DNA of 64,000 bases from an uncultured Verrucomicrobiae bacterium (GCA_963762565.1 CAVXLD010000001.1:1024001-1088000), one strand, 5' to 3'. Numbered from the stretch's first letter, positions 1-64,000 are shown. Notes: a model not told the origin generated them from the letters alone. Program-made: numbers and translations.

Positions 1-794
1 AGCTGCTGTCCGGTTCCAGCCGTAGCTAACATCGGTAAGAAAAGCGCCAAATCCGCCAATCGCGGCAAGATTTTTTCAATGCCGATCAAAACCACATGCG
101 TCTTCGGCAGGGCAGAAGTCAGCCGCGCATTCCCTTCGTTCTCGGTGATCGAAATCATTCCTGTCTCGGCCACCGCAAAGTTCGCGCCCGTAATGCCCAT
201 GTCCGCCGTCACATATTCCTGGCGCAGCGCTTTCCGCGCGGTCATGGTCAGCGCTTCCGGGTCAGAAGTTGGCTCCGCTCCTAGCTTCTGTTGAAACAGG
301 TCGCTAATCTGTCCTCGGGTCAAGTGCATCGCCGGAAACACGATGTGATAAGGGGGTTCCTGCCGCAGCTGCACTATAAATTCGCCCAGGTCAGATTCTA
401 CGACTTGGAACCCGGCCTTCTCCAGTGCCTCGTTCAAGTGAATTTCCTCGGACACCATCGTCTTGGATTTGACGATGGCTCTGACTTGCTTGGCTCGTGC
501 TAAATCCAGGACGTAAGCCCTTGCCTCAGTCGCATCGTTAGCCCAAAAAACCTTGGCGCCACGGGCAATGAGTTTTTCTTCAAATTGCGCCAGGTACTCA
601 TCCAGATGGCGAATGGCTTCATCTTTAGTTGCCGCTGCCTGCCCCCGGGCCGACTCCCAGTCCTGAAACCGGCCGGCATTGGCGCTGCGCGTCGTTTGGT
701 ATCCGGCGAGCGACTGCTGCACCATTTGGCGATGCCCGAGATCCGCCACCATGTGGGTCGCATCAGTATTAAATTGTGAAGCAGGAGAGGGCAT
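1..794 (-). CDS. lutB: Lactate utilization protein B (LutB/LldF, Fe-S protein), 3' end runs off the window
   Basis: Not in the ORF track. Manual translation from ATG at 794 gives MPSPASQFNTDATHMVADLGHRQMVQQSL...HLDEYLAQFEEKL...VFWA...IVKSKTMVSEEIHLNEALEK, with the LutB KSKxMxSEE motif; lies downstream of lutA. Confidence 0.9.
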   Translation of the reverse strand, partial: MPSPASQFNTDATHMVADLGHRQMVQQSLAGYQTTRSANAGRFQDWESARGQAAATKDEAIRHLDEYLAQFEEKLIARGAKVFWANDATEARAYVLDLARAKQVRAIVKSKTMVSEEIHLNEALEKAGFQVVESDLGEFIVQLRQEPPYHIVFPAMHLTRGQISDLFQQKLGAEPTSDPEALTMTARKALRQEYVTADMGITGANFAVAETGMISITENEGNARLTSALPKTHVVLIGIEKILPRLADLALFLPMLATAGTGQQ

Positions 795-856
795 TACGAA
801 GCGTGATTAGTGAGAGGTGAGACGTGAGAAGTGAGAGGTTGTCGAAGCCCCTGATC

Positions 857-976
857 GGGAGGGCGCGCGTCCCCGCGCGCCGCGGTTGGGTCGACGACTA
901 TTGATGTACTCAAACGCTCGACCGAAGCACCCGTTGGGCTTCGATAACAAAGGATCGCGAGGACGCGATCCCTCCC
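857..976. repeat. REP/MITE-like palindromic element, family B (GGGAGGGCGCGCGTCC...GGACGCGATCCCTCCC)
   Basis: Terminal inverted arms; homologous copies at 48601, 50365, 56374 and 57618. Confidence 0.85.
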
Positions 977-1131
977 GGCGCCGGGTGATGGAGCTGCCTA
1001 TAGTTGTCAGCATAGCCTTTGCACCTAATGCGTTTTTATTCAAACAGCGGGACGGTCCGGCGTAGCCGGAATGTTCCGCTGTCGTAGCCTGCATTGTTAG
1101 AAAATGTATGATCATTTTCGTGCAATGCAGG

Positions 1132-1851
1132 CTAATGAAAATTAGCTAACACCTCAGCCAAGTGAAGCGTCTTCATTTTTGCGCCTGAACGTTTCAGCAA
1201 CCCTTCCAGGTGCATCAGACAACTGGAATCATTCGAGATAAGGTATTCGGCTCCGGTCTTTGTCGCCAAACCGCATTTGGTTTCTCCCATGGCGGTGGAA
1301 ATCATAGGAAACTTAACCGCGAAAAGGCCGCCAAAGCCGCAGCAGGCTGTGGTGTCTTCCATCTCGATCAGGGTAAGGTCCTTTACCTGCCGCAACAACG
1401 TTCGCGGCTGGGTGCGCACCCCGAGCTCACGCATTCCATGACAACCGTCATGAAACGTTGCTGAAGCCTGGAACCGGCTGCCTAGGTCGGTAACTCCAAG
1501 TTTATCCACCAAAAATTCGGAAAACTCGAAGACTCGTAAAGCAAGCTGATTCACCGTCTCTTCTTGTTTACTGCCGGCGAACATCTCCCGATAGAAAACT
1601 CTGATCATGGTCGCGCATGAACCGGAAGGCACGACCACAAGCTCCTTATCAGACAACCGCTCGATGACTTTGGCGGCCACCTCCTTGGCTGCCGGCCAGA
1701 AACCCGCGTTAAACGCAGGTTGCCCGCAACAAACGAGGTGGGGATCAAAATCGACTTCGTGACCCAGGTGCTCGAATACTCGTACAACGCTCAGACCAAC
1801 TTGGGGGTAAAACAGGTCGATATAGCAAGGTATGAACAGAGAGATTTTCAC
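1132..1851 (-). CDS. lutA: Lactate utilization protein A (LutA/LldE, CCG-domain Fe-S protein)
   Basis: Motifs LFIPCYID, CCGQPAFNAG, SGSC, HDGCH, CCGFGGLF, SCLMHL; 4-nt overlap with the upstream rhaEW-type gene. Confidence 0.92.
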   Translation of the reverse strand: MKISLFIPCYIDLFYPQVGLSVVRVFEHLGHEVDFDPHLVCCGQPAFNAGFWPAAKEVAAKVIERLSDKELVVVPSGSCATMIRVFYREMFAGSKQEETVNQLALRVFEFSEFLVDKLGVTDLGSRFQASATFHDGCHGMRELGVRTQPRTLLRQVKDLTLIEMEDTTACCGFGGLFAVKFPMISTAMGETKCGLATKTGAEYLISNDSSCLMHLEGLLKRSGAKMKTLHLAEVLANFH

Positions 1852-4025
1852 CGAAGAAACGCTTCTGCCAGACCTCCGTCAACGGCGATAATCTGTCCAG
1901 TCGTCTTGGCTAACCGGCCAGATAGCAAAAGAAAATAGGCTTCCGCTTGGTCCTTCGGCAAGATCGGCTCCTTCAACAAACTGCGTTCGGCATAGAAGCG
2001 TGACAACTTATTCACTAAAGAATCAGTCGGCTCATCTTCAGAGAACGGTACCTGATACTTGGACAACGAAGAGATGACGCGGTCCCGAGGGAACATCGTG
2101 CTGCCCTGTACAACGGTAGCCGGTGCGACCGCATTGACCCGACCGAGCGGCGCCAATTCAATCGCTAACTCCCTCACCAAATGGTTCAAAGCCGACTTAC
2201 TAACGTCATAAGCGAAACTGCCTTTCTTAGCCACGACAGCGTTCGCACTGGAAGTCAATACAACGGAGCCAGCCAGCTTTTGCTCCCGCAAGATCTTGCC
2301 AAATTCATCCGCTATCACATAGGAGCCGGTTACATTCACATCGAGCGTAAACCGGAATTTCTCATCCGGGATACGGCCTGCATTGTCGGGCGGTACGAAA
2401 ACTCCGGCCGTCACCACCAAATCATCAACTCCCCCGTATGCGAGCACCGATTGCTTAAGAAGATTGCGCGCCTTGTCCCGGCTCGTGATATCCGCTGCTA
2501 ACCCGACTGCCGGACCGCATCGCGAGATGCCGGAGCCGGCTACACCGATCCCCTCCCCTAGCTTTGTGGTGATCTCGCCGGCTGTCTGAGCGGCGGCTTC
2601 CGCTGAAAGGTCAGCCGAAACCACTTGAGCGCCCTCACCCGAAACTCGATGAGCTAACTCTTTTCCAATCCCGCTGCCCGCTCCAACCACTAGCACTATG
2701 TGGCGCGCCAATTCTTTCTCCGGCGGCATCCGGCGCAGTTTGGCCTCCTCCAGTTGCCAGTACTCGATATCGAACGCTTCCTGGACCGGCAAAGCGATGT
2801 ACGAACTGATCGCTTCAGCGCCGCGCATAACTTCGATGGCGCAGTTGTAGAATTCCGCTGTTACCCGGGACTCACTTTTGTCTTTGCCCCAGGCGATCAG
2901 GCCAAGCCCGGGAATCAGCACTACGGTCGGATTAGGGTCTCGAATCGGCGGTGAATCCGGCCGTTTGCACTCCCGATAATACCTCTCGTAAAGACCCCGG
3001 TAGGTTCCCAGCCCCAGCTCCAGCAAAGATCTCAGCCGTTCGACATCCTTCGACGAGGGATCCCACTCCACATAAAGGGGTTGGATCTTCGTCCGGAGAA
3101 AATGATCCGGACAGGAAGTCCCTAAAGCAGCTAACCGGCTAGCGTCGTGGCTATTGACGAAGCGGAGAACGTTGTCGTCGTACTGCAGCGTAGCTACCAA
3201 CCGCTTAGTCCGGCCGATTTGCCCGCGCAACCAAGGTAGCAAAGCAAAAAGGAGTTCTTCCCGGTCCACGTCCGAAACACCTGAATACTTCTGGCCGCCG
3301 AATGTGTTATCACCTTTGTCTTTGGACGCGATGTATTCCGCCGCCCTTTCGATCAGGTTCAGGGAGAGCTCGTAACATTCTTTTTCGTCATCAGCCCAAT
3401 TGATCAAACCGTGCTGCCCGAGAATCGCTCCTTTTGCTTTCGGATACTGCTGGCACATTGCTTGCAGTTTCAGCCCCAGATCGAACCCGGGTCGTTGCCA
3501 CGGCAACCAAAATACTTCTTCGCCGTAAATTTCTTGAGTCAGTTTTTTGCCGTCGCCCGCAGCGGCAACCGAGATGACTGCGTTCGGGTGGGTGTGATCG
3601 ACATGCCGGTAAGGGACAAACCCGTGCAACGGCGTATCGATCGAGGCGGCGCGCGGATTCAGATTGAAAGTGCAATGCGGATAAGCAGCAACCATCGAGT
3701 CTTCCACGTCCGTCTTGAGCCCCCGGTTTGGAGAAGCCTCGTAGACCGAACGCAACCGTTCCAAGCCTCGCATATACAGGCTGGAGAAATTCTCCTTTTT
3801 TGAGGTTCGCAAATCACCACCGGACCCCTTGACCCAGAGCACTTCAACCTTTTCACCGGTCAACGGATCGGTCTGCTGCAACTTAGACGACGTATTTCCG
3901 CCGCCGGTGTTGGTGATTCGCTGATCTGAACCTAAAAGGTTTGACCGGTAAATCAGGCGTTCGACTGGATCCAGACCGGCGGCTTTGGCGTCATCCCACA
4001 GGTAGTCAACAAAACGTGTCTTCAT
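1848..4025 (-). CDS. Bifunctional rhamnulose-1-phosphate aldolase / short-chain dehydrogenase (RhaEW type)
   Basis: N-terminal class II aldolase (GGGNTSSK, KGSGGDL, HTHP, GTSCPDHFLRTK) plus C-terminal SDR (GAGSGIG, YDVSK); adjacent to rhamnulokinase. Confidence 0.93.
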   Translation of the reverse strand: MKTRFVDYLWDDAKAAGLDPVERLIYRSNLLGSDQRITNTGGGNTSSKLQQTDPLTGEKVEVLWVKGSGGDLRTSKKENFSSLYMRGLERLRSVYEASPNRGLKTDVEDSMVAAYPHCTFNLNPRAASIDTPLHGFVPYRHVDHTHPNAVISVAAAGDGKKLTQEIYGEEVFWLPWQRPGFDLGLKLQAMCQQYPKAKGAILGQHGLINWADDEKECYELSLNLIERAAEYIASKDKGDNTFGGQKYSGVSDVDREELLFALLPWLRGQIGRTKRLVATLQYDDNVLRFVNSHDASRLAALGTSCPDHFLRTKIQPLYVEWDPSSKDVERLRSLLELGLGTYRGLYERYYRECKRPDSPPIRDPNPTVVLIPGLGLIAWGKDKSESRVTAEFYNCAIEVMRGAEAISSYIALPVQEAFDIEYWQLEEAKLRRMPPEKELARHIVLVVGAGSGIGKELAHRVSGEGAQVVSADLSAEAAAQTAGEITTKLGEGIGVAGSGISRCGPAVGLAADITSRDKARNLLKQSVLAYGGVDDLVVTAGVFVPPDNAGRIPDEKFRFTLDVNVTGSYVIADEFGKILREQKLAGSVVLTSSANAVVAKKGSFAYDVSKSALNHLVRELAIELAPLGRVNAVAPATVVQGSTMFPRDRVISSLSKYQVPFSEDEPTDSLVNKLSRFYAERSLLKEPILPKDQAEAYFLLLSGRLAKTTGQIIAVDGGLAEAFLR

Positions 4026-5497
4026 TTAGTTAAATTTTCGTATCTTTGCAGCGCTTCAGCCCAAGGCGCGGCATCCTCAGGCTCGAACTCCTCGATGGTG
4101 TAGGAGTTTCGAATGACCTCTCGTAAATCTTCCAATGACCCGAGTTCGCCGGAGGCTACGGCTTGGATCAAAATATTGCCCAGTGCTGTCGCTTCCACCG
4201 GCCCGGCCGCAACCAGCATACCTGACGCACTGGCAGTCAAACGGTTCAAGAGACGGTTCTGGCTGCCTCCTCCGACGACGTGCAACACCTTGATCTCAAT
4301 CCCCAACATCTCCTTTAGCTGGGCGAGCTGAGAGGCGTAGCTCAAGGCTAAGCTCTCCAGAATACAGCGGGCCAACGCCCCCGGTGTCTCCGGAACCGGT
4401 TGGCCGGTTCGCCGGCAAAAATTTTGCACCTTTTCAATCATGTTGCCCGGCTTCAGAAATTCCGATTCGTTCGGGTGAATCACTGAGACCAAAGCCGGAG
4501 CGTCTTCCGCTTGTCGGACCAGAGCCGGATAATCAATATCGGCGCCGTTCTGCACCATTTCCCGGCGCGTTTCCTGCAAGATCCAAAGTCCAAGGATATT
4601 TCTGAGAAACCGAACCGTTCGCCCGAAACCGAGCTCGTTAGTGTAGTTCTTCAAAAGGCACGCTTCGCCAAGAAACGGTTTGTCGAGTTCGACACCGAGC
4701 AAAGACCAGGTGCCGGAGCTGAGATAAGCCCAGTTATCTCCCTTTGCCGGGACGGCAGCAACCGCAGCTCCGGTATCGTGCGAACACGTCGCAAAAATTG
4801 GGAATGATTTGAGGTTAAGTCGTCCGGCCAACTCCGTGCTCAAACTGCCAATCCGGGTTCCGGAATCCACTACTGGCGCAAAAACTCGCTCCGGCAGCCC
4901 CAAAAGTTGGATCAGACGAGCGGACCACCTGCCCTCCACCGGACTGAAAATCTGGGTCGTGCTGGCGTAGCTTCTTTCTACAAAGGGTTGCTGGCACAAA
5001 AGAAAATGGACGTAGTCCGCGATGCCCAGGAAGTGTTTAGCGATTTCGACTAAGGGCTTTCGATTGAGCGCGTCATCATACAGTTGGTACAACGTGTTGA
5101 TCTGCATGAACTGGACACCGGTCTCATTAAACACCAGTTCTTTGCCGGCCAGCTTCACGAAGCCAGGGAACGTTGTATCCGTCCGGGCATCCCGATAATG
5201 AAAGGGCAGGCCAAGCAGAGGCTCTTTCTCTGAGAAATAGGCGTAATCGACGCCCCAGGCATCAACACTTAGGCCGGCAATGTCTCGAGTCTTCTTTCCG
5301 ACGGCGTTCAAACCGTTCTGGATTTCGTCGTAGAACTTCAATAGATCCCACCGGAGGGATCCATTCACGACGGTTGGGCCGGTAGGAAATCGATGGCATT
5401 CTTCGAGTCGAACTTTGCCATCCGCCAGCGATCCAAGCACGACTCGGCCGCTTTCGGCTCCGAGGTCGCAAGCGACATAGTTCTTCGCACTGCTCAT
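4022..5497 (-). CDS. rhaB: Rhamnulokinase
   Basis: FGGY kinase motifs DLGAESGR, DAWGVDY, HDTGAAV, SSGTWSLLG, VGGGSQN, GPVEATALGN. Confidence 0.93.
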   Translation of the reverse strand: MSSAKNYVACDLGAESGRVVLGSLADGKVRLEECHRFPTGPTVVNGSLRWDLLKFYDEIQNGLNAVGKKTRDIAGLSVDAWGVDYAYFSEKEPLLGLPFHYRDARTDTTFPGFVKLAGKELVFNETGVQFMQINTLYQLYDDALNRKPLVEIAKHFLGIADYVHFLLCQQPFVERSYASTTQIFSPVEGRWSARLIQLLGLPERVFAPVVDSGTRIGSLSTELAGRLNLKSFPIFATCSHDTGAAVAAVPAKGDNWAYLSSGTWSLLGVELDKPFLGEACLLKNYTNELGFGRTVRFLRNILGLWILQETRREMVQNGADIDYPALVRQAEDAPALVSVIHPNESEFLKPGNMIEKVQNFCRRTGQPVPETPGALARCILESLALSYASQLAQLKEMLGIEIKVLHVVGGGSQNRLLNRLTASASGMLVAAGPVEATALGNILIQAVASGELGSLEDLREVIRNSYTIEEFEPEDAAPWAEALQRYENLTK

Positions 5498-5649
5498 AGG
5501 GGGGATCGGTCAGAGAGTTTCACGGCTTTAAAAGACGGTGACTCAACACGCGTACACTCATCAGCTGGAGCAGCCTTGCTTGCAAGCGACGGCTAGGCCA
5601 TCACTCGGCGGGCGGCAAGGCCACGTCGCGCTAGAGGCTGCACCAAAAT

Positions 5650-5803
5650 CGTGCTCGTGCACGTCCTCGTCCTCGTGCTCGACGGTAAGCGTTAAACCGA
5701 AGCTTCGCGCTTGTCTGTTGGACTCGTTGTCATGGGTGAACAGGTCCAGTCTGAGCTCGATTCCACACCAAATTCTCGAGCACGAGGACGAGCACGAGCA
5801 CGA
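5650..5803. repeat. Inverted hexamer arms (CGTGCT/CGTCCT)n ... (AGCACG/AGGACG)n
   Basis: tcgtgctcgtgcacgtcctcgtcctcgtgctcga at ~5650 mirrors tcgagcacgaggacgagcacgagcacga at ~5776; solo arms at ~15300, 42200, 46138 and 62550. Confidence 0.8.
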
Positions 5804-5916
5804 AAAATCCTCGCGAAAATCCTCGATTTACTAAGGCAGTCCTACATCATGAAACTATTTATTATAACGTTATTATCTAAAGTTGTATACTATAGAACTT
5901 CTGTTACCCTCCACCT

Positions 5917-6375
5917 ATGGGTACGACCAACAATTCAAACCAGACGGCTTTCAGTCTCGGCGATAAGATAAAATCATTCATCGAACCGGCTCTAACCGAT
6001 CTCGGTTCAAAAATTCGGGGTTGGGGCTGGATCGTAGGCGCCTATGAATCAATTAAAGAGTGGTTCCAGGCCAGTTCCGACTATGAAAAGGCGGCCGATC
6101 CGAAGATAGGCGCGGGAGCACAACAGGAGTACAAGCTAGCCGGCGACGCGCACGGCAAGCTCGCGGGCCAGGAAGCACTCAGCACTGTCCTTGCTCAAAC
6201 GGGATTTCAACAAGCCTCCTGGGGAGTCGATCTGGCCGGTATAATCGACCGGGCGATGGATAATCCTGCGGAACACGAGCAAAAAGCCCAGAAACTAACC
6301 TTCGATGATATCAGAAAGGACGCGGCAAAACAGATCATAACCAGTGTTCCTCTTGATCACCGCAACACGCCTTAA
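5917..6375 (+). CDS. Hypothetical protein (152 aa, orphan)
   Basis: ATG-initiated ORF with protein-like composition, preceded by an AT-rich promoter-like stretch; no family recognised. Confidence 0.6.
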   Translation: MGTTNNSNQTAFSLGDKIKSFIEPALTDLGSKIRGWGWIVGAYESIKEWFQASSDYEKAADPKIGAGAQQEYKLAGDAHGKLAGQEALSTVLAQTGFQQASWGVDLAGIIDRAMDNPAEHEQKAQKLTFDDIRKDAAKQIITSVPLDHRNTP

Positions 6376-6384
6376 AACATCTCC

Positions 6385-6693
6385 TTAATGGTCTCGCTCG
6401 CGTAGTTCATCCGCGCGTAACTGCCTCTCGCCTCGCATCACATGCAGAATCAAGACCCGTTTGCCGTCGTACCGATAGAAAACTCGGCATGGAGCTTCCA
6501 CGATCTGCCGATAGCGCGAGCCGCGCAGCTCTGACGGGACCGAACCGCTTTCGGGATATCGTTCCAATTGGTCGACGTGCTCGAATATTCGTTGGACTAG
6601 CTGGCTAGCAGCTGCCGGGTTATCAAAAGCAATATAATCCGCGATCGCATCCAAGTCGCTAAGCGCCGGCTCAGTCCAAACTACTTTAGCCAT
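6385..6693 (-). CDS. Type II TA toxin, ParE/RelE family
   Basis: VWTEPALSDLDAIADYIAFDNP...LERYPESG...RVFYR...ILHVMR pattern; overlaps the antitoxin stop. Confidence 0.9.
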   Translation of the reverse strand: MAKVVWTEPALSDLDAIADYIAFDNPAAASQLVQRIFEHVDQLERYPESGSVPSELRGSRYRQIVEAPCRVFYRYDGKRVLILHVMRGERQLRADELRERDH

Positions 6694-6938
6694 CGAGCCA
6701 TTCGCCGCTTCGCCTCCGCATTTGAGACGGTCCGCCCCTCTTCAACAGCTCGCTCACCGCGTGCAATGCCACGGAGTATCCGCAGTTGATTTTGAAGCTC
6801 GTCGTACGTCTCAACGTCGACCAAATACGCAGCAGGCCGACCGTGCTGGGTGATTAAAATAGGCGCTTTTTCATTCGAAAGTTCGGCCAGAATCTCGGTC
6901 GCCTTCCGTTTGAGAGTCGTGACGAGCTCGACGCGCAC
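6681..6938 (-). CDS. Type II TA antitoxin, Phd/YefM family
   Basis: LKRKATEIL...PILITQHGRPAAYLV motif; GTG start; upstream of the toxin. Confidence 0.9.
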   Translation of the reverse strand: MRVELVTTLKRKATEILAELSNEKAPILITQHGRPAAYLVDVETYDELQNQLRILRGIARGERAVEEGRTVSNAEAKRRMARWLK

Positions 6939-6940
6939 AG

Positions 6941-6974
6941 AGTGATACTAAAGTGATACTTTTTCCAGAAGCAA
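6941..6974 (-). promoter_or_regulatory. TA promoter/operator: two AGTGATACT near-palindromes overlapping a putative TTGCTT-N18-TAGTAT promoter
   Basis: agtgatact at 6941 and 6952; the putative -10 ends 6 nt before the GTG start and no SD is visible. Confidence 0.55.
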
Positions 6975-7037
6975 ATTGTAAATCTATAAAGATTCGGCTC
7001 CTACGGGCACGGATCCGGCGTGCCGCATTTCCGATTG

Positions 7038-7901
7038 CTAGCCCCCGCCGATCTGTTTAGCGGCGAGAGCGAAGACAAAAATGGCAAACGCGATGCAGTA
7101 AACGCCAAAGAATCTCCAGCGCCCGGTCTCAAGCCAGTGAGACAGCAAGCGCAGCGCCAGCAGCCCGGCAATGAAGCTGACCACCATGCCGATGATTCCC
7201 GGCAGTGCCAGTGGTAGCAGGCTTGAAACCTTGGTTGCCTCAGGGTGAGTCTTTACCAACCGCCACAGTTCACGCGCCATGGCCGGAGGCGTGATGATGA
7301 CCGCCAACGCAAAACTGAACTCTTCCATCCGCGACCGGCCAATTCCGGCAAGGAGCCCCGTTGAAATGGTCGCTCCGGAACGAGAAAGCCCTCGAAACGG
7401 GATACAAACGCCTTGCACCGCCCCGACCAAACAAGCCGAAGTATTCGAGACGTCATGTCCTTGCCTCGGTCCAGGTGCGCGAATCGCGGACACAATGATT
7501 AAAACACCGGTAATGAGCAGAGCGATCCCCAGCAAGGGTAACTGCGAAAACAGAGTCTCAATATCGCCCCCCTTCAGAAAAATCTTTTCGATCACGAGTG
7601 TTAACGGCAGCCCTACAATCGCGGTACAGATGGTTGCCAGAACCACTTCCCGAATTGTGGCGATTAAAATCGCCCTGCTGGCAAAGTATCTTCTAAGCCA
7701 AGCGTTCCAGAAATAGACAATCACGGCAAACATCGTCCCCGTGTGCAACATCACTAGCACAAAGGTCCATTCGGGGCTAGACGGGTCCAACCCCAATAAC
7801 TTCTCGACCACAATCACGTGAGCAGAACTGGATACCGGGAGCAATTCCGCGGCGCCTTGGACCAGTCCTAGAAGCAAGATCTGCAGCAAATGCACGGGCA
7901 T
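7038..7901 (-). CDS. uppP: Undecaprenyl-diphosphate phosphatase (UppP/BacA)
   Basis: QGAAELLPVSSSAH, LHTGT and GLSRSGAT motifs; start trimmed to MPVHLLQ (ATG at 7901). Confidence 0.92.
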   Translation of the reverse strand: MPVHLLQILLLGLVQGAAELLPVSSSAHVIVVEKLLGLDPSSPEWTFVLVMLHTGTMFAVIVYFWNAWLRRYFASRAILIATIREVVLATICTAIVGLPLTLVIEKIFLKGGDIETLFSQLPLLGIALLITGVLIIVSAIRAPGPRQGHDVSNTSACLVGAVQGVCIPFRGLSRSGATISTGLLAGIGRSRMEEFSFALAVIITPPAMARELWRLVKTHPEATKVSSLLPLALPGIIGMVVSFIAGLLALRLLSHWLETGRWRFFGVYCIAFAIFVFALAAKQIGGG

Positions 7902-8262
7902 GAATATGTTTCCTGAAGAATCGCTCGCTCCTTCGACGTTTTGGCCCCCGGTTGCAACCAATTTTTGTGTAGGTAGGCCGGAAATTCGGACCAGACGAGG
8001 CACGGCGGATGTGAAGCGCGCCTCGCTTGCGAGGCCGTGGTGAGCAAGGAGACAAAATAAGGCAGGTCCCTGCCGGCGTCTGCGCTCTGTACCGCCGCGA
8101 CGAACAGACAACGGCGCTGTCGCTGGAATCTCGCAGGTTGAATCCATGGAAACACGAGACAGCTCCGCAGTCGAAATTACATAGTGCAGCTCAGACTATG
8201 GAGGGCCTCACTCTCTCGCCCTGGTCACCAACGGCCTCGCAAGCGAGGCACGCTCCACAGGG

Positions 8263-8876
8263 CGCCCTACCAAGTCTCCTCGCTCGCCTTTTGCGACCGG
8301 GTCAAGTCGGCAGCATCGCAGTTTGCGATGGAGCGTTCTTCCCGCCGTTAACCTTGACGTCTGAGACTGCATTTTTCTGCAGACTTCTTCAGAACAGCGT
8401 TCCCCTCGGACGTTGCCGGTTGGTAACGAAACCGCCATCCCTTAGACGCCGGTTTTGCTGGGTCCTGGCTTGTAGGGCGAGGCTCCCGATGACCGAAACG
8501 CGCGCAGAGCGAAATGGATTTCGGCGGTTGTGACATGCACCGTCTAAGATCTGCCGAGCCGTTTGTGGCGCGACCACGGCTCGGCAGCTTTCAGTTATTG
8601 CCTCCCATATACCGACGAAGTGCCGTTCGGCGTCGCGACCTCTCTCGGCTATCACGGAGTCCGTCTCCGCCAAGCTTACGGCGCGGCAAGCTCTCGCCCT
8701 ACCAGCCTCCTCGCTCGCCTTTTGCGACGGGGCAGGTCGGCGACATCGCAGTTCGCGATGGAGCATTCTTCCGACCGTTGCGCTTGACGTCTGAGACTAC
8801 ATTTTTCTGCAAACGTCACCAGATCTTTTCCCCCTAGGACATTACCGATCGGTAACGAAACAGTCATCTCTTAGAC
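8263..8876. repeat. Diverged ~185-bp direct repeat (8263-8448 and 8694-8876) flanking a GTAG-type palindromic element (8472-8702)
   Basis: Shared blocks ctcctcgctcgccttttgcgac, catcgcagtt.gcgatggagc, ttgacgtctgagact.catttttctgca, ggtaacgaaac, cttagacg. Confidence 0.85.
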
Positions 8877-8960
8877 GGGGCTGGTCCTTGGCTTGCTTCC
8901 TGCATGGCGCGGGGAGAGATAGGAGTGGATGGTGTGTTGGGGTAAAAACAGTGGGTCTGG

Positions 8961-10359
8961 ATGAAGGATGGACTGAAACCAGACAGGCGACTAATTCTTG
9001 GACTCGGAGTGGTTCTTATGTTTTCCCAAGCCCGTCTTTATGCCGGTGACGGAACCGCTGCTGCAGCCCAAGCCCACGTCGAGCCCGGCAACCTACGAAC
9101 CCTTGATACCGGTTTGTTCGACGCGTTCAAACAAGCGTTGACCAGCCCGCCTATACACCGCCTGAACCGGGATCACACCAACTCAACGACATGGCGCTTA
9201 TCCGTCGCCTTTCGATGATCCGCCATTCTTTACTCAGACTACCAGGTTGGCGGCACTCCCGTTATCGGCGATCACAACGAGGCCACTCTCTGGCCTTTGA
9301 TGAAGGCGATCTATGGGAGCGGAACCTTCGGGCAATGGCTGAAGGACAACCGCATCAATCTCTATGGCTGGGTGGAAGGAGGGTACAACGTCAGCTCTTC
9401 GAGTCACTCAAACGTCCCAGAGGCCTACGATATACGACCCGATCAACCGGAGCTGACCAGGCCGTTGTTTACCTCGAACGCTTGCCCGACGAATTCCAGA
9501 CAGATCATATGGACTGGGGCTTTCGCGTCTCTGCGATGTACGGCCTAGATTACCGGTTCACCATCTCCAGAGGCCTCTTCAGCTCGCAGTTGCTAAAATA
9601 TAACGAGAAGTACGGCTTCGACATGCCGATGATCTATTTCGACTGGTACATCCCGGGGTTTTTCGACGGAGTGAACATTCGAATCGGCCGGTACATTTCT
9701 CTTCCCGATATCGAAGCCCAGCTCGCCCCGAACAACCCGATGTATACTCACTCGCTTCTTTACACGTTCGATCCGTTCACCCAGGAAGGGATCATGACGT
9801 CGATTAAGCTGAGTCCCAATTGGACCTTTCAATTCGGAGTTAGTGCGGGTAACGACCAGGCAATCTGGGATTCTCAGCGAGGCTAACCGGCACGGTAATG
9901 CTGCAATGGATCTCCTCTACCAATATGGACTCTGTGTACATCGCAGTAATTCGTTCAATGACGGTGAGTACTCTTACAACAATCTTCAGGACTACGTCGC
10001 AACCTGGACGCACAAGTTCAATGATATCGTCAATACGCAAACCGAGGCCTGGTTCATGTACATGAAGGGCGTACCGGGAATCGGCTGGTCGCCTGAATGG
10101 GCCGTGGTCAACTACACCTTCTTCCGGGTATCGAAGAACGTTTTTTTCACTGTCCGAAACGAGTACTTTGACGATGCCTCAGGCCAAAGAACCGGCGTAA
10201 AAGACGTCTATTCCGAGCACGCGATCGGCTTCACCTGGTGGCCAAACAGCATCACCACTATCCGGCCGGAGCTCCGCTTTGACGCGCCTATCAGCGAGAA
10301 GCCTACGACAATCAAACCGCAAGAACCAGTAATACGTCGACATGATCGTGCATTTCTGA
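8961..10359 (+). pseudogene. Outer-membrane beta-barrel porin (BBP2/DUF1597-like), frameshifted
   Basis: Signal peptide, then LYGWVEGGY, DWGFRV, YTHSLLY, RNEYFDD and IRPELRFD motifs spread over several frames, ending ...MIVHF-TGA at 10359; paralog of 10447..11748. Confidence 0.8.
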
Positions 10360-10406
10360 TTTGGCGCCACAACCTCTTCGCAGGGCAGAGCAGGGCAGAC
10401 ATACCA

Positions 10407-10431
10407 GTCCGGGGCGCTCAGCGCCCCGGAC
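10407..10431. terminator. Perfect GC-rich hairpin between the convergent porin genes
   Basis: gtccggggcgc-tca-gcgccccggac, 11-bp stem; no U-tract. Confidence 0.5.
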
Positions 10432-10446
10432 CCATCTTCTCACTCA

Positions 10447-11748
10447 CTAAAACTCCAGGATGATGTCGAGCCCCAGAGTCCATTGACTCTGAGACGAGCC
10501 CTGAGCGAACGGTTGGCTGTTGTTCAACGCCCGGTCGTAGCGTGCTTCAGGTCGAATCAACAGACCAGCTAGCGGTTTAGGCACCGGAGGTTTAATGGTA
10601 ACGCCCAAAGTCGTTTCGAAATACGTCGTGTTCCCACCACTGTAGTCACTTGGGTCAGACGGAATTGGGTCTCCTCGCTCAAGATGAATGAAATCGTTGT
10701 TATCCGCAAATTCGGCTACGAAGAAACCCTTGTCATCCCGCCAGATCTCACTTCTAAGGCCAAGGGTTAACCAGTCGTTAACTGCGTAAGTAAAATATTG
10801 AGCAACACCGCCGGCCCAGGCATTTACCGATGCCTCGTAGACGAAGTTAATATCAGTGATCCAGGTTAAAGCTTTCGTTACCTTCCAGGTGGTTGTTATA
10901 TCATTTAAATAGCGATAGTCATGATTGTTGCCTGGGTCTTCCGGTCCGATGTGAGTCAAAGCGACGGTAGCCAAATTTCCATCCAGCAGGTTCAAGCCGA
11001 AACCTCCTTCAAAGGCAAGGGAACTATTATTGTCTTTGAAAGTGGCGTTCTCACCTCGATTGAGTCCGCCATACAAGTCGAGGTATTTGTTGACGTGAAA
11101 AATGGCGAGGAACCCGGTATCAGTAGTTGGCACGCCAAAGTTAAAGATGTAGCTGTGCGAATAGAATACGTTGTTCCGCGGATCGATGGTTTCAGCGCTC
11201 ATAGGGTCGGCATATTTTCCGACTTTGAGGTCGAGTCCTCCGGTCGTGCCGATCGGGATGTGCGCACTGACATAAACTTCAGGAAAATCCGGCTGTATCC
11301 GAGAGTCGGTCGCTAGGTCCAGAAGTCCCATCGACTTTGTATAACGAGAATCGCTTCCTTCCATGAACCAAGCCTTGAAGCCCCAATCAAAGCCGGTCGC
11401 GTTCGGATCTAAGGCACGTTCCGCGACAATTGAGACTTGGTTCAAGAGCGGTTCGTTTGCCCGATCTGTATACAAATGCCCAAAGTTATGGTTATCGATT
11501 GGCGAATCCGGGTTTCCCGTAATTCCTCCCTCAATCCAGCCGTAGAGTTTGAATCGGGGCTCTGGCGGCTTCGGCGTTTCGACTGCCTTCTTTCCATCCT
11601 TTACTGCTTTACCGTCTGGCGCCGGCGAGGGTGAAGTTGCCACGGTCTGGCTAAAGGCCGGCGGACAAAAACTTAAAACGCACAGCAGCCCGAAGGCAGC
11701 CGCCGCAGCACGTCGTTGTGCGACTCTCATGAATTGATTTCTTTCCAA
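10447..11748 (-). CDS. Outer-membrane beta-barrel porin (BBP2/DUF1597-like)
   Basis: Signal peptide, LYGWIEGG, DWGFK, FYSHSYIFNF, IRPEARYD and a C-terminal Phe. Confidence 0.85.
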   Translation of the reverse strand: MERNQFMRVAQRRAAAAAFGLLCVLSFCPPAFSQTVATSPSPAPDGKAVKDGKKAVETPKPPEPRFKLYGWIEGGITGNPDSPIDNHNFGHLYTDRANEPLLNQVSIVAERALDPNATGFDWGFKAWFMEGSDSRYTKSMGLLDLATDSRIQPDFPEVYVSAHIPIGTTGGLDLKVGKYADPMSAETIDPRNNVFYSHSYIFNFGVPTTDTGFLAIFHVNKYLDLYGGLNRGENATFKDNNSSLAFEGGFGLNLLDGNLATVALTHIGPEDPGNNHDYRYLNDITTTWKVTKALTWITDINFVYEASVNAWAGGVAQYFTYAVNDWLTLGLRSEIWRDDKGFFVAEFADNNDFIHLERGDPIPSDPSDYSGGNTTYFETTLGVTIKPPVPKPLAGLLIRPEARYDRALNNSQPFAQGSSQSQWTLGLDIILEF

Positions 11749-12175
11749 TGATATAGAGGCGGCTCAGATCCTATGCTAAAGCCGCTGTTGGTTAAGGTGG
11801 TTAAGGCTAAGGATGAATCCCTTTGGAGACTGACAACTATGTTTTACCCGAATGCCCAGACAGCAGGAAACCTACCAATCGACAGGAAGCACCCATCAAA
11901 ATGCATTTAGTAAACCAAAATAACGGGTTCGTACCGTGAGGGTTAACGCTGTTGCTCGATCCCGAGCTCGACGTTAAGAGGCACGCTACTTCTCCCTTTG
12001 CTCCGCATATGTACTCTCGCTTTTGCGAGTTTTCTTTCCTGCGAAGATCGCAATTTTCACCGCTCAGCACCAACCACGAGAGCCACTCCTTTCGGGCGCT
12101 TTCGTGGGTGATCACCGCCGCAAGCCGAGCTCCCCTGTTTATCTAGGGAGCGCGGCTTTAAGGACGCCGGTCGCG

Positions 12176-14011
12176 TTATGCGTTGGACGGCACCAAGACA
12201 GATTTTGCCTTCTTTTTACTGGCGCCCAAGAAATAGAACGCGCCGTAGAGACCCCAAACCGCAGCAATTGCTAGCGCCACATAAGGCTCCTTAAAACTCA
12301 TGCCCGCGACCGAGAACGGTCCGATCAAGTAGAAGAGCATACAAAGCAGATTCGCGACCAGACCGAACACTGGCACCACGACGTGCTTAAATCCATGGAA
12401 GGAGTGATGCTCCCGAAAGGCAACAATCGCCAGGATACAGGTCATCATGTAGAGCAAGAACGTACCGAAGTTGCTCGTCAGTGTGATGATGAGCAAGCTT
12501 TGCGGTATGTTAACCGCCATGTCATGAGGCCAGACACCGAACGAATACCAGAAATTCTTCGGAAGGGCGTTGATTGCGTCCGTGGTTTGGGCAGCTCCGC
12601 CGCAGAAGTAGAAGATTACTCCAAAGATACCAATGATGATCGAGATAATGGCTAACGTCCAAATCGACCGGTACGGTGTCAGGTTTTTCGGATGGAGCAC
12701 ACCCAGGTTACCAGCGAGCTCGTCGTCGCGACCCATAGCGTAGGTGACGCGCGCTCCGGTGTTAATACACGCCAGGGTTGTACCGATGAGTGCAAGAAAA
12801 ACGGTGATTGCTTGGATGAACATGAACCACCATCCCGCTTGCGCGCTACCAAAAACCCAGGTGCCAACGATCTGCATCATATCTCCGATCGGCGCCGGCG
12901 ATGCGGAAGCTGTCGTGGCCGTGTAACCGCTGTTCAAAAAGAAGTTCGCTCCAAAATATTCGAACAGGTAACAGAATGCGCCCTGAATCGCGAGCGATAG
13001 CAGCACAGCTCGAGGGATATCCCGCTTGGCGTTCTTCGCCTCTTCACCCATCGACGTAACCGATTCGAATCCGACGAGAATGAGAATAGCAATACACGCC
13101 TGGACGAATACAAAACTGAATCCGTGCGGAGCAATCACCGAAGCCGCATCAGGATGAAACTCAAAAGTATCCGCCGGATTCTTTGGGTCGCTCCCTTTGT
13201 CGACGGCGTGATCCGGCGCATAGGTCAGGGTGTAATCTTTGTCGGTGCCGTCAGCATTTTTTTCGAAGACGAAATTTCCGTCTTTATCCTTCACCGGACC
13301 CGTGGTTTCGACCCCTTTATCATCCTTGGTTGTCGCCGTCGCGATCACCTTTGAAATCGGGGTTCCGTTCGGATCCAGCGTGATCCCTTTTGACCCCTCC
13401 ACGTGATTTATGCGATACGCAATCGCAATCACTGTGAATACGATGAGCGCCGAGATCTGGATCACATTGATGGCGAGGTTCACCGCGGTTGAGGCGTTCA
13501 CCCCGGAATAAGCAATCCATCCCACAAACAACGGGAAAACGACACAGAACAGGATCATCAAAACCGGACTCGGTGTCGCCGCGCTGAACACGCTGGGAAA
13601 TAACTGGCCAGCGAGATATCCGACCAGCAGTGCGGTCACGGTCACCATCACTCCCGGGTATACCCAGTAGTAGAGGTGACTGGCCCAGCCCACGGTAAAC
13701 TTCGCAATCCGAGCGAACTTGAAGGCTTTCGATTTCGATAGGAAAGCCTGTTCGGCGAAGAAGTACGATGATCCCGCGCCGGGATACAGTTTAGAAAGCT
13801 CGGCATAAGAGATGGCCGTCGCGAAACAAAGCAACAGCGCCAATAAAATGCCGAACCACATCCCAATTGCGGCCATAGGTTGGCCGTAGAGACATTGTTG
13901 AGCAAAGGTCAACCAAAGGAATGCACCAGGCGCAATCAGTGCCATGGCATTCACGGTTAGACCGGTTAAGCCGAGAGTCGGCTTGGTTTGAGGTGCAGGG
14001 GTTTCTGACAT
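12176..14011 (-). CDS. APC family amino acid/polyamine permease
   Basis: About 12 TM segments; AISYAEL...GSSY, GFES...GEEAKN and ARVTYAMGRD motifs. Confidence 0.9.
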   Translation of the reverse strand: MSETPAPQTKPTLGLTGLTVNAMALIAPGAFLWLTFAQQCLYGQPMAAIGMWFGILLALLLCFATAISYAELSKLYPGAGSSYFFAEQAFLSKSKAFKFARIAKFTVGWASHLYYWVYPGVMVTVTALLVGYLAGQLFPSVFSAATPSPVLMILFCVVFPLFVGWIAYSGVNASTAVNLAINVIQISALIVFTVIAIAYRINHVEGSKGITLDPNGTPISKVIATATTKDDKGVETTGPVKDKDGNFVFEKNADGTDKDYTLTYAPDHAVDKGSDPKNPADTFEFHPDAASVIAPHGFSFVFVQACIAILILVGFESVTSMGEEAKNAKRDIPRAVLLSLAIQGAFCYLFEYFGANFFLNSGYTATTASASPAPIGDMMQIVGTWVFGSAQAGWWFMFIQAITVFLALIGTTLACINTGARVTYAMGRDDELAGNLGVLHPKNLTPYRSIWTLAIISIIIGIFGVIFYFCGGAAQTTDAINALPKNFWYSFGVWPHDMAVNIPQSLLIITLTSNFGTFLLYMMTCILAIVAFREHHSFHGFKHVVVPVFGLVANLLCMLFYLIGPFSVAGMSFKEPYVALAIAAVWGLYGAFYFLGASKKKAKSVLVPSNA

Positions 14012-14028
14012 ACCGCGGAGTGCGTCTA

Positions 14029-14044
14029 AGCAGCAGTCATGCCA
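14029..14044 (-). promoter_or_regulatory. Putative sigma54 promoter of the APC permease
   Basis: Minus strand TGGCATGACTGCTGCT (GG-N10-GC), 17 nt upstream of the ATG. Confidence 0.6.
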
Positions 14045-14324
14045 ATCGCCGGATAACCACCTATTCCCCTCCAGAAATTGGGTTATTGCCTCAAATCCGT
14101 CACATCCGAGTTTTTTACGATCTAAATTGATTAAAAACAGACACGCCTGACCACTATCATGCAGTCCGGGTCCAGTTTATTTTTGTTCTTCTGCGGTTGA
14201 CGATCTTTCTCAGTTTCATCTTTCTGCAGAAATGCGGCTGAACCGAGGATGGCCCTAGTACATTGTCTTTGTCCACCCGAACTCAGGTCTACTATGTTAA
14301 CGCAACTGATTGATCCGGAAGCCT

Positions 14325-15284
14325 ATGGTTAAGTCTTTTCACGATCTATCCGACAAAGAAATCCTCGCTCTAGCCATCTCCCTGGAGGAAGAGGATGGAA
14401 AAATCTACGGAGAGTTTGCTGACCGCCTCAAAGAGAATTTCCCGGCGACCGCTTCCTCGCTCGAGTTGATGCGCCAGCAGGAATCCAGTCATCGGCGACA
14501 ATTGATCGATCTGTTTCAGCAACGGTTTGGCGAAAAAATTCCTCTAATTAGACGACAGGATGTAAAGGGATTCATCCATCGCCCGCCTATCTGGCTGAAC
14601 CCGACTTTGTCGCCTAAACGCGTTCGGAACCAGGTCCAGACGATGGAATCGGAGACTCGACGATTCTACCAGCGGGCTCTAGCCAGGACTACGGACGCAG
14701 AAACCCGCAAACTGCTCGGCGATCTAGTAGCGACCGAAACGGAGCACGAACATTTCGCGATCGAAGAGATGAGCCGAAAAGACAAAGAAGGCGCCAGGGA
14801 GGCTGAAGATGAATCGGCTCGAAGACTTTTTGTTCTCCAGGTGGTCCAGCCCGGCCTGGCAGGCTTAATGGATGGCTCGGTTTCAACATTAGCCCCGGTG
14901 TTTGCCGCCGCTTTTGCGACCCGAAACAGTTGGGACGCCTTTTTGGTAGGGATCGCGGCTTCGGTCGGAGCGGGTATCAGCATGGGATTTGCCGAATCGC
15001 TCTCTGACGATGGCGCGCTGAGCGGTCGCGGCCAACCGGTGGTGCGCGGTGTAGTATGCGGACTAATGACCACTCTGGGAGGTATCGGCCACACGTTACC
15101 GTTCCTGATTCCGACTTTTTTATGGGCCACAGCCATCGCCGTGGTCGTAGTCGCCATTGAGCTCGGCGTTATCGCGTGGATCCGCAATCATTTCATGGAT
15201 ACCCCTTTGCTGTCGGCAATCTTCCAGGTCGTCCTCGGCGGTGTCCTTGTATTTATCGCTGGTATCTTGATTGGGTCTGCGTGA
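14325..15284 (+). CDS. mbfA: Iron exporter MbfA (rubrerythrin/ferritin-like domain + VIT1/CCC1 domain)
   Basis: [11 protein letters not shown]...ExxH ferritin motifs followed by [17 protein letters not shown] and SDDG. Confidence 0.9.
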
Positions 15285-15416
15285 GAGGCGTCAGCGAATC
15301 GTCCTCGTCGTCCCGCCTCCGCAAGGCCTACGGCGCGGCAGGCTGTCCTCGTCCTCGAAAGATGTTTTTGGCCGAGAGGATTTTTCTAAGACTGCGTTTG
15401 ATTTGGTCCCATGACA

Positions 15417-15678
15417 CCTGGAGGGGAGCCGCTTCGTAGGACGGCAGGTCTATAGGTCGGCAGCCACCGAAAGGCTTCGGGGCGGGCAGGCGGCTCCCGG
15501 GAACTACCCAACGTCAGGCCTTTACCAAGCAGCGCCTATATTAAGCCCACCAAATTCAGAAACGCCTACAGATCTGCCGGGTTATGGGTCATTCCCGGGA
15601 GCCGCTTGTTTACCCCGAAGCCTTTCGGTGGCTGCCATCCGCTAGACTTGCCACGCTACAAAGCGGCTCCCCTCCAGG
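15417..15678. repeat. Palindromic MITE-like element, family C (CTGGAGGGGAGCCGC...GCGGCTCCCCTCCAG)
   Basis: Terminal IR plus nested internal IRs; copies at 36073-36309 and 53878-54202. Confidence 0.85.
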
Positions 15679-15928
15679 CGCTGGGTACGGGAACCCCACA
15701 GATCGCAGCCGCCCAATCGAGAACGATGACGATTTACGGCCCCAAAAGAATCGCCCATCCCTTCTTTGCATTCGCAGTCGATCGCAACTTCTCTATAATC
15801 GCGTCGACTTTAGAAATGCGAGATAGCCGCCCCCAGAGCTCATCATCGGTTTCGCACATCGGCGAAGCCGCGTCGTCCAGAGATGAATTCTACCCGGGCC
15901 ACTGAACCCGTTGATTAGGACTTAGCAC

Positions 15929-17167
15929 ATGCCCTGGAACGAACTCCGAAACCTGACCCGAAAACAATGGAATGCGATCATCGCCTGCTACCTCGGCTGG
16001 ACGCTGGACGCGTTTGACTATTTCATCCTCGTCTTCGTGTTCCCAGACATTGGCAAAACGTTCGGGGTCGAACATACCACCGTTACCTACGCGGTCTGGC
16101 TTACCCTCGCGATGCGGCCGATCGGCGCTTTTCTATTCGGAATATTGGCCGACCGATTTGGCCGGCGCCCCACGCTGATGCTCGACATCATCTGCTACTC
16201 CGTTCTGGGATTCGCTAGCGGCTTCGTAACCTCCCTGGGAATGCTTTATCTTGTGCGCGCACTTTTCGGGATCGCCATGGGCGGAGAATGGGGCGTCGGT
16301 TCTTCCCTGACCATGGAGACAATCCCGCCTTCCGCTCGAGGCCTCATTTCCGGCCTTCTACAAGCCGGTTATCCTTCCGGCTATTTACTCGCATCGATCG
16401 CCTACGGGCTGCTTTTTGATCATATCGGGTGGCGTGGAATGTTCATGATCGGTGTACTCCCAGCGCTACTCGTGGTCTTCGTCCGAGCGGGCGTCGACGA
16501 ATCACCTTCCTGGCTGGAGAGAAAACCGAGCACCATGCAGATCGTTGGATCGGTCGCCCGTCATTTTCCGCTCTTCATCTTCGTGGTGCTATTGATGACG
16601 GCTTTCAATCTCTACAGCCACGGGACTCAGGACGTTTATCCCGCCTTCCTGAAGGTGCAGCACAAGTTCAATTCAGAAACGATCGGTATAATCAATGCCG
16701 TCGCCGCCATCGGAGCGATTCTTGGTGGCCTGGTATTTGGCGGGTTTTCCCAGCAGATCGGCCGGCGGAAAGCCATCGTGATTGCTGCTCTCATTTCCAT
16801 CTTGGTTATTCCGATGTGGGCGGGCGCTTTATGGGACATTGCCCCCGTCCTGACCGTGGGCGCATTCTTAATGCAGTTCATGGTCCAAGGGGCCTGGGGA
16901 GTTATCCCGGCTCATCTCAACGAGCTATCGCCTAATGACGTCCGGGGCACGTTCCCCGGATTTGGATATCAGATCGGCAATTTCTTTGCCGCCGGAATCC
17001 TGACGTTTCAAACCGGTGTAGCCGAGGCGCATAGCAACAACTTCGGCGGTGTCATGGCCATCGTCACGGGTGTGGTCGCGGTAGCCGTCGCCCTGTTCGC
17101 GGGTTTCGGCCCACAGGCGAAAGAAGTTCAATTCAGCGGCACAACCGCGTCAGCATCGACGGAATGA
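15929..17167 (+). CDS. MFS transporter, sialate/carboxylate:H+ symporter (SHS, NanT/Jen-like)
   Basis: GWTLDAFD, DRFGRR, GIAMGGEWG, SHGTQD and HLNELSP motifs. Confidence 0.88.
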   Translation: MPWNELRNLTRKQWNAIIACYLGWTLDAFDYFILVFVFPDIGKTFGVEHTTVTYAVWLTLAMRPIGAFLFGILADRFGRRPTLMLDIICYSVLGFASGFVTSLGMLYLVRALFGIAMGGEWGVGSSLTMETIPPSARGLISGLLQAGYPSGYLLASIAYGLLFDHIGWRGMFMIGVLPALLVVFVRAGVDESPSWLERKPSTMQIVGSVARHFPLFIFVVLLMTAFNLYSHGTQDVYPAFLKVQHKFNSETIGIINAVAAIGAILGGLVFGGFSQQIGRRKAIVIAALISILVIPMWAGALWDIAPVLTVGAFLMQFMVQGAWGVIPAHLNELSPNDVRGTFPGFGYQIGNFFAAGILTFQTGVAEAHSNNFGGVMAIVTGVVAVAVALFAGFGPQAKEVQFSGTTASASTE

Positions 17168-17281
17168 CAAATAACAAATGACAGATGACAGATCGCGGCT
17201 TTCCCTGTCCGAAGGACGATCTGGCGTCGGTATTACTGCTTACTGCTTACTGCTTACTTTCCCAGCGGTTCGTTGCACCCC

Positions 17282-18367
17282 TTAATCCGCAGACTCCAAT
17301 GATCGATCCACTTCCCTTGCGGATGCTCTCCCCGTCAGGGCCATGGCGTAGTTGAATTCTCGAAGCAAAAGATCCACGCACCTCGCGACACCCTCCTCGC
17401 CCCCGACCGACAATGCGTAAAGGTAAGGCCGACCAATCATAACAGCGGTAGCGCCGCGCGCCAGCGCTTTGAGCACATCTGTTCCCCGGCGGATACCACC
17501 ATCCACGATGACGGGGACTCTTCCGGCGACTCGGCTGCAGACACCAGGTAATGCATCAATCGTCGCGGGCAGCGTGTCCAAGTTACGTGCGCCGTGGTTT
17601 GAAACCATAATCCCATCCACTCCCATTTGGATCGCTTGATCGGCATCTGCAGGATGGAGAATGCCCTTGAGCCAAAGCTTAGCTTTTACAACCGAGCGCA
17701 ACCACGCGATATCGTCCCATTGCAGCGGGCTATGCAGACTCGGATCCATTCTCCCTCGAGCCCCTGACCCACTACGATTGTGCGGAGTCACTATACCGGG
17801 CGGCAATTGAAAGCCCGCCCGAAGCTGCCGGGTTCTAACCCCTAAAACCGGAGTATCAACCGTAACACAGATCGCCTCACAACCCGCTGCCTCGACTCGT
17901 TGAATCAAGTCCAGCGTCACGCTCCGATCATGTTGTACATAAAGCTGAAACCAAAGAGGCGCACTAGCGACGCCGGCGAGTTCTTCGATCGCAACGGTCG
18001 TATTCGTACTTACAACGAACGGGACGCCGGCCTTCCCCGCACCCAGAGTGGTACCAGTTTCACCCAACGGATGCATCGTCTTTTGATACGCTGCCGGGGC
18101 CAATAAGACCGGTGAACGCAGCTCCTTGCCAAAGAGAGAGACACGGGTATCGATCGTGCGCACATCCCTCAGGACTCTCGGCCAGATTCGGATCCGATCG
18201 TAAGCTCTCTCGTTATCGCCGAGCGTAAACTCATTGCCGGCCCCGCTAGCCACGTATTCGTAAACAGCATGCGGCAGCACCTGTTTCGCTGCAGGCTCGA
18301 AATCCGAGAGAGCAAGAAATTGTTCTAGAGGAATCGGGGACTTGGTTTGATCCGGTACTGGATTCAT
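17282..18367 (-). CDS. FMN-dependent alpha-hydroxy-acid oxidase/dehydrogenase
   Basis: WFQLY, TVDTP, LKGI, SNHGARNLD, DGGIRRGTD and GRPYLY motifs; start uncertain. Confidence 0.92.
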   Translation of the reverse strand: MNPVPDQTKSPIPLEQFLALSDFEPAAKQVLPHAVYEYVASGAGNEFTLGDNERAYDRIRIWPRVLRDVRTIDTRVSLFGKELRSPVLLAPAAYQKTMHPLGETGTTLGAGKAGVPFVVSTNTTVAIEELAGVASAPLWFQLYVQHDRSVTLDLIQRVEAAGCEAICVTVDTPVLGVRTRQLRAGFQLPPGIVTPHNRSGSGARGRMDPSLHSPLQWDDIAWLRSVVKAKLWLKGILHPADADQAIQMGVDGIMVSNHGARNLDTLPATIDALPGVCSRVAGRVPVIVDGGIRRGTDVLKALARGATAVMIGRPYLYALSVGGEEGVARCVDLLLREFNYAMALTGRASAREVDRSLESAD

Positions 18368-18479
18368 CACTGGGGCTTTTGAACCCCTGGCACGAGCTAA
18401 CACTATATTTAATCCCGCAAAGGAGGGTTAGGCCCCAGACGCCGGGAACCCAACCACGCCGAACGCCAAACGCCAAACG

Positions 18480-18929
18480 CTATATGTCTACTCCGAAACC
18501 AACTTCTGCCACAAACTCGAAGAAATCTTCATAGTCCGTATAGCTGAGGTCCCCGCCGGCTCCCTGTTCAGCCACCCACACGTCCTTCGAGCAAACACCG
18601 TTTTCGACTAGGAAGGCATAGAAGTTCCCGTCGCTATCCTCTGCAAACGGACAGCCGGTCTCCCGATTAAACTCTTCCTTCCCATCCCACATGGAAAACT
18701 GGCTCTCCGGGTCCGGCGATAGCACCGTAATTGTGCCGATCTCTCCGGCACCATATTTCTTAACAAAATACCGATATTCCTCGGGGAATTTAAACCCGGC
18801 CTTCTGCTCAAATTTGATAATCTTATCCTCCTTGATCGGATCCTCCCGCACCAAGAACTCAGAGCTCAGCTGGTCTGGGTCTTCTTCTCGGATTTCGTTA
18901 ATTAGGTTGTCGAAATCTTCCTGAGTCAT
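18480..18929 (-). CDS. SMI1/KNR4 (SUKH) family protein
   Basis: I..FE...GFKFPEEYRYF...YG and PFAEDSDGNFYAF pattern; very acidic. Confidence 0.8.
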   Translation of the reverse strand: MTQEDFDNLINEIREEDPDQLSSEFLVREDPIKEDKIIKFEQKAGFKFPEEYRYFVKKYGAGEIGTITVLSPDPESQFSMWDGKEEFNRETGCPFAEDSDGNFYAFLVENGVCSKDVWVAEQGAGGDLSYTDYEDFFEFVAEVGFGVDI

Positions 18930-18997
18930 AGCCGATGAAAGCCATACATTGCACCTTTCTTACCCGCAGCAAGTGCATAAACGCGTCATAGCGTTGA

Positions 18998-19086
18998 AAT
19001 GACAGATAACAAATGACAAATGACAGATTGTCGGCGGCTTACGGGAGACCAACGGGCACCAATTTGTCATCTGTCATTTGTCATTC
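18998..19086. repeat. Inverted heptamer arms (ATGACAA)n...(TTGTCAT)n
   Basis: Read directly; the same arms occur at 28091-28238, with solo arms at ~17164 and ~24977. Confidence 0.85.
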
Positions 19087-19108
19087 GCCATTCCTTCCAG
19101 GTTTTCCC

Positions 19109-19124
19109 TGGCACGAACCTGGCT
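19109..19124 (+). promoter_or_regulatory. Putative sigma54 promoter of cynS
   Basis: TGGCACGAACCTGGCT (GG-N10-GC with TGGCAC), 36 nt upstream of the ATG. Confidence 0.65.
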
Positions 19125-19160
19125 TTATAGAGGCGAGAATCCAACCTCGGCCACACATCT

Positions 19161-19610
19161 ATGTCCACCTCTCCATCCGAAGCCATCGCGCTAGTCCGGG
19201 AAGCAAAGGGAAAAAAAGGTCTGACCTGGGAGCAAATTGCGCAGCATGTCGGGCGCTCCCCTGTGTATATCACTTCAGCGTGTCTGGGCGAAAATAGCCT
19301 AATCCCGGAAGACGCCCAAAAGCTTGGCGCGCTCCTCGATCTGGGTCCGGACCTGGTCGCCCTCCTGCAATCCTGTCCTAAGAAGGGCTCAAGATCGCAG
19401 GACATTCCCAAGGACCCCCTGATGTACCGGTTCCATGAGATTAACTTGGTCTACGGAGATACGCTTAAAGAGTTGATTCACGAGAAATTTGGAGACGGGA
19501 TCATGAGTGCGATCGATTTCACGATGGACGTCGAGAAAGTGGAGGATCCCAAGGGAGACCGGGTCAAAGTGACGATGTGCGGCAAGTTTTTGCCTTATAA
19601 GAAGTGGTGA
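19161..19610 (+). CDS. cynS: Cyanase
   Basis: DPLMYRFHE, EKFGDGIMSAIDF and GKFLPY signatures. Confidence 0.97.
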   Translation: MSTSPSEAIALVREAKGKKGLTWEQIAQHVGRSPVYITSACLGENSLIPEDAQKLGALLDLGPDLVALLQSCPKKGSRSQDIPKDPLMYRFHEINLVYGDTLKELIHEKFGDGIMSAIDFTMDVEKVEDPKGDRVKVTMCGKFLPYKKW

Positions 19611-19615
19611 GAGAG

Positions 19616-19836
19616 AGGAGTCAGGAGCCAGGAGAAACGAGCGGGCGAAACGGCGAATGGGCGATTCGAGGCGCAAAGCGCTGGGCAGATTTTAGCCTGG
19701 CTGGCTGCTTTTTTGGAATGCGTACCTAGGACTCGCAAGCTCATCCGAGGGCTGCCGGACTAGGGTTTCCTTCCAGCGCTTTGCGCCTCGAATCGCCCAT
19801 TCGCCGTTTCGCCTACTCGCCCACTCCTGGCTCCTG
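19616..19836. repeat. Composite long inverted repeat (7-mer arm, 8-mer arm, GAGGCGCAAAGCGCTGG)
   Basis: 19616-19684 is the near reverse complement of 19773-19836. Confidence 0.85.
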
Positions 19837-19954
19837 TCTTAAAACAGCCACCTCTGACCAAGCCAGAGGCACCACGTGGTCTTTTCTTCCCATCGTAATA
19901 GTGAAAAACCTGGCACTTACTCCCACCTCCTCGGTCGATCCCATTTGGATGACC

Positions 19955-19970
19955 TGGCATAGCAGCTGCT
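19955..19970 (+). promoter_or_regulatory. Putative sigma54 promoter upstream of the PII-like/GSII operon
   Basis: TGGCATAGCAGCTGCT (GG-N10-GC), very similar to the APC permease site. Confidence 0.55.
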
Positions 19971-20177
19971 AACGTAAGCATTGGCTTCATTCGGGGGGAG
20001 GTCCGAATGTATATCGCGCGTAAGGAGAGGCCGGTTGAAACGGCGACGGGAAGAAGGGGTCGATCAACTTGAGCTGAGGGTGCGTGAAGTCTCTGGCGAG
20101 GAAGTGGGCTTGGAGGGAGCACCACTTCCTCGCTCCTCTCTGTTAGACGCGGTCAGGCACGGCGCAAAGTTGCCCGC

Positions 20178-20513
20178 ATGAAAAAAATTGAGGCGATCAT
20201 AAAGCCTTTCCAGCTAGAAGAAGTCAAATCCGGTCTTGCCGAATTGGGGATCGAAGGTATGACCGTTACCGAAGTCAAAGGGTTCCCCGTAGCTTTGGTT
20301 GAGCAAACAACCTACACAGGCCTGGGGGCTCCTCGTTTCTTACCCAAATTAAAAGTAGAACTGGTCGTAAGAAACGATTTGCTTGGCTCAGCGATTGCTG
20401 CCATTAAGGAATGCGCCCGCTCGGACCGAAATGACAACGGGAAAATTTTTGTGCAGGACCTCCTTGAAGTAATCCGTATTCGGACGGAAGAGCGCGGAGA
20501 ACGGGCGATTTAA
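20178..20513 (+). CDS. PII-family nitrogen regulatory protein with degenerate T- and B-loops
   Basis: MKKIEAIIKPF, GMTVTEVKGF, FLPK, GKIFV and IRIRT match GlnB; the T-loop is divergent. Confidence 0.9.
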   Translation: MKKIEAIIKPFQLEEVKSGLAELGIEGMTVTEVKGFPVALVEQTTYTGLGAPRFLPKLKVELVVRNDLLGSAIAAIKECARSDRNDNGKIFVQDLLEVIRIRTEERGERAI

Positions 20514-20571
20514 CCGGTACTCCTGCGACCCAATTCTCAAAGGCGAGCTAGCCTTTTCTAGAACTCAAATC

Positions 20572-21594
20572 ATGGCGAAATATAAATTGGAATACATCTG
20601 GCTAGACGGCTATGCGCCGGTTGCCAATATCCGCGGGAAGACCTTAGTTAAGGACTTCGAAACCTTTCCTACTTTGGAGCAGATACCAAACTGGGGATTC
20701 GATGGCAGTTCTACAAGGCAAGCCGAGGGACATAGTTCCGACTGCGTGCTGAAGCCGGTGGCCGTTTATCCCGACAAAACGCGGGTGAACGCGGCGGTTG
20801 TGATGAACGAAGTTTTGCACCCCGACGGCACTCCTCACTCAACCAATGCCCGTGCGACGATTCTGGATGATCCGGATACCTGGTTCGGCTTCGAGCAGGA
20901 ATATTTTTTGTGGAAAGACGGCCTGCCCCTTGGCTTCCCTAAAGCTGGGTTTCCCGATCCACAAGGTGAATATTATACCGGTGTCGGTTACAAAAACGTA
21001 GGTAATATCGCGCGCGAGATCGTCGATGCTCACCTCGATCTTTGTATTGCCGCCGGCATTAACCACGAGGGCATCAATGCCGAAGTGGCCAAAGGCCAAT
21101 GGGAATACCAGATCTTCGGCAAAGGCTCCAAAACTGCCGCGGATCAAGTGTGGGTAGCCCGGTATCTGTTGGCGCGGCTGTGCGAAGCTTACGAGGTGGA
21201 AGTTCAATTGCATTGTAAGCCGATCCTGGGCGATTGGAACGGTTCCGGGTTCCATTGCAATTTCTCGACCAAATACATGCGGGAGGTTGGTGGTAAAGAA
21301 TATTTCGAAGCGCTTATGGCTGCGTTCGACAAGTACAAGAACGAACACATCGCGGTTTATGGACCGGACAATCATCTGCGTCTGACCGGTCTGCACGAGA
21401 CACAATCGATTGACAAATTCAACTACGGCTTGGCCAATCGCGGCGCATCCGTTCGCGTGCCGCATAGCTTCATAAATAATGGTTATAAGGGCTATCTTGA
21501 AGACCGGCGTCCGAACTCCGCCGGGGATCCCTACAAGATCGCCAGCCGCATTTTGCAGACGATCGCAACGGTCCCGAAACCCAACGGTGCTTAA
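20572..21594 (+). CDS. glnII: Glutamine synthetase type II
   Basis: 340 aa; EYIWLDG, WGFDGSST, WFGFEQEY, NAEVAKGQWE, GDWNGSG, RLTGLHET and EDRRP motifs. Confidence 0.95.
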   Translation: MAKYKLEYIWLDGYAPVANIRGKTLVKDFETFPTLEQIPNWGFDGSSTRQAEGHSSDCVLKPVAVYPDKTRVNAAVVMNEVLHPDGTPHSTNARATILDDPDTWFGFEQEYFLWKDGLPLGFPKAGFPDPQGEYYTGVGYKNVGNIAREIVDAHLDLCIAAGINHEGINAEVAKGQWEYQIFGKGSKTAADQVWVARYLLARLCEAYEVEVQLHCKPILGDWNGSGFHCNFSTKYMREVGGKEYFEALMAAFDKYKNEHIAVYGPDNHLRLTGLHETQSIDKFNYGLANRGASVRVPHSFINNGYKGYLEDRRPNSAGDPYKIASRILQTIATVPKPNGA

Positions 21595-21732
21595 GCAGTA
21601 GGTCGGGTCAGGCCCCGAAAAAATTTTGCGAATCGGCATCGTGGGGGGACGGATTTGTCCGGCGCCGCCGGATTCGCCGAATCCTTCCGCACTTGTGCGC
21701 CGCGGCGTGGCGGCGCATTTTGAGCGGTCCGC

Positions 21733-22146
21733 ATGCTGGAAGTGAAAGATACGTTGAGGGCCACCGTCCGTCTCAGTTACGACGGGCGGGTCTATAAGAC
21801 TTTTCACGGCCCGGACTCCCAAGAGCGCTTTAACAACGAAGTCCGGGTGCTTCGTCATCTCGAGAAGCAAAATTGTAACTTCGTGCCCAGGTTACTCGAG
21901 GCAAATCCGGAACTGCTCCGAATCGTCACAACAAACTGCGGTGCACGAGTCGAGCATTTGGATAGGCAGCGCGCCGGTGAGATTTTTGCGGAATTGGAGC
22001 CATACGGCGTGCACCACGAGGACGCTGAGGTGCGCAACATTACCTATCGACAAACCGATGGACGCTTTTGCGTAATCGATTTCGAGTTCGCGACGATTCT
22101 TCCCGGCTTCGAAGAAGCTGCCAATGGATCACGATCATCTCAATAG
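21733..22146 (+). CDS. Minimal protein-kinase-like protein (137 aa)
   Basis: Beta3 Lys (VYK), alphaC Glu (NEVRVL), catalytic loop HEDAEVRN (HxDxxxxN) and IDFE (DFG-like). Confidence 0.75.
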   Translation: MLEVKDTLRATVRLSYDGRVYKTFHGPDSQERFNNEVRVLRHLEKQNCNFVPRLLEANPELLRIVTTNCGARVEHLDRQRAGEIFAELEPYGVHHEDAEVRNITYRQTDGRFCVIDFEFATILPGFEEAANGSRSSQ

Positions 22147-22981
22147 TCCAAACAACGAATCGATTTCACATCGCCTGCAATGGTGGGGAGCTACTGATCG
22201 CGGCAAGATTCGTTCGAACAACGAGGATTCGTTCTTGGGTTTGCAGCTTGACTCCAGAGAGGTCCATCATCTAGGACGGCACGGCGAAGCATCGACGGAA
22301 ACCACTGATCTCGCCTTCGCGGTAAGCGATGGAATGGGCGGCGCTACCGCCGGAGAGTTCGCCAGCAGGATCACCGTGGATCGGGTAACCCATCTCCTCC
22401 AGCGGTCGTTCAAACAATCCGCCGTTGGCATCGAAACTTATTTTGCTGACGTGTTTACCACTCTTTTTGACCAGATTCATCAATCGTTGACGCTGGTTGG
22501 GGAGAGTTATGCGGAATGCTTCGGCATGGGAGCGACCCTGAGTATCTGCTGGTTCAGCCGCGGCTGGATGTATTTCGGGCATATCGGCGATAGCCGTGTT
22601 TACTATTTGCCCGCCCAGGAAAGAGTTATACGACAGATCAGCCACGATGATACCCATGTAGGCTGGCTCCGCCGAAACGGCGATATCAACGAGCGCCAAG
22701 CTCGGACTCATCCGCGCCGGAATGCGCTCCAGAAGGCTCTAGGCGCTGGCAACCAATTTGTCGATCCTCAGGTGGGCGCCGTCGCCTATGAAAGTGGCGA
22801 TCTTTTTCTGCTCTGCACCGATGGTCTAGTCGAAGGACTTTACAATGACCAGATTCTAGAAATTCTGCGCTCTCCTGAAGCTCTGCGCCTGGACCGAAAC
22901 GTCGCCCAGTGCTTGGTTCAAGCGTCATTAGAAGGTGCAGGCAGCGACAACACGACTGCGCTAGTCATCAAGGTGCTCTGA
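22124..22981 (+). CDS. PP2C/PPM family Ser/Thr phosphatase
   Basis: RSNNED, SDGMGG, MGAT, HIGDSR, CTDGL and SDNTT motifs. Confidence 0.93.
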   Translation: MDHDHLNSPNNESISHRLQWWGATDRGKIRSNNEDSFLGLQLDSREVHHLGRHGEASTETTDLAFAVSDGMGGATAGEFASRITVDRVTHLLQRSFKQSAVGIETYFADVFTTLFDQIHQSLTLVGESYAECFGMGATLSICWFSRGWMYFGHIGDSRVYYLPAQERVIRQISHDDTHVGWLRRNGDINERQARTHPRRNALQKALGAGNQFVDPQVGAVAYESGDLFLLCTDGLVEGLYNDQILEILRSPEALRLDRNVAQCLVQASLEGAGSDNTTALVIKVL

Positions 22982-23191
22982 ACCAGGGCAATTTCGCCGA
23001 CCAAAAAAGCAAGACAATCTAACAGAAACCACGCATAAAATGTCGAGCGACGAAAAGGAGCATACTTTTTGCTGCATGCAAGGTTTTGTAGTTGCTAAAT
23101 CCTTGCGCGCTCATTCCACAACATGCAGTTTCGCAACAAACACCTCCAAAAAAGAAGCATACAAAATATAAATAACTGATAACTAGCATTT

Positions 23192-24601
23192 ATGACACCA
23201 GCTGAAGTAACCCAACTCATCGAAAAACAGGGCATCAAGTTAATTGATTTCAAGTTTGCTGACCTTCTTGGAACTTGGCAGCACTTCACCACGACGCTTA
23301 CTGAATATAGCGAAGATCTTTTCACTGACGGCCTCGGATTCGATGGTTCGAGTATTCGTGGCTGGAGGGTCATCAATGCCAGCGACATGCTGGTCATCCC
23401 CGACCCAGACACAGCTTGGGTGGACATCTTCAATGAGGAGCCGACGCTGAGTTTCATCTGCACCATTGAGGATCCTATCACTCGTGAGCCTTATGACCGC
23501 GACCCGCGAGGTGTGGCCGAGAAAGTCGAGGCCTATTTAAAGAGCACCGGAATCGCGGATACAGCGTTTTTCGGCCCGGAGGCTGAGTTCTTCATCTTCG
23601 ATGATGTTCGCTACGACTATACGGCTAACTCATCGTTTCATTCCGTAGACAGCGTTGAAGGCATTTGGAACTCAGGCAGAGAAGAGTTTCCTAACCTTGG
23701 CAATAAGATCCGCCACAAGGAAGGTTACTTCCCGGTTGCTCCGACCGACACTCTCCAGGATATCCGCAACGAGATGTGTCTGGAGATGGAAAAAGCGGGT
23801 ATCCCGATTGAGCGCCAGCACCACGAGGTCGCAACCGCAGGCCAAGCTGAGATCGATATCAGGTTTGCTCCTCTAAAACAGATGGGTGACCACATGATGT
23901 ATTACAAGTACATCACCAAGAACGTCGCCAAGAAGTATAACAAAGTCGTGACGTTTATGCCCAAACCGCTCTTCGGCGACAACGGGTCGGGTATGCACAC
24001 CCATCAATCGCTCTGGAAAGATGGTAAGCCGTTGTTTGCCGGTGATAAATACGCGGGATTGAGCGAAACCGCTTTGTTCTACATCGGCGGGATTCTCAAA
24101 CACGCCCGAGCCCTAACTGCATTCACTAACCCGACCACGAACAGTTATAAGCGGTTGGTTCCCGGATTCGAAGCTCCGGTAAATCTTGCTTACTCCGCCC
24201 GGAACCGATCCGCGGCCATTCGTATTCCTACTTACTCTCCGAATCCGAAAGCCAAAAGAATCGAGTTTCGTACTCCGGATCCCGCCGCTAACCCTTACAT
24301 CGCCTTCGCGGCGCTGCTGTTGGCCGGTTTGGACGGTATCCAGAACCGAATCGACCCGGGCGACCCACTTGATAAGAACCTTTACGAGCTTCCGCCGGAA
24401 GAACTCGCCAAGGTGCCTAGCGTACCCGATTCGCTAGCCGGCGCATTGGACGCCTTGGAAGCGGATCATGAATTCCTGCTCAAAGGCGATGTCTTTAACA
24501 AGGACTTCATCGGTAACTGGATCGAGATGAAAAAGAAGGAGTACGACGCCCTTCGTCTGCGTACGCATCCGTACGAATTCTTCATGTATTTCGACCTGTA
24601 A
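23192..24601 (+). CDS. glnA: Glutamine synthetase type I (GSI-beta)
   Basis: FDGSSI, GPEAEF, HHEVAT, FMPKP, NGSGMH, YKRLVPG and the NLYELP adenylylation motif. Confidence 0.97.
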
Positions 24602-24627
24602 GCCTAACAACCCAAGCTTATTTGCAG

Positions 24628-24660
24628 AAAGCGCCCGGATTTCCGGGCGCTTTTTTGTTT
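24628..24660 (+). terminator. Rho-independent terminator of glnA
   Basis: aaagcgcccgga-tt-tccgggcgctttt followed by ttgttt. Confidence 0.85.
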
Positions 24661-25031
24661 GATGATGGAGCGGGTGCTCAACCACGCCCATCTCGGAGGG
24701 GCGCCGCATTCCGCGTTTTAGCTGGGGCGGGTGTCGGCGCCTGCAATCGTTGCCGCTTCCAACTTTGGATAGAGGCGGCGCCCAGAACCCAGCGCTTATT
24801 CGACACGTTTTGGGGTTGAAACCTCCCTGGATCATTCCACGTGCACAGGGAGCCGCGGTTACATACACGTCTCGGCTGGCGTCACCATAGTCCATGTCTC
24901 GGTCCAAGGACGGAACCTCTCCAATGCGGCTCCCCTCCGATCTGCGCAGGCTAAACATTTCGACCTGGCTTATATTCTGTCATTTGTGATTTGTCATTCC
25001 CCCGGATTGGTTTCTCGTTACCCAATGTTCT

Positions 25032-26615
25032 ATGGCTAAAGGCTATTTCGCACTCTTGCTGCATGCCCACCTCCCCTTTGTAAGGCATCCGGAGTACCCA
25101 GACTTCCTGGAGGAAGACTGGCTTTTCGAGGCCATCACCGAGACCTACATCCCGCTCTGGCAGGTCTTCGAGGGACTGACTCGCGACGGGGTACGGTTTC
25201 GCCTGGCCATGTCAATGACGCCCACGCTCTGCGCCATGCTGGACGATCCGCTGCTGCGAGCGCGGTATCTGAAATATTTGGATCGCGCGATCGCGCTCTC
25301 AAAAGCAGAAATCGATCGCACTCAAAACCAACCCGACTTTAATCACCTCGCTCGCTACTACCACAGCCGTTTTCTCGAGTGCAGGGAAATCTACGTCGAC
25401 CGTCTCAGATGCGATTTGGTTGGCGCTTTTCGCCGTTTCCAGGAAGCCGGGTTCATCGAGATCATCGCTTGCACCGCGACCCACGGTTTCCTCCCCCTTC
25501 TTGAGCGATATCCTAAAAGCGTCTGGGCTCAGATCGCTATCGGCCGGGACGCTTACGTCAACTCATTCGGTTGCGCGCCTAAAGGAATCTGGTTGCCGGA
25601 ATGCGCTTATCACCAGGGCTTGGACCAGCAACTGCAGGCAGCCGAACTTCGCTGGTTTGTCTTAGATGCTCATGGACTGATGTTCGGGTCTCCGCGTCCG
25701 CGCTATGCCATCTATGCACCCTGCTTTACCCAGGCAGGGCCCGCGGTTTTCGGACGAGACAGAGAATCCAGCAAACAAGTCTGGAGCGCCCAAGAAGGTT
25801 ATCCCGGTGACCCAGCTTACCGGGACTTCTATCGCGACATCGGCTTTGACCTCGACTTGGACTACCTTCGCCCCTTTCTGCCGGACGATGGTCACAGAAA
25901 ATTCACCGGTATCAAATACTACCGGATCACGGGGCGAACCGCTCACAAGCAATCGTATGTCCCAGGTTGGGCGCAGGGAGCGGTGGATCATCACGCGGGG
26001 GATTTCCTTACCAGTCGCGTCAAGCAAATCGAGCATTTGGCTGGCATCACCAATATCAAACCAATCATCGTCTCTCCCTTTGATGCAGAGCTCTTTGGTC
26101 ATTGGTGGTATGAAGGTCCCCAATTTCTGAATTTGTTCATTCGGAAGGCGGTCTACGACCAAACAACCTTCGAATTGATCACTCCAAGCGATTATTTGGA
26201 AAAACATGACACCCTGCAGGTCATTTCACCTAGTCCTTCAAGTTGGGGAAACCGCGGCTTTTGGGAGGTATGGCTGGACGAAAGCAACAGCTGGATCTAC
26301 CCCCATTTGCACGCCGCCGCTCGCCGGATGACCGAGTCTGCCGAGGCGGTAGAAAAGACGCCCGCAAAATGGAAAGAGCGAGTGCTACGCCAGCTGGCCC
26401 GGGAGCTACTCCTGGCGCAATCCAGCGATTGGGCATTTCTAATGAGGACCGGTACCGCGAAAGACTACGCTGCTATGCGGACGAAGACTCATATTCTGAG
26501 ATTTACTCGAATGTACGACCAACTTCGAGGCGGAGTGATCGACGAAGGATTTCTCGCGAATTGTGAATGGCGAGACAATCTGTTCCCGGAGTTACAGTGG
26601 AAATATTATTTATGA
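25032..26615 (+). CDS. GH57 1,4-alpha-glucan branching enzyme (DUF1957)
   Basis: LHAHLPFV, ETYIP, THGFLP, WLPEC, FDAELFGHWW and AQSSDW motifs. Confidence 0.93.
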   Translation: MAKGYFALLLHAHLPFVRHPEYPDFLEEDWLFEAITETYIPLWQVFEGLTRDGVRFRLAMSMTPTLCAMLDDPLLRARYLKYLDRAIALSKAEIDRTQNQPDFNHLARYYHSRFLECREIYVDRLRCDLVGAFRRFQEAGFIEIIACTATHGFLPLLERYPKSVWAQIAIGRDAYVNSFGCAPKGIWLPECAYHQGLDQQLQAAELRWFVLDAHGLMFGSPRPRYAIYAPCFTQAGPAVFGRDRESSKQVWSAQEGYPGDPAYRDFYRDIGFDLDLDYLRPFLPDDGHRKFTGIKYYRITGRTAHKQSYVPGWAQGAVDHHAGDFLTSRVKQIEHLAGITNIKPIIVSPFDAELFGHWWYEGPQFLNLFIRKAVYDQTTFELITPSDYLEKHDTLQVISPSPSSWGNRGFWEVWLDESNSWIYPHLHAAARRMTESAEAVEKTPAKWKERVLRQLARELLLAQSSDWAFLMRTGTAKDYAAMRTKTHILRFTRMYDQLRGGVIDEGFLANCEWRDNLFPELQWKYYL

Positions 26616-28087
26616 GGACACGCGGACGGGTGTTACCGGCCGTGTGGGTCTGGGTAAGTCTCTGGTTGTTTGCGCCGCGACTCTTTGCTGGCGGTGAGGA
26701 AAACGTAGAAACAAGTAAGCAGTTAATTTTTGTCCCGCCTCCAATCGAAGGGGTGATCAGTCTCGGCGTCTACGATGCCCATGGAAAACTGGTGCGAGTG
26801 CTAAAGCAGGCAGCCGAGATCGATTCGTTCAAGCCCGGCCTCAATGGGCTGTTTATTGATTGGGATGGCGCGGATGCCGACGGCAAAGTGGTACCCGCCG
26901 GCAAGTACTCCGCCCGAGGCGTGCTAATCGGCGATGTTAATATTTCCGGGGTTGCTTATCACCTGAACGACTGGGTGGACGACGCGCAAAATCTCAGAGT
27001 CAAAACGATCAGTTCGCCAGCTCTGCTCGGCGGACGATCTCTGGCCGTATTAGCCGATACCGGTCGCCCCGAGATTTTGATCGTTGATGCCGGTTCCCTC
27101 AAAGCGCAGCGATTTTCAATCGACCCGGGTGTCATCCGGCTCAAATCGGATGGTGCTAACCTCTTGGCAATTTACTCCGATCACATCGCAAACATCACGG
27201 CGCCAGACGGGACGATCACGGAAAGCAATGCAGCAATTAATATCCGTGACGCTGACCGTTCGGGTTCAAATTGGGTCATTCTGACCGATCGGGAGATTCA
27301 GTACAAAAATGCGGGACAGACCACCACGATCGCGCTGCCTGACCCTAACATCAGCCGGTGCGCTCTTTTAGCGACATCATTGGTTGTCGCAAGTCCAAAT
27401 GGAAAACTGTGGCGCACAGAAAGTGATCACCTGGTCCAGGTCGACCTGGATGCACCTGGGGAACTACTCGACCTCAGCGCAGGCACGGGGGATCAAATTT
27501 GGTTGCTCATCGGGAACGGACCAAAAACCTGGTTACGGCAAGTCGATCTCGCGGCGAAAACCAGCAAAGATTTCGATCTGCCAGAGGGGCTGCCGAAAAT
27601 TCGCCAGCTATCCGCGTCGAGAACGAATACTGATTTGCTCCTGGACGCCGATCTGAATCCAGGTCAGCGGGTGATCGGCTTACATTTTCAGACCGTTAAA
27701 GATCAGCAATCGGTATGGGAGAAATGGTTTGATCGGTCGCTCGTGCCTCATCAATTCTTCGACGTTCACGCTGGGACCGTTGTACGAGCTGACACCAAAA
27801 CAGATTCACCCGCATTGCTGGTCCGTCCCGAGAACAATCCCTTGGAAAATACGCGCCAAGCTAACTTTTTGTTGAGCGCGGTCGCGGACAACCAGGGTGT
27901 CCATCTGGCGACCAGCGACGGGCTGCCCCTGCTCCAGATTTCAAAGACGAAGGGAATCGATCAGGTCAAATGGGAACCGAATGGTCCTACTGGGATGAAA
28001 GTCTACCTGTCGGACGGAACCGCCGTTGAGGAGTATAGCATCACGGGTTTGGGAAATCTGTACCGCTTTGACGCCGGAAGCTTCTAA
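26612..28087 (+). CDS. Secreted hypothetical protein with an N-terminal FlgD-Ig-like motif
   Basis: Signal peptide; GVYDAHGKLVRVL...WDGADADGKVVPAGKY; ATGA overlap with the GH57 stop. Confidence 0.7.
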   Translation: MRTRGRVLPAVWVWVSLWLFAPRLFAGGEENVETSKQLIFVPPPIEGVISLGVYDAHGKLVRVLKQAAEIDSFKPGLNGLFIDWDGADADGKVVPAGKYSARGVLIGDVNISGVAYHLNDWVDDAQNLRVKTISSPALLGGRSLAVLADTGRPEILIVDAGSLKAQRFSIDPGVIRLKSDGANLLAIYSDHIANITAPDGTITESNAAINIRDADRSGSNWVILTDREIQYKNAGQTTTIALPDPNISRCALLATSLVVASPNGKLWRTESDHLVQVDLDAPGELLDLSAGTGDQIWLLIGNGPKTWLRQVDLAAKTSKDFDLPEGLPKIRQLSASRTNTDLLLDADLNPGQRVIGLHFQTVKDQQSVWEKWFDRSLVPHQFFDVHAGTVVRADTKTDSPALLVRPENNPLENTRQANFLLSAVADNQGVHLATSDGLPLLQISKTKGIDQVKWEPNGPTGMKVYLSDGTAVEEYSITGLGNLYRFDAGSF

Positions 28088-28090
28088 AGA

Positions 28091-28238
28091 ATGACAAATG
28101 ACAAATGACAGATGACAAATTGGCAGTCGTTGCTGACTCGACTGATGCGAAAGCCACTCCGGTAACGGTGTGTGATAACGCGCAATGGATGTTTCTTTGA
28201 ATTTGTCATTTGTCATCTGTGATCTGTCATCTGTCATT
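28091..28238. repeat. Inverted heptamer arms (ATGACAA/ATGACAG)n ... (TTGTCAT/CTGTCAT)n
   Basis: Four units on the left and five on the right around a ~80-bp spacer. Confidence 0.9.
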
Positions 28239-28269
28239 CTCCGCAGCTCTGTAGGGAGAGTTCTTAGCT

Positions 28270-28806
28270 ATGGATTTGGTTTATTTCGATCTGGAGACAC
28301 AACGAACTGCCAATGACGCTGGCGGTTGGCACAACAAACAGGACATGAGGATGTCGGTCGGCGTTACTTATAGCACCGCTTCAGGACAGTACCGGATTTA
28401 CTCTGAAGCCCGAGTAAATGAGCTGATTGATCAATTGCTCAAGGCAGACTTGGTCGTAGGGTTCAACATCTTGAACTTCGATTACGAAGTGCTCATGGGC
28501 TACACCATCCTAGACTTACCTCACCAGCTCAGGACATTGGATATATTGGTTGAGGTTGAAAAGCGCATCGGTAGCAAGCCCAACCTCGACAACCTCGCTA
28601 TGGCAACTCTAGGCGTCAAAAAAACTGCCGGCGGCGTGGACGCGATAAAATGGTGGCGCGAAAAGCGAGTGCTCGATATCGCGGAGTACTGTTGCTTTGA
28701 TGTTAAGGTCACCAAGATGGTGCACGAATTCGGCGTAACAAACCGTGAGCTGTTTTACAGCGATAAGTTCAATCGCCGTCAGAAGATGGCAATCGACTGG
28801 CAATGA
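28270..28806 (+). CDS. RNase H-like DEDD exonuclease domain protein (YprB/RNase_H_2-like)
   Basis: FDLET, GFNILNFD and YCCFDV Exo I/II/III motifs. Confidence 0.82.
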   Translation: MDLVYFDLETQRTANDAGGWHNKQDMRMSVGVTYSTASGQYRIYSEARVNELIDQLLKADLVVGFNILNFDYEVLMGYTILDLPHQLRTLDILVEVEKRIGSKPNLDNLAMATLGVKKTAGGVDAIKWWREKRVLDIAEYCCFDVKVTKMVHEFGVTNRELFYSDKFNRRQKMAIDWQ

Positions 28807-30068
28807 TTCAGCCGCTGCGCGCAACCAGAGAGACATGGCGAATCGATTGGTTCGACGTCGACTCACCAATCCCTTTTGGATCGATGTTCATTCTCCCAAC
28901 CTGCATCTACGTCATTCATCGTTACACAGGGATGCTGATCGGCCACGAATTTATCCGGGAGCTTGATCAAAGACGGGCGGAGATCCTGATACACCGTCTT
29001 TTCCAAGAGAGAGGTATACCGGATGAGATTCAAATCCCCGATCTGGAAGAATGGGACGACTCCGTCTGGCAAGGTCTCTCGCGAGAGTACCACTGCGAAG
29101 TGCAGCTAGTAGATAACGATCGCGGAGAAACCGACCCCACCCAGCAGGAAGCGGTACGCCAGCGTCTTGACTCCATGATCGCAGGTTCTGCTCAAACGCT
29201 TTTGAGTTCTTTGGGACCAAAGACCGTTGCGCAGGGATTGGTGCAAGCGCTGAAACACCTCCGCTCGATTGACAAGAAACGAGCCCTTCTCACCAAAGCA
29301 CTGGAATTGTCTGAGAATTTTCCCGAAGCGCTGGTCGAACTGGCGGACCTCGAGCTGCAAGATGGCAACGTCGACTCAGCAGCGGAAAAGTTTGCCAATG
29401 CCGCGGCCAGCTCTGCCGCGTTCCATGAACCCGGGGAAGCGAGTTGCTACATCCGCGCTCTTCACGGACAACTGTTGACCGCTTGGCAACGAGGAGATTT
29501 GGCTCAAGCGATCCAGATGGGTGAGCATCTTCTCCAACGCAACCCGGTCGACCATCCCGGCGTTCGTTTCCTCATTCCGTTGCTCCAACTCCTGGCCGGC
29601 CAGATCGATGAGTCTCAAGAGTATTTTTCCTGGTATCAACAGACCTATCCAAACGATCTGGAGGATCCCGGATTTCAGTTCGCCTGGGCTCTATCGCTGG
29701 TCGACCGAGACGACGAAAAGGCTGCCGTCGACAAGTACCGCCGAGGCATGATCCAGAACTTGTACCTCGCTCCTCTTCTATTGGATGTCCCAGAACCCGC
29801 TCCGGACATCTGGCAGCATAACGACCGGGGCGACATTCAATACGCCGCCGATTTCCTAAATTCGTTTGGAGTGATTTGGGAACGGGACGCCGCCGCTGTC
29901 CGCTTCCTGCGGGAAGTCTATACTGAGTCCGGTCCCTTGCTGGAACGCTTAATCGCCTTACGCCGCAAAATGGCCGACTTCCAAGACCACCGCTACGAAC
30001 CCAAACACCGAGAGAACTGGCAGCAGCTCATCGAGCAAGAGCAAGCGCTGATTAAGTCGTGGACGTAG
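28803..30068 (+). CDS. TPR-containing hypothetical protein
   Basis: Helical TPR-like repeats (KALELSENFPEALVELA, NPVDHPGVRF); 4-nt overlap with the exonuclease gene. Confidence 0.7.
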   Translation: MIQPLRATRETWRIDWFDVDSPIPFGSMFILPTCIYVIHRYTGMLIGHEFIRELDQRRAEILIHRLFQERGIPDEIQIPDLEEWDDSVWQGLSREYHCEVQLVDNDRGETDPTQQEAVRQRLDSMIAGSAQTLLSSLGPKTVAQGLVQALKHLRSIDKKRALLTKALELSENFPEALVELADLELQDGNVDSAAEKFANAAASSAAFHEPGEASCYIRALHGQLLTAWQRGDLAQAIQMGEHLLQRNPVDHPGVRFLIPLLQLLAGQIDESQEYFSWYQQTYPNDLEDPGFQFAWALSLVDRDDEKAAVDKYRRGMIQNLYLAPLLLDVPEPAPDIWQHNDRGDIQYAADFLNSFGVIWERDAAAVRFLREVYTESGPLLERLIALRRKMADFQDHRYEPKHRENWQQLIEQEQALIKSWT

Positions 30069-30076
30069 TCTAATTT

Positions 30077-30196
30077 GGTGGGGCGAGGCTCCCGAACGTC
30101 GAGGACAGGTTCGCAAGGGAATTCGGTTTTCTCCGTAGCCACGAAGTGCCACACCGCTACGCCTGCCGAGCCGATCCCAGCGTCTGACCCTCGCCC
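30077..30196. repeat. GT(A/G)G-tagged REP/MITE-like element, family A
   Basis: GGT(A/G)GGGCGAGGCTCCCG left arm; homologous to 36987-37104, 51590-51801 and 8472-8702. Confidence 0.8.
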
Positions 30197-30350
30197 AAAG
30201 CCAATCAACGCCCGCGATCGCATCTCGCCGGGCGTTTACCCACCTTCCTAGAATGGCACACGCCGACTCGCCCTTTCGCCCCTTCGCCGCATCGCCCATT
30301 CGCCGTTTCGCCCTTGCTATCTGCTATCTGCTATTCTCTTATTCCCTAGC

Positions 30351-31325
30351 ATGGCTCGGTATTTAACTGGCATTCAACCATCAGGGATTTTGCATATCGG
30401 CAACTACTTCGGCGCACTGCGGCCGGCCGTTGAACTGCAGGAGCAAGGTGATGCGTTCTATTTCATCGCGGACTACCATGCTCTCACCAGCTTGCGGAAC
30501 CCGGAAGAGCTTCGCCAGAACGTGCTTGGTGTGGCTCTCGATTTCCTGGCTTGTGGTCTGGACCCCGACAGAGTCTGCTTCTTTCGCCAATCGGACATCC
30601 CTATCGTGACCGAGTTGACCTGGATACTGAGTACCGTGACTCCGATGGGTCTATTGGAACGGTCCCATTCCTACAAGGACAAGCTTGCCCGCGGACTTCC
30701 GGCTTCTCACGGGCTCTTTGCTTACCCGGTACTGATGGCTGCGGACATTCTACTGTACGAAAGCGATGTAGTCCCGGTTGGACAGGATCAAAAACAGCAT
30801 CTCGAAATGACGCGCGATATCGCTGCAAAATTTAATGAAACCTACGGCCAGGTTTTGAAAATCCCGGAACCCAGAATCCGTGAAGAAGTGGCGACGGTCG
30901 TCGGTCTGGACGGTCAGAAGATGAGTAAAAGCTACGGGAACACGATCGAAATTTTTGCCCCGGAAAAAGCGTTGAGAAAAAAAGTGATGGGCATCGTTAC
31001 CGACTCGACGCCAGTAGAAACGCCCAAAGACCCTTCGAATTCGATCATCCTGCAGCTATACAAGTTGTTCGCCAGCCCGGAAGAAGTCGAATCGATGACC
31101 CAAAGTTTTCGCGCCGGTGGAACCGGGTACGGAGAGTACAAGAAACAGCTTTTTGAGGTCCTTTGGAACGCTTTTGAGCCGATGCGCAAAAAGCGGGCTG
31201 AACTGGAAGCAGATCTGGGGTACGTGGAATCGGTGCTCCGACACGGAGCAGAACGCGCTTTAGTGACAGCCCAACAAACCATCGCTAAAGTCCGCACCGC
31301 GGTTGGACTTCTGAATTTTCATTAG
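30351..31325 (+). CDS. trpS: Tryptophan--tRNA ligase
   Basis: TGIQPSG, HIGN, YPVLMAAD, VPVGQDQ and KMSKS motifs. Confidence 0.97.
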   Translation: MARYLTGIQPSGILHIGNYFGALRPAVELQEQGDAFYFIADYHALTSLRNPEELRQNVLGVALDFLACGLDPDRVCFFRQSDIPIVTELTWILSTVTPMGLLERSHSYKDKLARGLPASHGLFAYPVLMAADILLYESDVVPVGQDQKQHLEMTRDIAAKFNETYGQVLKIPEPRIREEVATVVGLDGQKMSKSYGNTIEIFAPEKALRKKVMGIVTDSTPVETPKDPSNSIILQLYKLFASPEEVESMTQSFRAGGTGYGEYKKQLFEVLWNAFEPMRKKRAELEADLGYVESVLRHGAERALVTAQQTIAKVRTAVGLLNFH

Positions 31326-31520
31326 TAAATTTTCTTTCGTTCTTACACTAAATTCCTATCTTCGAGCGAATGACCGGTTACAGGGTTGCTTTCTCTAAGG
31401 CCTGTCGCGCCGTCTTGTCCGCCATAGTTCGGGAACAAGGGACGACGGAGGGAAGGCTTTGCGAAGGCGGAAAGCAAAGGGCGGTCATGGCGCCCCCGAA
31501 TTTGGCAGGAACGTGAGGTT

Positions 31521-31751
31521 ATGATTAATAGCAATACAGCACACGGCTCTAGCGATCCCCTCGCTTCGGAGAAGATTCAGGTCGATCGAAAAGTGTTCTT
31601 TCTGGATCTGAAAGAAAATCAACGCGGACGCTTTTTGAAGATTACCGAAGACGTCAGTGGCCGGCGCGACACCATTATGCTCCCCGCGAGCGCCCTTAAA
31701 GATTTTGTCAGCGCACTTAGCCGCCTAGTTGATCTGGAAGAGCGACTGTAG
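31521..31751 (+). CDS. PUR-repeat (PurA/DUF3276-like) ssDNA/RNA-binding protein
   Basis: KVFFLDLKENQRGRFLKITE...RDTIMLP PUR signature. Confidence 0.85.
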   Translation: MINSNTAHGSSDPLASEKIQVDRKVFFLDLKENQRGRFLKITEDVSGRRDTIMLPASALKDFVSALSRLVDLEERL

Positions 31752-31794
31752 TCCCCGTCAGCAGGCCAGCCCCCCGGGACGCGTGACGGTTTTA

Positions 31795-31898
31795 GTGGAC
31801 GGAGTAGACCGAGTGGACGCAGTGGACACTCGCTTCGGCTAAGGGTCGGTTCCCTGTCCACCAGGTCCACTCTGTCAACTTTGTCCACTCCGTCCACT
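31795..31898. repeat. Inverted nonamer arms (GTGGACNNA)n...(TNNGTCCAC)n
   Basis: Four gtggac-type units mirrored by five gtccac-type units. Confidence 0.75.
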
Positions 31899-31977
31899 TT
31901 GGGCTCTTAGCGACTGACCGCGGATCCCAGGCTTTCCCGGTTGAGTTTTGCCGCTCCACCGTTAACCTGCATCGCTC

Positions 31978-34900
31978 ATGCCGCGCGACACTTCTATCCG
32001 AAAAATACTCTTAATCGGCTCCGGCCCGATCGTGATCGGGCAAGGCTGCGAATTTGACTATTCCGGGGTTCAGGCTTGCAAAGCACTCTCGGAAGAAGGT
32101 TACGTGGTGGTCCTGATTAACTCGAATCCGGCGACCATCATGACGGACCCCGAGTTCGCGCACCGCACCTACATCGAACCGATCACCCCGGAAGTCGTTG
32201 AACTGATTATTAGTAAAGAGAGGCCGGATGCGCTCCTCCCTACCCTGGGAGGACAGACCGCCCTGAACACCGCGATGGCGCTCCACGGCCAAGGTGTACT
32301 CGATCGGTATAACGTCCGTTTAATCGGCGCAAACGCCGACGCTATTTCCAAAGGAGAAGACCGCCAGCTTTTTAAGGATGCAATGCTCCAGATCGGGTTA
32401 GATGTCCCGCGCTCTGGTGTCGCCCACAATCTAACCGAGGCCCAAGAAGTATCGGCGACTATTGGTGGCTTCCCTCTTATTATCCGCCCAGCGTTTACGC
32501 TCGGTGGCGCGGGAGGCGGGATCGCCTACAATCGGGAAGAGTTTGAAGAAATCGTCCATCGCGGCCTGGACCAATCCCCGGTCAAAGAGGTGTTGATCGA
32601 GGAGTCGCTTCTTGGATGGAAGGAATTTGAAATGGAGGTCATGCGTGATCGCGCGGATAACTGTGTGGTCATCTGCTCCATCGAGAATCTCGACCCGATG
32701 GGGATCCATACCGGTGATTCGATCACGGTCGCACCCGCACAGACGCTAACGGACAAAGAGTACCAGCTCATGCGCGATGCTTCCTTCGCGGTGATCCGGG
32801 CTATCGGCGTAGAAACCGGCGGTTCAAACATTCAATTCGCAGTGGATCCCAAGACCGGCCGGATGGTGGTGATCGAGATGAACCCGCGCGTCTCTCGATC
32901 TTCGGCGCTCGCATCCAAAGCCACCGGGTTTCCTATCGCAAAAATTGCAGCGAAATTGGCCGTCGGTTACACGCTGGATGAGATTCGGAACGATATCACC
33001 CGGGAGACCCCAGCCAGTTTTGAACCGGTCATCGACTATTGCGTTGTCAAAGTGCCCCGCTTCACATTCGAAAAATTTCCGCAGGCGGATCCGATTCTGA
33101 CCACCCAGATGAAGAGTGTCGGTGAAGCCATGGCGATTGGACGCACGTTCAAAGAAGCGCTCCAAAAAGCTCTGCGATCCCTGGAGATTGGCCGCTTCGG
33201 TCTGGGAGCGGACGGCAAAGATGTCGAGCCACGAACTGAGGCTGGCGATTGGGACCTTACTGAAATCCAACGCAAATTGGTGAGCGCATCCTGGGACAGG
33301 ATCTTCTACGTTCGATGGGCTTTCTTGGCAGGTCTGGATACCGCTAAAATACATAGCCTTACCAGAATCGACCCGTGGTTTCTGGAAAACATCTATCAGA
33401 TCGTTGCGGCCGAGGACCAAATCAGATCGGGCAAGTTAAACCTCCACAAAGCCAAGCGCCTCGGATTCTCTGATCGCCAAATCGCCTTCCTTACGGGTCG
33501 GTCTGAGACCGATGTCCGCGAGGCACGAATCAAGCAAGGGATCACGCCTACCTATCGTTTGGTGGATACCTGTGCCGCCGAATTCGAAGCTTATACTCCG
33601 TACTACTATTCGACCTATGGCGAGGAAAATGAGTTGCGGCCCACCGATCGTCGCCGGATCCTGATCCTGGGCGGTGGCCCAAATCGTATCGGCCAAGGAA
33701 TCGAGTTCGACTATTGCTGCGTGCACGCTGCCTTCGCTTTGAAGGAAGAAGGTTTCGAGACAGTTATGGCCAACTCAAATCCGGAGACTGTCTCGACCGA
33801 CTACGATACCAGCGACATGCTTTTCTTCGAGCCACTCACTCTTGAAGACGTGCTGGCCATTTATCGCGCCCTCGATTGCTGGGGCGCTATCGTCCAATTC
33901 GGAGGACAAACCCCACTGAACCTCGCCGCCGCCTTACAAGCCAACGGCGTTAATATCATCGGGACTCAACCACAAAACATCGAAGTGGCCGAAGATCGCA
34001 AGCATTTCTCTGCCATGCTCCGACGCCTCGGCCTCAACCAACCGCCGAGTGGAACGGCAACCGATGAAACCGAGGCCGTTAAGGTAGCTCGCGTGATCGG
34101 ATATCCGGTTTTGGTGCGGCCTTCTTTTGTGTTAGGCGGACGAGCAATGGAGATAGTCTACGGAGAAGACGATCTGCGTCGTTATATTCGCACGGCGGTC
34201 GAAGCGAGCCCGGAGCGACCCGTATTGGTAGACCGGTTTTTGGAGGACGCCATTGAGGTCGATGTCGATTGTATCGCGGACGGCGAGACCGTGGTGATTG
34301 GCGCGATCATGCAGCACATCGAACAGGCTGGGATTCACAGCGGAGATAGTGCCTGCGTCATACCTGCATTCTCGCTCTCTTGCCAAGTGCTCACTGCCAT
34401 CGAGGGCGCAACCAAGGCCATGGCTAAGGAACTGGAAGTCCGCGGCTTGATGAATGTGCAGTTCGCGGTCAAAGCGGAAGAGGTCTATGTATTGGAAGTT
34501 AATCCCAGAGCTTCGCGGACTGTACCATTTGTCAGCAAAGCCATCGGTGTACCGCTCGCTAAACTGGCGGCAAAAGTGATGGCCGGCAAAACCTTGGCCG
34601 AGCTCGGGTTCACCAAAGAGATCATCCCCAAACATTTTTCCGTCAAAGAAGCGGTGTTTCCCTTTATCCGCTTCCCCGGGATCGATATTATCCTGGGGCC
34701 GGAAATGAAAGCGACCGGGGAAGTGATGGGGATCGCTGACGATCTAGGGGTCGCATACGCCAAGTCGCAGATGGCCGCGCAGCCACCGCTGCCTGAAAAG
34801 GGTAACCTCTTCGTGAGTGTGAAAGATAACGACAAACCGGAGATCGTGCCGCTAGCCAAAGAATTGGTGGAGCTTGGGTTCCAACTTTTTGCCACAGCCG

Positions 34901-35199
34901 GAACCGCAGTCGCCATCGCGGCAGCCGGCATTCCGGTTCGCCATCTGTTCAAGATTTCTGAAGGCCGTCCACATGTGCTCGATCTGATGAAGAACGGAGA
35001 CATCGATCTGATCATCAACACACCGAGCGGGAAGACCCCAAGAAAAGATGAGATTAGAATTCGTAGTCTGGCGGTCGCTAACCGGATCCCGATTTTGACC
35101 ACCATTAGTGCGGTTGAGGCTAGTATCCGGGCAATTCGCGGCATCAAAACTAAGGGCATTAACGTCCGTTCACTGCAGGAATATCACGCCGATGCGTAG
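31978..35199 (+). CDS. carB: Carbamoyl-phosphate synthase large subunit
   Basis: [26 protein letters not shown], a duplicated [15 protein letters not shown] and a C-terminal MGS domain. Confidence 0.98.
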
Positions 35200-36064
35200 C
35201 ATGACCGGATACGGTCGGGGACGAACCGCCAGTGACGAATGCAAGATAGTGGTAGAACTGCAGGCGCTGAATAAACGCCAGACCGAGATCGTACTTAGCT
35301 TACCGGCAGCGTTTTCCTCGCTGGAGACCGATCTTAGGGCAGCCATCGACCGGAAGATTCATCGTGGCAGAATCAACGCTAACATCTCCGCGCAATTCAT
35401 CAGCAGCGAGCTCGCTCCCAACTTGAATAGGCAACTAGCCAAGGCCTACCTGGAAACATTTATTACAGTTCAAAAAGAGCTGGGTTTATCAGGAGAGATC
35501 AGCATCGATACGGTGTTGCGCGCTCCGGGGGTCCTGGACACACCACAGCAACGGCAATTGAAAGCCGCGACTCGCCAGGCCGTTCTGGCGGCCCTGGAAA
35601 TCGCTCTCCAACAGTTGCTGGTCATGCGGGCAAAGGAAGGTGCTCATCTACTACGAGACCTGACCCGACGCATAAAAACTCTCCGCGCCAATCTCGATAA
35701 AATTCGGAAACTACAACCGCGGGCAGCTGAACGATTCCGAAATTCCTTACGAGACCGAGTAAAGGCGCACGGAGTGGACATTCCACTCGACGACGACCGT
35801 TTAGCTAAGGAAGTCGCCTTTTTCGCTGAACGTTCCGATTTTTCCGAAGAAGTATCGCGGCTGGAGTCTCATATCACTCAATTCTTAGGTACTGCCAATT
35901 CCGATGACGCCATCGGCCGGACCCTGGAATTCCTCTGCCAAGAAATCGGTCGGGAACTCAACACCCTGAGCGCCAAAGCCAACGACGCCGAAATCTCTCA
36001 GCTGGTTGTCCACTCGAAAGCCGAATTGGAAAAGATCAGGGAACAGGTGTCTAACGCGGAGTAG
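35192..36064 (+). CDS. YicC/YloC family endoribonuclease
   Basis: [34 protein letters not shown] and EKIREQ motifs. Confidence 0.92.
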
Positions 36065-36072
36065 TCCAAGAC

Positions 36073-36309
36073 CTGGAGGGGAGCCGCTTTGTAGGTTGCT
36101 AGTTCTGCAAGCAGGCAGCAGGCGGCTCCCGGGAACGTTCTATCAAGCCCGCCTGTTCTATCCGCCTCCAGATATTCTTCTTTCTACCCTCGCAAGCCAG
36201 GGGCGATTCCACGCGCTGGATCGTTCGCGGGAGCCGCCTGTCTGCCCCGAAGGCTTTCGGTGGCAAGCAACTGATAGACTTGCCATGCTACAAAGCGGCT
36301 CCCCTCCAG
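36073..36309. repeat. Family C palindromic element
   Basis: ctggaggggagccgctttgtag ... ctacaaagcggctcccctccag. Confidence 0.85.
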
Positions 36310-36441
36310 TCCAGGGGGCGATCAACTTCAATTTGCCGCGCCGTACGCAACGTACGATCTTAGGACTACGCCTGATTCGCGCGATACTAACCACGACCTT
36401 TGACTACTAGCTCCTAGATTCTAGCTCCTAGCTCCTCTCTC

Positions 36442-36978
36442 ATGACCATCGTCCTTGGCATCACCGCTTCAATCGCTGCTTACAAAGCTGCTGATCTCGC
36501 TAGCCAACTTCGTAAGGCGGAATGCGAAGTGCATGTCGTGATGACACACGGGGCGACTAAATTTATTACGCCTCTTACCCTTCAGACCCTTTCTCGAAAT
36601 CCCGTAACCACCGACATCTTTGATGAGAAGGCCGGCTGGCAGCCAGGCCACATCGAGTTAGCCGATCGGGCCGATCTGTTGCTAATCGCTCCAGCCTCCG
36701 CGGATATCTTGGCTAAACTCGCTTACGGATTCGCTGATGAAGCTCTGACCGCCATCGCTTTGGCGACCAAAGCCCCGGTGCTGCTAGCGCCGGCAATGAA
36801 CGGAAAGATGTGGTTGCATCCGGCCACTCAAAATAACGTGGCGCTGCTGCGCAGCCGCGGCGTCGAATTCATCGGACCGGAAGAAGGAATGTTAGCGTGC
36901 GGCTACGAAGGCATCGGCCGCCTTTGGCCGGTCCAAGAAATCGTGGACAAAGCGCTAGCCATGCTGAAAAGCCGATAG
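36442..36978 (+). CDS. coaC: Phosphopantothenoylcysteine decarboxylase (stand-alone CoaC domain)
   Basis: GITASIAAYK, HIELA, APAMN and LACGYEGIGRL motifs; no CoaB domain. Confidence 0.88.
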   Translation: MTIVLGITASIAAYKAADLASQLRKAECEVHVVMTHGATKFITPLTLQTLSRNPVTTDIFDEKAGWQPGHIELADRADLLLIAPASADILAKLAYGFADEALTAIALATKAPVLLAPAMNGKMWLHPATQNNVALLRSRGVEFIGPEEGMLACGYEGIGRLWPVQEIVDKALAMLKSR

Positions 36979-36986
36979 GGAAATTT

Positions 36987-37104
36987 GGTGGGGCGAGGCT
37001 CCCGAACGTCGAAAACCGCTTCGCAAAGGATTTCGGCTTTCTCCTTAGACATAGCATGCCACACCGTTGCGCCCGCCGAGCCGGTCCCAGCGCCTCGCCC
37101 TACC
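36987..37104. repeat. Family A element
   Basis: ggtggggcgaggctcccgaacgtcga ... gcctcgccctacc. Confidence 0.8.
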
Positions 37105-37123
37105 AACCTCCCCATCATGCCCC

Positions 37124-38764
37124 CTACTTCCACTGCTCCTTCAGTTTCGCTTCCTCGGCTGCTCGATCTCGGTCAGCGCGCGCCTTCTTTAGGCGCCATT
37201 CCGCCAGCCGGTACTTCCATTGTTCGCGGATTGCCCCTGAAGAATTTCTGATTTGGGATTCGATACTCTGTCTCTCAAGATTCAAGGCCTCGTCGTTCGC
37301 TTTCAGCTGCGAATCCAAAAGCTGAAACGCTTCTTTTTTGCTTTTCGCTTGTTCGGCTTGAGGTGAAGCCGAAGAAGAAGGGGTAACGGCTGCGCTCGCT
37401 CTCTTTGTAGCGACTACCGAGCGGCTCAACGTCCGCACCGGCTTCGGTTGTTCATGAACCGGAGTTGGCAATGGACTTTGTTCCGCGTTAGCCGGCGGAA
37501 TCATTGGTTTTTCTTCCGAACCGCTAGCCGATGTTTCAGGTGTCGGCGATGGCAGAGATGGGTTCCCGCTACTCTGGTTCGACTCCGGGGCAGGCGTCGA
37601 CGCCGGCGACGGGGTCGGTGCCGGTGTTGACCGAGACGCTAACTGAACAGGGTGCGGTGTGCCAGTCGGAGGATTCGGGGTGTTGACCGGAGTTGCCGGC
37701 GTGACGCTCGCACTATTCGCGGGTGTCGGCGCGGGCGATCCGCCGGAGTTTGAAACCGGTGCAACTTCACCAATCATTGGTCCGAAGTTGATTTGCACGC
37801 TGGCACGTTGGCCTTCCATCAGGTCCACTCTTCTGGTTTTGTCAGGCGCATTCGGTGCACTCAAGAGAAGCTTGTGATTACCGGGTGCGAGAAAAAGCTG
37901 CGCCGGCGGGTGTCCGTAGTCGACGCCATCTACGATTAGGACCGCATCGGTGCGGTCACTGCTGGCCAGTAAAGTCCCGTAAGAATGTTTGAAGTGAAAC
38001 GAGACTACCCTTTCTGCGTCGGGTACCAAGGTTTGCACCACGGGGACAAGCGTGCCGAAACGAGACGTCACTTCTACCGGCTCGGTCGGCAGATTTGCTG
38101 TCAGTGGCGCAGTACCCAGTTTCGATCCGCCGACAAGGATTGTTGCCCCGGCTGGATCACTGGTCAGTTCAACACTTCCGCCTTTGAACTTGCGACTGAC
38201 CTCAATTGGCTCACCGGAGTTGATGTCGACCGACTGCGCATATTCAGGCCAGCCCGGCTGAATCAGTTTAACGCCGTATCGTCCTAACGGCAGGTTCTCG
38301 ATCGTGTCCGGCGTAAGGCCAGCAATGGTTTTCTTGTCCGGTCCAACCACTAGATAAGAAACGCGGGGCGGGTCAGTGACCAGCCTGAGTTTCCCCAATA
38401 GCTTTGCAAGTGAGCGAACCCCTAAATCGACGAAGGCGCCTGTCCGGATCGTGAGCTCGATCGGGCAGGATTGATATCCGGGCGCGGTTATTTCAATAAC
38501 TTGGTCGCCCAATGGTAAGACGTACCGCTGCAAAGGAGTGTGACCAAGTTCGCGACCTTTCCAACGAACGATCGCATCGCTAGGCACCGAAGATACTGAA
38601 AAGGAACCAGTAGCAGATTGCGTCTGCCAGAATGTGAAGATCCACTGCGACAATTCGAATCCGAAAAAACAAAGAGCAACAATGGCGAGAATGCCAAATA
38701 GGAACGTCCATTTCTTGCGCGCCGTCCTCGTTCGTTCGCTTTTCACGCACCCGTCCTCCTCCAA
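37124..38764 (-). CDS. PEGA domain membrane-anchored protein
   Basis: N-terminal TM, repeated SxPxGA...G.TP PEGA motifs, a P/S/T-rich linker and a C-terminal coiled coil. Confidence 0.8.
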   Translation of the reverse strand: MEEDGCVKSERTRTARKKWTFLFGILAIVALCFFGFELSQWIFTFWQTQSATGSFSVSSVPSDAIVRWKGRELGHTPLQRYVLPLGDQVIEITAPGYQSCPIELTIRTGAFVDLGVRSLAKLLGKLRLVTDPPRVSYLVVGPDKKTIAGLTPDTIENLPLGRYGVKLIQPGWPEYAQSVDINSGEPIEVSRKFKGGSVELTSDPAGATILVGGSKLGTAPLTANLPTEPVEVTSRFGTLVPVVQTLVPDAERVVSFHFKHSYGTLLASSDRTDAVLIVDGVDYGHPPAQLFLAPGNHKLLLSAPNAPDKTRRVDLMEGQRASVQINFGPMIGEVAPVSNSGGSPAPTPANSASVTPATPVNTPNPPTGTPHPVQLASRSTPAPTPSPASTPAPESNQSSGNPSLPSPTPETSASGSEEKPMIPPANAEQSPLPTPVHEQPKPVRTLSRSVVATKRASAAVTPSSSASPQAEQAKSKKEAFQLLDSQLKANDEALNLERQSIESQIRNSSGAIREQWKYRLAEWRLKKARADRDRAAEEAKLKEQWK

Positions 38765-38800
38765 TAGATTGTTTTGCGAGCTCTCTTCGAGAGCCTCCTA

Positions 38801-38840
38801 AGCAAACAAAATAGGAGGAGATTTTCAATCTCCTCCTATT
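38801..38840 (-). terminator. Rho-independent terminator of the PAKK microprotein gene
   Basis: 14-bp perfect stem aataggaggagatt/aatctcctcctatt, followed on the minus strand by ttgtttgct. Confidence 0.85.
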
Positions 38841-38862
38841 CACACGAGATGTTAGATTATAG

Positions 38863-38970
38863 TTACTTCTTAGCAGCTGCTTTCTTGGCAGGCGCCTTCT
38901 TTGCGACCTTTTTCGCAGGAGCCTTCTTTGCAGGAGCCGCTTTCTTGGCCGGAGCTTTCTTAGCTGGCAT
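38863..38970 (-). CDS. 35-aa Lys/Ala/Pro histone-H1-tail-like microprotein
   Basis: MPAKKAPAKKAAPAKKAPAKKVAKKAPAKKAAAKK; strong SD (GAAAGGGGGG), synonymous variation between repeats and its own terminator; too short for the ORF track. Confidence 0.85.
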   Translation of the reverse strand: MPAKKAPAKKAAPAKKAPAKKVAKKAPAKKAAAKK

Positions 38971-39309
38971 CAGTTATCCCCCCTTTCATTCCGCAGTTGC
39001 GGAGGATAAGAAATTCACAACTCGCTTGACTAACGAACAATCGCTTAATCGTCAATCAGAAATTGATAGATCACGCGAATTTTTGCGCGATGAGTTTGAG
39101 CAAAACAAGGGCGCAACAGAACCGATTTGCGCTTTCCGAGTCACCCGCCAAGAACGGCATCGGCCCGCGAAGCCGCTCCAGCACTCGATCTACAAGCTGT
39201 CCAATCGCGCAAATCGATGTAGCCGGAATCGTTGACGATTCCGGTTTTGAGGAAATGCATGCAATTCCTTCGTCTTCGCATCAAAGTATCGAACTTCTTA
39301 GCAAACACG

Positions 39310-40083
39310 ATGAACACCTATCTTCGCGCTGCCATCGATGCGGCTAAAGCCGCCGGCTCTTTGATCCGAGAAAACTTCATGCAACCTCTTCAGGTCAATG
39401 CTGCGGAAGCGCACGACCTCAAATTGGAGCTGGATGTGCGGGCCCAGGAAGTGATCACCAAGTCGTTGTTACGCGAATTCCCTAATACCAGCGTACTCGG
39501 CGAAGAGGGATCTGCCGAGACAACCAACTCCGAAGGAGATTGGATTGTCGATCCCATCGATGGAACCGTGAACTTCTTCTATAGCATTCCGCATTTCTCA
39601 GTCTCGATTGCATTTCGACGAGCTCAGCAGATCGAGATCGGAGTCATTTATGATCCCATCAAAGATGAACTGTGGCGAGCCATCCGCGGAGAACCGGCTT
39701 ACTTGAATGACAGCTTAATTCAGGTCAGCAAACGGACCTCGATCGGTGAGTCGATACTGTCAGTCGGTTTCTCAAAAACGCCGGCTGCTATCGACCTAGG
39801 ACTCAAGAGCTTCAGCGTCTTAGTAACCAAAGCCCGCAAATGCCGAATGATGGGAAGCGCCGCTCTAGATCTCGCTTACGTGGCCAGCGGACGCTTCGAC
39901 GCCTATATAGAACAAAGCGTCAATCTTTGGGATATTGCCGCGGGTTGGTTGCTGGTCGAATCCGCTGGCGGTCAGGTCTCCGTTAAACCCAGTCCACTCG
40001 ATGAAAAGAAAATTGCGGTGATCGCTTGGAACGGAAACATTGATCTGAACGAGCTCCAAGGCTCTCTTCCAAAAACAACTTAA
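39310..40083 (+). CDS. Inositol monophosphatase family protein (SuhB-like)
   Basis: GEE, DPIDGTVNF, GSAALDLAYVA and WDIAAG motifs. Confidence 0.92.
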   Translation: MNTYLRAAIDAAKAAGSLIRENFMQPLQVNAAEAHDLKLELDVRAQEVITKSLLREFPNTSVLGEEGSAETTNSEGDWIVDPIDGTVNFFYSIPHFSVSIAFRRAQQIEIGVIYDPIKDELWRAIRGEPAYLNDSLIQVSKRTSIGESILSVGFSKTPAAIDLGLKSFSVLVTKARKCRMMGSAALDLAYVASGRFDAYIEQSVNLWDIAAGWLLVESAGGQVSVKPSPLDEKKIAVIAWNGNIDLNELQGSLPKTT

Positions 40084-40085
40084 TT

Positions 40086-40601
40086 ATGGTCCGCAGCGGT
40101 ATTGGTTACGACATTCATCGACTGGTCGAAGGCCGAAAGCTGGTTTTAGGCGGAGTCGACATCCCTCATACCCACGGTTTAGACGGGCATTCAGATGCTG
40201 ATGTCTTAACGCACGCGATCGCGGACGCGCTGCTCGGCGCTGCCGGCGACAGAGATATCGGTCATCACTTTCCGAATTCGGATGAATCGATAAAGGGAAT
40301 CGATAGCCAGGAAATACTTCGGCGAGTGCAGGCTATTTTGACGGGAAAGAGCTTTGCCATCGTCAACATTGATTCCTCGCTCATCGCGGAAGAGCCCAAG
40401 ATCGGTCCACACATATCCGCGATGCGCGAACGCTTATCTCGGACTCTAAACATTCCGGCCGATCGCATTGGGATCAAAGCAACCACTAACGAAGGCCTGG
40501 GCTTTATCGGACGCGGTGAAGGGATCGCCGCGATGGCCATCGCCACATTAGAAAAGATAGAAGCGCGTTTCCCGGCAGACGCCCCGCGCGCTGTCGCGTG
40601 A
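40086..40601 (+). CDS. ispF: 2-C-methyl-D-erythritol 2,4-cyclodiphosphate synthase
   Basis: GYDIH, HSDADV, DIGHHF and KATTNE motifs. Confidence 0.96.
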   Translation: MVRSGIGYDIHRLVEGRKLVLGGVDIPHTHGLDGHSDADVLTHAIADALLGAAGDRDIGHHFPNSDESIKGIDSQEILRRVQAILTGKSFAIVNIDSSLIAEEPKIGPHISAMRERLSRTLNIPADRIGIKATTNEGLGFIGRGEGIAAMAIATLEKIEARFPADAPRAVA

Positions 40602-40761
40602 GAAGTGAGAGGTGAGAGGTGAGAAGCCAGATGAGCGTGGCAAGTGATCGACAATTAATGATTGCTGAAAGGCCGAGACCGTGAATTTCTTTCAAACCAC
40701 AACTGATGCCGCCACCCCCCTGGCGCCAATCACGTCTCACGTCTCACCTCTCACTTCTCAC
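40598..40761. repeat. Inverted heptamer arms (GTGAGAR)n...(YTCTCAC)n
   Basis: Read directly; solo arm at ~810 and a related pair at 57437/57820. Confidence 0.85.
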
Positions 40762-40771
40762 ACTTCCAAGT

Positions 40772-42175
40772 ATGATTCGGTTTCTTAATAGCCTTTCGCG
40801 AGAAGTAGAACCGTTCCAACCGCTCGATCCGGCCGGAAAAGTGGTTACGCTGTATACCTGCGGGCCGACGGTTTATTCGTTCGCCCATATCGGCAACTTC
40901 CGCACGTATCTGTTCGAAGACCTGCTGCAGCGGCATCTCGAAGCGAGGGGATACACCGTTATGCGGGTGATGAATATCACGGACGTCGACGATAAAACGA
41001 TCCGGAACAGCCGGACCGCCAATATTCCGTTAGCCGAGTTTACCAAAAAATTTACGACCGCGTTCTTCGAGGACACGCGGACTTTGCGGATTAAAGACGC
41101 TAACTTCTATCCCGCTGCTACCGACCAGGAAAACATCGCGGAAATGATCGCGATGATCGATTTCCTAGTTAAGAAGGAGGTCGCTTACCAAGCAGAAGAC
41201 GGATCCGTCTATTTTCGGATCAACCGGTTCCCAGACTACGGACATCTCGCTCATCTGGATCTAGATGAACTGCGCCCTTCCGGCCGGATCCAGAGCGATG
41301 AATATGAAAAGGAAAGTCTAGGCGATTTCGCGCTTTGGAAAGCCTGGGATGAGGCAGATGGCCCGGTTGGTTGGGATAGTCCTTGGGGTCGCGGACGCCC
41401 TGGCTGGCACATCGAGTGCAGCGCCATGGCGACTCGGATTCTTGGTCCTGAAATCGATATCCATTGCGGCGGAGTCGACAACCTGTTTCCTCATCACGAA
41501 GCGGAGATCGCTCAGTCAGAGAGTTGCACTGGGAAAAAGTTCGTCCGCTATTGGCTGCACAGTGCTCACCTCTTGGTCGAAGGCCAGAAGATGTCGAAAT
41601 CTCTCGGCAACTTCTACACGATCCGCGATTTGATCGCCCGCGGTTTCACCGGACGGGAAATCCGCTACGCCCTACTCCGCGTGAATTACCGGCTCCAACT
41701 GAACTTCACTTTTGATGGCATGGTCGAAGCGCGCCAGTCGCTGTTACGCCTCGATGAGTGGATTCAACGATTAGGCGATCTCGCGGGCAACGCGCTTCCG
41801 GAGAAGGAGTATGCGCCTGCCAACTCTGATTCCTTTTTTGCGGCCCTAGACGATGACCTGAACATTTCGGCAGCACTAGCAGAGCTGTTCAAACAGATCA
41901 GGACAACCAACCAGCTAATGGATGCGAACGAACTCCAGCCAAGCCAGGCGGCTGCTCTTTTGCAATGGTGGGAGAATGTCAACCAGGTGCTTCAAGTCCA
42001 CTCTGACCAAGAAGTCGTTCCGCCTGAAGTCCAGGAATTAGTGAAACAGCGAGCCGAAGCCAGAGCCGCGAAAGGCTGGCAACAAAGCGACGCGCTCCGT
42101 CAGAAGATCGCCGAACTGGGTTGGACAGTAAAGGATACGAAGGACGGCCAAAAGGTGACTAAAACAGTGAAGTAG
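40772..42175 (+). CDS. cysS: Cysteine--tRNA ligase
   Basis: CGPTVY, HIGN, GRPGWHIEC, FPHHE and KMSKS motifs. Confidence 0.97.
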   Translation: MIRFLNSLSREVEPFQPLDPAGKVVTLYTCGPTVYSFAHIGNFRTYLFEDLLQRHLEARGYTVMRVMNITDVDDKTIRNSRTANIPLAEFTKKFTTAFFEDTRTLRIKDANFYPAATDQENIAEMIAMIDFLVKKEVAYQAEDGSVYFRINRFPDYGHLAHLDLDELRPSGRIQSDEYEKESLGDFALWKAWDEADGPVGWDSPWGRGRPGWHIECSAMATRILGPEIDIHCGGVDNLFPHHEAEIAQSESCTGKKFVRYWLHSAHLLVEGQKMSKSLGNFYTIRDLIARGFTGREIRYALLRVNYRLQLNFTFDGMVEARQSLLRLDEWIQRLGDLAGNALPEKEYAPANSDSFFAALDDDLNISAALAELFKQIRTTNQLMDANELQPSQAAALLQWWENVNQVLQVHSDQEVVPPEVQELVKQRAEARAAKGWQQSDALRQKIAELGWTVKDTKDGQKVTKTVK

Positions 42176-42584
42176 TTCCCGGTTTACGGTTGTTTCTCTC
42201 GTCGTCGTCCTCGTCCTCGATTTGTGCGGGTAGCGCGTGCCTGGGTTCTGGGCGCGCCCAAACAAGAAGGCGTGGCACGGATGGGACCTATGAGACCAAT
42301 GGGACGTATGGGAGTACGCGCTTTGCCCAAACACGAAAGACGAACCTTTCACTTTTCACTTCTCACTTTTCACCATTGGTTATCTCGCCGCCTCATTGAT
42401 CCTGAATCCGTCTCGAAGCATTTTGCCACGCAGCTCGAGATTCGGGTTAAAAGCCGGCGCGGCTGGCAATTTCCATGGACCAGTTTGGTCTCCCTTGACC
42501 GGCACCTAGACGTGAGGCCAGAGAAAGTCACTCGAGGAGCCAGTTCGGGAGGTGCACCGACAAAGTTCGGAAACGACCTGATCA

Positions 42585-42720
42585 GCAGTCCCATTCCAAT
42601 GCCCTGAGGCCTCGTAGTATAGAAGGCATCGAAAAGACGGTTGAGAGCGCTCGGATCCATACCTGCACCCGAATCTCGTACTGCGATCAATACATGGGTT
42701 CGTGCAGCGCCAGCCGAGCT
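42585..42720 (-). pseudogene. Histidine kinase HATPase_c fragment
   Basis: IAVRDSGAGM...LFDAFYTTRPQGIGMGL (G1, F and G2 boxes) only; flanks are unrelated. Confidence 0.7.
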
Positions 42721-42871
42721 TTCACTAGCGAACTTGCCTTTGTTCGCTTCATCGGGAATCTCAGGTTACCTACAACTCTCCCAAAGCCGAAAGGAAGTCG
42801 TCTTTTGGCTCTCGACCGTTGTACGGGTCAAGGCTTTGGACCGCAAAGGCCGCCACGTCAACGCCGTATTG

Positions 42872-44659
42872 CTACTTTTCGGGAATCGATTGACCGGACC
42901 TCATTAGCCATGGAGCCTCGCCGGCACGACGAATGCGAAATCCATCACGCAGTCCCTGGCCGCGTAACTCCAATCGCGGATCGAAGCGGTTCGCATCAGT
43001 AGCGGGCAATGGCGCATCATATATTTGGTTTGTTGTCTTAGGGATCCAGACTTTCAGTCCAGAATAAGCCTCGACCTGAATCATTTCAGCCTGACCCGAA
43101 TAATTCGGTATATTCTTATGTTTTTGATAAAGTTCAGGGAGCCCTGCAGTTAGCGCGTAAACAGACAATCCAGCGATTGCGCAGCCGATCATCCAGGCCG
43201 TGGTCCCCTGCATGTCAGCTGCGATGAGGGCGGCCAGAGCGATTGTCACGCCGACCAGCCATACGACGCCATCATTGAATCTCGGGTCAGGAGCAGTGAA
43301 AAACCAGAACGGCAAAGAAAATGCAAGCGGAACACCAAATAGGCCAACATTTGCGTATACCGTCGGTTCCAATCTTTTCTTCCTAGCGAGGAGAAACGCA
43401 AAAACGCCCACAGTAGAGAGCACCGCAGATTCGACAAAAATTGGATTTTTAGTAAGCGTGAGCAACCAGGGACCGATCCAGTCAGCACGCCCCAAAACCC
43501 CAACGTAGGACACGAATGGTAAGCGTGCCCAGCCGTAGACCCAGTCACGCTCATCCCTTACTGTCGCCTCTGGCACTGTCCAATCGAACGGCAACTTGCC
43601 GATGGTCGCTGGGAAAAACGGATATCCGCTTGTCAGATAGCCTCGCCAGAGCCATGGCAGAACGAGAAGTCCATAGCTTAAGAGAATCATCGCTATCAAC
43701 CTAAAGTGATTCGGTTCGCGCGCTATGTCTCCCGTCTGCTGCGCCGAAGAACGGACCATCCCAGCTGATTTCCAAGCTTTCCATGTCACCACCGCAAACA
43801 CCCCAGCTGCGAAAGCGGCATAACTAAGCTTCAGCTCTGCTGCCACGGCAGCACAGGCTACTGGCAAGATATAGTCCTTTGGTTCCAAATCTAGAGCATT
43901 GGAAGAGCAGACCCGCCAAAAGAACCAGGCTGACAAGAGAACCACCACAGTTGCTGCAAAATCCGGGTTGGGCGACGACAGACAATCTGATACCGATAGA
44001 ACAACCAATTTAGGTAATAACAGAAGACTGAGCCAGGCAGTCGAGTTGACCCTGTTAGCATCGGCATGTGTCAAAAAGGACTGAGAAACGTTAGCCGCGA
44101 GGATGGCGAAAATTATCGAATTGGCGAACTGCCGCGAGACCTCAACAGAAAATGGCCACGAGAGGAATGCAGCGAATGGAAACATCGCCGTGTTGAAGCC
44201 GAGGCGAGTGTAAAGGTTCGCCAGGCCCGGGACCGAACCATATTCCGCTGCCCAACGAACCGCATTAAAATGGTAAAGACCTATGTCGTAGCATGTCGCC
44301 AGATTTAGCGCATTTGCTGCAACTATCGGTGACGTTGCGCAGCAAATGATTAATCCTGAAAAGTTGGTGTGTTGGCAAACGGATTTCCAAGTCTGGTACA
44401 GACTTCTTCGTCGGGCAATCGCAATAAGTAGCAACCCAAGCGTTAGCCACCCAAACGCCCCGTGCCCTACACCGCCAAGGAAGCTAGCGAGTATCGAGAA
44501 AACAGAGATTATCGCTAGACCGACCGCACCTACCTCAGGTGCCTTCCATCGTGCCCGCGGATTGACTGTAGCCACAGCCACTAGTCCGGCAAAAAAAAGC
44601 AGGGACAAATAAACGGACAGAACGACCGCGGACTCGAATAGCAACACTGGTTTTGCCAT
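42872..44659 (-). CDS. Polytopic membrane protein (LIC_10190-like, possibly GT-C-like)
   Basis: Many TM segments; YDIGLYH...GLANLYTRLGFN, SSPNPD, SGYPFFP and APDPRF motifs. Confidence 0.65.
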   Translation of the reverse strand: MAKPVLLFESAVVLSVYLSLLFFAGLVAVATVNPRARWKAPEVGAVGLAIISVFSILASFLGGVGHGAFGWLTLGLLLIAIARRRSLYQTWKSVCQHTNFSGLIICCATSPIVAANALNLATCYDIGLYHFNAVRWAAEYGSVPGLANLYTRLGFNTAMFPFAAFLSWPFSVEVSRQFANSIIFAILAANVSQSFLTHADANRVNSTAWLSLLLLPKLVVLSVSDCLSSPNPDFAATVVVLLSAWFFWRVCSSNALDLEPKDYILPVACAAVAAELKLSYAAFAAGVFAVVTWKAWKSAGMVRSSAQQTGDIAREPNHFRLIAMILLSYGLLVLPWLWRGYLTSGYPFFPATIGKLPFDWTVPEATVRDERDWVYGWARLPFVSYVGVLGRADWIGPWLLTLTKNPIFVESAVLSTVGVFAFLLARKKRLEPTVYANVGLFGVPLAFSLPFWFFTAPDPRFNDGVVWLVGVTIALAALIAADMQGTTAWMIGCAIAGLSVYALTAGLPELYQKHKNIPNYSGQAEMIQVEAYSGLKVWIPKTTNQIYDAPLPATDANRFDPRLELRGQGLRDGFRIRRAGEAPWLMRSGQSIPEK

Positions 44660-45044
44660 TCACGAGACTGCCTAAGAGCAAGGTGCGAAACAAGTCAATT
44701 CGGCAGCCAGAATCCGTTGAACTACGGGGACGGGTGCTGCGCGCATGAACAATAGCCAATAGCCGATAGCAAAGTGCGTCGCGTTGCCGGAACAATAGCG
44801 GGCGCTCCGCGCATAATCAATAGCCGATAGTCCTTACGATCGACGGATCGAAGTATTTCACCACGGATCAGAAGCTTGTGTGTTCGAGTCACGCCGGGTC
44901 CATGATTGAATACCAACGAGCTGCAAATTGATCGCGATGCGAATGTGGAAATCGACTCGGCCATTTTTTTGAATGCGCTGAGTTCCTGTCCGGGATTTGA
45001 TTTAAGCATACTCTTTATACGCGCACGATCACTGAAAAACGTGC

Positions 45045-45086
45045 CTCTTAATCACTGAGTTGTGGGTTCGATTCCTGCACGGTGCA
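45045..45086 (+). other. 3' half-tRNA remnant (Lys-CTT-like), att-site relic
   Basis: CTCTTAA anticodon loop, T-arm GTGGG-TTCGATT-CCTGC and acceptor 3' strand ACGGTGCA; no 5' half upstream. Confidence 0.65.
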
Positions 45087-45428
45087 AATTAAGTTCCAGC
45101 TTGACCAAGCCAAGGAATATCGAAACTCGTCGACACGAATAAGCCAGGCAAAAAAAACGACGCTAGGCTCAAAGTGGATCGAGTGCCTGACGGCAGAAAG
45201 CTAGCCGCGACCCAACCTACGAGCCCAAGCTCCACCATCAGAATCAGTAAAACTGCTAAGCTCTCAGCGACAGGTGCGTAGTGCGAGATGATCGATGCCA
45301 GGGACGGCGCTAAAAGCATGCCGGAGAGCTTTCTGGTAGCCGAATCGCTTTGTCAAGGCGCGCTCGGGATGCGCTAAGCAATAACAAATGCTAGCGCTTT
45401 TATGATTGATAAGGGCTATGATTTGCTG

Positions 45429-46115
45429 ATGACCTTCCCCGCGGCAAGTTTCTTGGATCTCTCAAAGACGGAACACGCTGCGTTGTTTCAAGAATCGATG
45501 CCGGTATGGGAACCGCTGAAGCAGATCGGTGATTATCTGCAACGTTTCCTTCAACCGAAGATGAACGGAGTAATACTCGGCGCTCCTTACATCGGAGACC
45601 GGGTTTTCATCGGTGCGGGCACCGTTATCGAGAATGGAGCCACTCTGCTGGGTCCGGCCTGGATAGGAAGTGATTGCCGGATTCGGTCAGGTTGTTACAT
45701 CCGTGAGAACGTGATCGTCGGAAACGGAGTGGTGCTGGGTAATTCTTGCGAATTCAAAAACTGCATTGTGTTTGATGAAGCCCAGATTCCGCATTTCAAC
45801 TACGTCGGCGACTCAATCCTTGGCTACAAAGCACATGTCGCCGCCGGCGTTATCCTTTCGAATGTCCGCCTGGATCGAGCAGAAATATCGGTCAAATATC
45901 AGGCGAACAAGATCCCTACCGGATTAAAAAAGTTCGGCGCCATTATCGGTGACAAAGCTGAGATCGGTTGCAACGCCGTAATCAGCCCAGGTTCAATCAT
46001 CGGTCGTGGTTCTCTGATCTACCCTCTAACTCATTTCAGCGGCGTCTTGGCCGAAAATACGATCCTGCAGAACCACCAAAATCTGCGTATCATTCCGCGG
46101 GACTTGTTAGGATAA
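45429..46115 (+). CDS. LbH hexapeptide-repeat acyltransferase (GlmU C-terminal-like)
   Basis: Hexapeptide repeats; PHFNYVGDS and KFGAIIGD motifs. Confidence 0.85.
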   Translation: MTFPAASFLDLSKTEHAALFQESMPVWEPLKQIGDYLQRFLQPKMNGVILGAPYIGDRVFIGAGTVIENGATLLGPAWIGSDCRIRSGCYIRENVIVGNGVVLGNSCEFKNCIVFDEAQIPHFNYVGDSILGYKAHVAAGVILSNVRLDRAEISVKYQANKIPTGLKKFGAIIGDKAEIGCNAVISPGSIIGRGSLIYPLTHFSGVLAENTILQNHQNLRIIPRDLLG

Positions 46116-46297
46116 GAAGCGTTTAGAGCTTCTCCAATCGTCCTCGTCCTCGAAACCAAACGTAACCGGAGCCGCCGAAGCCCCGCACCCCCCGGCACCG
46201 AGGATAGAACCACCGCGCTCATAAATCATATAGGTCGTATAGGTCCCATAAGTCCTATCCGTGCCCTCGCCCCTGACCCCATCGAGCCCGAGCACAG

Positions 46298-46360
46298 CCT
46301 GCCGCGCCGCAGGCTTGGCGGAGGCGGGGCCTGCCGCGCCGTAGGCTTGGCGGAGGCGGG
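46298..46360. repeat. Tandem dimer of the ~31-bp element CCTGCCGCGCCG(C/T)AGGCTTGGCGGAGGCGGG
   Basis: Copies at 46298-46328 and 46330-46360; single copies at 8660, 15312, 31401, 61331 and 62615. Confidence 0.85.
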
Positions 46361-46381
46361 AGCAAGAATAACACCCCCCTC

Positions 46382-47479
46382 TCATCGAACGCCCTTCGTC
46401 TTCAGCAGCCCCTCATACACCTCTTCAATCCTCTGCATCTGGCGTTCAGGAGAAAACTCCCGCTCCATCAGCCGTTCAGCCGCTGAACACATCTCTTCAA
46501 TTCGATCAGATGAATTCAACAAGGAGTGAACGGCCTCCGCCCATTGCATCTCATCGGCTTCAGGAGGCAAAAGTAACGCCTCGGATTCGAGCCGGCTACG
46601 TTCGGCATTATTACTCACGATAGCCGCCGGTACTCGGTGCGAAAACGCCTCCAGAACCACCATCGGAAGATCTTCCCAATCAGAAGTGAGGACTAACAGT
46701 GCAATCTCCGCGAAAAAACCGTCGAGATTAGGAAGGACGCCAGGCCACACGATTCGTTCGGCTAAACCCAGCTGCTGAGCCTCGCTTTTTAGCTCTTCCG
46801 CCAACGGTCCATCGCCAGCGAGGATGAATCGGTAATTAGGATCTAACTTGCTCAGCTGGGCCGCCAATCTGAGGAACTTGGAAAAGTTCTTCCAGTCTAC
46901 AAGCCGCCCAGCTGCGCCGATCAGTTTGTGCTTTGGACGCCGGATAATCTCGCGAGGCCGAGCCACCGCGTTTTTCAAGACCAAGACCTTTTCGATCGGA
47001 ATTTTTTCCCGTTGGACCAGCTGGTCTTTGATAACCCGGGAAATTACTAGAATAGCATCGGCACACCGATTGGCTAAACCATCCCACCAGCGAACCGGCG
47101 CCCAGTCAAAGCGAAATCGGTCGTAAGAATGATCGTGAGAAATAACGACGGGCACTCCGAAAAGCTTCGCCAACATTTTCCCGGTCCAATTCGAAACAAA
47201 CAAATGACAATGAATGATATCAAACCGCCGGGAAGCAATTAACCATGGCAACGTCAAACCGTAAGCCGGCAACCATCTAGACGGAGATAGACAGATAACT
47301 TCACAGCCGAGCGCTTGCATGCGCGGAAGAAATACGCTTCGGTTGTTGCCGTGAAGTGCGGCCACAACCACTTCAAACCTAGCCTGGTCTCGTGACGCCA
47401 GAAACTGGCATATCGCGGTTTGCGCTCCGCCCAAATCAAAGCTGTCAATCAGATGAAGAACGCGAATTCTACGGTCCAT
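46382..47479 (-). CDS. Glycosyltransferase family 4
   Basis: LGGAQ, DIIHCH, GRL..WK, GDGP and EDLPMVVLEA motifs. Confidence 0.9.
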   Translation of the reverse strand: MDRRIRVLHLIDSFDLGGAQTAICQFLASRDQARFEVVVAALHGNNRSVFLPRMQALGCEVICLSPSRWLPAYGLTLPWLIASRRFDIIHCHLFVSNWTGKMLAKLFGVPVVISHDHSYDRFRFDWAPVRWWDGLANRCADAILVISRVIKDQLVQREKIPIEKVLVLKNAVARPREIIRRPKHKLIGAAGRLVDWKNFSKFLRLAAQLSKLDPNYRFILAGDGPLAEELKSEAQQLGLAERIVWPGVLPNLDGFFAEIALLVLTSDWEDLPMVVLEAFSHRVPAAIVSNNAERSRLESEALLLPPEADEMQWAEAVHSLLNSSDRIEEMCSAAERLMEREFSPERQMQRIEEVYEGLLKTKGVR

Positions 47480-48404
47480 GCTCCGCTCGGAAGAGACGAT
47501 AGTAGGTGCGGATGCGGCGACCGATCGCGAGCAGCCCCAAACGAAACAGAGTAAACGGCAAACGCGGATCCTGTCGAAACGCCGGCAAAAAAATTCCGGC
47601 TGCAGAGCCCAACCTGCGTTTCAAAACCTGAATCATCACGTCCGTAGATACGCATTCTCGGCGCCATTGTCCTAAAATTTTGCGTTGTTCATCCGTAATA
47701 TTTGGCTTCGCCAATAAATTCGCGACCAATGCTAAACCTTCGTGTTGAGCCTTAGACAATGTGGTGTTCCCCGCATTCATAGTCAGGGAGCCGTCATGCC
47801 ACCGATAGCGGTAAACAATGTTTGCCACAGGCGCGTCCGGTATATTCGCCAGAGCAGCTCGCATCAACAGATCGCGGTCCGAGGCAATAGCATACGCGAG
47901 ATCGAAGCGACCAACTTTATCGAAAACCGAGCGCCGAAATATTCGCGCGTTAATGTTCGGGAAGCCCAGGGTCACGTTCCGAAAGCTAAGCTGGTTTTGC
48001 TTAGGATTGTCATAGCAGTGCATTTTGATTTCCCGGCCTGCATCGGTCTGCCGGAAGATCTCGCACCCGCCCGAAATAATTTGCGTTCCTAACGCGTTCT
48101 CGAAAATCTTTCGGGCTAAGGCCAGCGTTCCCGGGGTCAACAAGTCGTCACTGTTGAGAAAGATCACTGCGTCCCCAGTGGCGCGCTCCAACCCTTTGTT
48201 GAATGCATCGTACACCCCACGATCCTGCTCGGATAGCACTCGGAGATGAGGATAACCGCGCACGATATCGAGCGTTTTATCCTTGGAACCACCATCGATT
48301 ATCCAATGCTCAACGTCGTCGTATTTCTGGGCCAGAACACTTTCGATCGCTTCTGCGATGAAGTTCTCCCGATTCAAACAAGGGGTAATGACGGTGAATC
48401 GCAT
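47469..48404 (-). CDS. Glycosyltransferase family 2
   Basis: VITPCLN, IDGGSKD, DRGVYDAFNKG and FLNSDD motifs. Confidence 0.9.
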   Translation of the reverse strand: MRFTVITPCLNRENFIAEAIESVLAQKYDDVEHWIIDGGSKDKTLDIVRGYPHLRVLSEQDRGVYDAFNKGLERATGDAVIFLNSDDLLTPGTLALARKIFENALGTQIISGGCEIFRQTDAGREIKMHCYDNPKQNQLSFRNVTLGFPNINARIFRRSVFDKVGRFDLAYAIASDRDLLMRAALANIPDAPVANIVYRYRWHDGSLTMNAGNTTLSKAQHEGLALVANLLAKPNITDEQRKILGQWRRECVSTDVMIQVLKRRLGSAAGIFLPAFRQDPRLPFTLFRLGLLAIGRRIRTYYRLFRAEHGP

Positions 48405-48443
48405 TCAACCCGGCACGCTAACTCGCCTTAGGCTCGTCAGCGA

Positions 48444-48533
48444 ATAGCAAATAGCAGATAGCAAATGTGACCCCGAACGGCCAAGCGGTGTTCACGGCAT
48501 CAATTTGCTATCTGCTATTTGCTATTTGCTATT
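48444..48533. repeat. Inverted heptamer arms (ATAGCAR)n...(YTGCTAT)n
   Basis: Read directly; solo right arm at ~30316. Confidence 0.85.
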
Positions 48534-48600
48534 CCGAACGAGCCCGGCGGCTGCCCATGCGCGTCAACATAAGGGCCCAGGCGTTGGCCGGCCCCTGACC

Positions 48601-48722
48601 GGGAGGGCGCGCGTCCTCGCGCGCCGCAAAGACGTGCCAAGCTTACAGACGTATTCCGATCACTCGATCGACAAACACGCTCGGCTTCGGGAACAACGGA
48701 TCGCGGGGACGCGATCCCTCCC
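48601..48722. repeat. Family B element
   Basis: gggagggcgcgcgtcctcgcgcgccg ... ggatcgcggggacgcgatccctccc. Confidence 0.85.
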
Positions 48723-48762
48723 AGCGCCGGGTCCGGCACGTGCCTAGCAGCTGCCGGACGAG

Positions 48763-49311
48763 TTAGGCCTTGCTCGGAATCATTCCGCTCTGCCGAGCAT
48801 AATTGAAGATTCCGCCGGCTTCGATCACCGGACGAACATCGCCCATCGGCTTTAAAGTAAAGACTCGATCGCCCACCGTGAGCGTATCGTTGTCAAAATC
48901 GAGAGTGGCGATATCACCGGTGCGACAGACATCGATCAATCGTTCGCGCGTTTCGTAAGGATAAAGCTCACCGGTCGCAACGCTGTTTCGGAAAAAGATC
49001 CGGGCATAGGATTCAGCTACGACTGCCTCAACCCCGGCAGCTCCTAACGCAATAGGAGCGTGTTCCCGGGAACTACCACAGCCAAAATTTCTCCCGCCAA
49101 TGACAATCTTAAACTCTGCTTCGGTTCTCCCTTCCGGTATGAACCGCACCGGATATAACTCGTCCGGAAGGCCAACCATCGCATAGGAGCCGAGCTTCTT
49201 ATACTCTTCCTCAATGGTTGGTACCAAGGTCAGATACTGCGCGGGGATAATTTGGTCGGTATCGATGTTATCTCCGACTACATAAACTGGGCTGGTCACT
49301 ACTTTAGCCAT
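48763..49311 (-). CDS. leuD: 3-isopropylmalate dehydratase small subunit
   Basis: DNIDTDQIIPA, NFGCGSSREHA and SYARIFFRN motifs. Confidence 0.92.
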   Translation of the reverse strand: MAKVVTSPVYVVGDNIDTDQIIPAQYLTLVPTIEEEYKKLGSYAMVGLPDELYPVRFIPEGRTEAEFKIVIGGRNFGCGSSREHAPIALGAAGVEAVVAESYARIFFRNSVATGELYPYETRERLIDVCRTGDIATLDFDNDTLTVGDRVFTLKPMGDVRPVIEAGGIFNYARQSGMIPSKA

Positions 49312-49332
49312 TGTACAATTACGAAACGGATC

Positions 49333-49560
49333 TCACCACGGAGACACAGAGAACACGGAGAGGTGAATCATCCGCAGATTACACAGATTACGCAGATTTC
49401 GTTTTGAAGCCGATCATAGCCTGCAGTCAAAGTGAGCCGCGGCAAACCCTAAGATGTCTTTAACACACCGGCGATCCTCAACCTTGAACCGTAATCTGTG
49501 TAATCTGCGTAATCTGCGGATTTTTTATTCCTCTGTGTTTTCTGTGTGTCTGTGGTGCGA
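49333..49560. repeat. Composite inverted nonamer arms (CACAGAG..)n(CGCAGATTA)n ... mirrored
   Basis: Same architecture at 61277-61550 and 63326-63508. Confidence 0.85.
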
Positions 49561-49566
49561 ATTTCT

Positions 49567-50192
49567 TAGCTCCAAAACTCGCCCCATCAGATCCGATGTA
49601 CCGATTACCGAGAGTATAACGTCCTTAGCCACACCCTAGGTGGTATCTCACCTTCCAAATAGAACCTTATCGGCTCCGGCCCTTGATCAGCCCTTCCAGT
49701 CCGAGAAAAATCCTGCGTCCGTGTTCCTGATACCAGGTTCACCGGACGCATTCCCAACCGGGCAAACGGTATCACACGACCTCGCCCGGGCGCGCACGCC
49801 ACACGGGGCAGTTATCCGCATGGCATCACCTTGGCAGCAACTCCGTACTGGCCTTCAATGACCGATCTGGGTTTCCACTTCCATGTCTCCATTAATCCTC
49901 AACCACATCATAGAAGTAGGGTACCCTGCTCTTTCGCGAAATCGCGGAGAATGTCGACATTCCGATTCGAGAGCCGGTCAGAAGTGAAAATGTAGTGATC
50001 CGGGATAATCACGATTTTCGCGGGATCCCAAACCTTTGCCTCTTGTCCAAACTCACGCTTGAACACCCCAATACTCCCTGGCCCGCAGACATCGTGTGTC
50101 AGCAAAATGTCGGTCTCGACCCAAACATTATCACCGGGCTCAACCCGGGGTCGTCCGCTTGCGCGCGCCAAAATTTTCTCGGTCAACGTCAT
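49567..50192 (-). pseudogene. leuC: 3-isopropylmalate dehydratase large subunit, frameshifted and 3'-truncated
   Basis: MTLTEKILA, HDVCGPG and IIPDH are intact; then out-of-frame relics RPGEV, NTDAGF, RFYLEGE and AKDVIL; about half the expected length. Confidence 0.8.
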
Positions 50193-50364
50193 AGGAGAAG
50201 GAGCCAAGCTTTGCTCGACCCACCCTCGAGATCAAGTGGAAAACCACAAGTAACTTGTGGAAATGCAACTTTTGGAGCGTTGCCTCGCTTGCGAGGCCGA
50301 AGGGGTCGCCAATCAATCTTGACGTGATGGCCTTTGACCACTTTAGCGAACGCAAAAAACCGAC

Positions 50365-50544
50365 GGGGAGGGATCGCAGCCTGTCCGACATAGCCTTCTG
50401 TCGTGCGTCTTTTCTTCTCAGCGCTGGCGACGTCGGATCCTCGCGATCCGTTGTTCTCGAAGCCCACGACAGACCCAATCCAACGTCTGACTAGGCCCGA
50501 AGACGCAGACCTTTTCGCGGCGCGCGAGGACGCGCGCCCTCCCC
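50365..50544. repeat. Family B element carrying a 60-bp insert (50378-50437)
   Basis: The arm gggagggatcgc|tcctcgcgatccg is split by agcctgtccgacatagcc...ggcgacgtcgga. Confidence 0.8.
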
Positions 50545-50553
50545 AATCACCTT

Positions 50554-51588
50554 TCACTTTTCACCTTTCATCTCTGCCCCACCCGCATCCTTCGCAGGCA
50601 CCAAAACCGCCAACGCCCCCGGCCGTACGCCAAACCTGACCGGTGTCGTGCCAATCAACACTCCATCGATATGCACTTGCTGCCGAGTCCGGCAAAACAC
50701 CTCGAGGCGACGAGTTTCAAACGTCTCTACCTTCGGATGGAGCCGATAGGTACCTCGGCTGATCGACCAGAGATGAAGCGCGAGCTCACGCTTACTGAAG
50801 TCCCGGTAAACTGCGATGGTCAAAAGGCCGTCATCCATCTCCGCCCCGGGGCATACGGTAAGATTAGTTCCATAAAACGGCCCATTCGCGACCGCCAAAA
50901 ACGAGCATCGCAACCGAACTCGATTATTGGACTTTCGAAAGCGCCGTCTTCGACGCTGGAGCGGAACAGACCCTTTTTTGAAAGACGCCTGGTAGGCCTG
51001 GCTCACCGGCCGATCAAATTTCAGCTCAACGGAAATCTGATGATGAAGCAGCGCAGTTCGCAGCGCTTGGAAAATTGCTAGAAGACGCCCCCTCTTTATC
51101 TCTTCTCCAATAGGAAACATCTCGGCATCGACACCAACACCGGCTGCTTCGAAAAAGAGATTGTGCTCATCTGCAGTCCCAACATCAATCCGAGTTAAAA
51201 CTCCGCTCTGGACGACGGCACAAGCAGCCAACGGATCGGAGGCGAGTCCCAGACTCAACGCCAGGTTGTTGAATGTGCCGACCGGAATGATGGCCAACGG
51301 AATATCAGTGCCAACCAGTTCTGAAGCCACTAGCCGAACGGTGCCATCCCCACCGGCAACCAGCACGAGATCCGGCTGTTTAGCGAGCGCCTGCCTAATT
51401 GTATCCGGCTTTGTGTCCTCAGTCTCGATACCGTGCTCTTCAACCGCCGGGATTGAAGACGAAATTTGTTCCCGAACCGACGCCAGGATCTGCTCGGTAG
51501 CTTTCCCACTAAAGCGGTTGTGGAAGAAAACCGCGCGCCGGTAGCGAGGGGTGTTAGCGGCTGCGGGGGTGCTCATGGGGGCAATCAA
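50554..51588 (-). CDS. Diacylglycerol/lipid kinase family (YegS/BmrU-like)
   Basis: N..SG, GGDGT, PVGTFN, NGPFYG, DDGLL and IDG motifs. Confidence 0.88.
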   Translation of the reverse strand: MIAPMSTPAAANTPRYRRAVFFHNRFSGKATEQILASVREQISSSIPAVEEHGIETEDTKPDTIRQALAKQPDLVLVAGGDGTVRLVASELVGTDIPLAIIPVGTFNNLALSLGLASDPLAACAVVQSGVLTRIDVGTADEHNLFFEAAGVGVDAEMFPIGEEIKRGRLLAIFQALRTALLHHQISVELKFDRPVSQAYQASFKKGSVPLQRRRRRFRKSNNRVRLRCSFLAVANGPFYGTNLTVCPGAEMDDGLLTIAVYRDFSKRELALHLWSISRGTYRLHPKVETFETRRLEVFCRTRQQVHIDGVLIGTTPVRFGVRPGALAVLVPAKDAGGAEMKGEK

Positions 51589-51589
51589 T

Positions 51590-51801
51590 GGTAGGGCGAG
51601 GCTCCCGTACGTCCCTAGCTGATTCGCGGAGCGATTGATCGTCCCTCACCAAAACGGGTTGATATGCTTATGGGCGGGCCGAGCCAAGGTCACGCGCAAC
51701 ACCAAGGCTCGGCGCGCGTATCGGCCCAACACCACTTGACCACCGTGAGAAACCTATTGCTTCGCGAAACGTGACCGGCCGATCGGGAGCCTCGCCCTAC
51801 C
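51590..51801. repeat. Family A element with perfect terminal IR GGTAGGGCGAGGCTCCCG/CGGGAGCCTCGCCCTACC
   Basis: 18-bp perfect inverted termini. Confidence 0.9.
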
Positions 51802-51825
51802 ACGCCACCAATCACTAATCACCAA

Positions 51826-52374
51826 TCACTCTCGTCTCTCCTGCGACTGGATCGCATAAGAATTGTCCATGACATTGACGATCTTTATGCCTGGAATAAT
51901 TCGGTCGGTCGCATAGTCCAGGTTGCCGTCAGGCCCAATCACCGCGATCCCGAAGTCTCCCACCCGATAGGCATCTGCCGCCGACAACGGATCCGGTAGA
52001 ACCACGAAGGGTACGTCTGAACCTGTTATCACCCCGGTTTCTTTCGTGAATGCCACGAAAAACAGGGCTTTGCGCTCGATCAGAGACTTGTAAAATTTGG
52101 TGATATTCTTGACCTGCTTCTTGAATTCCTTCTGCTGCGGGTCAGTCGCAAAGATCAGCACGACCGGCTGTCCCTGCACGTCTTTCAGACGCTTAACTTT
52201 GCCGTTCACGCTGGCCCAAAGGAATTCAGGGGCTGGACGAGGAACATTAGGAACTACGTTTTTCTGCTTCCCTTTTGCAGAAGGGGAAGCCTGCGCCGGT
52301 GGCGGTGCAGCTTGTGCAGGTGCAAAGCTTGCCAGCAGACAAATCACTAAAACTGCGATTCGCCCCGACTTCAT
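51826..52374 (-). CDS. Exported hypothetical protein, thioredoxin-like fold lacking CxxC
   Basis: Signal peptide; APEF...LKDVQGQPVVLIF...VIGPDG redoxin-like pattern; overlaps the frr stop. Confidence 0.6.
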   Translation of the reverse strand: MKSGRIAVLVICLLASFAPAQAAPPPAQASPSAKGKQKNVVPNVPRPAPEFLWASVNGKVKRLKDVQGQPVVLIFATDPQQKEFKKQVKNITKFYKSLIERKALFFVAFTKETGVITGSDVPFVVLPDPLSAADAYRVGDFGIAVIGPDGNLDYATDRIIPGIKIVNVMDNSYAIQSQERRE

Positions 52375-52931
52375 ACTCTCATTATATCCATTTCTTTGGT
52401 TTCTAACTGTTGGTCGACCTCCTTGACGTATTTGTCCGTTAATTTCTGAACCTCTTCTTCCAGATCACGGCGATCGTCTTCCGTGATCTCGCCTTCTTTC
52501 TCGATCTTTTTTATTAGATCGATCCCGTTCCGGCGAGCTCCCCGAACTCGCACCCGAGCTTCCTCCGCCATGTGCCGAGCTCCCTTGACCAGATCCTTGC
52601 GCCGTTCCTCGGACAGTTCGGGAATCGGAAGCCGGATGATTTTCCCATCCACGGCGGGAGTAATTCCGAGTTTGGACTCGTTGAGCGCTTTCTCGATGTC
52701 TCGAGTCACACTAGCGTCAAAGGGTTGAATAACGAGCAAACGCGGCTCGGGAGTGGAGATGAGAGCCAGTTGTTTCAGTTTCATCGAAGCCCCGTAGGCG
52801 TTCACGTCGAGATTGTCCACCAGGGCCGGGGAAGCCTTCCCCGTCCGCAGAGAGGCGAATTCGTGATTCATGTAGTCGACGCTCTTCTCCATTGCCTCTT
52901 CAGTTTCCAATAGAATGTCATCGGGAGTCAT
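52371..52931 (-). CDS. frr: Ribosome recycling factor
   Basis: RTGKA, IQPFD, PELSEERRKDL and VQKLTD motifs. Confidence 0.96.
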   Translation of the reverse strand: MTPDDILLETEEAMEKSVDYMNHEFASLRTGKASPALVDNLDVNAYGASMKLKQLALISTPEPRLLVIQPFDASVTRDIEKALNESKLGITPAVDGKIIRLPIPELSEERRKDLVKGARHMAEEARVRVRGARRNGIDLIKKIEKEGEITEDDRRDLEEEVQKLTDKYVKEVDQQLETKEMDIMRV

Positions 52932-52997
52932 AAGAACGATTTAAGCAGCCAGGTTTATAAGTTCGGCCAGTGGCCGGCCCTCGGCCCATCCGCAGCC

Positions 52998-53741
52998 TCA
53001 ATCGGCCGTCACCAAAGTACCTACCTTTTCGCCCCGCACCACTCTGTTGATGTTCTCCGGCCTCGCCATATCGAACACGATGATCGGGATGCGGTTGTCC
53101 ATACAGAGGCTGAAAGCCGTCGAATCCATCACCTTCAGTCTTTTCGTAATCGCTTCCGTAAAGCTCACGGTCTCATAACGCTGAGCGTTTGGATTCTGTC
53201 TGGGGTCGCTATCGTAGACCCCGTCCACTTTCGTCGCCTTTAAAATGATTTCGGCCCGGATCTCACTCGCCCGAAGCGCCGCAGTCGTGTCAGTAGAAAA
53301 AAATGGGTTCCCGGTACCTGCCCCGAAAATGACGACACGTCCCAACTCCAAGTGCCGGATAGCCCGGCGAAGTATAAACGGCTCAGCCACATTCGCCATC
53401 TCGATGGCGGTTTGCAGCCGGGTCGGCACCCCCAGTAGCTCCAACGAGCTCTGTAACGCCATCCCGTTGATCATCGTTGCCAACATCCCCATGTAATCTG
53501 CCGTTGTCCGATCCATTCCGCGATGGCTGGCGGTCAATCCTCGCCAAATGTTGCCTCCGCCGATCACCACCGCGACTTCGACACCGAAATCGCGCACTTG
53601 TTGTATCTGTTTAGCGATACCGGTAACGATATCTGGCGAAATAGTTTCAGTGCTACCCGGCTCCCGCAGCGCCTCGCCGCTTAACTTCAGAACAATTCGT
53701 CGATATTTTGGCTGCCCAGAGCCCGTCTGAGAAGTGGACAT
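52998..53741 (-). CDS. pyrH: UMP kinase
   Basis: [31 protein letters not shown] and VMDSTA motifs. Confidence 0.97.
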
Positions 53742-53791
53742 TAAAAAGTGTCATAGGCCTTAGAGGAGTCTCCGGAGGAAGTCAAGAAAAG

Positions 53792-54274
53792 GAGCTAGAA
53801 TCCAGGAGCCAGGAGGCATCTAACGAAACGGCGAAGGGGCGAAGGGGCGAAACGGCGTGTGGGCGAAGCCCAGCGTCCCGGAGGGGAGCCGCTTTGTCAT
53901 GTGCCCTATGACTTCACGTCGTCTGTTTCGGCGCTCCATCCGGGCGAAAAATGTCGCAACAGGCGGCTCCCGGGCATGACCCACCAGTTTGCAGCTCTAT
54001 CGGTCAGGCAGAAACGAATCGTAAGGCCTGGGGTGAATGCATCGCGCTGGGTAATTCCCGGGAGCCGCCTGTTTTTCCGCACGTTTCGGTCGGATAGCGG
54101 TTGAGACCAATCCCGCAAGGGTGGCGAGATAGGCGCCAAAGCGGCCCACCCGGTGTAACCTTCCGAGTCTAAACAAAGGGGCGAAGTCTGGCTCCCCTCC
54201 AGACGCTCGGTAATTCGCCGACACGCCCATTCGCCCATTCGCCCACACGCCCTTTCGCCCACACGCCCATTCGC
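53792..54274. repeat. Nested repeat: 7-mer arm and 8-mer arms around a family C element (53878-54202)
   Basis: (ggcgaagg)n on the left, (cgcccatt/cgcccaca)n on the right; internal IR caggcggctcccggg/cccgggagccgcctg. Confidence 0.8.
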
Positions 54275-56467
<2,193 letters not shown>

Positions 56468-56665
56468 TTAAAACGCCAAGCGAAGTGGCCAATTTTAGCC
56501 ACCCAGACCAAAGTAAACTTTCATGCGGTAAGGCTGCACGCCCAGTACGAGAAATCGGACTGAAGACGCTCCAATCAGTGCTCCACCGCTCCAATACTCC
56601 GCCACTCCGCCACTCCACTAGTCCGCTCGCCACGCCCCCTCGGCAAGACCTACTCCCGCCGACCC

Positions 56666-56681
56666 TGGCACACCCCTTGCT
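56666..56681 (+). promoter_or_regulatory. Consensus sigma54 promoter
   Basis: TGGCACACCCCTTGCT = TGGCAC-N5-TTGCW. Confidence 0.75.
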
Positions 56682-56691
56682 ATCTAAATTT

Positions 56692-56810
56692 GAAACGAGC
56701 GGTCATAAAAGGGGCGCTGGCTCGGTTGGAAGGGAAAGGTTACCGGGAGTCTGGGGGGGAACGCCGGAAACCTTAGGGAGAGCAAAACCAACCGAGCCGT
56801 TTCCTTTTTC
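56692..56810 (+). ncRNA. Candidate sigma54-dependent structured small RNA or leader
   Basis: Outer stem ggctcggttgg/ccaaccgagcc, inner stem aaggttaccgg/ccggaaacctt, six GGA motifs and a 3' U-run. Confidence 0.45.
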
Positions 56811-56957
56811 GTCCTCACGGACACTGCTTACTGCTCACCACCCCTCATCAGTAACCACCCCCCTAGTTTCTCTCTGCTGTTGGCACAGCCGCGAACCTGG
56901 TGAAGGTTACGGATCTGTTTCACCCGCGTTCTACCGGCGTCATCCCCTCCCTACGAT

Positions 56958-57446
56958 ATGGATTCCACTGACTTCGAAATCCTTGCGCTAATTCAAAACG
57001 ATGCTCGGGTCGCACACGCCACGGTCGGCGAGCGGCTTGGTCTCACCGCGCCGGCAGTTCACGCGCGGATAAAGCGCCTCGAACGCGAAGGAATCATCAA
57101 GGGTTATCTCACCTCCATCGATCCGATCGCGGTCAACCAAAACCTGCTGGCCTTTGTCCGAGTCACGAACAACGCGAAGGTTGGCGACGAAGAGCGGTTC
57201 GAGAACTTCGTCTGTCAGGAACCGAACATTCTCGAGTGTCACGATATCTCCGGTGAAGATAGCTATCTCTTGAAGATCAGGGTCGAGTCCCCTTCCTCAT
57301 TGCGACACCTTCTCTTGCGAATCCGAGATTTCCCCGGTGTCGAACGAACCGTAACTTCGATCTCCCTATGTACGATAAAAGAGATGGGAGGTCCGCCGCT
57401 GCCGGCACCAGTACCCGAAGCATCCGGGGTGATTGGTGAGAAGTGA
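56958..57446 (+). CDS. Lrp/AsnC family transcriptional regulator
   Basis: MDSTDFEIL...DAR...RIKRLEREGIIKGY and ECHDISGEDSYLLK. Confidence 0.94.
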   Translation: MDSTDFEILALIQNDARVAHATVGERLGLTAPAVHARIKRLEREGIIKGYLTSIDPIAVNQNLLAFVRVTNNAKVGDEERFENFVCQEPNILECHDISGEDSYLLKIRVESPSSLRHLLLRIRDFPGVERTVTSISLCTIKEMGGPPLPAPVPEASGVIGEK

Positions 57447-57617
57447 AAGCTGAAAAGTGAAAAGTGATAGGTGAAAGGCGAGCGGCCAAAGCGATTCAGG
57501 AAAGTTCAGACAGCTCCCAGCCGCGAAGCGGCTTAAGACTATAGCCCGCCCCTCGCTACGCTTTGGCGCGCTTCGCGGCAAGATTAGTCACCGGCCCGCT
57601 CTCGCAGGGCGCAAATC

Positions 57618-57799
57618 GGGGAGGGCGCGCAGCCTGTCCGACATAGCCTTCAATCGTGGCCCTTTTTCTTCTGACCGCTGGCGACGTCGGATCCCCGCGC
57701 GCCGCGAGGACGTGACATAACCCAAGGGGTATTTCCGTCCACGATCGCAACACGTCCTCGGCTTCGTTGACAACGGATCGCGAGGACGCGATCCGTCCC
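57618..57799. repeat. Family B element carrying a 61-bp insert (57631-57691)
   Basis: Same insert type and relative position as at 50378. Confidence 0.8.
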
Positions 57800-57863
57800 G
57801 GGCGTTCGCCCGCTAAACCACCTCTCACCAATCACTTCTCACGAATGACGCCGCAGACCGGCG

Positions 57864-58361
57864 TCATTCCAATTGCAGCGCCACCGTCTCGTCCGCCCTG
57901 GGCCCTAACTGGTTCCGCATGATAATCCTGGCGCAGGTGTTCCAATGCAGGATGGCGTCATCGTTTTTCGGTGGACGCAACGCTTCCGCCTTTTCGAACC
58001 ATCCCATCGCTTCACGCAAGAATTCGTAAGCGTCATGCCCCGCGCCGGGATACCCCTGCTGGAGTTGCGCCTTGGCCCGGCGCTCACAGAGAATACCGGC
58101 ATAATACTCTCTAGCGTATTCATCCTTTAACCGGCCAAGGACGTGCTGAGCCTCGGTCACACCCACCGCATACCCTTTTCCGAACCGATCGGTTAAAGCT
58201 AGTAACAACATCACCAGAGCGTCCTGATTCTCCGGCTCGATCTCGAGCACGTCATGACAAATGCTTTCGGCTTCAGCCGGCTGATTGAGCAATCGGTATC
58301 GTAAAGCCTTTTCCAATGCCGCCGAGACAGCCTCTTTGGAAAGTCGTTTTAATTCAAACAT
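57864..58361 (-). CDS. Hypothetical all-helical (TPR-like) protein downstream of sdhB
   Basis: ATG ORF; RYRLLNQP..AESIC.DVL.IEPENQ, YYAGILCERR and AILHWNTC. Confidence 0.75.
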   Translation of the reverse strand: MFELKRLSKEAVSAALEKALRYRLLNQPAEAESICHDVLEIEPENQDALVMLLLALTDRFGKGYAVGVTEAQHVLGRLKDEYAREYYAGILCERRAKAQLQQGYPGAGHDAYEFLREAMGWFEKAEALRPPKNDDAILHWNTCARIIMRNQLGPRADETVALQLE

Positions 58362-58525
58362 ACGCTGCGCTGGGTTTTAGGTTTAAGGTTAGAGGTTTTA
58401 AGTTGTAGGTTTTACGTTCTACGCTTCTCGTTGGGTTGCACTTTAGCTTGGTCCTGTGCGCCATCGTTCATTCCAAGGCGGATGTTGAGTCGCAGACTCA
58501 CAACCTAAAACTTACAACCTAGAAC

Positions 58526-59272
58526 CTATAACTTAGAACGTATAACTTTAAGTAGCCGGCCTAATGGATCGTAAAATTCGTCAACGACGCGCTCTTTAAG
58601 CGGAATAATCGCGTTGTCCGTGATCGTGATGTTCTCCGGACAGACCTTGGTGCAACACTTCGTGATATTGCAGTAACCGATTCCGCCCGCTTTCTTCAGT
58701 TCAGGCAGCCGATCTACCGTATCCAGCGGGTGCATCTCCAGGGCAGCGACGAACACTAGAAACCGCGGACCCACAAACGAATCTTGCTTACCATGATCCC
58801 TCAACACGTGGCACACATCCTGGCAAAGAAAGCACTCGATACATTTCCGAAATTCCTGTACCCGATCGATATCTGCTTGCGCCATGCGCCAGGTGCCATC
58901 CGGTGCGTCCGGCGGGCGAGGATTAAATTCCTTAATCGTTTTCTTAACCCGGAAATTCCAGGAAACATCCGTCACTAGATCCCGGATCACCGGAAACGCT
59001 TTCATCGGTTCGATGGTTACCGGTTCATCCAAGGGCAACTCATCTAACCGCGTCATGCACATCAGCTTCGGCCGGCCGTTGATTTCCGACGAACAAGACC
59101 CGCATTTACCAGCTTTACAATTCCAGCGGCAAGCCAAGTCGTTCGCCTGGGACGCTTGAATATTGTGAACCGCGTCCAACACCACCATCCCCTCAGAAAC
59201 TTCCGTCGTATAATCAACGAACTTCCCTCCATTCGCATCCCCACGCCAAATCCTGAAAACCGCCGTCTTCAT
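58526..59272 (-). CDS. sdhB: Succinate dehydrogenase/fumarate reductase Fe-S subunit
   Basis: CKAGKCGSC, CIECFLCQDVC and CNITKCCTKVCP clusters. Confidence 0.93.
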   Translation of the reverse strand: MKTAVFRIWRGDANGGKFVDYTTEVSEGMVVLDAVHNIQASQANDLACRWNCKAGKCGSCSSEINGRPKLMCMTRLDELPLDEPVTIEPMKAFPVIRDLVTDVSWNFRVKKTIKEFNPRPPDAPDGTWRMAQADIDRVQEFRKCIECFLCQDVCHVLRDHGKQDSFVGPRFLVFVAALEMHPLDTVDRLPELKKAGGIGYCNITKCCTKVCPENITITDNAIIPLKERVVDEFYDPLGRLLKVIRSKL

Positions 59273-59442
59273 TTTTGTGCTCCGAAGGTTTATCCCTCTG
59301 TTCCTTTGCGACTTTGCGTCTTTGCGTGAGATTTTGGCTTTCTTTGGTCGCGGCTATTCATTCGCGTCGATTCGTGTCCATTCGCGGTTGTTTTGTTTTC
59401 GGCTTTGGTCGGGTTGCACGTCGCTGCGTCCATTCGCGGTCC

Positions 59443-61269
59443 TCATTTCATCTCCTCGATAACCTGCTTCAATTCCGCCGGCATCTCCGGGATCGGCTCC
59501 CGCCTCACCTCCATCGATCCATCCCCAGCTTTTCTGACCACAATCGTGACCTTACCTTCAGCCGCGTCTTTGGCCGGAAAATCATCCCGAAAATGGCCGC
59601 CCCGGCTTTCTTTACGCTCAATGGCCGCTCGGGTAATCGCTTCGGAAACGGTTAACAGATGTGTCAGGTCCAGCGAAGTATGCCACCCGGGGTTATACTC
59701 CCGATGGCCACGAACAGACACTTTGTCGGCCCGTTCCTTAAGGCTACCCAATCTATCGAGCGCTTGCGTCATTTCAGCCTGGCGCCGGACAATTCCCACC
59801 AACGTCTGCATGGTGTCCTGGAGATCGTGTTGGACTTGATAAGGGCCTTCTCCGTTAGCTCCAGGGTCGATCGCCCGATCAAACGGCGCTAACGCTTGCT
59901 GGGCTGCTTCCTCGATCTGGCTATCATCGATCGCAGCCGGCTTTTGTTGCTGAGCAAACTTCGCCGCGAACTCACCCGCCAGTTTTCCGAACACCAAAAG
60001 ATCAGACAATGAATTGCCACCCAACCGGTTCGCACCATGTAAGCCGGCGGCCACTTCGCCCGCCGCAAATAATCCGGATACATTGGACATCTGCGTCTCG
60101 CCGTCCACCCGCACTCCGCCCATGATGTAATGGGTAGTCGGCCCTACCTCCATCGGTTCCGTGGTTATATCGAGATTAGCCAACTGCATGAACTGATGAT
60201 ACATGCTCGGCAACTTTTTCTTAATATGTTCGGCTGCGTTCGGGAGCTTCTCTTTGATCCAAGCGATATCCAGAAACACGCCGCCATGCGGGCTGCCCCG
60301 ACCATTCTTTACCTCGTCCATGATACAACGCGACACGTGATCCCGGGTTAAGAGTTCAGGAGGCCGCCGCGAATTTTTGTCGCCTTGGGTGTAACGCCAG
60401 CCTTCTTCCGGATTGTCGGCTGTCTGCGCTCGATAAGGTTCTGGAATGCTACCAAACATGAACCTTTTTCCTTGGTTATTGAGCAAAATGCCCCCTTCAC
60501 CGCGGACACCTTCAGTCACCAGAATCCCCATTACGCTGGGCGGCCAGATCATCCCGGTTGGATGAAATTGCACATACTCCATATCGATCAATTCCGCCCC
60601 CGCATGATAAGCCAGGGATTGGCCATCGCCGGTATATTCCCAGGAGTTACTCGTGATTTTGTACGCTCGCCCCACGCCGCCCGTAGCTAGTACTACTGCT
60701 TTTGCCTTGAACAGCTTGAACCGGCCGCGCTCCCGGTCATAGCCAAAGGCGCCCGCGATCTGTTCACCATCCTTCAGCAAGGTGACGATGGTGTGCTCCA
60801 TATAAACTTCGATCCCTTGATGGATGCCGTGATCCTGTAAAGTCCGGATCATTTCTAATCCGGTCCGATCACCGACATGGGCCAAACGCGGATAACGATG
60901 CCCACCAAAATTGCGTTGCAAAATTCTGCCGTCAGCCGTCCGATCGAAAACCGCTCCCCAAGCCTCAAGCTCACGAACCCGAGCGGGCGCTTCTTTAGCG
61001 TGCAACTCCGCCATTCGCCAATTATTGACGTACTGGCCGCCCCGCATGGTGTCCGAGAAATGAACCCGCCAGTTGTCACGATCATCAACATTGGCCAACG
61101 CCGCTGCAATCCCGCCCTCTGCCATCACTGTATGCGCTTTGCCAAGCAACGACTTACAAACCAGCCCCACCTTGACCCCGGCCGCCGAAGCTTCAATAGC
61201 AGCTCGCAGCCCAGCCCCCCCAGCGCCGATCACCAGCACATCGTATTCAAACGTTTCGTAGTTAGTCAC
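59443..61269 (-). CDS. sdhA: Succinate dehydrogenase/fumarate reductase flavoprotein subunit
   Basis: GAGGAG, AHTVMAEGG, QFHPT, EGVRGEGG, HYIMGG, HGANRLGGNSL and ESRGGH motifs. Confidence 0.95.
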   Translation of the reverse strand: MTNYETFEYDVLVIGAGGAGLRAAIEASAAGVKVGLVCKSLLGKAHTVMAEGGIAAALANVDDRDNWRVHFSDTMRGGQYVNNWRMAELHAKEAPARVRELEAWGAVFDRTADGRILQRNFGGHRYPRLAHVGDRTGLEMIRTLQDHGIHQGIEVYMEHTIVTLLKDGEQIAGAFGYDRERGRFKLFKAKAVVLATGGVGRAYKITSNSWEYTGDGQSLAYHAGAELIDMEYVQFHPTGMIWPPSVMGILVTEGVRGEGGILLNNQGKRFMFGSIPEPYRAQTADNPEEGWRYTQGDKNSRRPPELLTRDHVSRCIMDEVKNGRGSPHGGVFLDIAWIKEKLPNAAEHIKKKLPSMYHQFMQLANLDITTEPMEVGPTTHYIMGGVRVDGETQMSNVSGLFAAGEVAAGLHGANRLGGNSLSDLLVFGKLAGEFAAKFAQQQKPAAIDDSQIEEAAQQALAPFDRAIDPGANGEGPYQVQHDLQDTMQTLVGIVRRQAEMTQALDRLGSLKERADKVSVRGHREYNPGWHTSLDLTHLLTVSEAITRAAIERKESRGGHFRDDFPAKDAAEGKVTIVVRKAGDGSMEVRREPIPEMPAELKQVIEEMK

Positions 61270-61596
61270 AAAAATTTCACCACAGAGACACAGAGGACAC
61301 GGAGATAAAATATCCGCAGATTACGCAGAACCTGTCGCGCCATAGCGTAGCGGAGGCGGATAACGCAGATTACGTTTAAAGGTTAGAGCAACGCCTCCGA
61401 GATAACCACACCGCTCGTCGTGCCTAACGGTGTAGGTCGCCTCTGCGACTATGCGACCTTCAAACGAAATCTGCGTAATCTGCGTAATCTGCGGATATTT
61501 AAACAATCTGTGGAACGTCTCCTCCGGTTCTCTTTGTGTTTGTGTAGTGAGGCCTATTCGCGTCAATTCGTGTCCATTCGCGGTTAAAATCTGTGG

Positions 61597-62409
61597 TTAA
61601 AAGATTCGCCAATCGTGCCAGATGCCCATTGAGCAGAGGCGGATGTATAGGTCGGTGAAGCCGACCCAAAACAAGCTCATCCAGGCCCAGAGCATATGGC
61701 GCTGGTTCAAGCAACTCACACAGGCGTAACATTTCGCGTTTACCGGGTGTTTGGAGATTTGATCTAAAAACCCACCAACCAAATGGCGGAGCGAATGGCA
61801 GCCAAAGGTGTAACCGCCCAGCAACACTACGTTGAGGGTGAGCACTATCGAACCGACCCCAAGACCGAAATGCCGGGCGCCAGATGCGTCAGCGAACCAA
61901 AACCCGCTCCAAGCGTCATGCGCCAGAATCAGAATAAAGATGATCGCGATGTAGAGAAAGTACCGATGGATATTCTGCAGGATCAGCGGAAACGCGGTTT
62001 CCCCTGGGTACCCAAGCCGCGGTTCACCGACCGCACAAGCCGGCGGATCGGCCCAGAACGCTTTGTAATAGGCGCCTCGATAATAATAACAGGTGAGCCG
62101 GAAACCAGCCGGCGCCCAGAGCACTAAGAGAGCCGGTGAAAACAAGAGCCACGAAGGCCACCAACCCGGCTTTGGCCCAAAGATCGCATGTGGTGAATTG
62201 CCAAAAAGTTCGGGTGAATAAAACGGCGACAAATAATTTGCTCCGTTTTGATCCAACCAATAATGGTTCCCCTGAAACGCAGCCCAGGTTGAATAAACCA
62301 GAAAGGCGCCCAACCCGAGAAACACAAATAGCGGCTGGGTCCACCACGCGTCACGCCGCATGGTAGCCCCAAATGCACGTCGCTTAGATGGAACCGTTGC
62401 CGAGGACAT
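61597..62409 (-). CDS. Succinate dehydrogenase membrane anchor (Rv0249c-like)
   Basis: YLSPFYSP, FRLTCYYYR, PPACAV, HRYF, GCHSLRH and H..WAW motifs; upstream of sdhA. Confidence 0.82.
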   Translation of the reverse strand: MSSATVPSKRRAFGATMRRDAWWTQPLFVFLGLGAFLVYSTWAAFQGNHYWLDQNGANYLSPFYSPELFGNSPHAIFGPKPGWWPSWLLFSPALLVLWAPAGFRLTCYYYRGAYYKAFWADPPACAVGEPRLGYPGETAFPLILQNIHRYFLYIAIIFILILAHDAWSGFWFADASGARHFGLGVGSIVLTLNVVLLGGYTFGCHSLRHLVGGFLDQISKHPVNAKCYACVSCLNQRHMLWAWMSLFWVGFTDLYIRLCSMGIWHDWRIF

Positions 62410-62689
62410 CAAAGTTTGCCCATGCAGCTCTTGATTAGTTTGTTCGGGTGACTGCTTGTAACTGTACATATCGGCGACCTGCCCCCTTTTCAAGTTCCTT
62501 TACCGTTTACCGTTCGGCGTTTAGCGTTTGGCGTTTTGGCGTTCCAAATCGTACTCGTCCTCGTCGTCGTCCTCGTCCTCGAAAGGGGTGGCCACCGTGG
62601 AGCGCTGCCTCGCTTCCGCCTCCGCAAGGCCTACGGCGCGACAGGTTCGCGAGGCCGTGGTGAACAAGGAGACATCATTGCATAATGCC

Positions 62690-63295
62690 CTTGGCCGGGT
62701 TGCACGACAATCGCTCGGCACTTTCATGCGGGAACGAATCTTCGAGCCGCTCGGAATGAAAGATACCGGCTTTTACGTACCCAAGGAAAAAATCGATCGT
62801 TTACCCGAGTGCTACGGCTTCAATCATCAGACCAATACACTCGGCGTGTATGATGATCCGGCCAACAGCACTTAGGGATCCGAACCGCCTTTTGAATCCG
62901 CCGGCGGCGGCTTGGTATCAACGATGGATGATTACTTTGCCTTTTACCGGATGCTCCTGAACAAAGGCCAGCATGGAGACAAACAAATCCTCTCCAGAAC
63001 CGTGGTAGAACTCATGACTTCCGATCAGATTACCGCCGAACAACGGGTCGGAGCAGAACTGTTCTTTGGCGATTATCGCAGCTGGGGCTTCGTCATGTCT
63101 GTCGATATTTGGCGCGACCACCTATTCCACAACCCAGGCCGATTCGGTTGGGACGGCGGCACCGGTACGACGGCATACGTAGATCCAGCCGAGGACATGA
63201 TCAGCATCCTTTTCACTCAACGCATGATGGAATCACCGGAACCGCCGAAGGTATTCACGGATTTCTGGACCCTCGCCTACGCATCACTCGCATAG
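62690..63295 (+). pseudogene. Serine hydrolase (beta-lactamase family) C-terminal fragment
   Basis: RIFEPLGMKDTGF, in-frame TAG at 62873, GGGLVST and FGWDGGTGT; the N-terminus with SxxK is absent. Confidence 0.85.
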
Positions 63296-63517
63296 ACTCC
63301 CACAGCAACCCCAAAGCCCGAGTTTAAGATCCGCAGATTAACGCAGATTACGCAGATTACTCGAAGGGTTTGATATCACCGGGGGCGGATAAACAAAATG
63401 TAAAGGTTTGCGACGGTTTTCGTCGCCGACCGCTTAATCCGACCAAAGAACGAAATCTGCGTAATCTGCGGATCTTTACATCTGTGTTCTCTGTGTCTCT
63501 GTGGTGAAACTCTTCAG

Positions 63518-64000
63518 CTAGTGGGTTAGCACCTTGAACGCATGGGTCCATAGGTTCTGGCGAAACCCAGGTAGACACCAAAGGATACACAAAGGTTCTA
63601 TCGCTCGGGCCGAGATGATCGTACCACAGTCGAACGGTTCCCAGCCAAACTGCCGGATAACGCCAGACACCACTTTCTTGGCTCCTTCATCGTTTCCACA
63701 CAGAAACATGGTCGGGACGCCTTGTTCGTAATGCGGGTTGATCATTTGACCGCTGCCGACGCTGTTAAACGCTTTCACCACGTGTGTGTCTGGGATCAAT
63801 GCCTGTAGCTTTTCCGCAGCTGATTCGTTCGGACCAGTAGTGAATCCCAGGACGCCCTCAACCGGAGGCGCGTCCGTTATTGGATTAGTGGCGTCGATCA
63901 AAGTCTTTCCTTTGAGATTGGCCGGGCCAGCCAATTGGATAACCTGTTCCACGACTTTCCCTAAAACCGCCAACACGATGAGCTCTCCAAAGCCAGCGGC
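63518..64000 (-). CDS. NADP oxidoreductase (F420_oxidored family), 5' end outside the window
   Basis: IDATNP, SAAEKLQ, VVKAFNS and CGND motifs. Confidence 0.85.
   Translation of the reverse strand, partial: AAGFGELIVLAVLGKVVEQVIQLAGPANLKGKTLIDATNPITDAPPVEGVLGFTTGPNESAAEKLQALIPDTHVVKAFNSVGSGQMINPHYEQGVPTMFLCGNDEGAKKVVSGVIRQFGWEPFDCGTIISARAIEPLCILWCLPGFRQNLWTHAFKVLTH

Follow-up and report, generated by a model that had tools for sequence, protein, structure and literature searches.

Between positions 20178 and 24601 of the window, the 64,000-nucleotide stretch of DNA from an uncultured Verrucomicrobiae bacterium that we analysed (GCA_963762565.1 CAVXLD010000001.1:1024001-1088000), the genes for a small kinase-like protein and a protein phosphatase lie between those for two different glutamine synthetases, GSII and GSI. 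PII is classically modified by GlnD and GSI by GlnE, and the question that this locus raises is which protein the kinase-phosphatase pair would act upon. A preliminary description of this DNA had proposed that the pair reversibly phosphorylates either the PII-like protein encoded at the head of the cluster or GSII; co-inheritance and recurrent adjacency across the phylum Verrucomicrobiota point to GSII and away from PII. That the pair is so strictly co-inherited with a single glutamine synthetase type in this group of soil bacteria suggests an on/off switch for nitrogen assimilation that has not been described before. Literature searches found no publication on a kinase-PP2C-GSII module, which agrees with the statement in that description that no known module was recognised here.

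Organisation of the cluster

The cluster comprises five open reading frames on the + strand, including an overlapping kinase-phosphatase pair, just as the preliminary description had it. An atypical PII-family protein of 111 aa is encoded first (20178..20513; PF00543, 80.9 bits, cut-off 25), followed by glnII (20572..21594) for the 340-aa GSII (GlnII), the proposed object of regulation. The third gene (21733..22146) encodes a kinase-like protein of 137 aa, hereafter the mini-kinase, the fourth (22124..22981) a PP2C (PPM) Ser/Thr phosphatase of 285 aa (PP2C_2, PF13672, 62.7 bits, cut-off 24), and the fifth (23192..24601) the 469-aa GSI (GlnA; TIGR00653, 664.8 bits, cut-off 429). The kinase and PP2C reading frames share 23 nt (22124-22146), and given this overlap the two are predicted to be translationally coupled in the window; the remaining intergenic gaps in the cluster measure 58, 138 and 210 nt.

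A sigma-54-type promoter-like site, TGGCATAGCAGCTGCT (19955..19970, + strand), lies 207 nt 5′ of the PII start and is a candidate promoter for the cluster. Directly 3′ of glnA, a strong intrinsic-terminator-like hairpin of 13 pairs with a T-run (24626..24655, + strand) probably marks the 3′ end of the transcription unit, and a scan of positions 20178-24601 revealed no terminator comparable to it. The family-model search of the window also placed a cyanase gene upstream of the cluster.

The GSII protein matches Gln-synt_N and Gln-synt_C above their cut-offs (PF03951, 35.2 bits, cut-off 33.4; PF00120, 54.3 bits, cut-off 24), and its best solved relative, Streptomyces GlnII (4bax, 305 bits), aligns over the full length (residues 4-334). 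The GlnII equivalog NF041605 gives 374 bits on it, under the cut-off of 500, and by sequence the protein appears to belong to a divergent GSII clade.

The pair is co-inherited with GSII

Of 61 relatives, 18 encode the mini-kinase, the PP2C ortholog (called at E <= 5e-78) and GSII together, and the remaining 43 encode none of the three. Across a phylum sample of 401 high-quality genomes, GSII was encoded by every one of the 77 genomes with the kinase, and the kinase was missing from all 316 that lack GSII, a perfect match whose statistical strength is overstated because the compared genomes are relatives and therefore non-independent. Presence and absence were mixed within seven families or genera, and there, too, the pattern was always concordant.

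The genes are also linked. GSII adjoins the pair in 10 of 17 mapped relatives' loci and lies within 700 nt of it in 52 of 71 wider loci, 51 of these 52 being divergent, and this linkage recurs in several orders of Verrucomicrobiota. In the other seven mapped relatives all three genes are retained even though GSII is encoded at a distance from the pair, either on a separate contig or in a different part of the same one. GSII is the sole recurrent direct neighbour of the pair; where it is not adjacent, the neighbours are unrelated housekeeping genes. The linkage of kinase, PP2C and GSII is thus beyond chance, and the conserved unit consists of these three components, not of PII or GSI. The linkage to nitrogen genes raised in the preliminary description accordingly holds for glnII, whereas adjacency of PII and GSI to the module was seen in the window's genus only.

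Taken together, the presence/absence pattern and the linkage support GSII as the target. What the co-inheritance itself shows is a functional dependence between the pair and GSII, not a direct enzyme-substrate relation. The 57 module-linked GSII orthologs have a mean column identity of 80% in their alignment. A sister clade of GSII at 58-61% identity is present in 8 genomes that belong to other classes and lack the module; therefore GSII in general can do without it.

A minimal kinase-fold protein and its phosphatase partner

The conserved core of the mini-kinase covers ~123 of its 137 aa and consists of a protein-kinase-like N-lobe followed by the catalytic loop and a DFE motif; both conservation and the modelled fold stop ~7 residues past DFE. 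The protein has no activation segment, no helical C-lobe (alpha-F to alpha-I) and no glycine-rich loop motif, and it is not a complete Hanks domain, with no match to Pkinase (PF00069) at E <= 0.01. With residues assigned to kinase subdomains from the model and fold matches, the Hanks-kinase catalytic set is nevertheless complete: the beta-3 Lys (K22), the alpha-C Glu (E36), HxD (H95-x-D97), Asn (N102) and the DFG-type Asp (D116-F-E118) are invariant in 91 mini-kinase sequences that are otherwise as little as 49% identical.

The PP2C carries all PP2C metal-binding motifs (NED, DGMGG, GDSR, DGL and DNTT). The Stp1-type equivalog gives 169 bits on it, under the cut-off of 230, and its closest solved relatives are PstP (2cm1, 94.7 bits) and tPphA (2j82, 79.7 bits). 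Its gene lies directly 3′ of the mini-kinase gene in 17 of 17 mapped relatives' loci and in 77 of 78 wider loci. A search for longer proteins with the mini-kinase returned 797 at E <= 1e-5, and 119 of the best 120 of these contain a PP2C family domain, most of them being ~400 aa long. Such kinase-PP2C fusions occur in many lineages, and one was predicted with confidence as a single-chain fold (pLDDT 87, pTM 0.78). Kinase and PP2C thus appear to act as one unit, and the mini-kinase, having neither activation segment nor alpha-F helix, may be inactive by itself.

The same features would fit a kinase-like protein that is inert, or that merely senses nucleotides as a regulatory domain of the PP2C, the latter then being the sole enzyme and reversing an unlinked kinase: the glycine-rich loop motif, activation segment and alpha-F scaffold are missing, and the protein is always fused to or beside PP2C. 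Pseudokinases, however, usually lose some catalytic residues, and with the entire catalytic set retained in every ortholog compared we regard this explanation as very improbable and infer that the kinase is active.

As for what it phosphorylates, the APH-type model PF01636 matches residues 65-122 only, the catalytic-loop region (29.4 bits, cut-off 23.2), and is a generic kinase-core match that is uninformative on substrate. There are weak matches to Kdo kinases and to Bud32 (TIGR03724, 24 bits, cut-off 125), and the mini-kinase gene is accompanied by those for PP2C and GSII and not by Kae1. By identity, the closest solved fold is the RNA kinase Ark1 (26-27%), and because APH-type small-molecule kinases score about like Ark1, the class of substrate cannot be read from the fold alone. 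These resemblances leave room for a non-protein substrate, either RNA, as for ArkI, or a small molecule, as for APH and Kdo kinases, with the PP2C then acting separately or in a regulatory capacity. PPM phosphatases dephosphorylate proteins, and the obligate pairing and frequent fusion of the mini-kinase with one of them speak against a non-protein substrate, as does its similarity to the Ark1 profile, which is weak (E = 0.2).

The comparison with ArkI/Ark1, an archaeal tRNA 2′-kinase (AQ578/COG2112; PDB 8yv4, 8yv5 and 7vnx), points the same way. The passages of PMC9095486 on this enzyme describe a protein of 171-216 aa that binds tRNA through residues in its C-lobe (subdomain IX, the YKR motif of alpha-7 and a basic patch) and whose eraser is KptA/Tpt1, not a PP2C. 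Unlike ArkI as depicted there, the mini-kinase ends before the tRNA-binding elements, is partnered with a PP2C and is not basic, its core being acidic to neutral (pI 5.7 in the window, median 6.4 in 99 orthologs). Because of this PPM partner and a core that does not share the basic charge of ArkI's tRNA-binding surface, we favour a protein substrate and consider RNA or a small molecule improbable.

PII and GSI are additions specific to the genus

The PII-family protein aligns full length to solved PIIs, but it is only the fourth best of 6 PII-family matches in the genome, and PII equivalogs fall far under their cut-offs (NF008111, 101 against 202 bits; NF007946, 87.6 against 181 bits). In an alignment to E. 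coli GlnB, R38, Q39 and K40 are replaced by V, A and L, while Ser49 corresponds to Leu and Tyr51 to a gap; in GlnB numbering we take these to be the T-loop base, the phosphorylation site and the uridylylation site, respectively. The B-loop reads SDRNDNGK(IF), against TGKIGDGK(I/V)F in at least 40 canonical PIIs of the phylum, and the nucleotide-binding motif TGxxGDGKIF is absent from the window protein. The preliminary description was therefore right to call this PII atypical, and the T-loop residues that it named, T44, T45, Y46 and T47, are read in the translation.

Only in the sister species G002 did we find an ortholog of the atypical PII; it is 89% identical and has QPGRSG in place of the T-loop QTTYTG, so that T44, T45 and Y46 are not retained. 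Among the mapped relatives and wider loci, the atypical PII stands beside GSII in the window's genus only. It is a genus-specific addition to the cluster and seems to be a fast-evolving paralog.

Could the pair nevertheless phosphorylate a PII T-loop, on this protein or on a canonical RGSEY-type GlnB/GlnK, in the manner of cyanobacterial PII-P/PphA? The position of the PII gene at the head of the cluster suggests it, canonical PIIs of the phylum have Ser49 within RGSEY, and 28 of 63 loci have a convergent PII gene downstream of the pair, in one case as a glnK-amtB pair with amtB in between. In the cyanobacterial system, too, a PPM phosphatase serves nitrogen signalling, PphA reversing the phosphorylation of PII on Ser49, and the window PP2C resembles tPphA; to our knowledge, no kinase is known for cyanobacterial PII. 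Against this, the PP2C is nearer to PstP than to tPphA, the window PII has no equivalent of Ser49 or Tyr51, and its T-loop acceptors are lost in the sister species. The RGSEY T-loop of canonical PIIs is identical with and without the module, as four module-lacking genomes exemplify, and presence of the module follows GSII, not PII. A GlnD-type uridylyltransferase is, moreover, encoded elsewhere in the genome for classical modification. We accordingly hold that PII, the other half of the original proposal, is quite improbable as the substrate.

GSI is likewise outside the conserved unit and a neighbour in the window's genus only: among mapped relatives it stands beside the module in the sister species G002 and G005, and none of the 80 wider loci has it there. 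The full five-gene arrangement was seen only in the window and G002, the contig of G005 ending at GSII. GSI retains the adenylylation-site motif NLYELP at residue 396, and GlnE domains are encoded elsewhere in the genome (C5:376381-378453). This leaves GSII as the component without a known modifier in the window's genome.

Direct or indirect control of GSII

The sigma-54-type site upstream of the cluster recurs in G002, 210 nt upstream of PII, and in two relatives that have no PII gene there, 93-119 nt upstream of glnII. A site matching the consensus at 9 or more of 11 positions occurs in 20 of 57 divergent glnII/kinase intergenic regions, and in 17 of these 20 it is oriented towards glnII. 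The support for the site lies in this conserved position, because the window-wide count of such sites (30, with 27.6 expected) is not above chance.

In the reading that we favour, with a probability of roughly one half, the pair works as a bifunctional kinase/phosphatase with GSII as its reversibly phosphorylated substrate. The unit would then consist of GSII and a two-part covalent-modification enzyme, made up of a minimal protein-kinase-fold protein and an active-looking PP2C, which jointly put on and take off a Ser/Thr phosphate on GSII. With glnII transcribed from a sigma-54 promoter of the nitrogen-limitation type, this phosphorylation could tune GSII activity after nitrogen shifts, and the pair would be to GSII what GlnE, through adenylylation, is to GSI. 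The nitrogen-related surroundings are in keeping with this reading: sigma-54-like sites before glnII, the convergent PII genes and the glnK-amtB pair downstream in other loci, and cyanase in the window. The window's genus may further have drawn an extra PII paralog and the GSI gene into the sigma-54-headed unit, forming one nitrogen-assimilation cluster.

A comparison of clade positions identified no phosphoacceptor site on GSII: clade-specific Ser/Thr make up 5 of the 50 positions that discriminate the clade, against 18 of the 227 conserved ones, which is no enrichment. This result would also suit a pair that controls GSII indirectly, through another protein such as an activator of transcription, a small inhibitor or a PII adaptor. 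Regulators and their targets are typically laid out divergently around a shared regulatory region, as the pair and glnII are in all but one of the adjacent cases; a sigma-54 promoter 5′ of glnII implies an enhancer-binding activator, and PII-family genes lie within 6 kb of the pair in 38 of 80 loci. In the loci surveyed, however, no candidate intermediate gene is conserved beside the module, and a direct relation is the simplest account of the strict three-way co-retention. Indirect control is for us unlikely, and direct phosphorylation of GSII is the reading that we retain.

Relation to described regulatory systems

The pair resembles Hanks-type Stk/Stp pairs (PknB/PstP, PrkC/PrpC) in that kinase-fold and PPM genes occur together, would be translationally coupled and share a reversible Ser/Thr logic, and PstP is also the solved protein most similar to the window PP2C. 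It differs in the short core of the mini-kinase, which has no PF00069 match, activation segment, C-lobe helices, or sensor or membrane domains, and in its dedication to one metabolic gene, glnII. The phosphatase gene comes first in classical Stk/Stp operons, whereas the kinase gene is first in the window. Other small kinases, namely OspG/NleH, Bud32/PRPK and the RIO kinases, have kinase domains of ~160-270 aa that keep part of the C-lobe, and none of them is known to be paired with PP2C or GSII.

A functional analogy may be drawn with GlnE, the GSI adenylyltransferase/removase, with AceK, the isocitrate dehydrogenase kinase/phosphatase, and with HprK/P, which is likewise a bifunctional modifier: each combines opposing activities in one protein or complex with a single metabolic target, as the module is proposed to do. 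There is no sequence or fold relation to these enzymes; the module would use phosphorylation instead of the adenylylation of GlnE, and two catalytic domains, a kinase fold and a PPM, in place of one shared site.

As in the adjacent GSI-GSII pairs of Frankia and ocean metagenomes, both synthetase genes lie close together in one cluster. In its passages on these families, the GOS paper counts 19 cases of GSI next to GSII and names PII as one of the genes found beside GSII; PP2C and kinases are handled there separately, without a link to GSII (PMC1821046). Unlike in those pairs, GSI adjacency of the kind seen in the window is genus-specific.

Gene organization of the glutamine synthetase cluster

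The preliminary description of this DNA reported a cluster of five co-oriented open reading frames, and their coordinates and family-model matches bear this out. A PII-family gene (20178-20513, +; PF00543, 80.9 bits) is followed by the gene for GSII (20572-21594, +), whose two GS domains both score above cut-off and whose 374 bits against NF041605 lie below the 500-bit equivalog cut-off of that model. Next come a 137-aa kinase-like protein (21733-22146, +; APH, 29.4 bits, with weak Kdo and Bud32 matches), a PP2C phosphatase (22124-22981, +; PP2C_2, 62.7 bits; Stp1-type, 169 bits), whose reading frame overlaps that of the kinase by 23 nt, and GSI (23192-24601, +; TIGR00653, 664.8 bits). A cyanase gene (cynS, 19161-19610, +; 202 bits) lies directly 5′ of the cluster, here and in the sister species G002, and adds a further nitrogen-yielding function adjoining the GS genes. 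The 20 listed sequencing runs matching the 4.4-kb stretch are soil DNA metagenomes, with no RNA run among those listed.

Genomic neighbourhood of the kinase

We searched for the kinase in 61 related genomes, fetched approximately 14 kb around 17 copies and mapped the proteins of the window onto these loci. The kinase is present in 18 of the 61 relatives, as a single copy each time. PP2C lies directly 3′ of the kinase at 17 of 17 loci, and GSII adjoins it at 10 of 17. Among these loci, PII adjoins the module of kinase, PP2C and GSII only in G002, the contig of the second sister species, G005, stopping at GSII, and GSI adjacency is confined to G002 and G005. The seven loci without GSII have unrelated neighbours (SecDF, an epimerase, an S49 peptidase, an ABC ATPase, a P-type ATPase, a Na/Ca exchanger and YebC).

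When named species genomes were scanned, at least 584 relatives of the kinase came up, and the best 80 loci were examined. Nearly all of these are labelled Verrucomicrobiota, covering Chthoniobacterales, Terrimicrobiaceae, Limisphaerales/Pedosphaera, Methylacidiphilales, Opitutales and Verrucomicrobiales, and a few taxon labels resemble mis-binned contigs. PP2C directly follows the kinase at 77 of the 78 loci with enough flank. GSII is found no more than 700 nt upstream at 52 of 71 loci (51 divergent and one co-oriented) and farther off at four more, and a convergent PII gene lies downstream at 28 of 63, many of them labelled Limisphaerales or Pedosphaera. At locus L064 the order is glnII ← / → kinase → PP2C / ← amtB ← glnK, with amtB-glnK at 7479-9337 (−); together with the 28 convergent PII genes, this indicates that the module frequently adjoins a second nitrogen operon. 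A survey of kinase homologs for linkage to nitrogen genes, as suggested in the preliminary description, thus upholds linkage to glnII but not to GSI, which was near the kinase at none of the 80 wider loci.

Co-inheritance of the kinase, PP2C and GSII

GSII (E ≤ 1e-40) is encoded in exactly the 18 of 61 genomes that hold the kinase; in seven of them it is not beside the kinase-PP2C pair, sitting either on a different contig or at another place on the same one. The PP2C ortholog (E ≤ 5e-78) is confined to the same 18 genomes, the only further match being a weak paralog (G035, 1.6e-22). For a view of the phylum, 401 genomes of at least 90% completeness were evenly drawn. The kinase occurs in 77 and GSII in 85 of them, GSII is present in 77 of 77 kinase genomes, and neither gene occurs in 316. 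The eight genomes with GSII only come from other classes; their GSII has 58-61% identity, and neither kinase nor PP2C was detected within 4 kb of it. Where only some members of a family or genus hold the genes (f1, f7, f11, f18, f19, f20 and f23), kinase and GSII are concordant throughout. Because relatives are not independent, this match of presence and absence is not a formal test; the recurring concordance and the joint retention of genes that are not linked nevertheless argue for a functional dependence between kinase and GSII rather than hitch-hiking.

The kinase and PP2C as one unit

Judged by gene order and natural fusions, the kinase and PP2C form one unit. Longer proteins were searched for as well, with 797 matches at E ≤ 1e-5; the PP2C family was present in 119 of the best 120 listed, mostly approximately 400 aa long. 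In 64 aligned fusions the kinase core is N-terminal, and a linker of approximately 14 residues connects it to PP2C. One such fusion, P0126, was confidently predicted as a single chain (pLDDT 87, pTM 0.78). In the genus g54 the kinase reading frame spans 423-463 aa in five genomes, and at the two loci fetched (L132 and L133) PP2C directly follows it, with GSII divergent alongside. The PP2C of the window has a complete set of metal-binding motifs, and its nearest solved relatives are PstP (94.7 bits) and tPphA (79.7 bits).

A kinase core of approximately 123 residues

Residues invariant across 91 orthologs include K22, E36, H95, D97, N102 and D116-F117-E118, and conservation ends at approximately residue 123. 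In the AF2 model (pLDDT 84, pTM 0.79), a five-stranded N-lobe that includes the alpha-C helix leads into a single further helix and the catalytic loop; two short pairs of strands and the DFE motif come next, and there the chain stops. We also considered that the reading frame is a piece of a longer gene and rejected this, only three codons being open upstream (a 140-aa open frame) and M1 being invariant. A kinase this truncated may not be active on its own. That the protein is an inert regulatory domain, with this set of residues held invariant, is nonetheless the least probable of the alternatives that we weighed.

Foldseek ranks the 171-aa archaeal RNA kinase Ark1 first (26% identity, E 1.6e-5), ahead of Rio2, WbdD, OspG, NleH1 and PRPK/Bud32; by sequence, Ark1 matches at E = 0.2 only. 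A non-protein substrate, of which RNA would be an example, is improbable: the kinase is acidic to neutral (pI 5.7 in the window, median 6.4), it lacks the C-lobe in which ArkI has its tRNA-binding residues, and the eraser of ArkI is KptA, not PP2C, both points on ArkI coming from the available part of PMC9095486. Membership tests place the kinase outside the Hanks and Bud32 families and probably outside the ArkI family. Its profile gave 465 matches at E ≤ 0.001 against 1.84 billion representatives, and a metagenome collection of 5.8 billion proteins holds at least 7,979 clusters (90% identity) of near length. From these searches, the family is a compact and isolated one of standalone proteins or fusions of approximately 400 aa. 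None of the solved kinase-fold chains among the fold-search matches listed is shorter than approximately 160 residues, and the mini-kinase, smaller than any of them, is of structural interest. Because all catalytic residues lie within approximately 123 residues, it probes the minimal needs of a kinase fold and its completion by a partner.

PII and GSI as candidate targets

The preliminary description proposed that the pair reversibly phosphorylates the PII T-loop or GSII, and its statement that the window PII carries T44, T45, Y46 and T47 is correct. This PII, the fourth best of six PII-family matches in its genome, lacks R38/Q39/K40, Ser49 and Tyr51 and has a degenerate B-loop. Its sole ortholog found, in G002, is 89% identical and has QPGRSG in place of QTTYTG, such that the hydroxyl at position 47 alone is common to both. 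In other lineages the PIIs near the module are mostly canonical, with GRQKGHTEIYRGSEYTVDF. Ser49 of canonical PII was rejected as a mark of module-bearing genomes because the same GRQKGHTEIYRGSEYTVDF T-loop occurs in four genomes without the module (G049, G071, G083 and G098). Co-inheritance and linkage thus favour the GSII half of the proposal; PII is an improbable substrate of the pair, the atypical PII having been found beside the module in one genus only and, the shared hydroxyl aside, not keeping its acceptors.

The genome encodes a GlnD-type enzyme (C1:974k) and GlnE (contig 5), GSI retains NLYELP, and the only two GS genes of the genome are those of the cluster. PII and GSI are therefore already served by their classical modifiers; GSII alone has none. 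On this comparative evidence, PII and GSI are bystanders in the genus of the window and lie outside the module.

PII variants were also observed elsewhere. The six matches in the window's own genome are on contigs C1, C5 and C7 (loci L118-L123); the PII of L120 has a long T-loop insertion, that of L122 is very divergent (49.8 bits) and that of L123 is a C-terminal fragment only. In two Chthoniobacterales MAGs the gene for another atypical PII (L089:357-695 and L105:4285-4623) converges on the 3′ end of glnII; the T-loop of this PII is GYGHHTMHTEMYRD(S/A)(T/A)YQVDF. More variant PIIs lie approximately 4 kb away in L039, L040 and L047. PII may have diversified repeatedly around glnII.

Candidate promoter and terminator signals

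Across 57 intergenic regions between divergent glnII and kinase genes, the top-scoring sigma-54-type site averages 8.3 of 11 positions, compared with 5.6 in shuffles. A site of at least 9 of 11 positions occurs in 20 of the 57; 17 of these 20 point at glnII, 16 of them 87-187 nt from its start. In two genomes of the window's family, G016 and G020, such a site lies 93-119 nt 5′ of glnII; its counterpart in the window (19955-19970) and in G002 is 207-210 nt 5′ of the PII gene. Because sigma-54 sites counted over the whole window are at chance level (30 observed versus 27.6 expected), only their positional conservation was kept as support. Scans for sigma-70 promoters and terminators inside the cluster gave nothing above shuffles except a terminator after glnA, a strong terminator-like hairpin (24626-24655) with no comparable one inside the cluster. 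The simplest reading of these positions is that a PII paralog was inserted between promoter and glnII in the genus of the window, so that PII and glnII would be transcribed together, probably with kinase, PP2C and glnA in the same transcript.

Clade-specific residues of GSII

Five Ser/Thr residues are specific to the module-linked GSII clade (T70, T136, S186, T233 and S299). Within the loop FGKGSK(T/S)AAD, position 186 is Ser in 67 of 67 module-linked sequences, up to five of which have an internal stop from ORF extraction, and Ala in all eight from module-less genomes. Because Ser/Thr is not enriched at clade-discriminating positions (5/50 versus 18/227) and the T233 and S299 positions are also Ser/Thr in the solved GSIIs aligned, the five sites were dropped as acceptor evidence. 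Control of GSII might instead be indirect, through another protein, which we consider unlikely. The module-linked clade also has a two-residue insertion in YKNVGxI.

A candidate phosphorylation system for GSII

GSI is under the textbook GlnE/PII cascade. To our knowledge, post-translational control of bacterial GSII is poorly understood, and we know of no equivalent of GlnE/PII for it. The best-supported reading of the genomic evidence, to which we give a probability of approximately 0.5, is a bifunctional kinase/phosphatase that would reversibly phosphorylate GSII. In a bolder version, PP2C would supply the missing C-lobe of the kinase, in cis or in trans, GSII would be phosphorylated and dephosphorylated according to nitrogen status, and PII might control the bifunctional enzyme. 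This joint proposal of an undescribed, dedicated and nitrogen-responsive enzyme that controls Verrucomicrobiae GSII, with a kinase of approximately 123 residues and a C-lobe from PP2C, is more tentative and less likely than not. If true, no smaller working protein-kinase domain would be known, and the system would be a phosphorylation-based counterpart of the GlnE/PII cascade on GSI.

Among known systems, Stk/Stp-type kinase-PP2C pairs come closest, sharing both logic and phosphatase family; in function, the nearest are GlnE, AceK and HprK/P. In the literature searched, no link of such a kinase-PP2C pair to GSII was found. The available part of the GOS paper describes bacterial GSII as abundant, records PII among the genes near it as well as pairs of GSI with GSII, and handles PP2C and kinases apart from GSII (PMC1821046). 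The strictly co-inherited kinase/phosphatase is a concrete, testable candidate for GSII control in an abundant soil phylum.

Other features of the window

The interval from cynS to the PII gene contains an inverted repeat whose 47-nt arms (19638-19684 and 19773-19819) are 96% complementary and separated by 88 nt. Copies of the arm sequence are dispersed over many contigs of the genome (75 matches), among them one near 30288-30313 and one just 5′ of another PII paralog (C1:1457789); the repeat resembles a REP- or MITE-like element. A SUKH/SMI1-KNR4 family protein (18480-18929, −; immunity-protein-like, 52.7 bits), 98% identical in G002, is encoded between an FMN-dependent dehydrogenase and cynS. 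A GH57-type branching enzyme gene (25032-26615, +) overlaps by 49 nt a 506-aa reading frame (26567-28087, +) with a weak FlgD Ig-like match only, and both are kept 3′ of glnA in G002 and G005.
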